Assembly: GCA_963626295.1 (NCBI GenBank)
Contig: CAVFWS010000001.1
Coordinates: 6,301 to 53,850, forward strand
Origin: Clostridium sp. CAG:138
Lineage (GTDB): Bacteria > Verrucomicrobiota > Kiritimatiellia > RFP12 > UBA1067
Direction: 5' to 3'
Length of the DNA: 47,550 nucleotides
Shown here: in pieces, positions 1 through 47,550 of the stretch
How the letters are laid out: each line of letters begins with the position of its first letter
Numbering within the stretch: position 1 is the first letter of the stretch
Made by a program: the position numbers and the translations under genes
The notes under the pieces: generated by a model
Told to the model about the DNA's origin: nothing
What the model saw: only the letters and a program-made list of their open reading frames with translations
The model's database searches: none

Positions 1-71
1 GGCCGGCGACGTGGTGTGGGTTCCGATGAGCTGGTATTGATTGTGGATGTTCCCAAAAGGAGATGCGCAAC

Positions 72-986
72 ATGAAGAGAACTTTGATGGCGATGGCGGC
101 GGCGCTGGGGGCGATGGCCCTTTCAGCGGAGATGCCGCGCAGCGAATGGCACGCGAAGGTCGGGGAATGCGCTCTTGACCCTGCCGTGTTGAAGGGCACG
201 ATGGCGCAGCTTTCCTCTGCTGACAAGACGGCGTTCCTATCCGAGGTCAACGCCGCGATATCGAAGATGCCGGGCAGCGCAGAGGCCAAGGCGGCGAAGT
301 TCCTTGCGGCGAACAGGGCTGCGGTCGCCGCTGCGGGCGCCGCAGACCGTGCCGCCGTGCTTGTGGAGGTCTACGCATCGGTCCCGCCGGAATCGCTCAC
401 GATCGTGAACGAGGAGTTCGCGAAGAATGAGTTCTCCCGTCCCGCGACGATGACAGACGCCGAGTACCTCGGCATCGTGAAGGCGATGATGCAGGATGTC
501 GCCCGGCGCACCGCCACCGTGGAGTCGGGCGCTGTCCGCGCCGGATTCGCGGGCCTGATGTTCATCCGTGCGGCCGGCCCTTCCGCCGAGGCCGCAGTCA
601 CGGAGGCGGTCGTCGCCTCCCTGCCGCAGGAATCCCGCGATGCGGCCAAGGGGACGTGGCTTCCGTCCGCCCTCGGCCGCAACGGCGTTCCCACCTACGA
701 CCCGATGCTTGCGAGCGCGCAGGCCGGCGAGGAGCCCAGCCCTGAGGTGGTGCTCAAGATGCGGCAGATGCAGGTCGTCGATTCGATGCTCGGTGACCTC
801 CAGCGCGGGAAGCCGGTGTGGGAGGTGCCCGACTTCCCCGTGTTCGGCGGCGAAACCGATGCCGCAAGGGGCGGCGGCATCTCCGGCGTGCCTCGCGACC
901 GTGTCGCGACCCCGGGCAGCCCGTACTACAGGGGCAAGGGCCGCAAGCACGTCGAGCCCGGTCCGTACTGGATGCAGAGGCCGTGA
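72..986 (+). CDS. hypothetical secreted protein (no recognisable domain)
   Basis: ORF 63..986. GGAG at 59-62 lies 9 nt before the ATG at 72, whereas the ATG at 63 abuts it. N-terminus MKRTLMAMAAALGAMALSA looks like a Sec signal peptide. First gene of a co-directional polysaccharide cluster. Confidence 0.55.
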   Translation: MKRTLMAMAAALGAMALSAEMPRSEWHAKVGECALDPAVLKGTMAQLSSADKTAFLSEVNAAISKMPGSAEAKAAKFLAANRAAVAAAGAADRAAVLVEVYASVPPESLTIVNEEFAKNEFSRPATMTDAEYLGIVKAMMQDVARRTATVESGAVRAGFAGLMFIRAAGPSAEAAVTEAVVASLPQESRDAAKGTWLPSALGRNGVPTYDPMLASAQAGEEPSPEVVLKMRQMQVVDSMLGDLQRGKPVWEVPDFPVFGGETDAARGGGISGVPRDRVATPGSPYYRGKGRKHVEPGPYWMQRP

Positions 987-1012
987 ACGATTCCATCGCG
1001 AAAGGGCGCATC

Positions 1013-2278
1013 ATGAGAGTGAGGTCTTCGGTTCTATTGGCTACGCTTGCCCTGGCCGGGCCGCTGGCGGCCCAGCAGGGGGTCACGTCCCCGCAGAACG
1101 ACAGTCGTCCGAGCGGCTTCCGGTTCTTCAACAATCGCCTGACGATAAGGCCGTACGTGTCGCTTGAATATACCTACGACTCCAACATCGACACGATGAA
1201 CAACTCCCCCGACGACTCGATCTTCGCCGTCATGCCGGGCGCGGACTTCGAGTGGCATGGCGAGAAGTGGGCCTTGACGGGCGGCGTGTGGTATCGCTAC
1301 CGCTACTACTGCGAATACAACAAGGACTTGGGCGAGAACAGCTATGGCGAAAGCCTCGCGTACAACTATTCCTCCTCCGAGAAGAACGAGAAGGGGTGGT
1401 CGCTCATGCTTTCGGAGCGCTACGGCTACTACAACCAGTCCGACGACCTGATGTCGGGCACGGGCCGCGGCATCTGGCGCGACCGCGAGGCCATCGACGT
1501 GTCTGGCGTAGTCGAGCGCCGCTTCACCGAGCGTCTGCACGCGGACGTGATGGGGCAGTACTCGCGGATCGACTACAAGAACGATACCGGGCACTACGCG
1601 CCGCTCTACGGCTGGTCCCAGTACTCCGCCGGAGCGCAGATCGGGTTCGTCGCCAGCAGGTGGACCGACCTGCTCGTGACGGCTGGGTATTCCCGCTACA
1701 CGCAGGAGACGCTAAGCCATGGAATCCCCTTGAGCCGCGACTACGACAACCACTCCAGCTCGTATTCGGTCCAGGCAGGCTTGGGAACCCACATGACGGA
1801 ACTCATATCCTACCGTGCGCTGGTGGGCGCATCCTGGTTCGAGTACGGCGATTCCGGCTCGACGGACTGCGGCTGGACGTACACGCTGACCGGCAACTGG
1901 CGCATCCACCGCCAGGTGCAGTTCTCCATGCTCGGGTCGAGCTACTACCAGCCATCCGAGCGCTATGCGGGCCAGGGCGTGAAGGTCTACACGATAGGCG
2001 CCGGCATCGCCTACCTCACGCTCGGCGACAGGCTGAGGCTCACCGCCAACGTCAACTTGCGCTACGACGATACCGTGTATTCCGACGCGGTCTACACCCG
2101 CAGGCAGAACTACGACGAGTCGTGGCTGACCGCCCGCCTTGGCGCGGACTATCTCCTCAACCGCTGGATGAGCCTGTACGCGAACGTCATCTGGGACGAG
2201 CAGTGGTGCGATGGCGGCAACGACGACCTGAACTACAGTCGCTTCCAGGGAGTCATCGGGGTCAGGTTCCACTACTGA
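1013..2278 (+). CDS. outer-membrane beta-barrel protein (polysaccharide-locus porin-like)
   Basis: ORF 818..2278 trimmed to the ATG at 1013, where a signal peptide begins (MRVRSSVLLATLALAGPLAAQQ). Y/G/S/N-rich alternating strand pattern throughout. C-terminus ...GVIGVRFHY ends in an aromatic residue, as is typical of outer-membrane barrels. Confidence 0.7.
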   Translation: MRVRSSVLLATLALAGPLAAQQGVTSPQNDSRPSGFRFFNNRLTIRPYVSLEYTYDSNIDTMNNSPDDSIFAVMPGADFEWHGEKWALTGGVWYRYRYYCEYNKDLGENSYGESLAYNYSSSEKNEKGWSLMLSERYGYYNQSDDLMSGTGRGIWRDREAIDVSGVVERRFTERLHADVMGQYSRIDYKNDTGHYAPLYGWSQYSAGAQIGFVASRWTDLLVTAGYSRYTQETLSHGIPLSRDYDNHSSSYSVQAGLGTHMTELISYRALVGASWFEYGDSGSTDCGWTYTLTGNWRIHRQVQFSMLGSSYYQPSERYAGQGVKVYTIGAGIAYLTLGDRLRLTANVNLRYDDTVYSDAVYTRRQNYDESWLTARLGADYLLNRWMSLYANVIWDEQWCDGGNDDLNYSRFQGVIGVRFHY

Positions 2279-2284
2279 TAGGGT

Positions 2285-3727
2285 ATGTTCAGCCAGAGCG
2301 TGTCAAAGTATGGGCTATCAACCCATTTGGCAATCGCCGCCGGCTTGCCGGTGGCGTTGTCGCAATTTGTCTCCGCGCACATCCTTGGCTGCGTCTCGCT
2401 ATGGATATCCCTGCTTGCCGCAATCTGGCTTGTGATGGAGCCTTCCGTGTTCTCCGGCGAGACCGTCTCGGTCGCGAGGAGGCGCGTGCTGAGCGGGATA
2501 CTGCGCGATCCCTTCGCCTGGTTCCTTTCCTTTGCCGTGGCATTCACAATGGTCCGCTGGCTCAACTCAGGGCTGAGGCTCGCCTTTGACGCGGAGACGG
2601 CCGCATGGGCCGTCAGCGAGCCGTTCCTGCCGCTCCTGCCGGCCTCCGTCGGGGATGCAGCGTTCCTCCCGTTCGCCACGGTCGTCGCGATGTCCGTCGT
2701 TGCGCTTGGCGTGAAGCATGCGCTCGGCAGGAACGCGAGGGTCTGGTTCGGGGTCTGCTCCGCCGCAGTGGCGGCTGCGGGCGGCATGGCGGCTGCAATC
2801 TGCGCCGGATTGGGGACGGAGCCGTTCGCGGCGGCCGCGAGGGCGTCTTTCGGCGCCGAATCCTTCCCCGGTGCGCTGTACGCGCTGTTCCTGCTCGTCG
2901 CGACCGTGTGCGGCGTAGAGGCGGAGGAGCGCGGCCTGACGAAGGCCAGGCTCGTGTTCGCTTGGGCGGTCGCCGGGAACGCCGTGGGCGCCTTCGTGTT
3001 CCTGCCGTCGATACTCTCGCTGCCCTGCCTTTGCGTCACGGCCGCCGTGGCTGCGGTTGCCCTGGCGCTCGCTAACCAGAGGACCTCATCCGCCGCGATG
3101 GCGCGGGCCTTCGCGATGTTCTTCTTCGGCGCCGTCATGGCCGTGTTCGCCGTGATGTCCATGCCGAACGATGGCGTGCGAAGCGCGAAGGGCGATGGCC
3201 TTTCGCCCGAAAAGGCGTTCCCCGCTGCGCTTGCGGACAGGAACGAGGCCCTGCGGCGGATATCGAAGTCCATGTGGCTGACAAGCCCGTGGTCCGGCGT
3301 AGGCCTCGGCGCCTTCCCCCTGCAGGCGCCATTCAACGCGGTCAAGGACGATTGGCTGGTCCTGCCGCCGGAGCCGAAGGACGGCTCCAACCTGTACTTC
3401 ACGCTCATTGCGGAGCAGGGGATAGTAGGCGCCTTGATGTGGGGCCTGTGGATAGGTTTCCTGCTCTGGTTCTGGGTCTCGCGCCTCATAGGGGCGATCA
3501 GGAGGCATGGCGAGCTGGACGAGGCGCGGGCCCTTGTGCTGGATCTCCCGACGGTCGTCTGGATCGGCCCGGTGGTGCTCGCGCTTGCCGCCGCAGACGC
3601 ATGGTTTTCCGTTGGGGTTCCGCTTGCGCCGCTGTTCGTGTGCGTCGCGGTGGCCATGCCGCTGTCGGCGGCTTCCTTCCCGAAGCACAGGCGCGCGGCT
3701 GTTGACAAGAAAGACAATAGGGGATGA
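2285..3727 (+). CDS. O-antigen ligase/polymerase-like (Wzy/WaaL family) integral membrane protein
   Basis: Many hydrophobic segments. A loop is followed by YFTLIAEQGIVGALMWGLWIGFLLWF, which resembles the Wzy_C signature region. Located between the OM barrel and the Wzc-like gene. Confidence 0.65.
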   Translation: MFSQSVSKYGLSTHLAIAAGLPVALSQFVSAHILGCVSLWISLLAAIWLVMEPSVFSGETVSVARRRVLSGILRDPFAWFLSFAVAFTMVRWLNSGLRLAFDAETAAWAVSEPFLPLLPASVGDAAFLPFATVVAMSVVALGVKHALGRNARVWFGVCSAAVAAAGGMAAAICAGLGTEPFAAAARASFGAESFPGALYALFLLVATVCGVEAEERGLTKARLVFAWAVAGNAVGAFVFLPSILSLPCLCVTAAVAAVALALANQRTSSAAMARAFAMFFFGAVMAVFAVMSMPNDGVRSAKGDGLSPEKAFPAALADRNEALRRISKSMWLTSPWSGVGLGAFPLQAPFNAVKDDWLVLPPEPKDGSNLYFTLIAEQGIVGALMWGLWIGFLLWFWVSRLIGAIRRHGELDEARALVLDLPTVVWIGPVVLALAAADAWFSVGVPLAPLFVCVAVAMPLSAASFPKHRRAAVDKKDNRG

Positions 3728-3730
3728 CAG

Positions 3731-6076
3731 ATGGCTTCAGACAACCTTAAGTACGGCGGGAAGCCCATATATTCGGGGTCGGCGAAGAAGTCGCCGATAT
3801 ACTACGGCGTTTCCGGGAATGCCCCGTACTATTACGGACACGGCAGCTACGGGCGGCCTCCGTACGGGGGCGACGGGTCGTCGCAGGATCCGGATTCGCT
3901 CGTCGGGTCGATAACGCCGGCGCGGGTGCTGCGCGTCGTGTCGCAGAGGTGGATCACCGTCCTCGTGTTCCTGCTCGTCGGCCTTGTGGCCTCGTTTGCC
4001 GTCTACCGCATCTCCCCGACGATATACGAGGCGAAGTCCGAGTTCACGATGCAGATGCGCACCCCCAAGACAACCTCCGGCGCCCTCGGGCAGATCACGG
4101 AGGTCGATTACGGCAATACCTACGAGGAGGTGTTCAATACGCGGCTTTCCGATTGGCGTTCCGAGAAGCTGATAACGAAGATCATGCAGCAGTACAGGGC
4201 GAACCACCCTGCCTCCACCGTTTCCGACGAGGATCTTCTGGGTGCGCTTGCCGAGTCGGAGCTGGAGCTTGTGCGCCGTTCAAGGCTCATCACGATTGCG
4301 GTCCGGTCGGGCTCCGCCCAGCTTGCCGCCGACCTGGCGAACTCCTACGCGGAGGCGATCGAGAGCTTCACGGACGAGGAGAACAGGCTCCGCTGCGACA
4401 AGGCCGTAGCCCAGATCAGCGACCAGGTGAAGAAGCAGCGCAGCGTGGACGAGAAGGTGTCGGCGGCGCTGCTCGCTTTCCGCAAGACGCACAAGGTGGA
4501 CAACCTGAAGAGCGAGCGCGAGATCGTCCAGCAGGCCCTGCAGAAGGTCGCCGCCGATGTGCTCAACCTCGAGTCCGAGGTGACGAGCGCGACCGAGTGG
4601 GAGAAGGTGCTTGAGGCGGCGCAGGAGACCCCGGAGGACTTCGGCGCACTGCCGTCTGCCGTCCCGCGCTCGTCGGAGATCGGCCAGGCGTACACGGAGC
4701 TCCAGAAGTGCAAGCTCGAGCTCAACTCCCTGCTCACGTCCTTCACGACCAGCCATCCCGACGTGCGCATCAAGCAGAAGAGCCTCGACATACTCAAGCA
4801 GCAGTTCACCGAGTCCGTCTCGCGCGCCCTCGCCACCGCGCACGGCAACCTCGCGTCGTTCCGCAACCAGCTCGCGGTGCACAGGAAAAGCCGCGACAGG
4901 CTCACGGCCACGCTCGCGGAGATAGACCAGAAGATAATCTCCGCGGAGTCCGGCCTCGCCCAGATAGAGAGCGAGAAGGAGATATCGTCCCTGCTCCTGA
5001 AGCAGCTCCAGCAGGACGAGAACACCGCGCGGATCGCCGCCGAGGCGAACAACGAGATAGTCCGCGTTGGCCGCGTCGCGAGCGTCCCGTCCAAGCCGGT
5101 GCTGCCCAACCCCATCATGATCTTCGCCGTAGGGATCGCAGGCTCGCTCATGCTCGGGTTCCTGTTCGTGCTGGTGCTTGACCACCTTGAGGACACCGTC
5201 ATCTCTATATCCGACATTGAGACGCGCCTCTCGCTCAAGGTCCTGGCCGTGATGCCGCACGTGAGGCGCAAGAAGCGCGAGGAGGTCGCGAAGTTCATCG
5301 CCGAGAACAAGTATTCCCAGTTCGCCGAGGCGGTGGCGGGGCTCCGCAACCTGCTGGACTCGCCGAGGTACGCCGAGATGAACAAGGTGTTCCTCATAAT
5401 GTCCACGCAGCCCGCCGAGGGGAAGTCGATCACGAGCTGCTCCCTCGCGATATCCAACGCGCAGGCGCACCGCAGGACTCTGCTGGTGGACTTCGACATG
5501 CGCCGCCCGCGCCTCGGCAAGGTGTTCGGCCTGACGGGCCTCGACGTCGCCCATTCCTTCTCGCACGCCCTGCAGCGGGGCGGCAAGTGCGATTTCGCCG
5601 GACTGGTGAACGCGTCCGGGATCGATAGCCTCGACGTGATCGCCTCCGTCAAGCCCGAGGGGGTAGACCCGGCCTCGATAATGGGCTCGAGCATCGTCCC
5701 GGAGTTCTTCGCGTGGGCGCGCGAGAACTACGAGCGCGTTATAATCGACTCGCCGCCGTTCGGCATCGTGGGCGACGTGGTCACGCTCGCCTCCATGGTA
5801 GACGGAGTGATGGTCGTGTGCTGCCCGGACCGCACGCACTTCCGCCCGATCCAGTCTGCGGTGCGCAACCTTACCGAGGCCGGGGCGACCATCCTTGGCG
5901 TGATCGTGAACGACGTGGAGACGAACCAGATGGACGGCGGGGCGTTCGCGATGCACGGCCGCCACGGCTACGGATACGGCTACGGCGGGTACAGCTACAG
6001 CTACGGCTACAGGCCGAAGGAGAGGGTTGAGGCCGCGTCGGCCGAGGCGTCGAAGACCGTCACGGACGAGGAGTAG
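3731..6076 (+). CDS. polysaccharide co-polymerase / tyrosine autokinase (Wzc/GumC-like)
   Basis: Two TM segments (VLVFLLVGLVASFAVY; IMIFAVGIAGSLMLGFLFVLVL) flank a long coiled-coil periplasmic region. Walker A is TQPAEGKS, Walker A' is LLVDFDMRRP, Walker B is VIIDSPP. C-terminal Tyr cluster HGYGYGYGGYSYSYGY lies at nt 5969-6010. Confidence 0.88.
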   Translation: MASDNLKYGGKPIYSGSAKKSPIYYGVSGNAPYYYGHGSYGRPPYGGDGSSQDPDSLVGSITPARVLRVVSQRWITVLVFLLVGLVASFAVYRISPTIYEAKSEFTMQMRTPKTTSGALGQITEVDYGNTYEEVFNTRLSDWRSEKLITKIMQQYRANHPASTVSDEDLLGALAESELELVRRSRLITIAVRSGSAQLAADLANSYAEAIESFTDEENRLRCDKAVAQISDQVKKQRSVDEKVSAALLAFRKTHKVDNLKSEREIVQQALQKVAADVLNLESEVTSATEWEKVLEAAQETPEDFGALPSAVPRSSEIGQAYTELQKCKLELNSLLTSFTTSHPDVRIKQKSLDILKQQFTESVSRALATAHGNLASFRNQLAVHRKSRDRLTATLAEIDQKIISAESGLAQIESEKEISSLLLKQLQQDENTARIAAEANNEIVRVGRVASVPSKPVLPNPIMIFAVGIAGSLMLGFLFVLVLDHLEDTVISISDIETRLSLKVLAVMPHVRRKKREEVAKFIAENKYSQFAEAVAGLRNLLDSPRYAEMNKVFLIMSTQPAEGKSITSCSLAISNAQAHRRTLLVDFDMRRPRLGKVFGLTGLDVAHSFSHALQRGGKCDFAGLVNASGIDSLDVIASVKPEGVDPASIMGSSIVPEFFAWARENYERVIIDSPPFGIVGDVVTLASMVDGVMVVCCPDRTHFRPIQSAVRNLTEAGATILGVIVNDVETNQMDGGAFAMHGRHGYGYGYGGYSYSYGYRPKERVEAASAEASKTVTDEE

Positions 6077-6079
6077 GCG

Positions 6080-7240
6080 ATGCGGCGGCAATTGAAGCGT
6101 TGCGTCGTCACAGGCGGCGCAGGATTCATCGGGTCCGCGCTTGTGAGGCGTCTCGTGCGCGACACGGACGCGACGGTGCTCGTGATCGACAAGCTCACGT
6201 ACGCGGGATGCCTCGAGTCCCTGCGGGACGCCGGCGTTCAGCCGTGGTCTGCGCCCGATGCGATGTGCGACGAGATCGGGTCCGCTGGCGTCCCGGGCCT
6301 GCCGCGATGCCAGTTCCTTCAGGCTGACATATGCGACATGGACGCGATGGCCGCGGCGTTCGACGTGTTCCAGCCGGACACCGTGTTCCACCTCGCCGCG
6401 GAATCGCACGTGGACAGGTCGATCGACGGCCCGGGCGAGTTCGTCCGCACGAACGTGACTGGCACCGCGACGCTCCTCCAGGTCGCGCTTGCGTACTGGA
6501 AGGGACTCCCTGACGCTCTGGCGCCCGGCGGCGGACCTTCTGCCTCCAGGGGAGACTTCCGTTTCCAGTACATATCCACCGACGAGGTGTACGGTTCGCT
6601 CGGAGAGTCAGGCTTCTTCACCGAATCGACCCCGTACGCCCCGCACTCCCCGTATTCGGCGTCCAAGGCGGCATCCGACCATCTCGTCCGCGCCTGGCAC
6701 GACACATACGGATTGCCAACGCTCATCACCAACTGCTCGAACAACTACGGGCCATACCATTTCCCCGAGAAGCTGATTCCCCTGACGATACTGAATTGCC
6801 TCGAAGGCAGGCCCATTCCGGTGTACGGGAGCGGCGCGAACGTGCGCGACTGGCTCTATGTGGATGACCACGTGTCGGCGCTTCTGCTCGTGAACGAAAA
6901 GGGCGTTCCGGGCGAGACGTACAATGTTGGGGGGCACAACGAGCGCACCAACATGGAGGTCGTAAAGACGGTGTGCTCCACATTGGATCAGCTTCGCCCA
7001 CGCGGTTCCGGGAAATACGAAGATCTCATAACGCACGTCGCTGACCGCCCAGGCCACGACCTTAGATACGCGATAGACCCGACGAAGCTGATGCGGAACC
7101 TCGGATGGTCGCCGAAGGAGACCTTCGACACCGGGATCCGCAAGACCGTGCAGTGGTATCTCGACAACGAGTGGTGGTGGCGTCCAATCCGCGAGAGACG
7201 GTATGGCGGCGAGCGGCTTGGCGTAGGCGCACGGACATAA
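6080..7240 (+). CDS. rfbB: dTDP-glucose 4,6-dehydratase
   Basis: [10 protein letters not shown] Rossmann motif and [10 protein letters not shown] (YxxxK). Overall pattern typical of RfbB, including [17 protein letters not shown]. Confidence 0.9.
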
Positions 7241-7262
7241 AACCCAAGACTGGTGCGGCGCC

Positions 7263-10200
7263 GTGTCCGAAAGGTGCGACATATTCGCGAAGGCGTTTTG
7301 CGCGGGCGTTCCGGACGGGGCGCCCGCCGTCGCCTATCAGTCGTTTTCGGGAAGTGCGGCGGCGTTTGCGGCGGCGACGTTGGCCGTTCGAGGCAAGGGC
7401 GTTGTGCTCGCGGTCACGGCGGGGCTTCCCGAGGCCGATGCGCTGTTCGCGGACCTTGAGGCGATAGCGGACGAGGTTGGTGTGCGCGTCCTTGAGTTTC
7501 CGCCCGACATCGAGGATGACAGGTGCTCCACGGCTGCGAGGCTTAAGGTGTCGGCCGTTCTCGGCGCCTACATGATGCGCCCATATCCGCTCGTGATAGT
7601 TTCGCCGGTGGTGGCATTGGCTGGGGCGGTCGCGTCCTCGGATGCAGCGCACAGGGCGGAACTGGATCTTTCACCCGGCCTGAAACCCGATGCCAATACG
7701 GATGCCCCCTCGTTCGCGTCAATCCAGGAGAAGCTGCTCGCGATCGGCTATGAGCGAACTGTGGAAGTCTCGTCGCCGGGCGAGTTCTCCGTGCGAGGAG
7801 GCGTGCTTGACGTATGGAGTCCGGATTCAGAAACCCCAGTGCGGGCGGAATTCTTCGGCGACGAGATAGAGAGCATCCGCAGGTTCGACCCGGGCACGCA
7901 GATGTCTGTCGGCAAGGTCGATTCCGCGAAAATCGCCCCGGTGTCCGTCCCCGGCGATGGAGCGGACGGCGCACCACTGCTTTCGCTCCTCCCCGCGAAC
8001 GGGATCGTGCTTGCGATAGACCACAATTCCTACCCGACCGAGGCGGAATGCATCCGGTCGCGTGGGTTCGGGATGGTGTTTGTCGGCGATCCGGCTCCGC
8101 GGGACGTCCCGACGTGCCCGTTCGTGTCGGCCCCGCTCCCGGGGTTCGCGGAGCAGCGCGTCACGGACGCAATGCTCGTCGAGCGCGTGCGCGAGACGCT
8201 CAGGGGATATCTGGCGGCAGAGAGGCGCAAGGGCGCGCTTGTCGTCGAGGACGACAGGCTTGGCGGCGGATTCTCGTGTGACGGGCTTGTCGTTGTGGCC
8301 AAGAGCGACAGGGTGCCGGGCGTTCGCGGACGGCTTTCGGGGGCAGGGGCGAGGGCGAATGCCGCATCGCATTCGGGCGGACGCCTCTCTGCGTCGATGG
8401 ACATCGAGCCAGGCGAGCTCGTGGTGCATCTCGATTACGGGATAGGACGATTCCTCGGATCGACGGAGGTTGAGGTAGGCGGCGTACGCAGCGAGGTGTT
8501 CACGATAGAGTACGCCGACGGGGCGAAACTCCATGTCCCGGTCGCCCATGCGCACCTCCTTTCCCGCTATGTCGGCGTAAAGGGCGAGAAGGTGAGGCTA
8601 CACCGCCTTGACGGACGCCGGTGGGTCCGCGAGAAGTCCGATGCTCAAAAGGCGGTCGCAGACCTTGCCGCCGCGCTATTGGAGACGCAGGCCCGCCGCG
8701 CCGTCGTGCCGGGGTTCGCGTACGACGTCGAGGCGGACGGCATAGGCGCGTTCGAGGCGGCGTTCCCGTACGAGGAAACCCCCGACCAGCGGAAGGCCAT
8801 CGAGGACGTCAAGCGCGACCTTGCCTCGCGCAAGCCGATGGACCGCCTCATCTGCGGCGATGCCGGATACGGCAAGACCGAGGTCGCGATGAGGGCCGCG
8901 TTCATTGCCGCCATGAACGGGAAGCAGACGGCGCTGCTTGCTCCGACGACGGTCCTTGCCCAGCAGCACTACGAGACGTTCCTCGCGAGGTTCGAGGGCA
9001 CGCCAGTCCGCATTGAGGCGATGAGCCGCTTCCAGTCCGAGGACGAGAAAAGGGGGGCTCGCGCCCGTCTCGCGAGCGGCGCCGCCGACATGGTGATAGG
9101 CACGCACGCGATGCTGTCCTCGAAGATGCGGTTCCATGACCTTGGGCTGATAATCGTCGATGAGGAACAGCGGTTCGGCGTACGTCACAAGGAATACCTA
9201 AAGCGGTTGCGGTCAACTGCGGACGTGCTTACCATGAGCGCGACCCCCATACCGCGCACGCTATACCTGTCGATGACGGGCGCGAGGGACATGTCCGTGC
9301 TGAAGACGCCGCCACGCGAGCGCGTCGCCACGGAGACGAGGATAGTGCGCGACTCCGACGCGACGGTGAAGTCCGCCATCGCCAGGGAACTTGCGCGTGG
9401 CGGGCAGGTGTACTATCTGCACAACAGGGTGATCACCATATCGCGGGCGGAGAGGCGCGTCAGGTCGCTGTTCCCGGACGCAAGGGTGGATGTCGCCCAC
9501 GGGCAGATGCCCACCTCGGTGCTGGCGGACAAGATGCGCGGCTTTTCGGAGGGGCGTACCGATGTGCTCATATGCACCACCATCGTGGAGTCGGGGCTGG
9601 ATATCACCCGCGCGAACACGATAATCGTGGATCGCGCCGACCGCTTCGGGATCGCAGAACTCTACCAGCTTCGCGGGCGCGTCGGACGAGGGGCGCGTCA
9701 GGGCTACGCATACTTTCTGTTGCCGTCCGAAGGGATGATAGATTCCGAGGCCAGGGAACGTCTTGACGCCCTGCGCAAGCATTCGGGGAACGGCAGCGGG
9801 TACAACCTGTCCCTCCGGGACCTGGAGCTGCGCGGGGCCGGCAACCTGCTTGGCAGCGAGCAGTCCGGACACATAGCGGCGATAGGCTTTTCCCTGTACT
9901 GCCAGCTCCTCCGCCGCACGATAGCGAAGATGCGCGGCGAGGCGGTGCCAGATGTCATTGATGTTTCCGTCAACCTCGACTTCATCGACTTCTCGCCCGG
10001 CACCGCCGATCCCGGTTCCGGCGCGTCGCTCCCATACGATTATGTGGAGGATGAGTCGCAGAGGATGGACTTCCATCGCCGCCTTGCGGAAGTCGCTTCC
10101 GTAAAGGATGTTGCGCGGCTGAGGCGGGAGCTCGCCGACAGGTATGGAAGGCTGCCCCCCGCCGCCGTGCGGCTTGTCCGCCTCGCCGAGTTCAGGATGA

Positions 10201-10361
10201 GATGCGCCACGAAGCGCGTGGCGCGGTTGGACGTGAAGGGCGTCAAGGCGATATTCTACCTGCAGGGCAGCCGCGACCCGTCCTTTGTGGAACGTCTGTA
10301 CGGGGACACGCCAGACCAGAAGATCTCATCCCTATTCAGGATCGTGGATGCCTTATCCTGA
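7263..10361 (+). CDS. mfd: transcription-repair coupling factor
   Basis: GTG start. CarD-like segment (VVHLDYGIGRFLG). Helicase motifs GDAGYGKTEVAMRAAF and DEEQRFGV. Length 1032 aa. Confidence 0.9.
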   Translation: MSERCDIFAKAFCAGVPDGAPAVAYQSFSGSAAAFAAATLAVRGKGVVLAVTAGLPEADALFADLEAIADEVGVRVLEFPPDIEDDRCSTAARLKVSAVLGAYMMRPYPLVIVSPVVALAGAVASSDAAHRAELDLSPGLKPDANTDAPSFASIQEKLLAIGYERTVEVSSPGEFSVRGGVLDVWSPDSETPVRAEFFGDEIESIRRFDPGTQMSVGKVDSAKIAPVSVPGDGADGAPLLSLLPANGIVLAIDHNSYPTEAECIRSRGFGMVFVGDPAPRDVPTCPFVSAPLPGFAEQRVTDAMLVERVRETLRGYLAAERRKGALVVEDDRLGGGFSCDGLVVVAKSDRVPGVRGRLSGAGARANAASHSGGRLSASMDIEPGELVVHLDYGIGRFLGSTEVEVGGVRSEVFTIEYADGAKLHVPVAHAHLLSRYVGVKGEKVRLHRLDGRRWVREKSDAQKAVADLAAALLETQARRAVVPGFAYDVEADGIGAFEAAFPYEETPDQRKAIEDVKRDLASRKPMDRLICGDAGYGKTEVAMRAAFIAAMNGKQTALLAPTTVLAQQHYETFLARFEGTPVRIEAMSRFQSEDEKRGARARLASGAADMVIGTHAMLSSKMRFHDLGLIIVDEEQRFGVRHKEYLKRLRSTADVLTMSATPIPRTLYLSMTGARDMSVLKTPPRERVATETRIVRDSDATVKSAIARELARGGQVYYLHNRVITISRAERRVRSLFPDARVDVAHGQMPTSVLADKMRGFSEGRTDVLICTTIVESGLDITRANTIIVDRADRFGIAELYQLRGRVGRGARQGYAYFLLPSEGMIDSEARERLDALRKHSGNGSGYNLSLRDLELRGAGNLLGSEQSGHIAAIGFSLYCQLLRRTIAKMRGEAVPDVIDVSVNLDFIDFSPGTADPGSGASLPYDYVEDESQRMDFHRRLAEVASVKDVARLRRELADRYGRLPPAAVRLVRLAEFRMRCATKRVARLDVKGVKAIFYLQGSRDPSFVERLYGDTPDQKISSLFRIVDALS

Positions 10362-10527
10362 ATCCGGCAGTTGAGTCTCCGTGCGAGCCATGGAGAAATG
10401 TAGAGATTCCAACTGCCGATCCAGGGCAAAAGGGAAAGCCACACGGATGTGCGGCTTGCGAATGGTTGCCCCATAAGGACGCGAGGCTTGACAAGCAGAT
10501 TCATTTTGCTTTCACCGCGACGCCCAC

Positions 10528-10556
10528 TTGATTTCCTTTGCGCAAGGCAATATAAT
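10528..10556 (+). promoter_or_regulatory. sigma70-type promoter (TTGATT-17-TATAAT)
   Basis: TTGATT at 10528-10533, a 17-nt spacer, TATAAT at 10551-10556. It lies 25 nt upstream of the ferredoxin ATG, which has GGAGG at 10572-10576. Confidence 0.6.
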
Positions 10557-10581
10557 ATGCGCAAGAATTTTGGAGGTACTG

Positions 10582-10788
10582 ATGTCGAGACCGATAATTG
10601 ACGAAGATTGCTGCAAGGGATGCGGACGCTGCGTTTCCGCCTGCATGAAAAAGTGCCTTGAGATTGCCGCAGACCATCTGAACGCGGCAGGGCTGAAGCC
10701 TGTCCGCTATGTCGGGGAGGGGTGCGTCGGGTGCGGAATGTGCTTCTACAATTGCCCTGAGCCGTATGCCATCAGGGTTGAGCGGTGA
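10582..10788 (+). CDS. 4Fe-4S dicluster ferredoxin-type subunit (2-oxoacid:ferredoxin oxidoreductase delta-like)
   Basis: ORF 10528..10788 trimmed to the ATG at 10582, behind GGAGG. Two cluster motifs: CKGCGRCVSAC and CVGCGMCFYNCP. Confidence 0.75.
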   Translation: MSRPIIDEDCCKGCGRCVSACMKKCLEIAADHLNAAGLKPVRYVGEGCVGCGMCFYNCPEPYAIRVER

Positions 10789-10831
10789 TGCGGGAATGTC
10801 CCGTTGACGAAAGGCTGAGGACAGGCAAGCT

Positions 10832-11890
10832 ATGACTAAATTTGTTAAGAGCAATGAAGCGGTTGTGATGGGCGCCCTTTATGCGGGATGCGAGCTGTAT
10901 TTCGGATACCCGATCACTCCGGCAAGCGAAATCGCGCATGGTGCGGCCAAATGGTTCCCCATGCTGGGGCGCACCTTTGTGCAGGCGGAATGCGAAACCG
11001 CGAGCGTGAACATGATGTTCGGCGCCGCCGCAGCCGGGAAGCTCTGCATGACCGCCACTTCGGGGCCTGGGTTCTCCCTGATGCAGGAGGGCATCTCGTA
11101 CCTGGCCGGTGCGGAATTGCCGGCCGTGATAGTCAACGTGAATCGCGCCGGTCCGGGGCTTGGCAACGTATATCCGGAGCAGAGCGACTACACTCCGGCG
11201 GTGAAGGGCGGCGGGCACGGGAACTACAGGACATTCACCGTGGCGCCGGCAAGCGCCCAGGAAATGTTCGACCTCACGAGGCTTGCCTTCCGCATGGCGG
11301 CGAAATGGCGCACTCCCGCAGTGGTGTTCGCCGACGGCCTTCAGGGGCAGATGATGGAAAGCGTGCGGCTGCCGGACGATGAGGATCCGAAGCCCGACTT
11401 TTCCGGCTGGGCAGCACAGGGGGAGCCCAAGACCCGCGGCAATCTCGTGAAGTCCATATTCCTCGATGCCGCCCAGCAGGAGGAGTTCAACATCCACCTT
11501 CAGAAGAAGTATGCCGATATGGAGGCGGACGCCAAGTCGGAGGCGTATCTTGCGGAAGACGCCGAGCTGCTGATCGTCGCGTACGGGATCTCCTCGAGGA
11601 TTGCCCGCACAACCGCTGAGACGCTTCGCGCAGAAGGCGTCAGGGCTGGCTGCTTCCGCCCCATCACGCTGAGTCCATTCCCAAGGGAAGGGCTTGCAAA
11701 GGCCGCGAAGGGACGCAAGCTTCTGGTGATCGCGCTTGATGCCGGACAGTTCGCCGACGATGTGCGCCTGAATCTCGCAAAGGCGGGCCTTGGCGACGAG
11801 GCGGCATCCCTCCGATTCATAAACCGCATGGGCGGTCAGGTAGTTGCCGTGGACGATGCCGTAAAGGCCGCGAAGCGCGTCTTGGCATGA
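10832..11890 (+). CDS. 2-oxoacid:ferredoxin oxidoreductase alpha subunit (VorB/KorA-like)
   Basis: N-terminus MTKFVKSNEAVVMGALYAGCELYFGYPITPASEI is characteristic of alpha subunits. Length 352 aa. Confidence 0.85.
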   Translation: MTKFVKSNEAVVMGALYAGCELYFGYPITPASEIAHGAAKWFPMLGRTFVQAECETASVNMMFGAAAAGKLCMTATSGPGFSLMQEGISYLAGAELPAVIVNVNRAGPGLGNVYPEQSDYTPAVKGGGHGNYRTFTVAPASAQEMFDLTRLAFRMAAKWRTPAVVFADGLQGQMMESVRLPDDEDPKPDFSGWAAQGEPKTRGNLVKSIFLDAAQQEEFNIHLQKKYADMEADAKSEAYLAEDAELLIVAYGISSRIARTTAETLRAEGVRAGCFRPITLSPFPREGLAKAAKGRKLLVIALDAGQFADDVRLNLAKAGLGDEAASLRFINRMGGQVVAVDDAVKAAKRVLA

Positions 11891-12900
11891 TGCTGCGCCG
11901 GCTGCTCATCCTCTCGTCATGCGCGCTCCTGCGCACGTTGCCGCTTGAGGCCGGCGCCGGATACAGGTGGCGCATCGAGCCTGTCGGCGAGATCGCAAGG
12001 CCCTGCATCCCGGGATCGGCATCGCTGGGCGGCATTTCATGGGTGTCCAACAACGTCTATTGGGCGGTGACGGACTGGAATCCGGTGGTGTGGGAACTGG
12101 AGCTGCCCGTGGATCTGCGGAGCGGAAGATTGTCGGGGTGCAACCTTACCCGGTTGTGCGAACCGCAGGATGCGGTTGACGTCGAGGCAATTGTCCGCGA
12201 TCCGTTGGACGGGTCTGTGTGGATTGCCGACGAGCGTTCTTGCCGCATCACGAGGCATGATCCTGCGACTGGACGTCGCACTGGCCGAGTGGAGCTCCCG
12301 CCGCTGATGGATGGCATATACCTGGATCTGGGATTGGAATCGCTTACCATGAGCGGAGATGGCCTTGTGATGTGGACCTGCACGGAAGAGGCTCTGAAGG
12401 ACGATGGCCCGCGTTCCACGAAGGCGCACGGTTCCGATGTGCGCCTGACGAGGCTATGCCGCAAGGGGAAGGATGCGCCATGGGAGGTTGCCGGGCAATG
12501 GGTGTACCTTACGGATCCGATCGCCGGCGGGACATGGTCCATCAGTGGACGGGACATGTCGCGCAGCGGCGTGTCGGAGCTGTGTCTGCTTGAAGACGGA
12601 ACGCTGCTCGTCCTGGAGAGGGAGCTCAGCAAGGCGCTCATACCAAGGCTCCGCTGCCGCATCTATGAAGTCGATTTCACGTCCGCTACGGATGTGAACG
12701 GGATCGGGTCCATCGGTCAGGCAAATGGGCTAAAGCGCGTAGGAAAGCGCATGCTTTTCGAGACAAAGGGGCTTTCCATGTACGAGGGCATGTGCGTGGG
12801 GCCGAAGCTTGCCGACGGCTCCCGGCTCATGGTGCTTGTCTCTGACGGAGACAGGCAGACGCTTCGCACGGTGTTTTCGCTGCGCCTCTACAGGCTTTAG
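11887..12900 (+). CDS. secreted esterase-like-activity-of-phytase family protein
   Basis: ATGA overlap with the upstream stop. Signal-like N-terminus. Blocks LESLTMSGDG, SGVSELCLLEDGTLLVLERELS and YEGMCVGPKLADGSRLMVLVSDGD resemble the PF13449 pattern as I remember it. Confidence 0.65.
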   Translation: MMLRRLLILSSCALLRTLPLEAGAGYRWRIEPVGEIARPCIPGSASLGGISWVSNNVYWAVTDWNPVVWELELPVDLRSGRLSGCNLTRLCEPQDAVDVEAIVRDPLDGSVWIADERSCRITRHDPATGRRTGRVELPPLMDGIYLDLGLESLTMSGDGLVMWTCTEEALKDDGPRSTKAHGSDVRLTRLCRKGKDAPWEVAGQWVYLTDPIAGGTWSISGRDMSRSGVSELCLLEDGTLLVLERELSKALIPRLRCRIYEVDFTSATDVNGIGSIGQANGLKRVGKRMLFETKGLSMYEGMCVGPKLADGSRLMVLVSDGDRQTLRTVFSLRLYRL

Positions 12901-12930
12901 TCTTTGCGATGTTCTATATCATCGTTGCCG

Positions 12931-15438
12931 CTATTGCCTGAACGTGAGATGGCCATCCTTTGACAGGGTGCCCCTGATCTTGCCCGGCTTCAGCTTGCCG
13001 CCGAGAAGCAGTTCGGCAAGGGGGTCCTCCACGAACCGCTGGACTGCGCGACGGAGAGGCCTTGCCCCCATCGCCTCGTCGGATCCGTTCTTGACGAGGA
13101 ATCCGATGGCATTCTTGTCGAGGTCAAGGGTCATGTCCTTCTCTGAAAGGCGACTGCGGAGAAGGGCCAGCTCGAGGCTCAGGATGGTCTCCACGTTCTT
13201 CGAATCGAGCTTGCGGAACACCACTGTCTCGTCGAAGCGGTTCAGCAGTTCGGGACGGAAGGTGCGCTTCGCCTCCGCGAGCAGCTTCTCCTTCAGCGCA
13301 TCGTAGGACGTAGACACCTCGTCCTGCATGAAGCCGAACGACTTGCCGTCGCGGGCGAAGTCGAATCCAAGGTTCGCCGTCGCTATGATGATCGTGTTCC
13401 GGAAGTCGATGGTCCTGCCCTGCCCGTCGGTGAGCTTGCCCTCGTCGAGGATCTGCAGAAGCATGTTCATCACGTCGGGGGAGGCTTTCTCGAATTCGTC
13501 GAACAGCACCACGGAATACGGGCGGCGGCGCACCCGCTCCGTAAGCTGGCCGCCCTCGTCGTACCCCACATATCCGGGAGGCGCACCGACGAGCCTTGAG
13601 GACGTGAACTTGTCGGAGAATTCGGTCATGTCGAGCGAGATGAGGGCCTTCGGATCCCCATACACCTTTTCCGCGAGCATCTTTGCGAGAAGCGTCTTGC
13701 CTACGCCCGTAGGGCCAAGGAACAGGAAGCTCCCTATCGGGCGCTTGGGGTCGCCGAGGTTCGCCCGGCTGCGCCTGAGCGCGCGGGCAATGGACGATAT
13801 GGCCTCCGTCTGCCCAACCACCACCGTGTTGAGGTCGCGCTCCATGCCGAGAAGCTTTTCGGCGGCGGCGAAGCTCATGCGTTCCACCGGCACGCCGCTG
13901 ATGGACGCGACCGTGGCGGCGATGTCGTCCGCCGTCACCGCGATGACCTTCTCGGCGTGTTCGGCCTTCCATGCGTCAAGCCGCTTCTTCAGTTCGGCCT
14001 TGGCGGCCTTTTCCGCGTCACGCCATTTTGCCGCCTCTTCGTATACGCCACGGTTTGCCGCATCCTGCTTTTTCAGGTTCAGTTCCGCGATCTTCTCCTC
14101 GTCTGCCTTCATGTCCGGCGGGCGCACCGCATTCTTCATCCTTGTGCGTGAGCCTGTCTCGTCTATGGCGTCAATCGCCTTGTCCGGCAACAGGCGCGCC
14201 GGCAGATAGCGGGCCGTGAGCTTCACTGCGGCGGAGAGCGCCTCTGGCTCATACCTTACGTTGTGGTGCTTCTCGTACCTTGGGGCGATGCCCTTGAGTA
14301 TCTCGATGGCGTCGTCCTGCGAAGGCTCGTTCACGATTACGCTCTGGAACCTGCGCTCCAGCGCGGCATCCTTCTCGATCGACTTGTGGTATTCCTTCAG
14401 TGTCGTCGCGCCGACGACCTGGATCTCGCCGCGGGCGAGGGAGGGCTTGAGTATGTTGGCCGCGTCCATCGCGCCCTCGGGTCCGCCGGCGCCTACGAGC
14501 GTATGTATCTCGTCAAGGAACAGGATGCAGTTCCTCGAGTTCTTCGCCTCCTCTATCAGCTGCTTGAGGCGTTCCTCGAACTGGCCCCTGTACATGGTCC
14601 CGGCGACGACGCGAGTCATGTCCAGGGATATGACGCGCTTCCCGCGCATCCGTTCCGGCGCGTTCCCGGCGGCTATGGCCTCCGCCAGACCCTCCACCAC
14701 GGCCGTCTTGCCGACCCCGGCCTCGCCGATCAGCACCGCGTTGTTCTTCGTCCTCCGCGACAGCACCTGCAGTATGCGCTCTATCTCGGCCTTGCGCCCT
14801 ATGACGGGATCGAGCTCTCCGTTCATCGCCGCCTTCGTCAAATCGCGGCCATACGTGTTCAGCGCCGGAGTCTTGACCTTCTTGCCGCCCTCTTCCTCAT
14901 CCTCGCCCTCCTGCGGGGCGGCGAGGATGGAGTCGTCCCCGCCGCCGTCCTTGGCGTTGCCGTCGCCATCTCCCGCATTGCCGCCATTGCCGGGGGACTG
15001 CGCGGACTCGGACTGGCCGCTGAGGGATTTCGCGAAAGTGTCGGCGGTCACATTGTGCCCGAACAGGATCTGCGCCCCGACCGACTCGCCCTCGCGCAGC
15101 ATCGCGAGCATGATGTGCTCCGTGCCGACTTTCTCCGATTTGGCCCGGACGGCCTCTATCTTCGCGAATTCGAGCACCTTCCTCGTGCGGGCCGTCAACG
15201 GAAGCGCACCTTTCACGGCATAGGCTTCGCCTCGGCCTATTATGCGGTCCAGCTCCATGCCAAGGTCGTCGTTGTCGAGGCCCATCCGCTTAAGGCACTT
15301 GCAGGCCGTGCAGTTCTCCATCTTCAGGATGCAGGCCAATACGTGTTCCGTTCCGATGTACGTGTGGTTGTAGTGCCGGGCGACCGATTCCGCTCCATCG
15401 AGCGCCTGCTGGGCATATGGCGTATATAGTTCGTTCAT
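12931..15438 (-). CDS. clpC: ATP-dependent Clp protease ATP-binding subunit ClpC
   Basis: Clp_N repeats, Walker A motifs GEAGVGKTA and GPTGVGKT, and a UVR-like coiled segment. The ATG at 15438 overlaps the mcsB stop by 1 nt (TGATG); the track's start at 15441 is a TTG. Confidence 0.92.
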   Translation of the reverse strand: MNELYTPYAQQALDGAESVARHYNHTYIGTEHVLACILKMENCTACKCLKRMGLDNDDLGMELDRIIGRGEAYAVKGALPLTARTRKVLEFAKIEAVRAKSEKVGTEHIMLAMLREGESVGAQILFGHNVTADTFAKSLSGQSESAQSPGNGGNAGDGDGNAKDGGGDDSILAAPQEGEDEEEGGKKVKTPALNTYGRDLTKAAMNGELDPVIGRKAEIERILQVLSRRTKNNAVLIGEAGVGKTAVVEGLAEAIAAGNAPERMRGKRVISLDMTRVVAGTMYRGQFEERLKQLIEEAKNSRNCILFLDEIHTLVGAGGPEGAMDAANILKPSLARGEIQVVGATTLKEYHKSIEKDAALERRFQSVIVNEPSQDDAIEILKGIAPRYEKHHNVRYEPEALSAAVKLTARYLPARLLPDKAIDAIDETGSRTRMKNAVRPPDMKADEEKIAELNLKKQDAANRGVYEEAAKWRDAEKAAKAELKKRLDAWKAEHAEKVIAVTADDIAATVASISGVPVERMSFAAAEKLLGMERDLNTVVVGQTEAISSIARALRRSRANLGDPKRPIGSFLFLGPTGVGKTLLAKMLAEKVYGDPKALISLDMTEFSDKFTSSRLVGAPPGYVGYDEGGQLTERVRRRPYSVVLFDEFEKASPDVMNMLLQILDEGKLTDGQGRTIDFRNTIIIATANLGFDFARDGKSFGFMQDEVSTSYDALKEKLLAEAKRTFRPELLNRFDETVVFRKLDSKNVETILSLELALLRSRLSEKDMTLDLDKNAIGFLVKNGSDEAMGARPLRRAVQRFVEDPLAELLLGGKLKPGKIRGTLSKDGHLTFRQ

Positions 15439-16268
15439 CAAAGGTATTCCTTCGCAAAATCGTTGAGGCGCACGTTCCTGAAGCGCCTGTTGGCCTTGTC
15501 CGCAAGGACGGCGTCCTTGCGGTCCAGCTCCCTCTGCTCTTCATACGTGTTGGGGATGGAAGGGGGCGGCTGGTCTATCCGCGACAGCATGATCTCCGCG
15601 GCCTCCTTCCGCGTGAAATTGTCGAGGAAATTGAGGTCTGCCGCGAGCTTGAGGGGCGAGATGACGTCCACAAGCTCCAGGTTCGACAGCAGGCGGCAGC
15701 TTCTCAGGATCGCAAGCGACCGTTCGATCGCGTCCTCGAACACGCGGGGGAACTCATCTACCAGCCTGATCCGGGCATTGGATTCCTGCTTCACGATGTC
15801 GGAGAAGATCTGCCTGACCCTCGACGCAAGCTCATCCTCGTCCAGGCCGAGGGCCTGTGCGTTGCCTACGCGGAAGATGTGCGCCACGTCCTTGAGTCCG
15901 TCGCCATCGCATCCGTATGCGCTCATCCGCATCCCGCTGAGGGCGTTGAGCGCCGCCGCGAGATCCCCGATCAGGTGCAGCCCCTCAAGGTGGAACAGGG
16001 CCGATATCTCCAGGCCGGTCCCGCACATGAACGGGGATGCCGTGACGTAGCCGAATCGCGGATTCCACGCAAACGGGTGCTCGGCCGCGGCCTTTGCCTC
16101 GTCCCGCAGCAGCTTTGCCACGGCCTGGCGTATGCGCGTCGGCGAGGAAATCTCCGTGCTGAGGCAGACCATGTTCTCGTCCGTGAATGGCAGATCTGTG
16201 CGCTGCCTGTACAGGCGCACCGTGCCGCCGGAGAATATGGCGGAGCCGTCTATCTCGATGCCTGTCAT
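15438..16268 (-). CDS. mcsB: protein arginine kinase McsB-like (short, divergent)
   Basis: ORF 15438..16571 trimmed to the ATG at 16268, which overlaps the mcsA stop (ATGA). Guanido-kinase-like blocks VRLYRQRTDLPF, FGYVTASPFMCGTGLEISALFHL and IFRVGNAQALGLDEDEL. Sits between mcsA and clpC. Confidence 0.7.
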   Translation of the reverse strand: MTGIEIDGSAIFSGGTVRLYRQRTDLPFTDENMVCLSTEISSPTRIRQAVAKLLRDEAKAAAEHPFAWNPRFGYVTASPFMCGTGLEISALFHLEGLHLIGDLAAALNALSGMRMSAYGCDGDGLKDVAHIFRVGNAQALGLDEDELASRVRQIFSDIVKQESNARIRLVDEFPRVFEDAIERSLAILRSCRLLSNLELVDVISPLKLAADLNFLDNFTRKEAAEIMLSRIDQPPPSIPNTYEEQRELDRKDAVLADKANRRFRNVRLNDFAKEYL

Positions 16269-16831
16269 TCTGCGCCGCCGTTTCCGTTTCCCTCGGAGCC
16301 ATTGCCGATCAGCTCGTCGAGTTGCCTCCTGATGCGGGCGGCCTTGCGGTAGTCCTGGCGCGACACCGCATCCCTGAGTTCCTTCTCGAGGAAGGCCACG
16401 GAAGGCTTGCCGTCGTCGCTCTTCTCCGGCATCCTGCCCTTGTGCGTGGGACCGTATGATGCGGAGAGGAATTCCTCCTTCAGTTCGTTGCCGAACATCG
16501 TCCAGCAGTCCGGGCATCCCACGGACTTCGTTTCCTTTATCTTCTCCCACGTGGATCCGCATACGCGGCACTTGCGCGCCTTGCCGACCTTGCCGTCCGC
16601 TACGCCCTCTATGAGGCCAACGGCGGCATCGAGGAAATCCTTCACGAACGCCGGCGGCTCGCTGCCGTCCGCCGTGATTATCGTCGGCCTTGCCCTGTCG
16701 GGCCGCGCTTCCGGGTTTCCGCCGCCATCAAGGCATTGCTTGCACACGTACAGCTCTTCATCTTCGCCATCGGAACCTTTGCGGTGCAGCACGCCGGCGG
16801 CTTCATTCTTGTGGCACAGTTCGCACAGCAT
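16265..16831 (-). CDS. mcsA: McsA-like UvrB/UvrC-motif zinc-finger protein (McsB activator)
   Basis: CxxC pairs (CELC...CKQC; CRVC...CPDC) plus a C-terminal UVR motif, LEKELRDAVSRQDYRKAARIRRQLDEL. Confidence 0.75.
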   Translation of the reverse strand: MLCELCHKNEAAGVLHRKGSDGEDEELYVCKQCLDGGGNPEARPDRARPTIITADGSEPPAFVKDFLDAAVGLIEGVADGKVGKARKCRVCGSTWEKIKETKSVGCPDCWTMFGNELKEEFLSASYGPTHKGRMPEKSDDGKPSVAFLEKELRDAVSRQDYRKAARIRRQLDELIGNGSEGNGNGGAE

Positions 16832-16836
16832 GTCTT

Positions 16837-17727
16837 TCAGTCCACGTAAAGGGGAGGTATCGCGACGCCGGACGACCTGAGGTCGCCGGATCGCGCGGGC
16901 CTGGGCTGCCTGTCCGCGCCGTTCGGCTTGTTTGCCCCGGCCTTCCTGTTGGAGGCCTTGCCGGGAACCGCGGGCTTGGCACCGTCAAGCCGCATTGTCG
17001 GCTTCACGGATTCCGCGCCGGACGCATTCGGCGTTGTCGCCCTGTACAGGATCGCTATTCCCCAAGAGAGCAATGCGACAACGATTGCCGCGGCAACCGC
17101 AACGGTGGCGATCCTGCCTGTGTTTGGCGGGAGTTTCTTGACGTTGGCGAATACGCCTGACGACACGTTGCTCATTGTGCTGCGGAACCTGTCTGCGGCG
17201 GATGGCCTCTCCGTCCCGGTGTCCTCGGCGTATGACTGGCTGAAGAGATCCCCGTATGAGCGGCGCGGCGATGGCTGCCTGACGACCTCGGCCTCAAGCC
17301 GGAGTTCCGGCGTCCGGTCCGGGGCGACGGATTCAGGTGCGCTGGGCGGACGCGGCGCCTCGGTATTTTCTACGGTGGACGCGGCTTCTCCTGCGGCAGG
17401 GAACACGGTCTCTTCGGCGGTTGCGGGCACGGCCGTTTCGGCGACGGCCCTCTTCGGAGGCGTTGGCGCCGAAGCCTCCCCTGCCGCGTTCTTGTTCCTT
17501 GCGTAGAGATTGGAGAATTCGGCTTGCAGGGGCTTGGGGTCGAGGCCTACCGCTTCGCAGTACATCTTCACGAATCCGCGTCCGTATATGTCCGCCGGGA
17601 TGCGCTTGAAGTTCTCATTCTCCAACCCTTCGATGATCTGTACAAGAATGCGAGTGGTGGCGGCCAGCTGGGATGTCGTCAGGCCCTTCGCTTCACGCGC
17701 TGCGCGCAGTGTCTCTCCAAATGACAT
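16837..17727 (-). CDS. RodZ-like helix-turn-helix membrane protein
   Basis: ORF trimmed to the ATG at 17727, with GGAG upstream. N-terminal XRE-type HTH, MSFGETLRAAREAKGLTTSQLAATTRI...IPADIYGRGFVKMY. Pro/Ala-rich linker. Single TM segment, IATVAVAAAIVVALLSWGIAILY. Confidence 0.7.
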   Translation of the reverse strand: MSFGETLRAAREAKGLTTSQLAATTRILVQIIEGLENENFKRIPADIYGRGFVKMYCEAVGLDPKPLQAEFSNLYARNKNAAGEASAPTPPKRAVAETAVPATAEETVFPAAGEAASTVENTEAPRPPSAPESVAPDRTPELRLEAEVVRQPSPRRSYGDLFSQSYAEDTGTERPSAADRFRSTMSNVSSGVFANVKKLPPNTGRIATVAVAAAIVVALLSWGIAILYRATTPNASGAESVKPTMRLDGAKPAVPGKASNRKAGANKPNGADRQPRPARSGDLRSSGVAIPPLYVD

Positions 17728-17743
17728 GGTGTCTTTCTCCTGG

Positions 17744-20377
17744 TTAATTGCTTGCGCCGGTATCTGGCTGTTCAAAGTCGTCTTGTGGGGGCTGCATGGC
17801 GTCCATTCCGCCTTCGGCTCCGATTCCAGATGCGCCTTCAGCCGCTGACGGCCCTTCGGGAATGGCAGGCGTCTGCCCCACCGGGATCGGCGCATCGAAA
17901 TCCATGAGGATGTCCCTGGGGCCGGCGCCCTTGGCCGGGCCTATGACGCCGCGTTCCTCAAGGGCGTCGATGAGCCTGGCCGCATGGTTGTAGCCAATGC
18001 CCATCTTGCGCTGAAGATGCGACGTGGACGCCCTGTTTGTGAGCCTCACCACCTCAAGGGCGCGATTGTAGAGCTCCTCCTCGTCCCTCGACCCTGCGCT
18101 TGCCGCCGAAGCCCCGCCGCCGGGGGCGCCAGTCCTCTCGTCTGCCGATGGCGCGTTGTCCGGATCGTCCTCGTTGTCGGCGAACGGGTCGGTGATCGCC
18201 GCCTCCTTCACCTTCGCGAGCTTTGACGCGAAAGTCTTGTCGAACTGGACGTTCGCGTGCTCTGCGATGAAAGCGGTGATGCGGGCTATCTCGTCGTCGG
18301 ATACCCATGCGCCCTGTGCGCGGATGAGGATTCCCTCCTTCGTCTTGTACAGCATGTCGCCGCGTCCGATCAGCGATTCGGCCCCCGTCGTGTCAAGGAT
18401 TGTGCGGGAGTCTATCGCCGATGCCGTCTTGAACGCGATGCGTCCTGGGATGTTGGACTTGATGGTGCCGGTGATCACCTTGGTGTCGGGCCGCTGCGTG
18501 GCGAGTATCACGTGGATTCCCGTGGCGCGGGCCTTCGCGGTGAGTCGGGCGATCTCGGGCTCAACCTCCTTGCCGGCGGAGGCCATCAGATCCGCAACCT
18601 CGTCGATGATTATCACGATGTACGGCACGGTGCGCGGCATGTCGTCGCCCCCCGCCTCATCGCCGCCGAACATGTCCGGCTGGGTCATGATCTCGCGTGT
18701 GTTGAAGTCCACGATGTTCCGCTTCCCGGCCTTCGCGAACATCTTAAGCCGCTTTTCCATCTCGGCGACGGCCCAGCGGAGGGAGTAGACCACCTTCTTC
18801 GTGTCCGTGACGACCGGCACGAGGAGGTGCGGAAGCATCCTGTACGCCGAGAATTCCACGCACTTCGGGTCAACCATTATGAACTTGAGCTGTTCTGGCG
18901 TGCGGCACATGAGAAGCCCGTTTATTATCGAGTTGAGGCACACCGATTTGCCTTGCCCCGTGGCGCCGGCCACAAGCATGTGCGGCATGGTCGCGAGATC
19001 GGATACGAGGTCGTGCCCGGCGGCGTCCTTGCCGAGAAGGAGGGGCAGGTTGTACTTGGCCTGGCCTTTCCTGTCCACGGATACGCTTCGCCTCCACGTG
19101 TCGGACTCTATCAGCTCGCGGAACGACACGCCAGCCGCGACCTTGTTCGGCATTTCGATGCCTACGGCGTCCTCACCCGGTATCGGGGCCTGGATGCGCA
19201 GGGATTTCGCCTTCATGGCCATCATCAGCGTGTTCTGGAGCGATTCGACCCTTTCCGGCCTCGTGCCCGGCGCAAGCGAAAGCTTGTACTGGGTGACCAC
19301 CGGGCCCTGGACCTTGTCGACAAGCGTCGCGTCAACGTCAAAGAGCTTCAGCGTCTCGATGAGCTTCTGCCCTATCGCGGCGACGTCCCCATGGTCCGCC
19401 GTGGATTTAGAAAGCGGATTCAGGAGGTTGACCCCAGGCAGCACGTACGGCCCCTTGTCTTCCTCCGGCTCTTCCGTGGCGGCGGGCTGGCCGGCGTTCC
19501 CGGCCGGTTGCGCCCGTCTGCCCTGACCCGCAATTGGCGGCTGCGGCGCCGCGTCGGACTCGGCGGATGTGCGCCGCTGTTCGGCGGCCTGCCCGGCGGC
19601 GGCCTCCCGCGCCATCTGCCTTTCGGACACCCTTGATGCCTTTGCCGCGGCGCGTTCCTCCGCAATGCGGCGCTTCTCCTCTTCCTTCGCTGCCTTGGCG
19701 GCTTCCTTTGCGGCCTTGGCTGCCTCAAGCCGTTCCCTCTCCTCCAGCCTTTCGCGTTCGCGCTCGGCAATTTCCTCGGGCGAGAGCTGCTTGCCGCCGA
19801 CGAAATTCCCGATGGACACGAGTATGGTGCGGATCCCTATGAGCGAAAGCATGGCGAAGGCCATGAGCGAGGCCATGAGGATGGATGCCCCGAACGGCGA
19901 TACGAGGCGCGACAGTCCGCAGTCCATGACGAGATAGCCCAGGGCTCCGCCCGCGTTCCGTCCGAGGTTCAGGCGCTCCAGCAGCGGCGCGATCGACGGC
20001 GAGTCCCCAAGCAGCTGGAGAAGGCAGGTCGTCGCGAACAGGAACACTATCAGGGCGAGGAACCTGAAGCCGGGGCGGAACGTCCGGCCCAGCACGAGGA
20101 GAAGCCCGAGCAGGATCGTAAGCGGCGGCACCGCCCAGATGGCAAGGCCGATGAGCAGATACCCGTAGTATGCGAACGTATCGCCGACCACGCCTATCAG
20201 GTTCGTGGATGTCTCTGGCGGTATGTTGAGCACGGGTATCGCCTGCCAGCGGTACGACATGAGCGCAAGAAGGGGGAACAGGGCTATCGGGAAGAGGAAG
20301 AATCCCAAGAGCCAGCGGCGCGTGTGCGCTTCGTTGCCGGTATGTTCCTTGACCTTGCTATTTCCCGCTTCCACCAT
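17744..20377 (-). CDS. ftsK: DNA translocase FtsK
   Basis: N-terminal TM segments, a charged low-complexity linker, motor domain with AGATGQGKS, and a C-terminal gamma-like winged helix (TSHLQRKMGIGYNHAARLIDALE). Confidence 0.92.
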   Translation of the reverse strand: MVEAGNSKVKEHTGNEAHTRRWLLGFFLFPIALFPLLALMSYRWQAIPVLNIPPETSTNLIGVVGDTFAYYGYLLIGLAIWAVPPLTILLGLLLVLGRTFRPGFRFLALIVFLFATTCLLQLLGDSPSIAPLLERLNLGRNAGGALGYLVMDCGLSRLVSPFGASILMASLMAFAMLSLIGIRTILVSIGNFVGGKQLSPEEIAERERERLEERERLEAAKAAKEAAKAAKEEEKRRIAEERAAAKASRVSERQMAREAAAGQAAEQRRTSAESDAAPQPPIAGQGRRAQPAGNAGQPAATEEPEEDKGPYVLPGVNLLNPLSKSTADHGDVAAIGQKLIETLKLFDVDATLVDKVQGPVVTQYKLSLAPGTRPERVESLQNTLMMAMKAKSLRIQAPIPGEDAVGIEMPNKVAAGVSFRELIESDTWRRSVSVDRKGQAKYNLPLLLGKDAAGHDLVSDLATMPHMLVAGATGQGKSVCLNSIINGLLMCRTPEQLKFIMVDPKCVEFSAYRMLPHLLVPVVTDTKKVVYSLRWAVAEMEKRLKMFAKAGKRNIVDFNTREIMTQPDMFGGDEAGGDDMPRTVPYIVIIIDEVADLMASAGKEVEPEIARLTAKARATGIHVILATQRPDTKVITGTIKSNIPGRIAFKTASAIDSRTILDTTGAESLIGRGDMLYKTKEGILIRAQGAWVSDDEIARITAFIAEHANVQFDKTFASKLAKVKEAAITDPFADNEDDPDNAPSADERTGAPGGGASAASAGSRDEEELYNRALEVVRLTNRASTSHLQRKMGIGYNHAARLIDALEERGVIGPAKGAGPRDILMDFDAPIPVGQTPAIPEGPSAAEGASGIGAEGGMDAMQPPQDDFEQPDTGASN

Positions 20378-20525
20378 TGGCGGAGCCTTTCATTATGAAG
20401 ATGCCCTGGGGATCGCGGGCCTCGCCGGACGAGTCCCTCATCGAGTAGTAGATCACCAGCGCAAGGACCAGGGAGATCACCTTGAGACCCCAGTTGCGCC
20501 TGAAGATGTCCAAAAACGCCGTCAC
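20358..20525 (-). CDS. 55-aa membrane peptide resembling only the N-terminal anchor of CdaR/YbbR
   Basis: GTG at 20525 overlaps the cdaA stop (GTGA). The sequence [27 protein letters not shown] matches the usual start of YbbR-domain CdaR proteins. The ORF ends after 55 codons and overlaps the ftsK start by 20 nt. Confidence 0.35.
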   Translation of the reverse strand: MTAFLDIFRRNWGLKVISLVLALVIYYSMRDSSGEARDPQGIFIMKGSANGGSGK

Positions 20526-21370
20526 TTTCCGCTGCTCCTTCCGAACTTCGCAAGCCTTTCCCTGAACCATTCCGCCGCCTTCTCGCCGACGGCCTTCTTC
20601 GCCGGCATGGCCTTCCTCACCCAGCGCAGGACGGATGCCTTGGATACTTCGCCGTCGCAATTGTAGCGGATGAGCTTGCCGTTGTGGGCGACCGATATGC
20701 GCCCGGTCTCCTCCGACACGACCAGGACCAGCGCATCCGTCTCCTCCGATATCCCCACTGCGGCCCTGTGGCGCATGCCCGATTCGTAGAGGTCGTGGTT
20801 CACCGACACCGGGAACAGGCAATGCGCGGCGGCGAGCCGGCCATTCCTTATCGTGACCCCGCCATCGTGGAGCGGCAATGGCGGCGTGAATACCGACACC
20901 AGAAGCTCCCTCGACGGGATGGCGTCGATGGCGACGCCGCTTTCCTCGTAGCCGCGAAGCGATATGCCGCGCTCGAACGCGATCAGGGCCCCGGTCTTCC
21001 TGTGGGCGAGGTCGAAGATCGCCTCGGTCATCCTTTCGGGCGTGATGTGCTTGCCGTCAAACTGGCGCGAGCCTTCCGAGAAGAGCAGGGACCCCAGGGC
21101 GGCGAGCGTGCGCCTTATCTCCGGCTGGAACAGCACCACCGTGGATAGCGCGAGGTAGAGCAGCATCATCTGGAGAAGCCTCGCCAGCACGTCGAAATGG
21201 AACAGGAACGAGAACGCTATGGATGCGCCGAACAGGATGCCCACGCCGGTAAGCACCTGCCCGAAGCGGGTGCCGCGCGCGGCCTTGAGCACCGAATAGA
21301 TCGCGAAGTACAGGATCGCGATCTGCACGACGTCGCGCGCAAGGTTCCAGTTCAGCCATTCCCACGTCAT
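20522..21370 (-). CDS. cdaA: diadenylate cyclase CdaA
   Basis: Three N-terminal TM segments. DisA_N motifs [17 protein letters not shown] and [26 protein letters not shown]. The start overlaps the ftsH stop (ATGA). Confidence 0.9.
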
Positions 21371-23259
21371 TCCGTCTTCTCCAGTCCGAGCAGCGCCTCT
21401 ATGTCGCGCCCGTCCATCGACTCCTTCTCAAGGAGGGCGGTGGCGAGGCATTCGAGCCTGTCGCGGTTTTCCTTCAGGAGGTTCTCGGCCCTCGCGAACG
21501 CATCGTCGACGAGCCGCTTCACCTCCGCGTCGATGCCTTCGGCCGTCTTCTGCGAGAAGGGGGGCGGCATCGGGTCGGGCGAGAACTGGCTTGGCTCCAC
21601 GAACGACTGGAACCCGTATGCGTCGCTCATTCCGTATCTGCAGATCATGTCGCGGGCGATCTGCGTGGCCTGCCGTATGTCCTGCGCGGCGCCGGTGGAG
21701 ATGTCGCCTGTCTTGATGGACTCCGCTATGCGTCCGCCGCAGCAGATGCACATCTCGTCCATGAAGTAGCTCCTTGTGCGGTTGAGCACATCTTTCTCGG
21801 GAAGGGCCATGGTTGCGCCGAGCGCGCGTCCGCGGGGGATTATCGTCACCTTGTGGAGCGGGTCCGCGTTCGGCAGGAGCAGCTGAAGGAGCGCGTGCCC
21901 CGCCTCGTGCCACGCCGTGGTCTCCCGATCCTTGTCCGTGAGGTTGGCCGACTTGCGCTCGCGTCCCCACAGCACCTTGTCGCGGGCCTCCTCCAGCATC
22001 TCCTGCGTCACCCCGGCAAGTCCCTTGCGGACCGCAAGGAGCGCCGCCTCGTTCAGCAGGTTCGCAAGGTCTGCGCCGGAGAATCCCGGCGTGCCGCGCG
22101 CAATGCGCGCAAGGTCCGCGTCCGGCGCGAACTTTATCTTTGCGCCGTGCAGCTTCAGTATGTCCTCGCGTCCCTTGAGCGACGGGAGGTCCACGTATAT
22201 CTGGCGGTCGAAGCGGCCAGGACGCAGGAGCGCCGGGTCGAGGACGTCCGGGCGGTTCGTGGCCGCGATTATGATCACGCCCTCGTTCGCGTCGAAGCCG
22301 TCCATCTCCACGAGCATCGCGTTGAGGGTCTGGTCGTTGGAGTGGCCGCCGAACGCATTCGCGCCCGTGCGCTTCGCGCCCACGGCGTCTATCTCGTCTA
22401 TGAATATCAGGCACGGCGCGGAGCGCTTCCCCTGCTCGAACATGTCGCGCACCCGGCTCGCGCCCACGCCGACGAACATCTCCTCGAAGTCGGAGCCGGA
22501 GATGGAGAAGAACGGCACCTTCGCCTCGCCCGCGATCGCCTTGGCGAGGAGGGTCTTCCCCGTGCCGGGCGGGCCGACGAGCAGCACGCCCTTGGGAATC
22601 TTGCCGCCGAGCTTCGTGAACTTGGCTGGCGACTTGAGGAACTCCACTATCTCCTGCACCTCCTCCTTCGCCTCGTCCACGCCGGCCACGTCGTTGAACG
22701 TGACCTTCCTCTTGGACTTGTCCTCGTTCAGGAGGCGGGCCTTGGACTTGCCGAACCCGAACGGCCCGCCGCCGCCGCCCATCTTCCTGTAGAAGACGAA
22801 CCAGAAGAACCCCAGCAGCAGCAGGAAGAACAGCAGCTGCTGGAAGAGCGGGCCTATCATGGGCGAGCGCTCCGTGACGGGGCAGTCTATTCCGTTCTCG
22901 ACGAGCCAGGACATCAGCCTCTCGTTCTCGCCCGGCACGAGGCGGACCCTGAATGCGGCGTTGGTGCCCGAACGGGGCAGGTATTCGCCGCGCAGGTACG
23001 TGCTGCCGGAATCGAGGTCGCGCACGCGCTCCACCTTGGCGACGCGGCGCTCCTCCACCGCGCGCCTGAACCCGGTGACGGAGAGGTCGTCGATCCTGTC
23101 GCCGCCGGCCTGGCCCATGAAGCGCATCGCCACGAACGTGGCCGCCACGATAAGGAGCGCGAGCCACCCGCTCCTGGATGGGTTTATGTTCGCGCCCTTC
23201 GGCACGTCCCTGCCCGTACGCGCGTGCGCACGCCCCTCTTTTTTCTTCTCTTGAGACAT
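21367..23259 (-). CDS. ftsH: ATP-dependent zinc metalloprotease FtsH
   Basis: [13 protein letters not shown] Walker A, an SRH region and the HEAGHAL zinc motif. The start is trimmed to the ATG at 23259, because the upstream 25 codons run through the promoter region. Confidence 0.92.
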
Positions 23260-23269
23260 ATAGCGGCAA

Positions 23270-23278
23270 AGTATACCA
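23270..23278 (-). promoter_or_regulatory. extended -10 promoter element (TGGTATACT) for ftsH
   Basis: The minus strand reads TGGTATACT-ttgccgctat-ATG, so only 10 nt separate the -10 from the start codon and no Shine-Dalgarno fits. An A/T tract lies just upstream. Confidence 0.5.
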
Positions 23279-23316
23279 AAAAAAAGCGGTTCCGTGGGGT
23301 CGCAATGCGCGGGAAA

Positions 23317-23325
23317 TGGTATAAT
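23317..23325 (+). promoter_or_regulatory. extended -10 promoter element (TGGTATAAT) for the methyltransferase gene
   Basis: TGGTATAAT lies 14 nt upstream of the ATG at 23340. No Shine-Dalgarno lies between them. It is divergent from the ftsH element 45 bp away. Confidence 0.5.
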
Positions 23326-23339
23326 CCCCCGCACTTGAC

Positions 23340-24974
23340 ATGGCAGAGAGACTACAACAGTGCACGATGCGGCGCAAATCGTCGCGGAAGGCGTCTGCGC
23401 GCACGGCGCACACGGTGGACGCGGCGGCGGGCGGCAATGCAGACGGCGAGGCGGCGGCGAAGAAGGTGGTCCTCGTCGGGACGTACAGGGCGGGGCAGCT
23501 GGAACGCTGGCCCGGCCTCTACAACTATCCCCTCAACGCGGGCGACACGGTTGACGCCGAGGCGGCGAAGCGGGTCAACGAGATCTGGCTCTTCAACGGC
23601 GCGAAGGGCGGACGGTACTTCGCGGCGGAGTTCGTCGGCACGTTTGCGCGCGGCGAACTCGTCCGCGACTGGGGATATCAGGCGGGTGGCGCGGCGCACG
23701 GCGAAAAGTACCTGCTCTACCGGATCCGGCCGGCCTACGCGCCCGCGAACACGCCGGACGCGCTTGCGGCGGATGTGGAGCGCGTGATCGTGCGCGCGGA
23801 GGACTTCGCGAAGCGCTCGCCGAAGATCGCGCGAGCGATCAAGGCGTATCTCGAATCGCCTGACCGCAGCGGCCCCGGCCTCGCGGACCGACTTCCGCCG
23901 GTTCTCCTGCAGGTGCCGCGCGCGGCCCTCTGCGTCTGCGAGCCGGGCGTACAGATGGAGTTCTGGAACGCTTTGCCGATGGGACCGGGGCCTTCTGCTC
24001 CGTTTGCATCGACGAGGAGCGATGTCAACATCGAGTTTGGCGATAGCCTTAGACTTTGCGAAAGGTGGGAACGTCCGACTGTGATTGTCTCCGACGGCCC
24101 CTATGGGCTGGCGAGCTATCCTGGCGATCCGGCGACGCCAGAGGGATTGGCGGACTTCTACCGTCCGTTCTTGGAAATATGGCACGACCGTGCCTTGCCG
24201 TCGGCAACCCTTTGGTTCTGGAACACCGAGCAGGGATGGGCCAATTGCCATCGGGCAATCGAAGAGGCCGGATGGAAGTTCAGGAATTGCCACATCTGGA
24301 ACAAGGGAATGTCCCATGTGGCGGGGAACTGCAACACGCGGACGATCCGCAAGTACCCTGTAGTCACGGAAGTGTGCGCCCAGTACGTGCGCAAGAACAT
24401 GTTGCCGTCGAACGGCGCGGAACTGCCGCTCAAGGACTGGATGCGCGAGGAATGGCGGCGTACGGGGCTTCCGTTTCGCCTTGCGAATGTCGCATGTGGG
24501 GTCAAGGATGCCGCAACGAGGAAATACTTTGCCTCCGACCATCTTTGGTATTTCCCGCCGTCCGAGGCATTTGTCCGCATCGCGGCCTATGCGAATGAAT
24601 TCGGAGACAAGTTAGGACGTCCGTATTTCACGAAGTCGGACGGGAAGCCTTTTTCGGCGGGCGAGTGGGATTTGATGCGTGCGAAGTTCCATTGCGAGGT
24701 GGGCGTCTCGAACGTCTGGGATCTCCCTGCCGTCCGGGGGGGCGAACGCATCAAGGAAGGGGGATCTTGTCTGCACATGAACCAAAAACCATTGCAGTTG
24801 CTTATGCGGATCATTCGATCTTCGTCCGATCCCGGAGATGTCGTCTGGGAGCCGTTCGGCGGATTGTGTTCGACGGCGATTGCGGCTGTCCGTACAGGGC
24901 GAAGGGCGTTTGCCGCGGAAATGAATCCTCGGTTCTTCGACGTCGCAAAGGAGAGGCTGTCCCATGAAACATGA
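23340..24974 (+). CDS. beta-class (N6-adenine or N4-cytosine) DNA methyltransferase with a ~205-235 aa uncharacterised N-terminal module
   Basis: The motif order IV-then-I is typical of PF01555-type enzymes. Motif IV is [11 protein letters not shown] (nt 24090-24107). [14 protein letters not shown] is the conserved QKP block. Motif I is [15 protein letters not shown]. The N-terminal ~205 codons have no motif I recognise. Alternative internal starts are at 23955 and 23979. Confidence 0.8.
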
Positions 24975-25893
24975 ATCGAAAAGGCGGACGACCGTGAACA
25001 TCAAGCGCATTGAACCGTCCGACACGTGGCCGCACAAAAGGCTGTGGCGTGGCGTCATCGATGCTCTCAAGGCGCTCCCCGCGCACTTCCACAGCGATAC
25101 GTTCATCGAGGGCGTGAATGCGACGGACGTTTTCACGTTGAACTCGGCGCTGGGCGCGACGATCGAGAACCAGGTTGTCGAGACGCTGAATACCATCCGG
25201 AGCGTTTGGGATCCTGACAATGCCTATGGCACGTATCTGTTTGTTAGACAGCCCCAGTCATTCCCGGATGTCATCCTGAAGAACCTTTCGGACGAGACGG
25301 CGAAGCCAATCATGGGGATTGAACTGAAAGGATGGTACCTCTTGGCGAAGGAGGCCGAGCCGAGCCTGCGATTCCAGCAGACGAGTGCGGCGTGTGCCGA
25401 GGCGGACGTGATCATGGTCGTGCCGTGGGTCTTGAACAGTGTGATCTCAGGGCGGCCTCGAATCTATTCGCCTTACATCGAGTCGGCACGGTATGCTGCG
25501 GACTATCGGAACTGGCATTGGAGGCAGATGCGGGGGGAGGGCATTGCATCGGAGATCAGCATTCCGTCCCAGGCTGAGCCGTATCCACGCAAGGCCGATG
25601 CTACAAACGACAAGCCGCAGTCGGACAATGGCAAGAATTTCGGGCGAATTGCCCGTACGGGGCTGATGGATGACTATCTGGCCAAGATGCAGCTTCAGCC
25701 AGTTTGTGGCATACGAGCCGCCTACTGGCTTGAGTTCTTCAAGATATTCCATCAAGACGCGACGGACGAGCAAATCGAGAAAGCCCTTGATCGTCTTCGT
25801 GTCAAGGTTGACGGCATCCCCGAATCGGCGCAGAAGCGGAGTTTCTTGGATGTTCTGGCCGTTCTTGAGGCACATTGTCGCGAATTGACGTAA
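24964..25893 (+). CDS. putative PD-(D/E)XK restriction endonuclease
   Basis: Overlaps the methyltransferase stop by 11 nt. Has helix Glu (GATIENQ), then FPDVIL (D102) and GIELKGW (E120, K122) with canonical PD...ExK spacing. GC is about 50-53% in hand-counted lines. Confidence 0.6.
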   Translation: MKHESKRRTTVNIKRIEPSDTWPHKRLWRGVIDALKALPAHFHSDTFIEGVNATDVFTLNSALGATIENQVVETLNTIRSVWDPDNAYGTYLFVRQPQSFPDVILKNLSDETAKPIMGIELKGWYLLAKEAEPSLRFQQTSAACAEADVIMVVPWVLNSVISGRPRIYSPYIESARYAADYRNWHWRQMRGEGIASEISIPSQAEPYPRKADATNDKPQSDNGKNFGRIARTGLMDDYLAKMQLQPVCGIRAAYWLEFFKIFHQDATDEQIEKALDRLRVKVDGIPESAQKRSFLDVLAVLEAHCRELT

Positions 25894-25913
25894 GGTGTGA
25901 CGAGGTCGTGCAG

Positions 25914-26102
25914 ATGAGCAAAAGGTATCGTGTCCTGCTGCGTGAGACGTTCACGTGCTACGTTGACGTTTGCGCGGACAGCCGCGACGAGGCGCGAGAA
26001 CTCGTCGAGGAACAGGTCGAGTGCGCCGAGATTGTCGCTCCTCGCGATTACGATGGCTTTGACCGGAAGGTTTCGGTCATGCGCAGGCTGAAAGACGAAT
26101 GA
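25914..26102 (+). CDS. small acidic protein, DpnD/PcfM-like pattern
   Basis: 62 aa, starting 20 nt after the nuclease stop with GAGG upstream. The pattern YRVLLRETFTCYVDVCADSRDEARELVEEQVECAEIV...DYDGFD resembles, from memory, small DpnD/PcfM-family proteins. An antisense ORF also exists, so the strand call rests on this pattern. Confidence 0.4.
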   Translation: MSKRYRVLLRETFTCYVDVCADSRDEARELVEEQVECAEIVAPRDYDGFDRKVSVMRRLKDE

Positions 26103-26294
26103 ATCTCGCGCTGTTCTTTTTCTGCTTTCAGCCCAGGTTGTTCTCGTCATGCCTCCCGTGCCATGCACAACGAGGGCGTCGTCGCCACGGCACATCGGCG
26201 GCAGAGGGCTGCATCCGGATCGTCAATGTCTAGATGGTGCAATGAACCGGAAATCGCAAATGAAAAAATCGGATTTATCGCTGCCCTTTCGATT

Positions 26295-26323
26295 TTGCAT
26301 ATTTCCGCGCATTGTGGTACAAT
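26295..26323 (+). promoter_or_regulatory. sigma70-type promoter for ilvC (TTGCAT-17-TGgTACAAT)
   Basis: TTGCAT at 26295-26300, a 17-nt spacer containing TG at 26315-26316, TACAAT at 26318-26323. AGGAG at 26351-26355 and ATG at 26366. Confidence 0.6.
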
Positions 26324-26365
26324 GCGCAGAGTTTTCTTTGATCACAAAGAAGGAGTTAAAGTCAA

Positions 26366-27472
26366 ATGAAGATCAATTTCGGCGGCGTCACCGAAGACAT
26401 CGTGACGCGCAAGGAGTTCCCGCTCAAGAAGGCGCAGAAGGTCCTCAAGGGCAAGACCATCGCCGTGCTCGGCTACGGCATCCAGGGTCCTGCACAGGCC
26501 CTGAACATGCGCGACAACGGCATTAAGGTAATCGTCGGGCAGCGCAAGAGCGCGGGCAAGAACAGCTCGTGGGGACGCGCGCTCGCGGACGGATGGGTCC
26601 CGGGCAAGACGCTCTTCTCGATCGAGGAGGCCGCCGAGAAGGGCGACGTGATCATGATGCTCACCTCCGACGGATCGGTGAGCGACGTGTGGAAGAGGAT
26701 CTCGAAGTACGTCACGGCCGGCAAGGCCCTGTACTTCTCGCACGGCTTCGCCTACGTCTACAACAAGATCACCGGCGTGAAGCCCGGCAAGGACGTGGAC
26801 GTGATCATGGTCGCACCGAAGGGCTCGGGCACGAACGTGCGCCGCAACTTCCTCAACGGCGCCGGCATCAACTCGTCCTACGCGGTCGCTCAGGACGCGA
26901 CGGGCAAGGCCCTCGAGCTCACGATCGCGATCGGCATCGCCGTCGGGTCCGGATACCTCTTCCCGACCACCTTCGAGAACGAGGTGACGTCCGACCTCGT
27001 CGGCGAGCGCGGAATCCTCATGGGCGCCCTCTGCGGCGTCATGGAGGCCCAGTACTACACGCTCCGCGCCAACGGCCACTCCCCGAGCGAGGCGTTCAAC
27101 GAGACCTGCGAGGAGCTCACGCAGTCGCTCGCCCGCCTCGTGGACGAGAACGGCATGGACTGGATGTACTCCAACTGCTCGCAGACGGCGCAGCACGGCG
27201 CCCTCAAGTGGCGCCCGTTCTTCCGCAAGGCCACCGAGCCCGTGTTCAAGAGGCTCTACAAGAGCGTCAAGGGCATGACCGAGGCGAAGGAAGTGATCCG
27301 CGACACGGGCCGCGCCGACTACAAGGAGTTCATGGCCGCCAAGCTCCAGGCCATGCACGACAGCGAGATGTGGAAGGCCGGCGAGGCGGTCCGCTCCCTG
27401 CGTCCGCACGAGAAGGCGAAGGCCAACGCCGCCACCGCAGCAGGCGTCAAGGGCCGCAGGATCACGAAGTGA
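26366..27472 (+). CDS. ilvC: ketol-acid reductoisomerase
   Basis: IAVLGYGIQGPAQALNMRDNG dinucleotide-binding motif and typical IlvC blocks (FSHGFA, VIMVAPKG, GERGILMG). Confidence 0.92.
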   Translation: MKINFGGVTEDIVTRKEFPLKKAQKVLKGKTIAVLGYGIQGPAQALNMRDNGIKVIVGQRKSAGKNSSWGRALADGWVPGKTLFSIEEAAEKGDVIMMLTSDGSVSDVWKRISKYVTAGKALYFSHGFAYVYNKITGVKPGKDVDVIMVAPKGSGTNVRRNFLNGAGINSSYAVAQDATGKALELTIAIGIAVGSGYLFPTTFENEVTSDLVGERGILMGALCGVMEAQYYTLRANGHSPSEAFNETCEELTQSLARLVDENGMDWMYSNCSQTAQHGALKWRPFFRKATEPVFKRLYKSVKGMTEAKEVIRDTGRADYKEFMAAKLQAMHDSEMWKAGEAVRSLRPHEKAKANAATAAGVKGRRITK

Positions 27473-27500
27473 CGGTCGCCTCGCGCGACAGAAAGGGAAA

Positions 27501-27532
27501 GGCCTCGTCCGGACGGACGGGGCCTTTTTTTT
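27501..27532 (+). terminator. intrinsic terminator after ilvC
   Basis: GGCCTCGTCC-GGAC-GGACGGGGCC forms a 10-bp stem with one G:U pair, followed by TTTTTTTT (27525-27532). An A-rich tract upstream could allow it to work in both directions. Confidence 0.8.
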
Positions 27533-27587
27533 GGACAAAAAATGATGCCGCTACCGAACGAGGCCATGCGCATGGCCGTGCGGCAGA

Positions 27588-27596
27588 TGGTATGAT
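27588..27596 (+). promoter_or_regulatory. extended -10 element (TGGTATGAT)
   Basis: Lies 27 nt upstream of the ATG at 27624, with GGGAGGGG at 27615-27622. A 16-bp perfect palindrome (27562-27577) covers the expected -35 position. Confidence 0.45.
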
Positions 27597-27623
27597 GGCG
27601 GCAGATAAACCAATGGGAGGGGA

Positions 27624-28019
27624 ATGATCATGGTCAAGGGCAGGACTGGGACGCGGACGCTGCGCTGCGGCGCCGTCGCGCTGTTGACGGTCTTGGCGGC
27701 GCCTGCCGCCGTCGCGGGGACGAACGCCATGTCCGGCGCGGGCACGGTCGGGGACTGCGGCGGCGAGTCCGTCACGGCGTACAGGCAGTACAGGCTCGAG
27801 AATACCGCCACCGGTGTGCGCGTGGCGCGCGGGGGGAATACGCTGTGGAACCTCGAGATAGACAACCCGGAGGGACGACCGTTCTTCCACCCGCTGTCCC
27901 TGAAGAGGGGCGAGACGCTCGAGCTCGCCTACAGGCTGGCGATCCATGCGGACAGGTCCGTAAAGGGGACGCTTGCCCGGCGTCCCGGGGAACGGACGGA
28001 CAGCGGGCGGTTGGATTAG
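27624..28019 (+). CDS. small secreted protein; possible internally deleted PmoA/DUF6807-like remnant
   Basis: Signal-like LRCGAVALLTVLAAPAAVAG. The segment GRPFFHPLSLKRGETLELAYRLAIHAD joins an N-terminal-type block (PFFHPL) directly to a C-terminal-type block (L.L.YRL.IH) of that family, as I remember it. Confidence 0.4.
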   Translation: MIMVKGRTGTRTLRCGAVALLTVLAAPAAVAGTNAMSGAGTVGDCGGESVTAYRQYRLENTATGVRVARGGNTLWNLEIDNPEGRPFFHPLSLKRGETLELAYRLAIHADRSVKGTLARRPGERTDSGRLD

Positions 28020-28025
28020 GGTGGG

Positions 28026-28052
28026 TTGACAATAAAAAAAAACAAATATAAT
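28026..28052 (+). promoter_or_regulatory. sigma70-type promoter (TTGACA-15-TATAAT) in an A-tract
   Basis: TTGACA at 28026-28031 and TATAAT at 28047-28052. The 15-nt spacer is shorter than optimal. GGGAGGAG at 28085-28092 and ATG at 28098. Confidence 0.5.
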
Positions 28053-28097
28053 TGCCGCCATTTGAAACCACTATGACCTTGAACGGGAGGAGATGGC

Positions 28098-31000
28098 ATG
28101 GCAACCGAAAACACCCTTGACGGAGGGACGAATGCGGCGGATCCGCGGCGCGCGGGCCGCTTTGCAGGAGGCGTGTGCGCGCTGCTGGCGCTCGGCATCG
28201 CCGGCGCCGGGGCGGCAACGCATCCGGGGGACATCGCCCTCGACGGCGTGACGAACGTCGTCGTGGAGGCCGGCTCCACCGAGACGTGGAGCGGCGTGGT
28301 CTCCGGCGACGGCGGGATCGTCCTCTCGGGCGGCGGGACGCTCGAGCTCTCCAACGGCGCGAACACGTTCGCCGGAGGCGTCGAGATCCAGGGCGGCGTC
28401 GTGAAGACGCTCGCGGCGGGCTGCCTCGGCACGGGCGCCTTGGTGACGTCGGGCAACGGCGCCACGAGGCAGTTCTGGTTCGCGGCGGCGGGGACCTACC
28501 CGAACGCGATCCGCCTCGGCGGCAAGTCCTGCGACGACTTCAACGCCGTGCCGAGCGTGCTGGTCACGGCCAATGTCGTCTTCGGCGGCGCCGTCGCGGC
28601 CGAGTCCGGACAGTTCTTCTGCATCGGGACTTCGGGAAACGACTACGGCAAGTGGTCCGCGCGGTTCAGCGGCGCGGTCGATGCGTCCGGGCAGACGCTC
28701 TGCCTCAGGACGTGGGGGGACTTCCACTTCGAGGGGCGCATGGCCTGCGAAAGCCTGTCCATCGGGAACTACTGGAGCAGCCGGGGGTTTGTCCACCTGT
28801 ATTCTTCGGACAACGCCATTGGCGCCATAAGCTACAACTCGGGATCCGTCGTATGCCATGCGGAAGGGGCGCTGGGCGGCGCCCGGCTCTACGTCTCGCA
28901 GAACTGGAGCAACAGCGAGGGCGTCCGCAACCGCGTGGACCTGAACGGGTTCCCGCAGGCGGCGCGGTCCCTCGACTTCAACATGTCGCAGGGTAGCGAC
29001 TACCTCCCCGTGACCGAGGCGCTTGCCGGGGCCGCGGGCGGGTCGCCCATCGGTTCGCAGGATGGCGCGGCGAGGCTGACGATCACGGGCGAGGCGACCG
29101 ACCGTGCGACGCTGCAGATGGTCGACGATCCGGTGGAGCTGACTCTCGACGCGGCCGACTTCTCGACGTTCACGCAGACGTTCCGCTACCGCAGGCACGG
29201 CACCTGCCGTCCGCTGCGCGTCCAGGCCGGCACGCTGGCCATCACGAACGGCTCGACCTTCGCTTCCGTCCCCGAGCTCTACGTCGGCGAGGGCGGCACG
29301 GTGCGGGTCGACGACGCCGACGGCGCGTTTGCGGGCGTCACGAACCTTACGGTCAACGGCGTGCTTGACGCGACCGTCTCCGGGCTGCAGCAGTTCCCGC
29401 TCCAGGTCGATTCGCTGACGATCGGCCCGAACGGGTCGCTGAGGACGGCGGACGGGCTTCTCATCCAGGCGAAGGAGATCACGATCGACGGCACGACTTA
29501 CACGAGCGGGACGTTCGACGCCTCGACGCACCCCGGGAGGATTGCGGGCGTGAGCATCGTCGGCGTCGGTGCGGCGAAGACCGCCGCCTGGGTCGCGGGC
29601 GGGGCGGACACGAAGATGTCGACGGCGGCGAACTGGAGCGTCTCCGGCCTGTCGCTCACCGGATACGCGGACGCCGCGCGGTTCGCCGACCAGGGCTCCC
29701 GGGCGGACGTAGACGTCGATGCGCAGTTCTCGCGCGTGACGCTGTCGCTCCCGGAGGGCGCGGACTCGTTCACGTTCGCCGACGCGGGCGGCTCGATCGG
29801 CATCCTCAGCGGGCTTGCCGCCGAGGCGTCCACATCCGACGCGCCGCGCCGCTTCACCTTCGGGACGGAGGTGCGCGTCGCCGCCGACCAGACCTGGGAG
29901 CTGCAGACGAACGACACGGTGGCGCTGGAGAAGGGGTTCTCGACAGGGGAGGGCAGCAAGGTCGAGCTGAGGAACGGCACGTACCTGTGGTCCGGCACGA
30001 ACACCGTCTCCGCCGCCGTCACGGTGACGGGCGGCGTCCTCGTCGTCTCGGGCAAGATCGCCACGCCTGACCACGAATGGCGGGGGGAGGTCGACCAGTC
30101 CGGGAACGGCCGGCAGCTGAACCTCTGCCAGGCCGGATGGCAGAAGGTCGTCGGTGACACCAGCGGCATCGACGCCGTCCTCGTGCTGTCCAACGCGCAG
30201 ATCGAATGCGGCGTCAACATGGGGTGCTCCATCGGCACGATGCCGGTGCGCGTGCGCGCCGGGACGACCAACGAGATCAGCGGACATTTCCTCCACGGCA
30301 AGGACGGCTGGGGCGGCATCCGCATGGAGGACGGCTCCGAGCTTGTCCTGAGCGGCGGCTTCGCGAACAGCTTCGGGGCGACGCGCATGAGCGGGACCGG
30401 CACGATCCGCTTCCGCAACCGCCCGGTGCGCGCCACTGCCTCGGCGGGGTTCAATCCGAGCGGTGGCCACTACGTGTTCGAGGTCGCGGACAACACGTTC
30501 TCCTGCCTGGCCCTCGGATACAACGCGGCCGACGTGTGCTCGGCGGAGTTCACGGTGTCGGACGCGATGACCAACGGCATCCTCGCGGTCGGGTCGCAGT
30601 GGGCCGGCAGCGCCGACAAGTTCATCCCCTCCACGTACGGATCGGGACTCCTGGACGTCAACGCCACGACGCAGCGCGTCGAGCGTCTCGCGGTGTTCGG
30701 CCGGGGTACGCTCCGCGGCGCGGCGGGTTCGCTCGTGAGGGTGTATGGTCCGCAGGGGACGGACACGAGCCTCATCAACGCCAGTCGGCAGCTCGTGGAG
30801 GGCGCGGTCGAGGGAGGCGTCGGGCTTGAGATGTGCGGAGACGGCACGCTTACGCTCACGAACCGGGCGTTCGCCTCCTCCGGCGACATCATCGCCTCCT
30901 CCGGCACGCTGGACTTCGCGTCCGGCGCGACGTGGCTCAACGGCACGAACGTCACGGTGCGCGGCACCGGGCTCCTGCGCCTCGGGCAGAGGGCGTTCGG

Positions 31001-31217
31001 GAAGCAGGCGAAGCTGCGCCTCGCGGACGAGGGCAGGCTTTCGCTCGCCTCCGGGGTCTTGCTGCGCGTGAGCGAGTGCTGGGTCGGGGACGCGAGGATC
31101 TCCGGCGGCACGTACACGCGCGAGAACGCGCCGGAGGCGCTCAGGGCGCACCTCGACGAAAGCTTCGCCGGGACGCTCGCCGTGCGCCTCGCCGGCTTCC
31201 GGCTCATCCTGCGGTAG
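28098..31217 (+). CDS. large secreted beta-helix surface protein with autotransporter-associated beta-strand (PATR) repeat
   Basis: 1039 aa with a signal-like N-terminus (FAGGVCALLALGIAGAGAA). A PATR-like unit, GGGTLELSNGANTFAGGVEIQGGVVK. Gly/Thr/Asn-rich repetitive beta-strand texture throughout. No obvious C-terminal OM barrel. Confidence 0.8.
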   Translation: MATENTLDGGTNAADPRRAGRFAGGVCALLALGIAGAGAATHPGDIALDGVTNVVVEAGSTETWSGVVSGDGGIVLSGGGTLELSNGANTFAGGVEIQGGVVKTLAAGCLGTGALVTSGNGATRQFWFAAAGTYPNAIRLGGKSCDDFNAVPSVLVTANVVFGGAVAAESGQFFCIGTSGNDYGKWSARFSGAVDASGQTLCLRTWGDFHFEGRMACESLSIGNYWSSRGFVHLYSSDNAIGAISYNSGSVVCHAEGALGGARLYVSQNWSNSEGVRNRVDLNGFPQAARSLDFNMSQGSDYLPVTEALAGAAGGSPIGSQDGAARLTITGEATDRATLQMVDDPVELTLDAADFSTFTQTFRYRRHGTCRPLRVQAGTLAITNGSTFASVPELYVGEGGTVRVDDADGAFAGVTNLTVNGVLDATVSGLQQFPLQVDSLTIGPNGSLRTADGLLIQAKEITIDGTTYTSGTFDASTHPGRIAGVSIVGVGAAKTAAWVAGGADTKMSTAANWSVSGLSLTGYADAARFADQGSRADVDVDAQFSRVTLSLPEGADSFTFADAGGSIGILSGLAAEASTSDAPRRFTFGTEVRVAADQTWELQTNDTVALEKGFSTGEGSKVELRNGTYLWSGTNTVSAAVTVTGGVLVVSGKIATPDHEWRGEVDQSGNGRQLNLCQAGWQKVVGDTSGIDAVLVLSNAQIECGVNMGCSIGTMPVRVRAGTTNEISGHFLHGKDGWGGIRMEDGSELVLSGGFANSFGATRMSGTGTIRFRNRPVRATASAGFNPSGGHYVFEVADNTFSCLALGYNAADVCSAEFTVSDAMTNGILAVGSQWAGSADKFIPSTYGSGLLDVNATTQRVERLAVFGRGTLRGAAGSLVRVYGPQGTDTSLINASRQLVEGAVEGGVGLEMCGDGTLTLTNRAFASSGDIIASSGTLDFASGATWLNGTNVTVRGTGLLRLGQRAFGKQAKLRLADEGRLSLASGVLLRVSECWVGDARISGGTYTRENAPEALRAHLDESFAGTLAVRLAGFRLILR

Positions 31218-31242
31218 AACCGATTCCAAAGCCGCCCGCCCA

Positions 31243-31251
31243 TGGTATAAT
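31243..31251 (+). promoter_or_regulatory. extended -10 element (TGGTATAAT)
   Basis: Lies 24 nt upstream of the ATG at 31276, with AGGAG at 31267-31271. Confidence 0.5.
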
Positions 31252-31275
31252 GTTCATCAAGCGTACAGGAGTCAC

Positions 31276-32062
31276 ATGAAGGCAAACGGGAGAGCGGTCC
31301 TGTGCGCCGCAATTGCGGCGGCATTCGTCCACTGCGCGGCGGAGGCCGCGCTTTCGGCGGCGGCGACGACGCCGCAGGCATTCCGCGACTGGCCGGACGG
31401 CCTCGACCCGGAGACGATCGGGAGGCGCGTCGTGGCGCAGTTCCAGTCGACGGACCCGGAGGGCTACCAGGCGAAGGGCTTCACGGGCGACAGGTACGGC
31501 GGGGGCCAGTACGTGTGCTATTCCGTCGCGTCGCTGTGGGTGAACGCGATGCGCTTCGCGTCCGTGACGGGGGACGCGAAGCTCGAGGGAAGCCTTGTCG
31601 CGGAGGCCCGGCAGTTCCTGCCGGGCGGGAAGAAGGGCGACAAGGCCACGAAGGCCCGCCACGTGGACTTCAACGTGTTCGGGGCCGTGCCGCTCGAGGC
31701 GGCGATCCTCACGGACCGGCGCGACTTCCTGCGGATGGGCATGGCGTACGCCGACGACCAGTGGGCGCCGCCGCGCCCGGACGACCTCGCGGACTTCCCG
31801 AAGTGGCTCGTCTCGCACTACGTGCCGGCCGCGCGCAAGGCCTACCTCGCCGTCGCGCGGTCGCTCGACCGGTACGGCAACGTGCCCGACGCTGTTCCGT
31901 CCGGGGCGCAAGAGCCGCCTCGGGGGGACGTCGGCCTGCAAGCCGGTGGATCTTTCGGCGGGACGCCACACGGTGAAGATCGTGCCGATGAATGCGGGGC
32001 AGAGGTATGACATGACCGGTTTCGCCGTCACCGACGACCCGATCCCGTTCGAGCCGCGCTGA
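31276..32062 (+). pseudogene. frameshifted/deleted remnant of a secreted (alpha/alpha)-barrel glycoside-hydrolase-like gene
   Basis: Frame 1 (31276-) gives a signal peptide plus about 195 plausible residues, then degenerates (…PRGDVGLQAGGSFGGTPHGEDRADECGAEV*). A second frame carries a plausible C-terminal end, KPVDLSAGRHTVKIVPMNAGQRYDMTGFAVTDDPIPFEPR*, stopping at 32062. The frame switch is near 31900-31930. The family assignment is tentative. Confidence 0.5.
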
Positions 32063-32083
32063 CGGGGATCGGCTGTCGCCGCG

Positions 32084-32134
32084 CGCCGGGGCCTTCGGTG
32101 TCGCCGGGGCCTTCGGCGGACAAAGGCCCCGGCG
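32084..32134 (+). repeat. 15-nt direct repeat x2 that forms an 11-bp hairpin with a downstream inverted copy
   Basis: CGCCGGGGCCTTCGG occurs at 32084-32098 and 32102-32116. AGGCCCCGGCG at 32124-32134 pairs perfectly with CGCCGGGGCCT. Only a weak T-tract (TTAT) follows. Confidence 0.45.
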
Positions 32135-32137
32135 TTA

Positions 32138-32146
32138 TGCTATAAT
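32138..32146 (+). promoter_or_regulatory. extended -10 element (TGCTATAAT) driving a leaderless HIT transcript
   Basis: TATAAT ends at 32146 and the ATG begins at 32154. The 7-nt spacer (ccgcgcc) places the predicted TSS on or next to the A of the ATG. Confidence 0.55.
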
Positions 32147-32153
32147 CCGCGCC

Positions 32154-32561
32154 ATGAAGAACAACTGTGTATTCTGCGCGATCGCCGAAGGCGAAATCCC
32201 GTCGTTCAGGGTCTACGAGGACGACCTCGTCCTTGCGTACCTCGACATAAACCCGTTCACCACGGGCCATACGCTCGTAATCCCCAAGGCGCACTCGTCC
32301 GGGCTGCTCGACACGCCGGACGAGACCCTTGCGGCGATCGTCTCCCGCGTCAGGAAGGTCGCCCGCCATCTGAAGGAGAGCCTTCCCTGCGACGGGTTCA
32401 ACATCCTGCAGAACAACGGTGAGGCCGCCGGACAGACCGTGATGCACCTGCACTTCCACATCGTCCCGCGCTGCGGGAAGGCCTCGGTGGTATCGTTCGC
32501 GAGCCACAAGGCCGACATGGAAGAGCTAAAGGCCCTTGCGGAGCGCCTGCGCATGTCGTGA
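32154..32561 (+). CDS. HIT-family (histidine triad) nucleotide hydrolase
   Basis: CVFCAI start, TTGHTLVIPKAH, and the HLHFHIVPR histidine triad. Confidence 0.9.
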   Translation: MKNNCVFCAIAEGEIPSFRVYEDDLVLAYLDINPFTTGHTLVIPKAHSSGLLDTPDETLAAIVSRVRKVARHLKESLPCDGFNILQNNGEAAGQTVMHLHFHIVPRCGKASVVSFASHKADMEELKALAERLRMS

Positions 32562-32588
32562 TTCGTGATACGGATAATGCAAACATAT

Positions 32589-32711
32589 CACACGGAGACA
32601 CGAAGGCACGGAGGGAAAGCCTCCGTGGCTCGCGGATGCTTGCGCCCCCTTCGGGTTCGGCTTCGCCGAATCTTCCCTCCGTTTCGCTTCGGCGCATTGT
32701 GCCTCCGTGTG
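32589..32711. repeat. ~123-bp structured REP/MITE-like element
   Basis: 9-bp perfect terminal inverted repeats: CACACGGAG (32589-32597) and CTCCGTGTG (32703-32711), extendable to an imperfect ~17 bp. Internal hairpins CACGGAGG-gaaag-CCTCCGTG (32607-32627) and TTCGGC-ttc-GCCGAA (32656-32670). Confidence 0.5.
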
Positions 32712-32746
32712 GGGATTCCTGCGGGCCGGGGTTGGCGCCAGTGCGC

Positions 32747-33503
32747 ATGGGTACTGGCGAAACCTTCGGCTTCACTCCGCCGTCCAACGCGACCGTCTGC
32801 GCGGACTGGCTCGCGTTCGGCGCGGCGTTCGCGCCGACAGCCCCGGCGGAGCCATGGAACTGGCCGGACGGCGAGACGGACGGACGGCACTTCGTGCTCG
32901 TGCACGGCTACAACGTGAACGCCCCTGCGTCCCGCCTCTGGGCTATCGCGATGTTCAAGCGGCTATGGTGGGCGGGCTCGGGCGCCGCGTTCACCGCCGT
33001 CGACTGGAAGGGGGACGATTCGCAGATGTCCGTTCCCGCGAAGGGCGACATCTCGCCGAACTACTACGTCAACGTGAAGAACGCCTTCATGACGGCGGAC
33101 GCGCTGACGCGGCTCTGCGGAAGCCTCTCTGGCGAGAAGGTCATGCTCGCACACTCGCTCGGGAACGTGCTCGTGTCGTCCGCCGCCGTCGACCACGGGC
33201 TGTCATTCGAGATACTATATGCTCAACGCCGCCGTGCCGATGGAGGCGTATTATGAGGGAGATAAGGATGACCTGATGGTGGACGGGGCTTGGAAGGGGA
33301 TTGACGAGAGGTTTCGTGCTTCGAGTTTCGCCGCCTTATTTGCGTCGGCGACGAATGACTTTCGATGTGGGCTTTCGTGGAGTGGCGTCATCTCCGTGAG
33401 ATTCCAATACTACCTCAACCCGACGCCGCTTGACCGCAACCTCGAATGGGACATGAGGAACAACGGCTTCAAGGGCGAGTGCCCGCCCTACCGCCTGCCG
33501 TAG
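32747..33503 (+). pseudogene. 5'-truncated, frameshifted remnant of an alpha/beta-hydrolase (lipase-like) domain
   Basis: GRHFVLVHGYN and a nucleophile-elbow-like LAHSLGN in one frame, up to ...DHGLSFE (about 33210). The sequence continues as YYMLNAAVPMEAYYEG... in another frame (ORF 33219..33503). The upstream part of the ORF reads through the REP-like element. Confidence 0.5.
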
Positions 33504-33568
33504 GCGCGACGATAGCCATTTCCGTGTGGTTGCCACAATCAATGCTGGATCGCATGGCACAGCGGTTA

Positions 33569-33577
33569 TGATATAAT
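33569..33577 (+). promoter_or_regulatory. extended -10 element (TGATATAAT)
   Basis: AT-rich island upstream of fabG, with AAGGA at 33609-33613. Confidence 0.45.
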
Positions 33578-33622
33578 TACAGCCATATTTCTTGAAACGG
33601 AAACCAGAAAGGAATGAATCTG

Positions 33623-34387
33623 ATGGGTAGTCTTGATGGCAAGGTGGCGATCGTCACGGGTGCGGCCCGCGGCATCGGGCAGAAGATCGCGGTGAAGCTG
33701 GCTTCGGTCGGCGCCAATGTCGCCGTGGTGGACCTGAAGCCCGAGTGGTGCGCCGAGACGGTGGCGGCGGTGGCGGCGGCCGGCGCGGAGGCCATTGCGC
33801 TGGGATGCAACGTGGCGGACTCGAAGGACGTCGATGCGTGCGTAAAGTCCGTCATCGCCAGGTTCGGCAAGGTGGACATAATGGTCAACAACGCCGGAAT
33901 CACCAAGGATGGGCTCCTGATGCGGATGAGCGACGAGGACTGGGACGCCGTCATCAACGTGAACCTGAAGGGCACGTTCCTCTTCACGCGGGCCGTGGCG
34001 CGACCGATGATGAAGAACAAGGCGGCGGACGGCACGCAGATTGGCGGCTCCATCGTGAACCTCGCGTCCGTGGTGGGCATCATGGGGAATGCAGGCCAGG
34101 CCAACTACACGGCCTCCAAGGGCGGCGTGATCGCCCTCACGAAGACCACCGCGAAGGAGCTCGGCTCGCGCAACATACGCTGCAATGCCGTCGCGCCGGG
34201 CTTCATCCAGTCCAAGATGACGGACGTGCTGCCCGACGACGTAAAGAAGGCCTACATGGATACGATCCCGCTCAAGAGGTTCGGCACCGCGGACGACATC
34301 GCGAACTGCGTTGCGTTCCTCGTGTCCCCCGAGGCCTCGTACATCACCGGGCAGATCATCTCGGTGAATGGCGGGATGATCGGATGA
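33623..34387 (+). CDS. fabG: 3-oxoacyl-[ACP] reductase
   Basis: GKVAIVTGAARGIG, NNAGIT and YTASKGGV (YxxxK). The ATG at 33623 is 9 nt after AAGGA. The in-frame ATG at 33614 abuts the SD and is less likely. Confidence 0.9.
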   Translation: MGSLDGKVAIVTGAARGIGQKIAVKLASVGANVAVVDLKPEWCAETVAAVAAAGAEAIALGCNVADSKDVDACVKSVIARFGKVDIMVNNAGITKDGLLMRMSDEDWDAVINVNLKGTFLFTRAVARPMMKNKAADGTQIGGSIVNLASVVGIMGNAGQANYTASKGGVIALTKTTAKELGSRNIRCNAVAPGFIQSKMTDVLPDDVKKAYMDTIPLKRFGTADDIANCVAFLVSPEASYITGQIISVNGGMIG

Positions 34388-34399
34388 CCCGTCCATTCC

Positions 34400-34428
34400 T
34401 TGATTAGCCGGGCTTGGTTTGGTATAAT
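34400..34428 (+). promoter_or_regulatory. sigma70-type promoter for carB (TTGATT-17-TGgTATAAT)
   Basis: TTGATT at 34400-34405, a 17-nt spacer ending in TGG, TATAAT at 34423-34428. AAGGAG at 34493-34498. Confidence 0.65.
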
Positions 34429-34509
34429 CGCGCCCCGACATCCGTTAACGGGTCGAGTCGGATCCGGCGCGGGATTCCGCGCGATGAAACATAAGGAGTT
34501 TTGTGCAAA

Positions 34510-37500
34510 ATGAAGCGTGCTGACGTGGATAAGGTTCTAATTATCGGGTCTGGCCCCATTGTCATCGGGCAAGCGTGCGAGTTTGACTATTCGGGCACCC
34601 AGGCCTGCAAGGCGTTGCGGTCCTGCGGCTACAAGGTCGTGCTCGTCAACTCCAATCCGGCGACGATCATGACCGATCCGCTGATGGCGGACGCGACCTA
34701 CATCGAGCCGCTGAACGAGGAGCGCCTCGAGCAGATCATCGAGAAGGAGCGGCCTGACGCGATCCTGCCGAACCTCGGCGGGCAGACGGGGCTGAACCTT
34801 TCCATGAGCCTTGCCAAGAAGGGCGTCCTCGACAAGTACGGCGTGAAGGTCATAGGCGTGAATCTCGACGCCATCGAGCGCGGCGAGGACCGCGAGGTCT
34901 TCAAGGAGACGATGGCGAAGCTCGGCATAGAGACCCCCCGCAGCGGCATCGTCCACTCCGTCGACGAGGCGGTAGCGCTCGTCCACGACAGGATCGGCTA
35001 TCCGGTCGTCGTGCGCCCCGCATACACGATGGGCGGCGCCGGAGGCGGCTTCTGCTACAACGTGGAGGAGCTGCGCACGATATGCGCCCGCGGGCTTGAC
35101 GCGTCCCTTACCCACCAGTGCCTCATCGAGGAGTCGATCCTCAACTGGGAGGAGCTTGAGGTCGAGGTCGTCCGCGACGCGAAGAACCAGATGATCGCCG
35201 TCTGCTTCATCGAGAACATCGACGCGGTGGGCGTCCACACGGGCGACAGCTTCTGCGCGGCGCCGTTCCTCACGATCTCGAAGGAGCTGCAGGAGCGCCT
35301 GCAGCGCGACGCCTTCAGGATCGTCGCGTCGATCGGCGTGATCGGCGGCACGAACGTGCAGTTCGCGCACGACCCGAAGACGGGCCGCGTCGTCATCATC
35401 GAGATCAACCCGCGCACGTCCCGCTCGTCGGCCCTTGCGTCGAAGGCGACGGGCTTCCCCATCGCGCTCGTCTCGGCGAAGCTCGCGGCGGGGATGACGA
35501 TGGACGAGATCCCCTACTGGCGCGACGGGACGCTGGAGAAGTACACGCCGGGCGGGGACTACGTGGTCCTCAAGTTCGCGCGCTGGGCGTTCGAGAAGTT
35601 CCGCGCCGTGGAGGACCGCCTCGGCACGCAGATGAAGGCGGTCGGCGAGGTGATGTCCATCGGCAAGACGTACAAGGAGACCCTCCAGAAGGCGATACGC
35701 GCACTCGAGAAGGGCCGCGCCGGGCTCGGCTTCGCCAGGGACTTCCACGAGAAGAGCCTCGACGAGCTCCTGAAGATGCTTTCCACGCCGAACAGCGAGC
35801 GCCATTTCCAGATGTACGAGGCGCTGCGCAAGGGCGCGACCGACGAGCAGATCTTCAGCCTTACGGGCGTAAAGGCCTATTTCGTGCAGCAGATGCGCGA
35901 GCTCGTCCAGGAGGAGGAGGAGCTGCTGCGCCACAAGGGGTCGCTCCCGCCGGACGAGCTGCTCGTCAGGGCGAAGAGGGATGGCTTCAGCGACAAGTAC
36001 ATCGCCCAGCTGCTCAAGGTGGGCGAGAAAGAGGTGCGCGAACGCCGCACCGCCCTCGGATGCGTAGAGACGTGGCATGCCGTGCCCGTCTCCGGCGTGG
36101 AGAACCAGGCCTACTACTACTCTTCGTACAATGGCAGACCGGGCGAGGTTCCCGTCTCGGACAACAGGAAGAAGGTGCTCATCCTCGGCGGCGGACCGAA
36201 CCGCATCGGGCAGGGCATCGAGTTCGACTATTGCTGCACCCACGCGGCGATGGCCATGCGCGAGGCCGGATACGAGACGATCATGGTCAACTGCAACCCC
36301 GAGACCGTCTCCACGGACTACGATACGTCCGACAAGCTCTACTTCGAGCCCGTCACGCTCGAGGATGTGCTTCAGATATACCAGGCCGAGAAGCCGGAGG
36401 GCGTGATCGTGCAGTTCGGCGGGCAGACCCCGCTGAACATCGCGGCGGAGCTTGAGGCCGCCGGCTGCCGGATACTCGGCACGTCGGTGAAGTCCATCGA
36501 CGCCGCCGAAGACCGAGACCTGTTCCACTCCATCATGGACCGCCTCGGCGTCCCGATGCCGGAAAGCCGCATGGCGAGCGACCTCGAAGGCGCGCTGAAG
36601 GTCGTGGGGGAGATCGGCTATCCGATAGTCATACGCCCGTCGTTCGTCCTTGGCGGACGCGGAATGGAGGTCATCTACGACGAGACGATGCTCCGCGAGT
36701 ACATCGCGAAGGCCGTCGGCGTGACGCCGGACCGTCCGCTCTACCTCGACCGATTCCTGCACCACGCCCTTGAATGCGAGGCGGACGCGCTTTCCGACGG
36801 CAAGGACGTGTTCATCCCGGCGATCATGCAGCACGTCGAGCTCGCAGGCGTGCATTCGGGAGACTCCGCGTGCGTGCTTCCGCCCGTGGCGATCAGCGAG
36901 GAGAACAAGGCGACGATCCTCGACTACACGCGGCGCATCGCAAGCGAGCTGAAGGTCGTCGGCCTCATGAACATGCAGTTCGCGATAGAGGACGGCAAGG
37001 TGTATGTCATCGAGGCGAATCCGCGCGCATCGCGCACCGTGCCGCTCGTGTCGAAGGTGGCGGGTACGCAGATGGCCCGCATCGCCACGAGGCTGATGCT
37101 CGGCGAGTCCGTGGGATCGCTCGGACTGGACAGGCACAGGACGATCCCGTACTACGGCGTGAAGGAGGCGGTATTGCCGTTCGAGAAGTTCCCGGAGGTG
37201 GATCCCGTGCTTGGCCCGGAAATGCGCTCGACCGGCGAAGTGCTCGGCCTCGCGGAGACGTTCGGCCTTGCCTACTACAAGTCGCAGGAGGCGGCAGGAG
37301 CCCCTCTTCCGATCCTTTCCGGCAAGCTGCTGGTGTCGCTATCCGAGAAGCCGGACGATGCCGCCGTGGCGGCCAAGAATTTCGCGGACCTCGGCTTCGA
37401 GATCGTGGGCACGGAGGGAACCGTCAGATTCCTGCGGGAGAAGGGCGTTCCGGCGAATGTGGTCGCGAAGATCGGCCAGGGCCGTCCCGATGTGCTCGAC

Positions 37501-37725
37501 ATGATAAAGAACCGGGAGATCGCCCTCATCCTGAACACGCCATCCAACAGGCGGGATTCCCGCGCGGACGACAACTCGATCCGTCGGGCGGCGATCAAGT
37601 ACCGCATCCCGTACCTCACGACGATCGCCGCCGCGCTTGCCGCGTCGGAAGGCATCAAGGCCGCCCGCGAGGGCAAGGGCGAGGTGCGCTCGCTGCAGAG
37701 CTACCACGCATCGATCATAGGATGA
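34510..37725 (+). CDS. carB: carbamoyl-phosphate synthase large subunit
   Basis: KVLIIGSGPIVIGQACEFDYSG, duplicated ATP-grasp halves and an MGS-like C-terminus. The ATG at 34510 is 11 nt after the SD; the track start at 34501 is a TTG. Confidence 0.95.
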   Translation: MKRADVDKVLIIGSGPIVIGQACEFDYSGTQACKALRSCGYKVVLVNSNPATIMTDPLMADATYIEPLNEERLEQIIEKERPDAILPNLGGQTGLNLSMSLAKKGVLDKYGVKVIGVNLDAIERGEDREVFKETMAKLGIETPRSGIVHSVDEAVALVHDRIGYPVVVRPAYTMGGAGGGFCYNVEELRTICARGLDASLTHQCLIEESILNWEELEVEVVRDAKNQMIAVCFIENIDAVGVHTGDSFCAAPFLTISKELQERLQRDAFRIVASIGVIGGTNVQFAHDPKTGRVVIIEINPRTSRSSALASKATGFPIALVSAKLAAGMTMDEIPYWRDGTLEKYTPGGDYVVLKFARWAFEKFRAVEDRLGTQMKAVGEVMSIGKTYKETLQKAIRALEKGRAGLGFARDFHEKSLDELLKMLSTPNSERHFQMYEALRKGATDEQIFSLTGVKAYFVQQMRELVQEEEELLRHKGSLPPDELLVRAKRDGFSDKYIAQLLKVGEKEVRERRTALGCVETWHAVPVSGVENQAYYYSSYNGRPGEVPVSDNRKKVLILGGGPNRIGQGIEFDYCCTHAAMAMREAGYETIMVNCNPETVSTDYDTSDKLYFEPVTLEDVLQIYQAEKPEGVIVQFGGQTPLNIAAELEAAGCRILGTSVKSIDAAEDRDLFHSIMDRLGVPMPESRMASDLEGALKVVGEIGYPIVIRPSFVLGGRGMEVIYDETMLREYIAKAVGVTPDRPLYLDRFLHHALECEADALSDGKDVFIPAIMQHVELAGVHSGDSACVLPPVAISEENKATILDYTRRIASELKVVGLMNMQFAIEDGKVYVIEANPRASRTVPLVSKVAGTQMARIATRLMLGESVGSLGLDRHRTIPYYGVKEAVLPFEKFPEVDPVLGPEMRSTGEVLGLAETFGLAYYKSQEAAGAPLPILSGKLLVSLSEKPDDAAVAAKNFADLGFEIVGTEGTVRFLREKGVPANVVAKIGQGRPDVLDMIKNREIALILNTPSNRRDSRADDNSIRRAAIKYRIPYLTTIAAALAASEGIKAAREGKGEVRSLQSYHASIIG

Positions 37726-37742
37726 TTACGGGAGTGACTGGC

Positions 37743-39191
37743 ATGGAAAACGCATCACGTGATTCCGCTTGTCGCGGGAAGGCGGCTGGCGGCTGCAGCC
37801 GCAGGGACTTCGTGGCGATGGGTGCCATGGCCGCAATGGCGGCCGGCGCCGGATACGCTTCGGCGCAGGGGCGTCCTGCGGGAGCGGCGGGCGGCCGCCC
37901 GTTCAAGGCGATCACGATCTCCACGACGGATTGCCTGTTCGAGCGCGAGCCGATGGTGCGTCCGTTTGGCTTCAAGGGCGGATATCTCACCGAAGGGTGG
38001 GTCGTGGCGTCGTGCGTGAGGTCGTCCTCCGGCAGGTTCGGCATCGGCCTCGGCACCCAGAGCTGCCTGTGGAGCGACGCGAGCGTGTTTTCGTCCAACT
38101 CCGAGGCGGGCGGCAACGCGATGATGTTCGCGATGACCCAGCATGCGCTGAAGCTGCTCGAGGGGCGTTCGTTCGTCTCGCCGGTGGAGCTCAACGACTG
38201 GCTGTGGCCGCAGGTGTGGGAATACGGCAAGCGCATAACGTCCAACCCGAAACTGAGGGCGACGTTCGCGCTCAATGCGCTCGTATCCGTGGACAACGCC
38301 ATATGGGTGCTGTTCGCCAGGGAGAACGGCCTGACGTCCTTCGACGAGATGATCCCGGATGCGTACAGGCCGGCTCTCTCGGCGCACCATTCGAAATGCG
38401 CCTCCATCCCCCTGTTCTCGTACAAGGTGCCGCCGGCCGAGATCAAGTCCGCCGTGGATTCCGGGTACTTCTTCATGAAGATCAAGATCGGTCAGCCCGG
38501 CACGCAGGAGGAGATGCTCGCGAAGGACATGGCCCGCGTGTCGCAGATACACGCAGTCCTGAAGGATTGCCGTACGCCTTACACGAAGACGGGCAGGCTC
38601 CCGTACTATTTCGACGCCAACGGGCGCTACGCCAAGAAGGAGACGCTTTTCAGGTTCGTGGATCACCTGAAGAGGATCGGCGCGTACGGGCAGGTCGCGA
38701 TAATTGAGGAGCCGTTCGACGAGTATGCGGACATCGACGTGAACGACATCCCCCTGCGCCTTGCCGCCGACGAGTCAGCGCATACCGTAAGGGATGCGCT
38801 TGAGCGGATCGACATGGGATACAGGGCGATGGCGCTGAAGCCGATAGCGAAGACCATGTCGATGTCCATGAAGATCGCCCAGGCCGCGTGCGACAAGGGC
38901 ATTCCCTGCTTCTGTGCCGACCTTACGGTCGCACCGGTCCTCGTCGAGTGGAACAAGTCGGTCGCGGCGCGTCTGCCGGCGTTCCCGGGGATTGGCGGTC
39001 TCGGGCTTGTCGAGACGAACGGGCACCAGAACTTCCGCAACTGGGAGGCCATGCGAAAGGACCTCGCGTACCCGGACGCGCACTGGACGCGCACCGAGCG
39101 CGGCGTATTCGAGTGCGATTCCGACTACTACGCGAAATCGGGCGGGATACTTGCGCCCATGCCGCGCTACGAGAAGATGTTCCGCATCTGA
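37743..39191 (+). CDS. Tat-signal-bearing enolase-superfamily (mandelate racemase / muconate lactonizing enzyme-like) protein
   Basis: The real start lies inside the 805-aa read-through ORF 36774..39191, with GGGAG at 37730-37734. Twin-arginine signal CSRRDFVAMGAMAAMAAGAGYASA-QG. Superfamily-like blocks FFMKIKIG (KxK), YFDANGRY, IIEEPF and LAADES. Confidence 0.7.
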   Translation: MENASRDSACRGKAAGGCSRRDFVAMGAMAAMAAGAGYASAQGRPAGAAGGRPFKAITISTTDCLFEREPMVRPFGFKGGYLTEGWVVASCVRSSSGRFGIGLGTQSCLWSDASVFSSNSEAGGNAMMFAMTQHALKLLEGRSFVSPVELNDWLWPQVWEYGKRITSNPKLRATFALNALVSVDNAIWVLFARENGLTSFDEMIPDAYRPALSAHHSKCASIPLFSYKVPPAEIKSAVDSGYFFMKIKIGQPGTQEEMLAKDMARVSQIHAVLKDCRTPYTKTGRLPYYFDANGRYAKKETLFRFVDHLKRIGAYGQVAIIEEPFDEYADIDVNDIPLRLAADESAHTVRDALERIDMGYRAMALKPIAKTMSMSMKIAQAACDKGIPCFCADLTVAPVLVEWNKSVAARLPAFPGIGGLGLVETNGHQNFRNWEAMRKDLAYPDAHWTRTERGVFECDSDYYAKSGGILAPMPRYEKMFRI

Positions 39192-39205
39192 GGCGAAGGC
39201 TACAG

Positions 39206-40438
39206 ATGGAACGCTTCGAGCTGGCAAGGGAACTGCAGGACGAGATCCGCACCCGCGTGATGGGTGACGGGTTCATCAAGATCGTGCAGACGGTAAGGCG
39301 CAACGGAAAGTTCTTCAAGATCGCGATGAGGCCCGTCGAGATCGGCGGCGTGAGGAAGTTCCAGGCGGAAATGACCGACGAGGGCCAGGTAAGGGTAAGG
39401 AACTTTGACGCCAAGGGGGCGGCTGATGGCCTCGAGGAGATCATCTCGCAGAAAGGCGCCCGCGACCTGCATCTCATCACCGCCGACGGGGATCTGCACG
39501 TGCGCGTGACCCGCAAGGGACACGCCCTCGCCTCAAGGTCGGCGAAGATGAGCCGTGACGCCACGGTAAGGCCGCATGACCGCGTAAAGAGGCAGCCCCT
39601 GACCTCATTCGATTCGTCCGCGCTGCTGAGGGCGATAGGCATTGCAGACGGAGAGGGCCGCATAAGGGCCTCGATGCGCGGAAAGTACGATCAGGTCAAC
39701 GAGTTCCTGCGCATAGTCGGCGAGACGGTCGTTGAAGAGCCCGGCAAGGCGTTCACCGTTGTGGACTGCGGCTGCGGGAAGGCGTACCTGACGATCTCGC
39801 TGTGGTTCTACCTCACGCTCGCGCGAGGCTTCGGGAACGTGCGCGTCGTCGGGATAGACAGGAGGGCGGACGTCATTGAGGCCGCGAAGGCGATGGCCGA
39901 ACGCCTTGACGTCTCGAATGCGGTGGAGTTCGTCGAAAGCGACCTGACGGCGTTGCCGGATGGCGCGGCCATGCCGGGCGGACTGGATCACGTGGACCTC
40001 GTGGTGTCCCTCCATGCGTGCGACACCGCCACGGACGAGGCGATGGCGCGTGGGGTCGAGTGGAAGGCCCGCTACGTATTGAGCGCGCCGTGCTGCCAGC
40101 ATGAGCTGCAGAGGACGATCGGCGCAAATGCCGCCCACTCCGATTTCGCGGGGCTGCTTCGTCAGAACATCCTCCGCGAACGGCTTTGCGACATCCTCAC
40201 CGATTCGTTCCGTGCCATGATAATGCGCATATTGGGCTTCCGCGCGCAGGTAGTGGAATTCGTGTCGCCGGACGCCACTGCCCGCAACATACTCCTGAAA
40301 TGCGAATATGGCGTCAAGCCGGGTCAGTCCGGCGTTGTCGCGGAGTACCTGAATCTGCGCGACTACTGGAAAGTGAAGCCTTGGCTTGAGGCGAGGCTTG
40401 CAAAGGTCCTCGAACGGCATCTTGTGCGCTACTCTTGA
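39206..40438 (+). CDS. class I SAM-dependent methyltransferase (Methyltransf_32-like) with N-terminal unknown domain
   Basis: The ATG at 39206 lies behind GAAGG. VVDCGCGKAYLT (motif I), VVGIDRR and VVSLHACDTATD...APCCQHEL. About 130 aa of N-terminal domain has no motif I recognise. Confidence 0.72.
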   Translation: MERFELARELQDEIRTRVMGDGFIKIVQTVRRNGKFFKIAMRPVEIGGVRKFQAEMTDEGQVRVRNFDAKGAADGLEEIISQKGARDLHLITADGDLHVRVTRKGHALASRSAKMSRDATVRPHDRVKRQPLTSFDSSALLRAIGIADGEGRIRASMRGKYDQVNEFLRIVGETVVEEPGKAFTVVDCGCGKAYLTISLWFYLTLARGFGNVRVVGIDRRADVIEAAKAMAERLDVSNAVEFVESDLTALPDGAAMPGGLDHVDLVVSLHACDTATDEAMARGVEWKARYVLSAPCCQHELQRTIGANAAHSDFAGLLRQNILRERLCDILTDSFRAMIMRILGFRAQVVEFVSPDATARNILLKCEYGVKPGQSGVVAEYLNLRDYWKVKPWLEARLAKVLERHLVRYS

Positions 40439-40446
40439 GATGTCGC

Positions 40447-41328
40447 ATGTACGGTGAGTTTGAGGTCGAGTGCCTGAGTCGCCGCGCCGCGATCGTGTCC
40501 GCGATGCGGGCGTTCTTCGATGGGCTGGGGTTTGTCGAGGTGGAGACCCCGGTGCGGATCGCGGCGCCGGCCCCCGAGCCGCACATAGACTGTCCGGCGG
40601 TGGCTTCTCCGGAATGCGGCAATCCCGTGTCCTATCTGCGCGCATCCCCGGAGCTTCAGATGAAGAAGCTCCTTGCCGCAGGGATGGAGCGGATATACCA
40701 GATCGGCCCTTGTTTCCGCGAGGGCGAGCGGGGGACGCGGCATAGTCCTGAATTCACCATGATCGAATGGTACCGCAGGCACGCCGATTACCTTGCGATA
40801 CTCGAGGACTGCGAGTCGCTGTTCAGGAGGCTGACGGCGGTCGTGGGCGGCGATGCGTCCGAATGCTCGTTCAGGCGCATCAGGGTGCGCGATGCGTACC
40901 TCATGTGGGCGGGATGGGATCCGTGGACGGAGTGGGATCGGGACCGCTTCGACCTCGACATGTCCGCGAAGATAGAGCCTGCGCTGAAGCGCGAGGGCGC
41001 GGTATTCCTGATGGACTATCCGCCACGGGCGGCGAGCCTTGCGCGGTTGCGCGGGGATGCCGCGGAACGCTGGGAGCTGTACGTCGACGGCATGGAGCTC
41101 GCAAACTGCTTCTCGGAGCTGTGCGACCCGGATGAGCAGCGGCGGCGTTTCGTCGCGGCAAGGGATGAGCGAAGGGCGCTTGGCGAGTCCGACTATCCCA
41201 TAGACGAGGATTTCCTGTCGGAACTCGGCAACATCGGATCTGCCGCCGGCGTCGCGCTCGGCGTCGATCGCCTTGTGATGACGCTTCTTGGAGTGCGCCA
41301 GATAGACAGGGTGCGCGCGCTGGCGTAG
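40447..41328 (+). CDS. epmA: EF-P lysine aminoacylase (truncated class II LysRS paralogue)
   Basis: LRASPELQMKKLLAAGMERIYQIGPCFREGERGTRHSPEFTMIEWY (class II motif 2) and GVALGVDRLVM (motif 3). There is no anticodon-binding domain. Confidence 0.8.
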   Translation: MYGEFEVECLSRRAAIVSAMRAFFDGLGFVEVETPVRIAAPAPEPHIDCPAVASPECGNPVSYLRASPELQMKKLLAAGMERIYQIGPCFREGERGTRHSPEFTMIEWYRRHADYLAILEDCESLFRRLTAVVGGDASECSFRRIRVRDAYLMWAGWDPWTEWDRDRFDLDMSAKIEPALKREGAVFLMDYPPRAASLARLRGDAAERWELYVDGMELANCFSELCDPDEQRRRFVAARDERRALGESDYPIDEDFLSELGNIGSAAGVALGVDRLVMTLLGVRQIDRVRALA

Positions 41329-41380
41329 GCGCGGAGGACGGATTGGGGACTGACGCGCGCACTTCTTCCCTGCGCACATA

Positions 41381-41389
41381 TGGTATAAT
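41381..41389 (+). promoter_or_regulatory. extended -10 element (TGGTATAAT) upstream of folD
   Basis: Implies a leader of about 90 nt before the ATG at 41488 (GGGAG at 41481-41485). Confidence 0.5.
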
Positions 41390-41487
41390 AGCGGGCGTTC
41401 GTTTTGTTCGCAGAACCGGATGCGCAGGCACGTGGGGTGGCCCGCGTCCCGATCGCGAGGCCCGGCAGGGATATCTGTGAGGGAGAA

Positions 41488-42378
41488 ATGAGAGCAAAGA
41501 TCATAGACGGAAAGAGGTTGGCGGAGGACATTCGCGCCGAGATCGCGCGTGGGGTGGCTTCGCTGAAGGCGGAGAGCGGCGTCACGCCGGGCTTGGCGGT
41601 GATACTTGTCGGCGACAACCCCGCGAGCGTGTCCTACGTGACGGCAAAGGAGAGGGCGTGCCGCGAGGCCGGGATGCTTTCGCGCGAGATACGCCTGCCG
41701 GAATCGATTTCCGAGGATGAGCTGATAGCCGAGATAGGGCGGCTGAACGCAGACCCCGCGATTCACGGGATACTCGTCCAGCTGCCGTTGCCGAAGGGCT
41801 TCAGCGAGAGGCGCGTGACATATGCGATCGCACCGGAAAAGGATGTGGACGGCTTCACCCCCGTCAACGTCGGAAAGATGCTGATAGGGGAGGACTGCTT
41901 CCTGCCCTGTACGCCGCATGGGATAATCAGGCTCATAGAGGCTGCGGGGATGGATCTCGCGGGGAAACACGCCGTCGTCATAGGCCGGTCCAACATAGTC
42001 GGCAAGCCGGTGGCCGCGCTGCTTTCGCGCAAAAGCGTAAACGCCACGGTCACGCTGTGCCACACCGGGACCGTGGACATCGCCGCATTCACGCGTACGG
42101 CGGACGTGGTGGTGGTGGCGGCAGGTCGCCCGAACACGCTAACCGGAGATATGCTTAAGGAGGGGGCCGTAGTGATAGACGTGGGCGTTAACCGCGTCGC
42201 CGACGCCACGAGGCCCAAGGGGTACAGGCTTTGCGGCGACGCCGATTTCGGATCCTGCGCGGAAGTGGCTTCGGCCATCACTCCGGTTCCGGGCGGCGTC
42301 GGCCCGATGACGATAACCATGCTTCTGTGGAACACGCTTGAAAGCGCCAGGAAGCGGCATGGGGCTCGCGTCCGGTAG
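41488..42378 (+). CDS. folD: bifunctional methylenetetrahydrofolate dehydrogenase/cyclohydrolase
   Basis: PGLAVILVGDNPASVSYV, VIGRSNIVGKP and PVPGGVGPMT. Confidence 0.92.
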   Translation: MRAKIIDGKRLAEDIRAEIARGVASLKAESGVTPGLAVILVGDNPASVSYVTAKERACREAGMLSREIRLPESISEDELIAEIGRLNADPAIHGILVQLPLPKGFSERRVTYAIAPEKDVDGFTPVNVGKMLIGEDCFLPCTPHGIIRLIEAAGMDLAGKHAVVIGRSNIVGKPVAALLSRKSVNATVTLCHTGTVDIAAFTRTADVVVVAAGRPNTLTGDMLKEGAVVIDVGVNRVADATRPKGYRLCGDADFGSCAEVASAITPVPGGVGPMTITMLLWNTLESARKRHGARVR

Positions 42379-42429
42379 ACGAACCATCGCCGCCGGACGC
42401 ATGGCGGCAGACAGACAGGGGGAAGGCGT

Positions 42430-44391
42430 ATGAAGATACTTGGAGATCCGATATTTGCAAAGGATGCCGGCGGACGGCTCAAGTCGCGCGTAGGCACGAT
42501 ATTCCTGGAGGGATACCCTGGGCTCATCACCCAGAGCGGCATCCACGCCATGCAGCGCCAGGCATGGATAGACGAAGTAAACCGGGAGCGCGAGGGGGAG
42601 GGCCTTCTGCCGCTCACCGAGGCGGAGACGGCGGCGCTGGTGGCGCATTCGGTCGACCTGCTGTTCCTCGACGACGTGGTCCTGATCCGTCCCGACCCGG
42701 AGCGCATGGATCTCGCGCTGTGGGCCGACGAGGAACTGCAGAAGATCGTCTCCAAGCGGAAGATCCGGTTCCTCAACACCCACGCGCGTCGCGTACGCGA
42801 CGCGCTCCGCGCGCGGGGGGAGAACTGGCGCATTGCGCGGGACGCGCGCACCCGCGCAGAGACGGACAAGCAGATAGAGCGGGGACGCACGGCGATCAGG
42901 CTCGCCGCCCTGTACCACTACAACGGCAACACCGGCACGCGGTACCTGACGGTCGGGGCGTATTCGGAGGTGTGCGCGATGCCCGACGCGCAGTTCAGGG
43001 CGCAGATGGAGGAGGTCGTTGGCGGGCTCAACTCGCGCAACAGGCTCGGATCCCCCGACATCGACATCTTTCCGCCAACGCTCGGGCCGGACGTCCGCAA
43101 CCATCTCCGCGACATCAGGCCTCCTGAGCTGAGCGACGAGCAGCTGCGCATCGTCGCCCGAAAGGTCGAGATGGAGTGGCGCATAGCCCTCCCCCCGGAG
43201 CTTCGCGACGAGGATCCCAACGCGAACCTCGTATGGCGGGCCGAGATGGGTGAGGTGCTTTCGCGCAAGGCGAACGAGACCGAGGTGGGCGACAGGGAGC
43301 TCATACAGGGGATAAGCCCGGAGTTCTACCGCCAGATAGAGTGGCTTCCGGGCGGGAGGGTCACGAGGGGACAGCTCATATTCGACCCCCTCTACGACGA
43401 GTACCAGCGCACGAGGGACCCGGAACTCGCCGACATATGCGACCTGCGGGTGCGGTCGATAATCTTCAACCTCATGCGCCTGTTCGGCAGCATAGACTAC
43501 GTGAACGTGGGCCGCATAGCGCACTCGCTCGCCCGCAAGCCGGTAGAGGGGATGCGTCGCGGCAACGTGTACATCGTGCAGTACAAGGAGGTCGGCGAGC
43601 CGATCTCCCGCGTATTCATAATACGCTTCCAGAAGTGGGGCATCGCCGAGCACCTTGACGAGGGCAAGGATCTCCTCACCTCGATACTCGAGGCCAACGA
43701 CTACTCCGACTACATCATGGACAGGCGGCTGGCGTGCCGCCAGCTCGGGATGAGCCTTCCGCGCCACGTCGGATTCGGCCAGTTCACGGAGAAGTACACC
43801 GGCAAGAACCAGTACTTCGGGACCACGGTGCGGGCGTACTACTACGTGCGCCAGTACGTGCAGGGAGTCGCCTCGGACAAGATACCCGTGGAGCGCTTCC
43901 ACAATCCGGCGTTCGCCCAGAAGTTCGCCGAGCTCATGGGCGAGGCTGCGGCGCTTGACCTCGTTGTGGGCCGCAGGGCCACCGAAACCAACGAGCCGCT
44001 TTTCGACAAGAACTACGAGGTGGTGCAGATCAGCCCCAAGGGGCTCCCCATCCGGCTTGTCGTGACGGATCATGCCGGAAGCTTCGTCGACTACAGGACG
44101 CCGCTCGAGGATTGCGTCGGGCCGTACGCGAACGTTGTTCTTCGTCGCGAGAAGCATGTGACGGACTTCCGGGAGTTCGCCAGGGAGTACGTCTCGGCGT
44201 TCGAGCGCAGGCTTTCGGAAGTCCAGCAGGTGTATCGCGACAGGCGTGCCTCGTTCGACGACCTCTTTGCCGGCCGCCCGTACGACCAGGCCGGCTCCGG
44301 GGCCTATCGCTGGGCGTGCGTCCTGAAGCGTCTGGACGAATGCGACCCGCATCTGGTCGCGGACAGGCTCAAGATGGCGATACAGGCCTGA
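42430..44391 (+). CDS. 653-aa conserved-looking hypothetical protein; C-terminal half possibly an atypical kinase-like fold
   Basis: Good SD (GGGGGAAGG), balanced composition and no TM or signal peptide. The C-terminal blocks VFIIRFQKWG...E, YVRQYVQG, GEAAALDLVVG and RLVVTDHAGSFVDY loosely recall AceK/protein-kinase-like layouts. The function is not established. Confidence 0.6.
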   Translation: MKILGDPIFAKDAGGRLKSRVGTIFLEGYPGLITQSGIHAMQRQAWIDEVNREREGEGLLPLTEAETAALVAHSVDLLFLDDVVLIRPDPERMDLALWADEELQKIVSKRKIRFLNTHARRVRDALRARGENWRIARDARTRAETDKQIERGRTAIRLAALYHYNGNTGTRYLTVGAYSEVCAMPDAQFRAQMEEVVGGLNSRNRLGSPDIDIFPPTLGPDVRNHLRDIRPPELSDEQLRIVARKVEMEWRIALPPELRDEDPNANLVWRAEMGEVLSRKANETEVGDRELIQGISPEFYRQIEWLPGGRVTRGQLIFDPLYDEYQRTRDPELADICDLRVRSIIFNLMRLFGSIDYVNVGRIAHSLARKPVEGMRRGNVYIVQYKEVGEPISRVFIIRFQKWGIAEHLDEGKDLLTSILEANDYSDYIMDRRLACRQLGMSLPRHVGFGQFTEKYTGKNQYFGTTVRAYYYVRQYVQGVASDKIPVERFHNPAFAQKFAELMGEAAALDLVVGRRATETNEPLFDKNYEVVQISPKGLPIRLVVTDHAGSFVDYRTPLEDCVGPYANVVLRREKHVTDFREFAREYVSAFERRLSEVQQVYRDRRASFDDLFAGRPYDQAGSGAYRWACVLKRLDECDPHLVADRLKMAIQA

Positions 44392-44415
44392 CGGGCGTTC
44401 TTTAAGGGGTGAGGC

Positions 44416-45780
44416 ATGATTTCGATCAGTGAGGTTCTAGAGACGAACAAGATGATCCAGGACGAGAACCTGGATGTGCGCACGATCACGATGGGGATAT
44501 CCCTGCTCGATTGCGCCGATTCCGCGCTGGACTCCACGTGCGGCAAGATATACGACAAGCTTCTCCGCCATGCGGGGAGGCTCGTCCGGACCGGTGACGA
44601 CATCGGCCGCGAGTTCGGGGTCCCGATAGTGAACAAGCGCGTGTCAATCACGCCGATCGCGCTTGTCGGCGCATCCTGCTGCAGGACGCCGGACGACTAT
44701 GTGTCGATAGCGCGTACGCTTGACCGCGCGGCGGCCGAGCTTGGCGTGAACTTCCTTGGCGGCTATTCGGCGGTCGTGTCCAAGGGGATGACGAAATCCG
44801 ACGAGCTGCTGATCCGTTCCATACCGGAGGCCCTGGCCGTGACCGGACGCATATGCTCAAGCGTGAACGTAGGCTCCACCAAGACCGGCCTGGACATGGA
44901 TGCGGTGCGCCTAATGGGCGAGACGGTGAAGCACACCGCGGAGCGCACGGGGGACCGCGACTCGCTCGGCTGCGCCAAGCTTGTGGTGCTGTGCAACGCC
45001 CCGGACGACAACCCGTTCATGGCCGGCGCGTTCCACGGGGTGACGGAGGCCGAGGCGATAATCAACGTGGGCGTTAGCGGCCCCGGGGTGGTGAAGCACG
45101 CGCTGTCCCAGATACGCGGCTCGGACTTCGAGACCCTTTGCGAGACGGTCAAGCGCACCGCGTTCAAGATCACCCGCGTTGGTCAGCTCGTGGCGCAGGA
45201 GGCGAGCCGCAGGCTCGGCGTGCCGTTCGGCATCATAGACCTGTCGCTCGCCCCAACGCCTGCGGTCGGAGACTCCGTCGCGGACATCCTGAAGGAGATC
45301 GGCCTTGAGCATCCCGGAGCCCCGGGCACCACGGCCGCGCTTGCCCTCCTCAACGACCAGGTGAAGAAGGGCGGCGTGATGGCGAGCTCGTATGTCGGCG
45401 GGCTTTCAGGCGCGTTCATACCGGTATCCGAGGACCAGGGGATGATCGACGCCGTCGAGGCCGGGGCCCTCACGATCGAGAAGCTTGAGGCGATGACGTG
45501 CGTTTGCTCCGTAGGGTTGGACATGATAGCGGTGCCCGGCGACACGTCTGCCGCCACCATCGCGGGGATAATTGCGGACGAGGCCGCCATCGGCATGGTC
45601 AACCAGAAGACTACGGCCGTGCGCATAATACCTGTCGCAGGGAAGAAGGTGGGGGACTCGGTGGAGTTCGGAGGCTTGCTCGGCCACGCGCCAATCATGC
45701 CCGTAAACCGATTCTCATGCGAGCGGTTCATTTCACGCAAGGGCCGGATACCGGCTCCGATACATTCGTTCAAGAACTGA
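44416..45780 (+). CDS. UPF0210 / PFL_4669 (DUF711) family protein
   Basis: The N-terminus [33 protein letters not shown] matches this family's hallmark start as I recall it. The 454-aa length is typical. Confidence 0.8.
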
Positions 45781-47291
45781 TGAAGCCTTTCCAGGAGAGT
45801 CTGGTTGCCGCATGGAGGGATTATGCGGCGGGGAACATGGATGCCGCCGCATTGAAGGGGGTTTCGGCCGGCTTCGGAATCTACCAGCAGCGTGATGGCG
45901 CCGCCATGATGCGCATTCGCCGTCCGGCCGGGGTAATGACGGTCGGGGACTTCCGCGCGGTGGCCGCGCTGCTCGTCAGGTTCGGAGCCCCGTTCTGCCA
46001 CCTTACGACACGCCTTGACGTGCAGCTGCACGGAGTGAGGGCGGCGGACGTGCCACAGGCGCTTGAGGCTTGCGAGGATGCCGGATTCGCGTTTCGCGGC
46101 GGCGGAGGGGATACGTTCCGCAACGTGCAGGTCAATCCGGGTTCGGGTCTGCATGAGGATACCGTGTTTGACGTCATCCCGTACGTCAGGGCCCTCTCGT
46201 CGGCATTCTACGGATTCGATGTCGCGTACGGACTGCCCCGCAAGATAAAGATCGGCTTTGTGGATCGTCCGGCGGATCGTCAGCTTGCCGCCGTACAGGA
46301 TCTTGGGTTCGTTGCGCGGATGGTGAACGGGCGCCGCGCATTCGAGACGTGGGTCGGGGGCGGCATCGGCTTCAGGCCTCGTGCGGGCTTCAGGCTGTTC
46401 GACGCGCTGCCGGCGGAGGACTGCTGCCGGCTCGCCTTTGCGCTCACCCGTCTGTTCAGCGAGCGCGGATGCCGCACCAACAGGGCTCACGCCAGGATCC
46501 GGTTCCTTCGCGAGGATATGGGGGACGAACGCTTCGCGGCGGCAGTCATGGAATTCTTCGGGCGGGAGAAGGATGCGCCTTCGCTGTCCGCGGATGGCGA
46601 AGGGGCTGCGGGGGCATTGCGCGACGAGGAATGGCCCGCGACGAATTTCGGAGAAGATGCCGAGGCTGCGGAAGGGTTCGGACAGTGGCGGCAGCTTGCC
46701 GCGACTCCGCTTAGGGACGGACACTTCGCGGTGCGCCTGTTCGTGCCGTACGGCAACATGACGGCATCCCAGGTCAACAGGCTGTGCGATGCGCTGGCGT
46801 CCAATGGCGTCGCAAAGGTGCAGCTTCTGCCGTCCGAGGACATCTGCGTCCAGAACGTTCCGGAGACCCAGCTCAAGGCGCTTCACCGTCTGCTCGTGAC
46901 GGAACTCGGCGATGTGGACTATACCGTAAGGAGCTTCTGCGGGCACGTGCTGACGTGCGTTGGCAACGGCATCTGCAAAAGCGGGGCGAACGATTCCCCG
47001 AAGTTCGGAGATGCGATCGCCACGGCGTTTGACCGATATCTCCCGGCCGATACGCCGGAGCGGATTGCGGTCGCGAAGACGGTGCTCGACGACATCCGCG
47101 TGAGCGGATGCCCGAACTCGTGCGCGAACAGCCCCATCGCGAAGTTCGGGTTCGTGTGCAGGCGGCTGGATGGGCATCTGGCGGTGATGCCGGTCGTGGG
47201 GGCCGAGCGCGAGCCTGTTAGGCTTGGCGAACTCCAGCGCGATGCGATCCTGTGCGAAGACGTCCCGGCATGGATCGTGTCGAGGATGTGA
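45780..47291 (+). CDS. sulfite/nitrite reductase-like siroheme-[4Fe-4S] hemoprotein
   Basis: The ATG at 45780 shares one base with the upstream TGA (cTGATGaag). NiR/SiR ferredoxin-like half-domains (GFGIYQQRDG...MMRIRRPAG). Cluster/siroheme Cys motifs CGHVLTC (Cx5C) and CPNSC (Cx3C). Confidence 0.8.
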   Translation: MKPFQESLVAAWRDYAAGNMDAAALKGVSAGFGIYQQRDGAAMMRIRRPAGVMTVGDFRAVAALLVRFGAPFCHLTTRLDVQLHGVRAADVPQALEACEDAGFAFRGGGGDTFRNVQVNPGSGLHEDTVFDVIPYVRALSSAFYGFDVAYGLPRKIKIGFVDRPADRQLAAVQDLGFVARMVNGRRAFETWVGGGIGFRPRAGFRLFDALPAEDCCRLAFALTRLFSERGCRTNRAHARIRFLREDMGDERFAAAVMEFFGREKDAPSLSADGEGAAGALRDEEWPATNFGEDAEAAEGFGQWRQLAATPLRDGHFAVRLFVPYGNMTASQVNRLCDALASNGVAKVQLLPSEDICVQNVPETQLKALHRLLVTELGDVDYTVRSFCGHVLTCVGNGICKSGANDSPKFGDAIATAFDRYLPADTPERIAVAKTVLDDIRVSGCPNSCANSPIAKFGFVCRRLDGHLAVMPVVGAEREPVRLGELQRDAILCEDVPAWIVSRM

Positions 47292-47350
47292 CCGCACCGG
47301 CGAGTTTCGGCGGCGTTGCGCCCGGCGTTGCGCCCGCCGTGCGATATTCC

Positions 47351-47379
47351 TTGATTTTTGAGGTGTAATTTGCTAAACT
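47351..47379 (+). promoter_or_regulatory. sigma70-type promoter (TTGATT-17-TAAACT)
   Basis: TTGATT at 47351-47356, a 17-nt spacer, TAAACT at 47374-47379. GGAG at 47397-47400 and ATG at 47412. Confidence 0.45.
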
Positions 47380-47411
47380 ACGCCCTAATGAATTAAGGAG
47401 TTTTGTTTTGT

Positions 47412-47550
47412 ATGGCAGATGACAGATGTTTGAAGATAGGCATGATCGGCGGAGGCATGAAATCGTTCATGGGAGGCATCCACCGGGAGGCCATTGGGAA
47501 AGTCGGGAATCTGAAGATAGTCGGTGGGTCTTTCGGCACGTCAAGGCAGG
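47412..47550 (+). CDS. Gfo/Idh/MocA-family oxidoreductase (5' fragment, runs off the window)
   Basis: MADDRCLKIGMIGGGMKSFMGGIHREAI... is a Rossmann GxGxxG-type N-terminus typical of this family. Only 46 codons are visible. Confidence 0.55.
   Translation, partial: MADDRCLKIGMIGGGMKSFMGGIHREAIGKVGNLKIVGGSFGTSRQ

Follow-up and report, generated by a model that had tools for sequence, protein, structure and literature searches.

Between ftsH and ilvC lies a compact cassette of three genes that resembles a Type II restriction-modification (R-M) system, and its methyltransferase carries a long N-terminal part that the initial annotation could not assign. Where this part comes from and what it does on a restriction methylase are the questions raised by the locus. 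In the window, the whole stretch of 47,550 nt that was analysed, the cassette consists of three ORFs on the forward strand: a chimaeric DNA methyltransferase gene (23340-24974, 544 aa), the gene of a candidate PD-(D/E)XK restriction endonuclease (24964-25893, 309 aa) and a small acidic DpnD/PcfM-like ORF (25914-26102, 62 aa). The tight packing reported earlier was confirmed, with a methyltransferase-nuclease overlap of 11 nt (24964-24974) followed by a gap of 20 nt (25894-25913). A Shine-Dalgarno-like AAGGAGAGG is located upstream of the nuclease start at 24964. The small ORF is listed with a TTG start at 25875; the likelier start is the ATG at 25914, which has a Shine-Dalgarno-like GAGG 8 nt on its 5' side. 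As claimed initially, no controller, integrase or transposase ORF is present between ftsH and ilvC: the methyltransferase, the nuclease and the DpnD-like protein are the only ORFs there, and none of them matched an HTH family in Pfam or NCBIfam. The cassette had also been described as an insertion between these two genes, but the insertion could not be delimited by means of an empty site. All same-species MAGs carry it at this position, and ftsH-ilvC adjacency was found in none of the best-matching 80 other-species loci of a synteny comparison.

The catalytic part of the methyltransferase (aa 230-544, 24027-24974) has the features of a beta-class amino-methyltransferase. The match to PF01555 (N6_N4_Mtase; aa 248-538, E 8e-20) spans the whole profile in circularly permuted order, with motif IV (aa 252-255) followed by the TRD region and motif I (aa 506-511; FGGLCS, 24855-24872). 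Motif IV reads S-D-G-P-Y-G (aa 251-256, 24090-24107), and in an alignment of 34 homologues, D252, G253, P254, Y255, F506, G507 and G508 vary little or not at all. The earlier remark that motif IV is non-canonical is correct as far as the DGPY variant is concerned, but the variant is not peculiar to this copy: it is invariant throughout the aligned family, including the Alicyclobacillus homologue, and therefore does not reflect decay. The best sequence matches in the PDB are the N6-adenine enzymes CcrM, MboIIA, RsrI and DpnA, and the beta-class core is probably an N6-adenine enzyme.

The nuclease carries a P101-D102 pair (25264-25269) and an E120-L-K122 motif (25321-25329), and all 47 homologues compared retain D102, E120 and K122. 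The nuclease matched no Pfam or NCBIfam family and has no close PDB relative by sequence; the phage and plasmid entries inspected list it only as a 'hypothetical protein'. A PADLOC run on the locus assigned it to REase_II (E 2e-7). In a Foldseek search with the AF2 model (pLDDT 81), the highest ranks were taken by 31 EcoRV chains, with E values between 1.3e-2 and 0.14 and a prob of at most 0.87, and BglI came next. TM scores are low throughout (0.19-0.34), and the match to EcoRV is weak (TM 0.24-0.32).

Methyltransferase and nuclease are found together, in constant order and with overlapping genes, in six independent contexts: three different Kiritimatiellae sites, an Alicyclobacillus defence island, a 12-kb Cupriavidus plasmid and the mycobacteriophage Xavia. 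Identities in these contexts range from 44 to 60%, and the nuclease always adjoins a methyltransferase homologue. Nuclease relatives also occur on 12 IMG/VR contigs, and at least 15 methyltransferase matches and nuclease matches agree in the size of the longest contig carrying them. In comparison with the orthologous genes of a related locus (L002), dN/dS is 0.056 for the methyltransferase core and 0.069 for the nuclease, and both are under strong purifying selection. The pair also decays jointly. Both genes were lost in one locus (L100) and the methyltransferase was fused to the tail of the nuclease in another (P0008), as expected for an addictive pair. A parallel with experimental data is the homologous pair gp30-gp31 of Xavia (cluster P3), whose products, each cytotoxic when overexpressed alone (bioRxiv 10.64898/2026.01.06.698002), share 45% and 44% identity with the proteins studied here and are encoded in the same order by overlapping genes. 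Pairs of the Xavia type are also carried by plasmids of Cupriavidus, Rhodococcus, Gordonia, Micrococcus and Cutibacterium. Phage and plasmid pairs adjoin integrases, transposases or plasmid maintenance genes and, unlike the cassette described here, have methylases of about 370 aa without the N-terminal module and no DpnD-like ORF.

It is conceivable, if very unlikely, that the nuclease is not cognate to the methylase and that the genes form another toxin-antidote or DNA-repair couple, or that a solitary methylase merely sits beside an unrelated gene. Such a reading would suit a nuclease that lacks a Pfam family and is labelled 'hypothetical' in phage and plasmid records. It is difficult to reconcile with the order and overlap strictly kept with the same methyltransferase family across phyla and mobile elements, with the invariant catalytic triad, with the fold and PADLOC matches to Type II REases and with the shared decay of the two genes in L100 and P0008. 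The initial assignment as a Type II R-M-like pair of methyltransferase and PD-(D/E)XK nuclease is borne out by the joint conservation of the two overlapping genes, which recur in a phage and a plasmid as well as in unrelated genomes. This core is an ordinary, widespread and mobile two-gene Type II R-M module; the enzymatic activities are predicted from sequence. It resembles Type IIP systems (nucleases EcoRV, PvuII and BglI; methylases M.RsrI, M.MboIIA and CcrM) in its separate genes, permuted methylase motifs, PD...(D/E)xK signature and mobile, island-like settings. It differs from them in a nuclease without sequence likeness to solved or Pfam-curated REases, in DGPY instead of (D/N/S)PPY as motif IV and in an M-first, translationally coupled operon that has no C protein and a methyltransferase with an N-terminal extension of about 190 aa.

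The third gene had been described as a small acidic ORF of a type seen in some restriction cassettes. Its product does pass the threshold of the family of DpnD and of PcfM from pCF10 (PF14207, DpnD-PcfM; 29.0 bits versus a cut-off of 25.0, E 1.1e-6, aa 5-41 of the protein against a 46-position profile), and its location just 3' of the nuclease gene recalls that of dpnD after dpnC in the DpnI cassette of S. pneumoniae. Here, it is not conserved with the methyltransferase-nuclease pair. The ORF was detected only in same-species contigs (L001, L011-L013), in one of which (L012) its 3' end is deleted by 53 bp, and it was not found at the other loci of the pair that were examined (L002-L010, L103-L105). 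The DpnD-like ORF is a species-specific passenger and not a conserved third component.

Base composition unveiled a boundary inside the methyltransferase gene. The four GC counts made by hand in the initial annotation (31/60, 32/60 and 30/60 within the cassette, 44/60 outside) were exact on recount, and the GC content of 24027-26102 is 57.5%. Other stretches of 2076 nt in the window have a mean of 64.3% (sd 2.0) and a minimum of 60.3%, which makes this segment the one with the lowest GC for its size. The statement that the cassette lies far below its surroundings in GC holds for this segment but not for the first ~690 nt (23340-24026), where GC amounts to 69%. The same division appears at third codon positions: GC3 is 0.84 in 23340-24026 (0.88 in the N-terminal module alone), similar to the flanking genes ftsH (0.90) and ilvC (0.95), and 0.69-0.71 in the methyltransferase core, the nuclease and the small ORF. 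The switch occurs at residues ~205-215, and GC3 falls from 0.87 to 0.57 across the linker. According to the AF2 model, this compositional breakpoint coincides with a variable linker (aa 209-229, 23964-24026; pLDDT <50), which retains 25% amino-acid identity with the L002 orthologue. It separates the core from a basic, disordered N-terminal tail (aa 1-39, 23340-23456; pLDDT 56-65) and a folded domain (aa 40-208, 23457-23963; pLDDT 88-97 over residues 41-200), referred to as the N-module in the following. Divergence from the L002 orthologue is equally uneven within the gene: dS amounts to 0.16 for the N-module but to 0.61 for the core. The foreign look of the catalytic part is thus real, since the composition of the core, the nuclease and the small ORF departs from that of the host. 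The cassette as a whole is not one foreign unit: the N-module is compositionally native and comes from a lineage-specific family that is found on many methylases. From a native module and a foreign core it follows that the methyltransferase gene is a chimaera, in which a resident unit of promoter and N-domain has been joined to an imported methyltransferase-nuclease core.

The right edge of the imported segment was located by comparison with relatives. A non-coding tail of ~50% GC (26103-26285; intergenic GC 0.498) has no counterpart 5' of ilvC in the relatives, L015 among them, and homology with their ilvC upstream regions begins at about 26290. The native ilvC promoter and leader (26291-26365, forward strand; extended -10 TGTGGTACAAT), conserved 5' of ilvC in L015-L024, lies outside the cassette and marks its edge. 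A scanner labelled the same segment both promoter-like and hairpin-like.

The N-module (residues 40-208) is indeed unassignable, as the initial annotation had found: it matched no curated family and no sequence in Pfam, NCBIfam, PHROG or the PDB. It belongs to a family of 369 clusters at 50% identity, with sequence identities down to ~25-30%, in which it stands nearly always at the N-terminus. G47, W57, Y61, P64, L84, Y124 and L185 are invariant, and Y49, W57, Y61, F98, Y113 and Y124 are conserved aromatic residues. The AF2 model, built from 21 sequences, is beta-rich and neither HTH nor RHH. The family is abundant in Kiritimatiellae-type genomes of gut and rumen, to which its range corresponds, and the N-module is an undescribed domain native to this type of lineage. 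Truncated or rearranged copies are numerous.

The partners of the N-module are diverse. Among 50 long representatives, the domain is attached to C5 methylases in 36/50, to N4/N6 enzymes in 6/50, to D12 in 2/50 and to an Eco57I-type enzyme in 1/50; among 68 ORFs from metagenomes, the partner is C5 in 52/68, N4/N6 in 13/68 and DUF3791 in 2/68. The genes on the 3' side are tightly linked, mostly at -4 to +17 nt, and include members of at least 8 Pfam REase families and of DUF3990. Nuclease partners are of the NgoMIV, HaeIII, EcoRII, MutH/Sau3AI, EcoO109I, BglII, BsaWI, NotI and BsoBI types, the last being the neighbour of the N-module methylase in L002. A DUF3791-DUF3990 locus with the module, in which DUF3990 is an ADP-ribosyltransferase-like toxin, was identified in L106.

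A promoter-like element travels with the domain. A host-type extended -10 element, TGGTATAAT, is located 14 nt upstream of the methyltransferase ATG (23317-23325, forward strand); it is a predicted promoter, identified by consensus only. Four exact copies occur on the forward strand of the window compared to 0.06 expected. The element directly precedes N-module genes in L002 (both copies), L100, L120 and L121, and the form TGnTAnAAT is present in 33/70 distinct N-module upstream regions from the window and metagenome loci. Similarity between N-module paralogues takes in the -10 element and ends there. The start of the methyltransferase, MAERLQQ, fits the MAEKLL... start kept in many N-module genes, in which MAE(K/R)L is conserved. 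At the DNA level, the module is 89.9% identical to that of a C5 methyltransferase in L002, and one contig encodes two unrelated methyltransferases with N-modules that are 94% identical in nucleotide sequence. The N-modules are homogenised between paralogues. Their dN/dS of 0.33-0.55 indicates moderate constraint only.

Such values, compared to 0.06 in the core, could mean that the locus is an ordinary R-M system and that the N-terminal 229 residues are functionless baggage, either a recombination scar that did no more than provide imported genes with a native promoter and start codon, or an ORF called too long in a genome of high GC. Most methyltransferase homologues (~345 aa) manage without the module, many of its copies are truncated or rearranged, and the similarity between paralogues covers the -10 element. 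We nevertheless regard this explanation as quite unlikely. A confident model over 160 residues was obtained from just 21 sequences, invariant residues (G47 to L185, above) are kept across the 369 clusters, the reading frame is held through variable linkers into at least five partner families, MAE(K/R)L is conserved at the start and dN/dS stays below 1.

It is probable that the locus represents a two-layer Type II R-M operon that combines an imported methyltransferase-nuclease core with a native adaptor. In the first layer, the beta-class amino-methyltransferase would shield the recognition site and the EcoRV-like endonuclease, which is translationally coupled and has a start that overlaps the methyltransferase stop by 11 nt, would cut unmethylated copies of it. 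The second layer is the unit of promoter, basic tail and N-module (23317-23963) fused in frame to the core. The tail has a net charge of +5 (mean +2.8 across 21 homologues) and is poorly conserved, and the mean pI of the N-module is 8.6; to judge from the sequence, both suggest binding of nucleic acid. A nucleic-acid-binding or regulatory role is favoured. Most likely, the N-module would bind nucleic acid and set or autoregulate the expression of the antidote-first operon. In other systems, C proteins or the N-terminal part of M.SsoII take on this task; no C gene is available here. Since the module heads antidote genes of any chemistry and target, it would act on the operon or the cell and not on the recognition site.

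The SsoII N-terminal region is of the HTH type. Methylases of the M.SsoII, M.Ecl18kI and M.EcoRII type carry an N-terminal autoregulatory region (PMC3978073, PMC3695355), and they share with the N-module genes an N-terminal extension on an R-M methylase (dispensable for catalysis in relatives), the lack of a C protein and a proposed control of their own operon. The SsoII region comprises ~71 aa, whereas the N-module of ~170 aa is beta-rich, unrelated in sequence and attached to several methylase classes. Several observations argue against a regulator. The upstream regions of 70 N-module genes have the host promoter type in common and, within subgroups, differing 5'-UTR hairpins, but no common palindrome or operator was found in them. 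The predicted fold lacks the HTH or RHH architecture, ~170 aa is large for an operator binder, constraint is moderate (dN/dS 0.33-0.55) and weak Foldseek matches lean to PUA-like readers of modified bases. A tentative, more specific version is that promoter, tail and N-module form a portable, lineage-specific domestication adaptor that captures, by recombination, the antidote genes of incoming Type II R-M systems, whatever their specificity, and of DUF3791/DUF3990 pairs. The captured genes would receive native signals for transcription and translation and, through a novel sensor or regulator domain that binds nucleic acid, would all come under one common control, and gene conversion would keep the copies matching.

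Weak structural matches point in another direction. The N-module might be a divergent PUA-like reader (EVE/YTH/ASCH/DCD-type) of modified bases or nucleotides that tethers or activates the antidote enzyme on DNA already bearing a 'self' mark common to the whole lineage, so that hemimethylated host DNA would be maintained and naive phage DNA less often methylated by accident. The top Foldseek matches in the PDB that have a biological theme are all PUA-like, namely YTHDF2 and YTHDC1 (E 0.16-0.7), the 5hmC-specific PD-T4-3, VcaM4I, the TRIP4 ASCH domain and Lon-N. A DUF3850 protein, of a family that we take to be ASCH-like, was matched in BFVD (E 0.07), and Y49, W57, Y61, F98, Y113 and Y124 could build a base-binding cage. 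A precedent is provided by fusions of DCD (EVE-like) domains to methyltransferases, which precede PD-(D/E)XK nuclease genes (Bell, Wolf & Koonin 2020, BMC Biol 18:159; PMC7641849) and are described as rare and chiefly archaeal or hyperthermophilic (PMC7641849). They have in common with the N-module operons a small beta-rich N-terminal module, a Rossmann methyltransferase, a nuclease gene immediately 3' and a compatible order of secondary structures. The N-module, however, shows no profile relation to EVE, and most of its carriers are C5 methylases partnered with classical Type II REases. The reader hypothesis is doubtful in other respects as well. All Foldseek matches are weaker than E 0.01, with TM scores of 0.2-0.3 (YTH 0.22-0.32). 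Profile-profile comparison by hhalign with EVE sequences, 19 of them canonical and 9 divergent, gave probabilities of 0.1-0.2%. The negative control scored the same, and the positive control reached 98%. HMMER returned no EVE, YTH, ASCH or DCD match at E up to 10. Furthermore, a single pocket would have to suit makers of m5C, m4C and m6A at no fewer than nine sites as well as DUF3791, which has no DNA-modifying activity.

The restriction of the N-module to one lineage, its host-like codon usage, its indifference to enzyme class and target and the homogenisation of copies within each genome would also fit a docking domain for a host factor, for example the replisome or a nucleoid protein, that places acquired methylases at new DNA and co-evolves with the host partner. 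This is unlikely: the fusions to the DUF3791 antidote are left unexplained, and a non-systematic look found no resemblance to known clamp- or SSB-binding motifs.

The two-layer reading has consequences for both halves of the operon. The methyltransferase-nuclease core adds a widespread, uncharacterised restriction-enzyme family that extends from a mycobacteriophage, Cutibacterium and Cupriavidus plasmids and islands of Firmicutes to gut Kiritimatiellae. Being uncharacterised, with a nuclease labelled 'hypothetical', the family is a candidate for a new specificity and may be overlooked in defence annotation. In a single lineage, nine or more different classical restriction systems have methylases headed by the same uncurated domain. 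Together with its host-like codon usage, its host-type promoter and the homogenisation of its copies, this suggests that these bacteria subject unrelated selfish R-M modules to one shared host-encoded function via the N-module. The domain thereby bears on how R-M systems establish themselves, how they are controlled and how they are kept from killing their host. If true, the adaptor reading would mean that one bacterial class regulates its R-M systems at a genome-wide level that has so far gone unrecognised, and it would add a new domain family.

Between ftsH (minus strand, with Peptidase_M41 and AAA domains) and ilvC (KARI_N/KARI_C) lie three co-directional open reading frames. The initial annotation had them tightly packed, with an 11-nt overlap followed by a 20-nt gap, and the ORF list bears this out: a methylase gene (23340-24974, plus strand, 544 aa), an overlapping nuclease gene (24964-25893, plus strand, 309 aa) and a small ORF (ATG at 25914 to 26102, plus strand, 62 aa). 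The conserved protein start MAE(K/R)L... favours ATG 23340 as the real start of the methylase. The mechanical ORF list opens the small ORF at a TTG (25875), and a GAGG is found 8 nt 5' of ATG 25914. Within the 3' end of the methylase gene, AAGGAGAGG precedes the ATG of the nuclease gene by 7-8 nt, a classic translational-coupling arrangement. Scans of the whole window gave no Rfam match, and the tRNA scan found none.

The methylase and the nuclease had been read as a Type II restriction-modification (R-M) pair, and domain matches, invariant residues and joint mobility all point the same way. Methylase residues 248-538 match N6_N4_Mtase (E 8e-20) in the beta-class order, with motif IV S-D-G-P-Y-G (251-256) ahead of motif I F-G-G-L-C-S (506-511). 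Motif IV had been flagged as non-canonical. However, D252, G253, P254 and Y255 vary little or not at all across 34 homologues, one of them from Alicyclobacillus, and DGPY is therefore a normal family trait and not a lesion. By sequence, the best solved relatives are the N6-adenine enzymes CcrM, MboIIA, RsrI and DpnA, which, with the aspartate at the first position of motif IV, suggests adenine as the target. The nuclease belongs to no family in Pfam or NCBIfam. D102, E120 and K122 are invariant in the 47 aligned of its 1847 homologues, in the P-D...E-L-K arrangement of PD-(D/E)XK enzymes, and PADLOC matches it to a Type II REase (E 2e-7). Its AlphaFold model (pLDDT 81) comes closest to EcoRV (31 chains on top, E from 1.3e-2, Foldseek probability up to 0.87) and next to BglI, with low TM scores.

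The pair also travels together. Gene order and overlap are kept at three other chromosomal sites in other Kiritimatiellae MAGs, namely beside AAA_14/TSP3 genes, after truB-ribF-GHMP kinase and within a moxR-DUF58 operon. Pairs 44-60% identical to that of the window occur in an integrase/transposase/TIR island of Alicyclobacillus, on a 12-kb plasmid of Cupriavidus and in mycobacteriophage Xavia (gp30-gp31), and relatives of the nuclease are found on 12 IMG/VR contigs; the phage and plasmid records examined label the nuclease 'hypothetical protein'. The cytotoxicity of Xavia gp30 and gp31 on overexpression (bioRxiv 10.64898/2026.01.06.698002) is compatible with an R-M pair and no proof of one. 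Relative to the closest orthologue, dN/dS is 0.056 for the methylase core and 0.069 for the nuclease, indicating strong purifying selection on both. Two decay products were encountered: a methylase fused to the C-terminal tail of the nuclease (P0008, in which the ORF runs on into the nuclease's C-terminal helices) and a deletion that starts mid-module in the methylase's N-terminal part and extends as far as the nuclease gene's 3' tail (L100, 5949-6400). Such remnants are as expected of an addictive methylase-nuclease pair. The core can thus be assigned with high confidence, on sequence grounds, to a widespread, uncharacterised family of Type II R-M modules.

The small ORF had been presented as a third, DpnD-like component. 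With 29.0 bits it does clear the DpnD/PcfM gathering threshold of 25, but it is not conserved with the pair, being confined among the loci examined to same-species contigs (L001, L011-L013). Similarity between the window and L002, the closest orthologous locus, ends at the nuclease stop codon, which makes the small ORF, together with the ~185 nt of non-coding DNA (50% GC) 3' of it, a local passenger and not a conserved component. A hairpin with 14-nt arms (26086-26099/26120-26133) spans the small-ORF stop codon. It is partly removed in L012 (GCA_963612195.1) by a 53-bp deletion (~9720-9775) that takes the 3' end of the ORF; in the same contig (1452-4069) ftsK is called as two genes (566 and 313 aa) against one of 877 aa. 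A terminator 3' of the small ORF was rejected, the only T-tailed hairpin (26307-26327) belonging to the conserved ilvC promoter.

Composition divides the methylase gene itself. The four GC counts made by hand in the initial annotation were all exact on recount, and its description of a foreign, low-GC cassette holds for 24027-26102 (57.5% GC, against a mean of 64.3%, sd 2.0 and minimum 60.3, for other equally long windows of the 47.5-kb stretch) but not for the start of the methylase gene, whose first ~690 nt have 69% GC and a third-codon-position GC (GC3) of 0.84 (0.88 in the domain core). Host genes in the region have GC3 values of 0.81-0.95, the methylase core 0.69, the nuclease 0.71 and the small ORF 0.70. 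In 30-codon windows GC3 is 0.87 at residue ~195 and down to 0.57 by residue ~225, a drop that coincides with a linker, disordered in the AlphaFold model, between the N-terminal module (residues 40-208) and the catalytic domain. Since GC3 is host-like before the linker and low after it, the cassette is a chimaera with a compositionally native N-terminal part and an imported remainder.

The cassette lies between ftsH and ilvC in all three same-species MAG contigs covering the site, where ilvC is identical. Comparison of ftsH-ilvC synteny had been proposed as a way to define the insertion. The 80 best-matching loci retrieved from other species by ilvC (67-98% identical) all lack both ftsH and the cassette within 8 kb of that gene, and synteny is too fluid to offer an empty site. 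The closest, L015 (ilvC 98% identical), reads miaA-dus-ilvC-HIT with an unrelated XhoI R-M system slightly beyond. The ilvC genes of L015, L021, L025 and L026, all from 'H076xx-L1_cleanbin' assemblies, are 88-98% identical to the Kiritimatiellae-type gene, and the contigs carry the record titles Limosilactobacillus gorillae, Lachnospiraceae, Barnesiella intestinihominis and Faecalibacterium; these bins are probably mislabelled or contaminated. An unannotated family of 195-227-aa ORFs (~32% identity, no Pfam domain) recurs beside R-M loci (L004 8942-9529, L015 9633-10316, L018 4619-5059). In L004-L006 its members come directly 3' of the nuclease, and in L015 the position is between HIT and the XhoI system. 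Only the right edge of the foreign DNA could be placed, at ~26285, from homology to the conserved ilvC promoter (TGTGGTACAAT). The best repeat pair bracketing the cassette is a 24-nt inverted repeat (75% complementary; 23303-23326/26291-26314), which overlaps the methylase and ilvC promoters. As an insertion scar it does not stand out, nine other pairs in the region being at least as good, and it is probably due to chance.

The N-terminal module had been called unassignable, and it indeed matches nothing in Pfam, NCBIfam, PHROGs or PADLOC; Pfam at E 10 with 21 members and a subsequent profile search of PDB sequences also returned nothing. From just 21 sequences AlphaFold reaches pLDDT 88-97 over residues 41-200. 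The matches of an exhaustive profile search, grouped at 50% identity, form 369 clusters, of which 208 reach E<=1e-10; the matching part lies almost always at the extreme N-terminus. The sole named member is from Kiritimatiellae, and no relatives were found on viral contigs. The module is joined to C5-cytosine methylases in 36 of 50 long representatives, to N4/N6 enzymes in six, to D12-class enzymes in two and to an Eco57I-type enzyme in one. Among 68 distinct complete metagenome ORFs the partners are C5 (52), N4/N6 (13) and DUF3791 (2). The gene that follows runs in the same direction at close spacing (mostly -4 to +17 nt) and encodes REases of the NgoMIV (4), MutH/Sau3AI (3), HaeIII (2), EcoRII (2), EcoO109I, BglII, BsaWI and NotI families, HNH_2 proteins (4) or, after DUF3791 fusions, DUF3990; in L002 a BsoBI-type nuclease follows a module-bearing C5 methylase. 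DUF3990 is, by the titles of PMC7955679 and PMC4524185, an ADP-ribosyltransferase-like toxin domain, and with such a toxin-like neighbour the module again sits on a presumptive antidote.

The protein search also brought up apparent module fusions to ORF6N, RhuM and NgoMIV, which were left out of the fusion-partner counts. The ORF6N and RhuM cases examined are truncations or insertion scars: the C5 motif I at the end of P0391 is broken, and P0472 is half a module linked to a RhuM N-terminus. An apparently standalone 'resident' module at L100 is a deletion derivative, its 5' part fused to the nuclease gene's 3' tail. In L095 (6001-8558; also L096-L099), beside radC, a module ORF ending in a truncated C5 motif I precedes genes for an ORF6N-domain protein and an HNH_2 nuclease. 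This arrangement recurs in 24 contigs and could represent either a mobile element inserted into a methylase gene or a separate system. L107 holds two modules within 4 kb (136-1272 and 3774-4589), carried by a C5 methylase and by a 271-aa ORF without a Pfam domain, with an ATPase_2 gene between them.

Modules appear to be exchanged between methylases. The module DNA of the window (23459-23963) is 89.9% identical to that on the L002 C5 methylase, and within L002 the modules of two unrelated methylases, 7 kb from each other, are 94% identical in DNA (dS 0.13). Within one gene, the comparison with the L002 orthologue gives dS 0.16 in the module versus 0.61 in the core and dN/dS 0.55 versus 0.056. 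The L002 systems (6473-8930 and 13497-16139, in direct orientation) are an orthologue of the window cassette and a C5 methylase, split into 434 and 134 aa, with its BsoBI-type nuclease; recombination between their modules could lead to deletion or cassette swapping. Similarity between paralogues starts ~20 nt 5' of the ATG and takes in a perfect extended -10 element, TGGTATAAT, which has four exact plus-strand copies in the window (23317-23325, 31243-31251, 34420-34428 and 41381-41389) against 0.06 expected and, by this measure, appears to be the host's own promoter type. The extended -10 element is present in 33 of the 70 distinct module upstream regions compared. TGTGGTACAAT 5' of ilvC (26311-26321) is conserved in eight species. 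The host seems to depend on promoters of the TGnTAnAAT type, in which a -35 element is not obvious.

Because the module heads antidote genes of differing chemistry (m5C, m4C/m6A, and none on DNA for DUF3791) and differing target sequence, a generic role is to be expected. The preferred reading is that of a nucleic-acid-binding operon regulator. The module, with a mean pI of 8.6 and preceded by a basic tail (mean charge +2.8), would arrive with its own promoter, set or autoregulate the antidote-first operon and stand in for the C protein missing from the window's system; the N-terminal region of M.SsoII (PMC3978073) is proposed as a parallel. Against this stand a fold that is not HTH-like, only moderate constraint and the lack of a common operator in the 70 upstream regions, where the host promoter type and UTR hairpins particular to subgroups are all that appears. 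Conserved leader hairpins occur ~60-110 nt 5' of the module in L128, L150, L158 and L159, and also in L132, L140, L165, L169, L170, L180 and L183; one type consists of CACTTCTTTTACGGAAGAAGTG then AAGGATTTCAATGG, another of a strong palindrome, GGGCGGTCGCCCCGCGACCGCC. These could serve in regulation or terminate the genes upstream.

The main rival sees the module as a PUA-like reader of modified bases. The order of its secondary-structure elements fits such a fold, the top Foldseek matches are coherent (YTH, PD-T4-3, VcaM4I, ASCH and Lon-N in PDB, DUF3850 in BFVD), and operons combining a DCD-methyltransferase with a PD-(D/E)XK nuclease have been described (Bell et al., PMC7641849). However, every one of these matches is statistically weak, and a controlled profile-profile test (hhalign) against EVE sequences from the supplement of Bell et al. 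was negative (0.2%, versus 98% for the positive control), so that an EVE relationship was rejected. A host-factor docking domain is possible, as is a functionless scar that donates a promoter.

The finding is real. At its core is a mobile Type II R-M pair, an ordinary kind of system although its family is uncharacterised. Among the features singled out initially, motif IV is normal for its family and the DpnD-like ORF is unconserved; it is the N-terminal module that is genuinely the new element, an uncurated, lineage-native and promoter-linked domain carried on the methylases of many restriction systems.

Follow-up and report, generated by a model that had tools for sequence, protein, structure and literature searches.

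The open reading frame (ORF) at 23340-24974 on the plus strand of the window (the whole 47,550-nucleotide stretch of DNA that we analyzed) contains a real step in the fraction of codons ending in G or C (GC3), and this step marks the joint between a swappable N-terminal domain and a catalytic core, not the edge of inserted DNA. The explanation that we prefer, and consider probable as a whole, is a mosaic cassette. The ORF would encode a two-domain methyltransferase carried in a mobile Type II cassette at 23313-26118, and the GC3 step at about 23955-23970 would be the place where recombination joined an N-terminal module (N module, residues ~41 to 205) to a linker and a beta-class core.

A GC3 step within the methyltransferase ORF

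We ran a single change-point likelihood scan on binary GC3 across the 544 codons of the ORF. The best change point fell after codon 210, at nucleotide (nt) 23969, with a 2-unit support interval of nt 23828-23993. The LLR was 12.2 against a permutation maximum of 10.5, and 0 of 2000 permutations reached the observed value; this quantitative profile bears out the step near 23950 that an earlier note on this DNA had seen by eye. GC3 was 0.867 to the left of the step and 0.686 to the right, and G/C-ending codons made up 145/165 of the N module (codons 41 to 205) versus 217/314 of the core (Fisher p=3.6e-6). The G+C counts that had been given for two lines of sequence (39/60 at 23581-23640 and 45/60 at 23881-23940) are exact, and the GC3 saturation described over 23460-23950 amounts to 144/164 codons (0.88). 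The drop in GC after 23955 exists, but total GC is 0.58-0.59 and not the ~52% that had been estimated; values of 0.52-0.57 are reached only in the first 30-codon windows after 23955.

The left part of the ORF matches the resident genes in GC3 (ftsH, 0.88; the DAC-domain gene at 20522-21370, 0.87; ilvC, 0.95), and the right part matches the downstream probable restriction endonuclease (REase) gene (0.71) and DpnD-like gene (0.70), with the linker at 0.68 and the core at 0.69. Under the codon usage of ftsH, the DAC-domain gene, and ilvC, a GC3 of ~0.90 is expected for both parts of the ORF, so amino acid composition was ruled out as the source of the step. We also rejected a constraint from an overlapping antisense ORF, because the long minus-strand ORF at 23352-24542 covers both sides of the seam and such ORFs are typical in GC-rich DNA. 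An N module that is intrinsically GC3 rich was ruled out by related loci without a step: in L005 and L012, the N module has a GC3 of 0.44-0.46 versus 0.48 in the rest of the cassette, and in L090 and L093, the N-module gene has 0.63-0.65 versus 0.58-0.62 downstream.

The ORF lies within a horizontally acquired cassette

A GC3 of 0.88 in the N part beside 0.87-0.95 in the neighboring genes, followed by a remainder that is not host-like, would also be produced if the island boundary lay inside the ORF, so that a foreign methyltransferase-REase unit had cut a host gene of ~200 codons next to ftsH and the remaining part read into it by accident. The limits of the cassette bear directly on this possibility. 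Positions 23313-26118 of the window align to four related loci (L001 to L004) at 90.8% nt identity over 2806 bp, and these loci have ApbE and a Tle1-like gene as flanks, whereas the window has ftsH and ilvC. The aligned unit contains a promoter, the 544-amino-acid (aa) methyltransferase, a probable restriction enzyme of 309 aa, and the DpnD-like gene. It has a GC of 0.60 versus 0.64 for the window, and its core and REase have a GC3 of ~0.70 versus 0.87-0.95 in the neighbors. Because like DNA sits between unrelated flanks and its composition is unlike that of its neighbors, 23313-26118 is a horizontally acquired 2.8-kb cassette (genomic islet). Conspecific assemblies (99.4% nt identity) carry the cassette at the identical site. 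A search for an empty ftsH-ilvC site by exact ilvC matches found none among four conspecific contigs, all of which carry the cassette or begin too near ilvC to show the site.

The left end of the cassette (23313-23339, plus strand), where homology to L001-L004 begins, has an extended -10 promoter-like box, TGGTATAAT. The right end (26099-26119, plus strand) is a 7-codon remnant, ATGAATCTCGCGCTGTTCTTT (MNLALFF), from a Tle1-like/DUF2235 gene, and the homology ends at 26118. The Tle1-like/DUF2235 gene adjoins the cassette in L001, where it is annotated PF09994, and in L010 and L011, where it begins with MNLALFFEGTGQG.

Since the cassette recurs with its N module between unrelated flanks, the island edge lies outside the ORF, and the earlier note's placement of that edge within the ORF does not hold. 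Nor does its proposal of a resident ~200-codon gene that lost its 3' end and now reads into an inserted methyltransferase, as the same fusion occurs between the ApbE and Tle1-like flanks. The promoter, the first codons, and the N module all fall inside the recurring unit, which starts at 23313. Homologues as distant as 45% identity retain the fusion, purifying selection acts on the N module, and the window has no second N-module copy, which would also have been a candidate gene conversion donor. In L005 and L012, the N module is as AT3 rich as the rest of the cassette and so is not a host gene there. Elsewhere, the N module is found in frame with no more than fragments of restriction-modification (R-M) genes (~55 aa from the start of a C5 methyltransferase, ~60 aa from the end of an NgoMIV-type REase, and part of the 309-aa REase ORF), which shows that accidental read-through fusions do occur in this family. 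Taken together, we regard truncation of a host gene as an extremely improbable origin for this ORF.

A predicted two-domain methyltransferase with a probable endonuclease partner

The PF01555 match and full-length homologues indicate that ORF 23340-24974 is a beta-class N6/N4 DNA methyltransferase, with predicted activity, that has an extra N-terminal domain. Its 544 aa are made up of a leader, the N module, a linker, and the core, all on the plus strand. The basic leader (aa 1 to 40, MAERLQQ...; 23340-23459) was aligned with variants that lack the N module (N-less variants). Its first ~18 codons are common to these variants (23340-23392 is 79.5% identical in nt to L013/L014), and its dN/dS of ~1.1 relative to L001 reveals no detectable constraint. 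The N module (aa 41 to 205; 23460-23954; GC3 of 0.88) is a conserved, uncharacterized, portable domain. The 25 codons of the hypervariable linker (23955-24029), which contains the ATGs at 23955 and 23979, have 59-63% nt identity to L010/L011 versus 86-90% in the flanking segments, and the aa identity of the linker is 0.36-0.40. The catalytic core (24030-24974) was assigned from its motifs, the PF01555 match, and the DNA homology to N-less variants that starts at 24030-24033; its dN/dS is 0.07-0.13.

The PF01555 match covers aa 248 to 538 and profile positions 3 to 221 of 221, at 72.2 bits versus a cut-off of 26.7. A motif IV-like SDGPYG (aa 251 to 256) precedes motif I, EPFGG (aa 504 to 508), and this order of IV before I is as in the beta class. 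Gly replaces the first Pro of the (D/S)PP(Y/F) motif, and D252, G253, Y255, and G256 are invariant across 39 sequences. Over the AdoMet-binding C-terminal region, the core is like those of the beta-class enzymes CcrM, M.MboIIA, M.RsrI, and DpnA, for which there are solved structures. It differs from these enzymes in having SDGPYG as motif IV in place of (D/S)PP(Y/F), ~200 residues of family-specific W/C-rich sequence between the motifs, and the additional N-terminal domain.

The next gene (ORF309; 24964-25893, plus strand) overlaps the methyltransferase stop by 11 nt and encodes a probable Type II restriction endonuclease of 309 aa. It matched one model only, PADLOC REase_II PDLC03583 (E=2.1e-7, aa 93 to 183), and had no Pfam, NCBIfam, or PDB sequence match. 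ORF309 adjoins the methyltransferase in nearly all loci examined, with 48-93% aa identity. Separate, adjacent, and co-inherited genes for a methyltransferase and a probable endonuclease are a Type II restriction-modification layout, as predicted from sequence.

The two sides of the seam have different histories

We determined tree topology along the cassette with a four-taxon set consisting of the window (W), L001, L010, and L011. The N block supports [W+L011|L001+L010] with 13 informative sites versus 3 and 4 for the other groupings, a signal that is modest in absolute terms, and the linker and core support [W+L001|L010+L011] with 69 versus 5 and 6. The topology switches exactly at the N-module/linker boundary (Fisher p=6e-9) and switches back in the 3' part of the REase gene (p=9e-18), which puts a second breakpoint at ~25300-25600, inside that gene. 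The change in composition and the break in phylogeny thus both fall at the 5' edge of the linker. The dS for N module and core was 0.26 versus 0.17 between the window and L001 and 0.22 versus 0.71 between the window and L010. Because a GC3-saturated block is expected to have a depressed dS, so that low N-block divergence alone is no proof of recombination, the argument for recombination is based on the switch in topology together with the reversed N/core dS ratio. These comparisons among natural variants indicate that the seam is both a domain junction and a recombination junction.

The view that the two halves of the ORF differ in history is upheld by the breakpoint at the seam, by N-less homology from 24030 onward, and by a higher GC3 in the N module than in the core in 7/8 independent two-module cassettes (mean difference, +0.16). 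The earlier note had also raised the case of distant homologues that carry the same two-module protein with uniform composition. The first part of this was found, since >30 homologue clusters at 45-91% identity retain both modules (two-module homologues are 490-584 aa and cover ~92% of the query), but uniform composition was not the general state.

An alternative is that the whole ORF has one genealogy and that the step arises in place, by GC-biased gene conversion or by mRNA selection on the 5' third. A recurrent process would produce a higher N-module GC3 in several independent lineages more easily than a single event, and the low N-block dS among the four cassettes is as expected under repeated homogenization. 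We nevertheless find this alternative unlikely: the topology change at the N/linker boundary means that the genealogies differ, and the absence of the effect in L005/L012 and L090/L093 means that it is not intrinsic to the N module. As gene conversion is a form of recombination, this alternative overlaps in part with the mosaic-cassette explanation. A single recombination event does not account for the recurrence of a higher N-module GC3 in independent lineages; a further assumption is required, that the cargo was replaced repeatedly or that GC-biased gene conversion was at work.

In the mosaic-cassette explanation, the two sides of the seam would have differing histories because cassettes of the family recombine with each other, with one class of breakpoint coinciding exactly with the N-module end. 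The DNA of the module is as GC3 rich as the Kiritimatiellota-type host, and the linker, core, REase, and DpnD-like DNA would come from a less ameliorated lineage. The core and REase lineage also circulates without the N module, and the complete mosaic would then have moved as a single unit into the ftsH-ilvC intergenic region.

N-less variants and the translation start

When we used a full-length alignment as the query for related loci, mostly N-less methyltransferases were returned. The N-less loci L013-L015 have core and REase DNA in common with the window over 24030-25888 at 88-89% nt identity (core, 91.5% aa identical; REase, 92%), and the homology ends at 25888. The seam is 76 nt upstream of 24030, where N-less DNA homology resumes. 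ATGGTATAAT...ACATGGCAGAGA is invariant in an alignment of the window, L001, and the N-less L013-L015. Since these near-identical cores occur without it, the N module would be dispensable for catalysis.

The TGGTATAAT box is at 23317-23325, 14 nt upstream of the ATG, and this spacing suggests that the 5' leader of the transcript would be very short or absent. A simple sigma-70 scan did not flag the box because it has no -35 match. We saw no operator-like conserved repeat in the 27-nt cassette leader. The N-less L013-L015 have the TGGTATAAT box and the ATGGCAGAGA start, as in the window.

The in-frame ATGs at 23955 and 23979 are present as had been reported, and they would allow the core to be translated separately, with the N part as a separate product or untranslated. 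The N-less enzymes, at 328-365 aa, show that a core-sized protein is viable. However, the residue encoded at 23955, Met206, is M in only ~1/4 of the two-module homologues and otherwise L, I, E, G, or R, and Met214 falls in the hypervariable linker. There is no Shine-Dalgarno-like sequence within 20 nt upstream of either ATG, whereas ilvC has AAGGAG, and the sigma-70 scan gave no promoter-like site within the methyltransferase ORF. The reading frame stays open across the N module and is under constraint there (dN/dS of 0.3), and N-less variants start at the common upstream promoter and ATG, not internally. A separately translated core, as the earlier note had proposed, is therefore without support from the start codons, the ribosome-binding sites, or the promoter scan, and we judge it very unlikely.

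The N module as a portable domain

The N module is kept in 34 homologues and, with a dN/dS of 0.29-0.34, is under purifying selection; Tyr49, Trp57, Tyr61, Tyr113, and Tyr124 are conserved aromatic residues of the protein. Among 1.8 billion representatives there are ~375 N-module clusters at 50% identity, mostly from gut and rumen Kiritimatiellota-type metagenomes, and the module is always N terminal. Its fusion partners include PF01555, complete PF00145 C5 methyltransferases, and, in other proteins, Dam-like methyltransferases, ORF6N, DUF3791, and an NgoMIV fragment. This conservation and portability support the remaining suggestion of the earlier note, that a genuine chimeric protein had been built.

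We found no Pfam, NCBIfam, PHROG, or PADLOC match for the N module, including no helix-turn-helix family in Pfam, and a PDB profile search was also empty. A search of 23 N modules against Pfam at E<=10 gave no relevant match and no DCD, EVE, ASCH, or YTH model. From these searches and its distribution, the N module is apparently an undescribed, portable accessory domain family of small size. The N-module alignment has no conserved 7-10-column stretch.

AF2 models of the N module had pLDDT values of 87.2 and 92.6 and are mostly beta with a short helical tail, forming a beta-rich subdomain (aa ~41 to 155) and a helical subdomain. When the models of 175 and 120 aa were searched with Foldseek in PDB and BFVD, no match was significant, with structural membership taken as E<1e-3 or TM>=0.5. 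The best-TM PDB neighbors were ASCH domains (3iuw, 2e5o, 9kyl, and 8alz), YTH domains (4u8t, 7ywb, and 4rdn), and EVE-type REase domains (6yex and 9u7u). These PUA-like neighbors were below threshold (TM, 0.35-0.41; E, 0.19-1.5), and in BFVD all matches had E>=0.01, with DUF3850 matches at E of 0.05-0.1. With no profile match and no structural match past the threshold, PUA-like membership of the N module is a lead. The models suggest that the N module may be an accessory domain that binds nucleic acid, possibly by way of a highly divergent PUA-like/ASCH-like barrel with a helical extension, and it would modulate the place or timing of the action of the methyltransferase to which it is joined.

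A more far-reaching reading, to which we give a small chance, makes the N module a divergent PUA-like reader that serves as a portable 5' "handle," with defense cargo swapped at the module end, and that couples recognition of a nucleic-acid state (e.g., hemimethylated or modified DNA) to the enzyme. The cargo would be methyltransferases of three classes, nucleases, ORF6N, and others, replaced as polymorphic toxins swap C-terminal domains. Such replacement would leave a host-like N block, a GC3 seam, and in-frame fragments of earlier cargo in metagenomes.

Relation to known systems

Fusions of PUA-like (DCD/EVE) domains to methyltransferases, followed by a PD-(D/E)XK nuclease gene, have been described (Bell, Wolf & Koonin 2020, PMC7641849). 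The ORF described here likewise joins an N-terminal beta-rich, probably nucleic-acid-binding domain to a methyltransferase with a probable nuclease as the next gene, and in structure the N module comes closest by TM to ASCH, YTH, and EVE-type domains, at sub-threshold scores. It differs from those fusions in having no Pfam DCD/EVE/ASCH/YTH match, a structural similarity below significance, and an extra helical subdomain, and the N module is found on three methyltransferase classes and on non-methyltransferase partners.

The N module apparently represents an undescribed small domain family that is N terminal on at least three DNA methyltransferase classes and on other defense island proteins. 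If it reads the state of DNA or RNA, bacterial methyltransferases would be steered in a new way, and if it is mainly a recombination anchor, R-M specificities would have a new route of exchange. The system is compact and directly testable under either role, since the core differs by only ~9% between natural variants that have the domain and those that lack it. More generally, a within-gene GC3 step can reliably point to a domain-level recombination joint rather than an insertion boundary, a lesson that is useful wherever compositional seams are taken for island edges.

The Type II methyltransferases M.SsoII, M.EcoRII, and M.MspI, whose systems have no separate C protein, carry a regulatory region at the N terminus that binds DNA, and these regions are short helix-turn-helix segments of ~70 residues. 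The enzyme described here likewise has an additional N-terminal region on a complete Type II methyltransferase, belongs to a system with no separate C protein, and has relatives without that region, which would make it dispensable for catalysis. In contrast to the SsoII type, the N module has ~165 residues and is mostly beta, and the 27-nt leader has no visible operator-like repeat.

Allelic recombination and "domain movement" occur in R-M genes, and cassettes are replaced at the pneumococcal DpnI/DpnII locus; the exchanges described are of target recognition domains or of whole cassettes at a fixed chromosomal locus. The family studied here is likewise mosaic, with domains and cassettes exchanged by recombination at conserved segments, but here an accessory N-terminal domain is exchanged and the cassette also changes its chromosomal position. 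The cassette described here also includes a DpnD-family gene. This small DpnD/PcfM-like gene (25875-26102, plus strand; likely ATG at 25915) matches PF14207 (E=1.5e-6). Pfam did not detect it in the more distant two-module cassettes L005 and L007, and tblastn among L010-L031 identified it only in L010/L011; it occurs in close two-module cassettes and not in N-less variants.

Genes of the cassette

The methyltransferase (MTase) ORF (23340 to 24974, plus strand, 544 aa) lies between ftsH on one side and a 309-aa ORF (ORF309), a 75-aa ORF, and ilvC on the other. It comprises a leader (aa 1 to 40), an N module (aa 41 to 205; 23460 to 23954), a 25-codon linker (23955 to 24029), and a catalytic core (24030 to 24974). 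PF01555 (N6/N4 DNA methylase) spans aa 248 to 538, and the C-terminal AdoMet region can be aligned with CcrM, M.MboIIA, M.RsrI, and DpnA. ORF309 (24964 to 25893) overlaps the MTase stop codon and matches the PADLOC Type II restriction-enzyme (REase) model (E = 2e-7), and the 75-aa ORF (25875 to 26102) is DpnD/PcfM-like. We read the MTase as a Type II enzyme that has gained an accessory domain at its N terminus and is carried in a recombining cassette. Its catalytic motif IV (24090 to 24107, aa 251 to 256) reads SDGPYG instead of the canonical (D/S)PP(Y/F); none of the 39 aligned homologues departs from the D, G, Y, and G, and between motifs IV and I the family has a conserved, Trp/Cys-rich stretch of about 200 residues.

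A compositional step within the MTase ORF

We scored the third position of each of the 544 codons as G/C or A/T and applied a likelihood change-point scan. The scan placed a step after codon 210 (nt 23969; support interval, 23828 to 23993), with a GC3 of 0.867 to the left versus 0.686 to the right, and none of 2,000 permutations reached the observed log-likelihood ratio of 12.2. The step near 23950 reported by eye in the earlier note is thus statistically solid, and we reproduced its G+C counts in two quoted lines (39/60 and 45/60) and its GC-rich third positions from 23460 to 23950 (GC3, 0.88); its estimate of 52% GC past the seam was slightly low (true value, 0.58 to 0.59). The left part resembles the resident genes in GC3 (0.87 to 0.95) and the right part the two downstream genes (0.70 to 0.71). 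Under the codon usage of ftsH, the DAC-domain gene (20522 to 21370), and ilvC, the expected GC3 is ∼0.90 for both halves of the ORF; amino-acid content is therefore not the cause of the step.

The cassette starts upstream of the ORF

The seam had been read as the edge of an island that ends within the ORF, the insertion having truncated a resident gene. A database search returned more than 30 homologue clusters of 490 to 584 aa (45 to 91% identical) with ∼92% query coverage, which therefore contain both modules, and many core-only proteins of 330 to 430 aa. Window positions 23313 to 26118 align at 90.8% DNA identity with L001 to L004, the loci of a 91%-identical homologue, which are flanked by ApbE and a Tle1-like gene in place of the ftsH and ilvC of the window. 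The island therefore starts ∼27 nt upstream of the ATG and not within the ORF, and the truncation is refuted by an N module that sits inside a recurring cassette and is fused in all of these clusters. The final 20 nt of this common block (ATGAATCTCGCGCTGTTCTTT, 26099 to 26119) are the first seven codons of the Tle1-like gene, MNLALFF; the window copy therefore descends from one that lay next to a Tle1-like gene, and it was transferred as a unit. Two-module cassettes that are more distant occupy other contexts, behind a GHMP kinase gene or in the nrdD-nrdG interval, each with an ∼308-aa partner gene 3′ of the MTase.

In the window, the MNLALFF codons of the Tle1-like/DUF2235 gene are joined to the end of the DpnD-like gene and mark an earlier cassette site beside a Tle1-like gene, as in L001, L010, and L011. 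L011 has two copies of the cassette's right end (8052 to 8115 and 9979 to 10066, equivalent to window 26032 to 26118), one on each side of an ∼1.9-kb insert that codes for a 506-aa protein (MTLLEEIQNGESAVLEFKE...); this arrangement looks like a later insertion with junction duplication. The true start of ftsH (listed as 21367 to 23334, minus strand) probably lies downstream of the listed GTG at 23334, as conspecific gene calls give 630 aa beginning MSQEKKKEG at ∼23259. That start leaves only ∼53 nt to the left end of the cassette, and the ftsH promoter may thus have been displaced when the cassette inserted.

Natural variants that lack the N module

Three Kiritimatiellota MAG loci (L013 to L015) encode a core (91.5% aa identity) and a restriction enzyme (92% aa identity) without the N module. 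At the DNA level they become homologous to the window at 24030-24033, at the first codons of IEFGDS, and remain so up to 25888; the start ATGGCAGAGA(G/A)ACTAC and, before it, a promoter-like box, TGGTATAAT, are also common to them and the window. Compared with these variants, the N module is an in-frame block that has a shared leader before it and a shared core after it. The DpnD/PcfM-like gene was found with close two-module cassettes (L010, L011, and L097) and is absent from L013 to L015; the N module and this gene therefore bracket a shared core-plus-REase unit. The N-less MTase of L013 (6013 to 6855) is broken off after 280 aa beside an intact restriction gene, an interruption that is a frameshift or an assembly error.

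These variants begin at the shared upstream ATG, which argues against separate translation of the core from the ATG at 23955 or 23979, as the earlier note had proposed. Moreover, Met206 is not conserved among homologues, Met214 lies in the hypervariable linker, neither internal ATG is preceded by a Shine-Dalgarno-like sequence (ilvC has AAGGAG), and a scan found no promoter-like site inside the ORF. Separate translation is thus very improbable, with minor internal initiation being something that the ORF may allow.

The N module as a portable domain

In close pairs, dN/dS was 0.29 to 0.34 for the N module, 0.07 to 0.13 for the core, and ∼0.6 to 1.2 for the linker and leader. With fusion in more than 30 clusters, the N-module value upholds the alternative of a genuine chimeric protein. 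AlphaFold2 predicted the module confidently (pLDDT of 87.2 over 175 residues and 92.6 over a beta-rich 120 residues). When 1.84 billion representative proteins were searched with a profile, 375 clusters had the N module at E ≤ 1e-3, and in these the module starts within the first ∼25 residues, rare exceptions aside. Its partners include complete C5 cytosine methyltransferases (587 to 931 aa), Dam-like methyltransferase starts, ORF6N, DUF3791, and an NgoMIV-type enzyme tail, and some N-module genes (for example, P0149 and P0177) keep a mere fragment of a former partner. The N module is thus a portable unit whose downstream DNA has often been rearranged. It appears to be an undescribed domain. 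This case does not overturn expectations about restriction-modification systems; a portable domain with natural plus and minus variants makes a clean experimental system.

P0149 occurs on 12 contigs beside ORF6N, HNH, and RadC genes. At loci L090 to L094 (P0149 and P0130), no more than the initial ∼55 residues of a C5 methyltransferase follow the N module in frame, and ORF6N, HNH_2, and RadC genes come next. At least 12 contigs keep this layout, a conservation that points to a stable remnant, or to a gene put to new use, in a region resembling a mobile element. P0177, a 137-aa protein encoded on an 81-kb contig, is a deletion derivative in which the first ∼100 N-module residues run directly into ORF309 residues ∼211 to 235.

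Residues 1 to 205 had no match in Pfam or NCBIfam, no sequence library searched recognized the N module, and Foldseek found no significant structural neighbor in PDB or BFVD. The best-TM matches were consistently PUA-like and sub-significant (TM, 0.35 to 0.41; E, 0.19 to 1.5): ASCH (3iuw, 2e5o, 9kyl, and 8alz), YTH (4u8t, 7ywb, and 4rdn), EVE-type domains of modification-dependent nucleases (6yex and 9u7u), and phage DUF3850 proteins. Tested for membership in the PUA-like superfamily, the module did not qualify, and we leave it outside. Five of its aromatics are invariant or nearly so (Tyr49, Trp57, Tyr61, Tyr113, and Tyr124). A survey found PUA-like DCD domains often fused to methyltransferases, with a PD-(D/E)XK nuclease gene next (PMC7641849), the closest known architecture to the MTase-REase pair here. 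From the structural leaning, the conserved aromatics, and this precedent, we infer that the N module may have a nucleic-acid-binding accessory role.

Recombination and origin of the GC-rich block

Nucleotide identity to L010 and L011 was about 89% in the N block, 59 to 63% in the linker, and 85 to 90% in the core. We counted parsimony-informative sites for four taxa (the window, L001, L010, and L011). The N block favored grouping the window with L011 and L001 with L010 (13 sites versus 3 and 4), the linker and three core thirds favored the window with L001 and L010 with L011 (69 versus 5 and 6; Fisher P = 6e-9), and the 3′ two-thirds of the restriction gene reverted to the N-block grouping (36 versus 6; P = 9e-18). 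Synonymous divergence in the N module versus the core was 0.26 versus 0.17 for window-L001 and 0.22 versus 0.71 for window-L010, a reversal that a constant rate difference cannot yield. The topology switch and this reversal place a recombination breakpoint at the compositional change point, where the N module ends. The cassette is a mosaic.

A second breakpoint lies inside ORF309 (window 25300 to 25600). The 3′ part of the L001 restriction gene has a p-distance of 0.017 to L010 but differs by 15% from the window, and REase GC3 is 0.82 in L001 versus 0.71 in the window.

The GC3 step is not peculiar to the window. N-module and core GC3 values were 0.87 and 0.66 in L001, 0.90 and 0.79 in L010, 0.89 and 0.78 in L011, 0.90 and 0.78 in L099, 0.79 and 0.40 in L007, 0.75 and 0.52 in L101, 0.77 and 0.59 in L103, and 0.72 and 0.62 in L016. 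Over eight independent cassettes, seven of them with the N module above the core, the mean difference was +0.16 (Wilcoxon P = 0.016). There was no step in L005/L012 (0.44 to 0.46 and 0.48) or in the N-module genes of L090/L093, so a high GC3 is not inherent in the N module. Most simply, the N-block DNA would have had a longer stay in GC-rich genomes than the cargo that follows it, a widely transferred core-plus-REase unit with relatives (55 to 60% identity) in Sorangium, Poribacteria, Dehalococcoidia, and other groups. The pattern could come either from cargo being replaced again and again or from GC-biased conversion among N modules; a search found no second N-module copy within the window. 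The intuition that the two halves differ in origin holds, at the scale of domains exchanged inside a mobile cassette. GC is also lowered elsewhere in the window (10001 to 11500, 33001 to 34500, and 37758 to 38774; GC of 0.58 to 0.60 in 1-kb windows and GC3 of 0.57 in one ORF), and these stretches may be further acquired segments.
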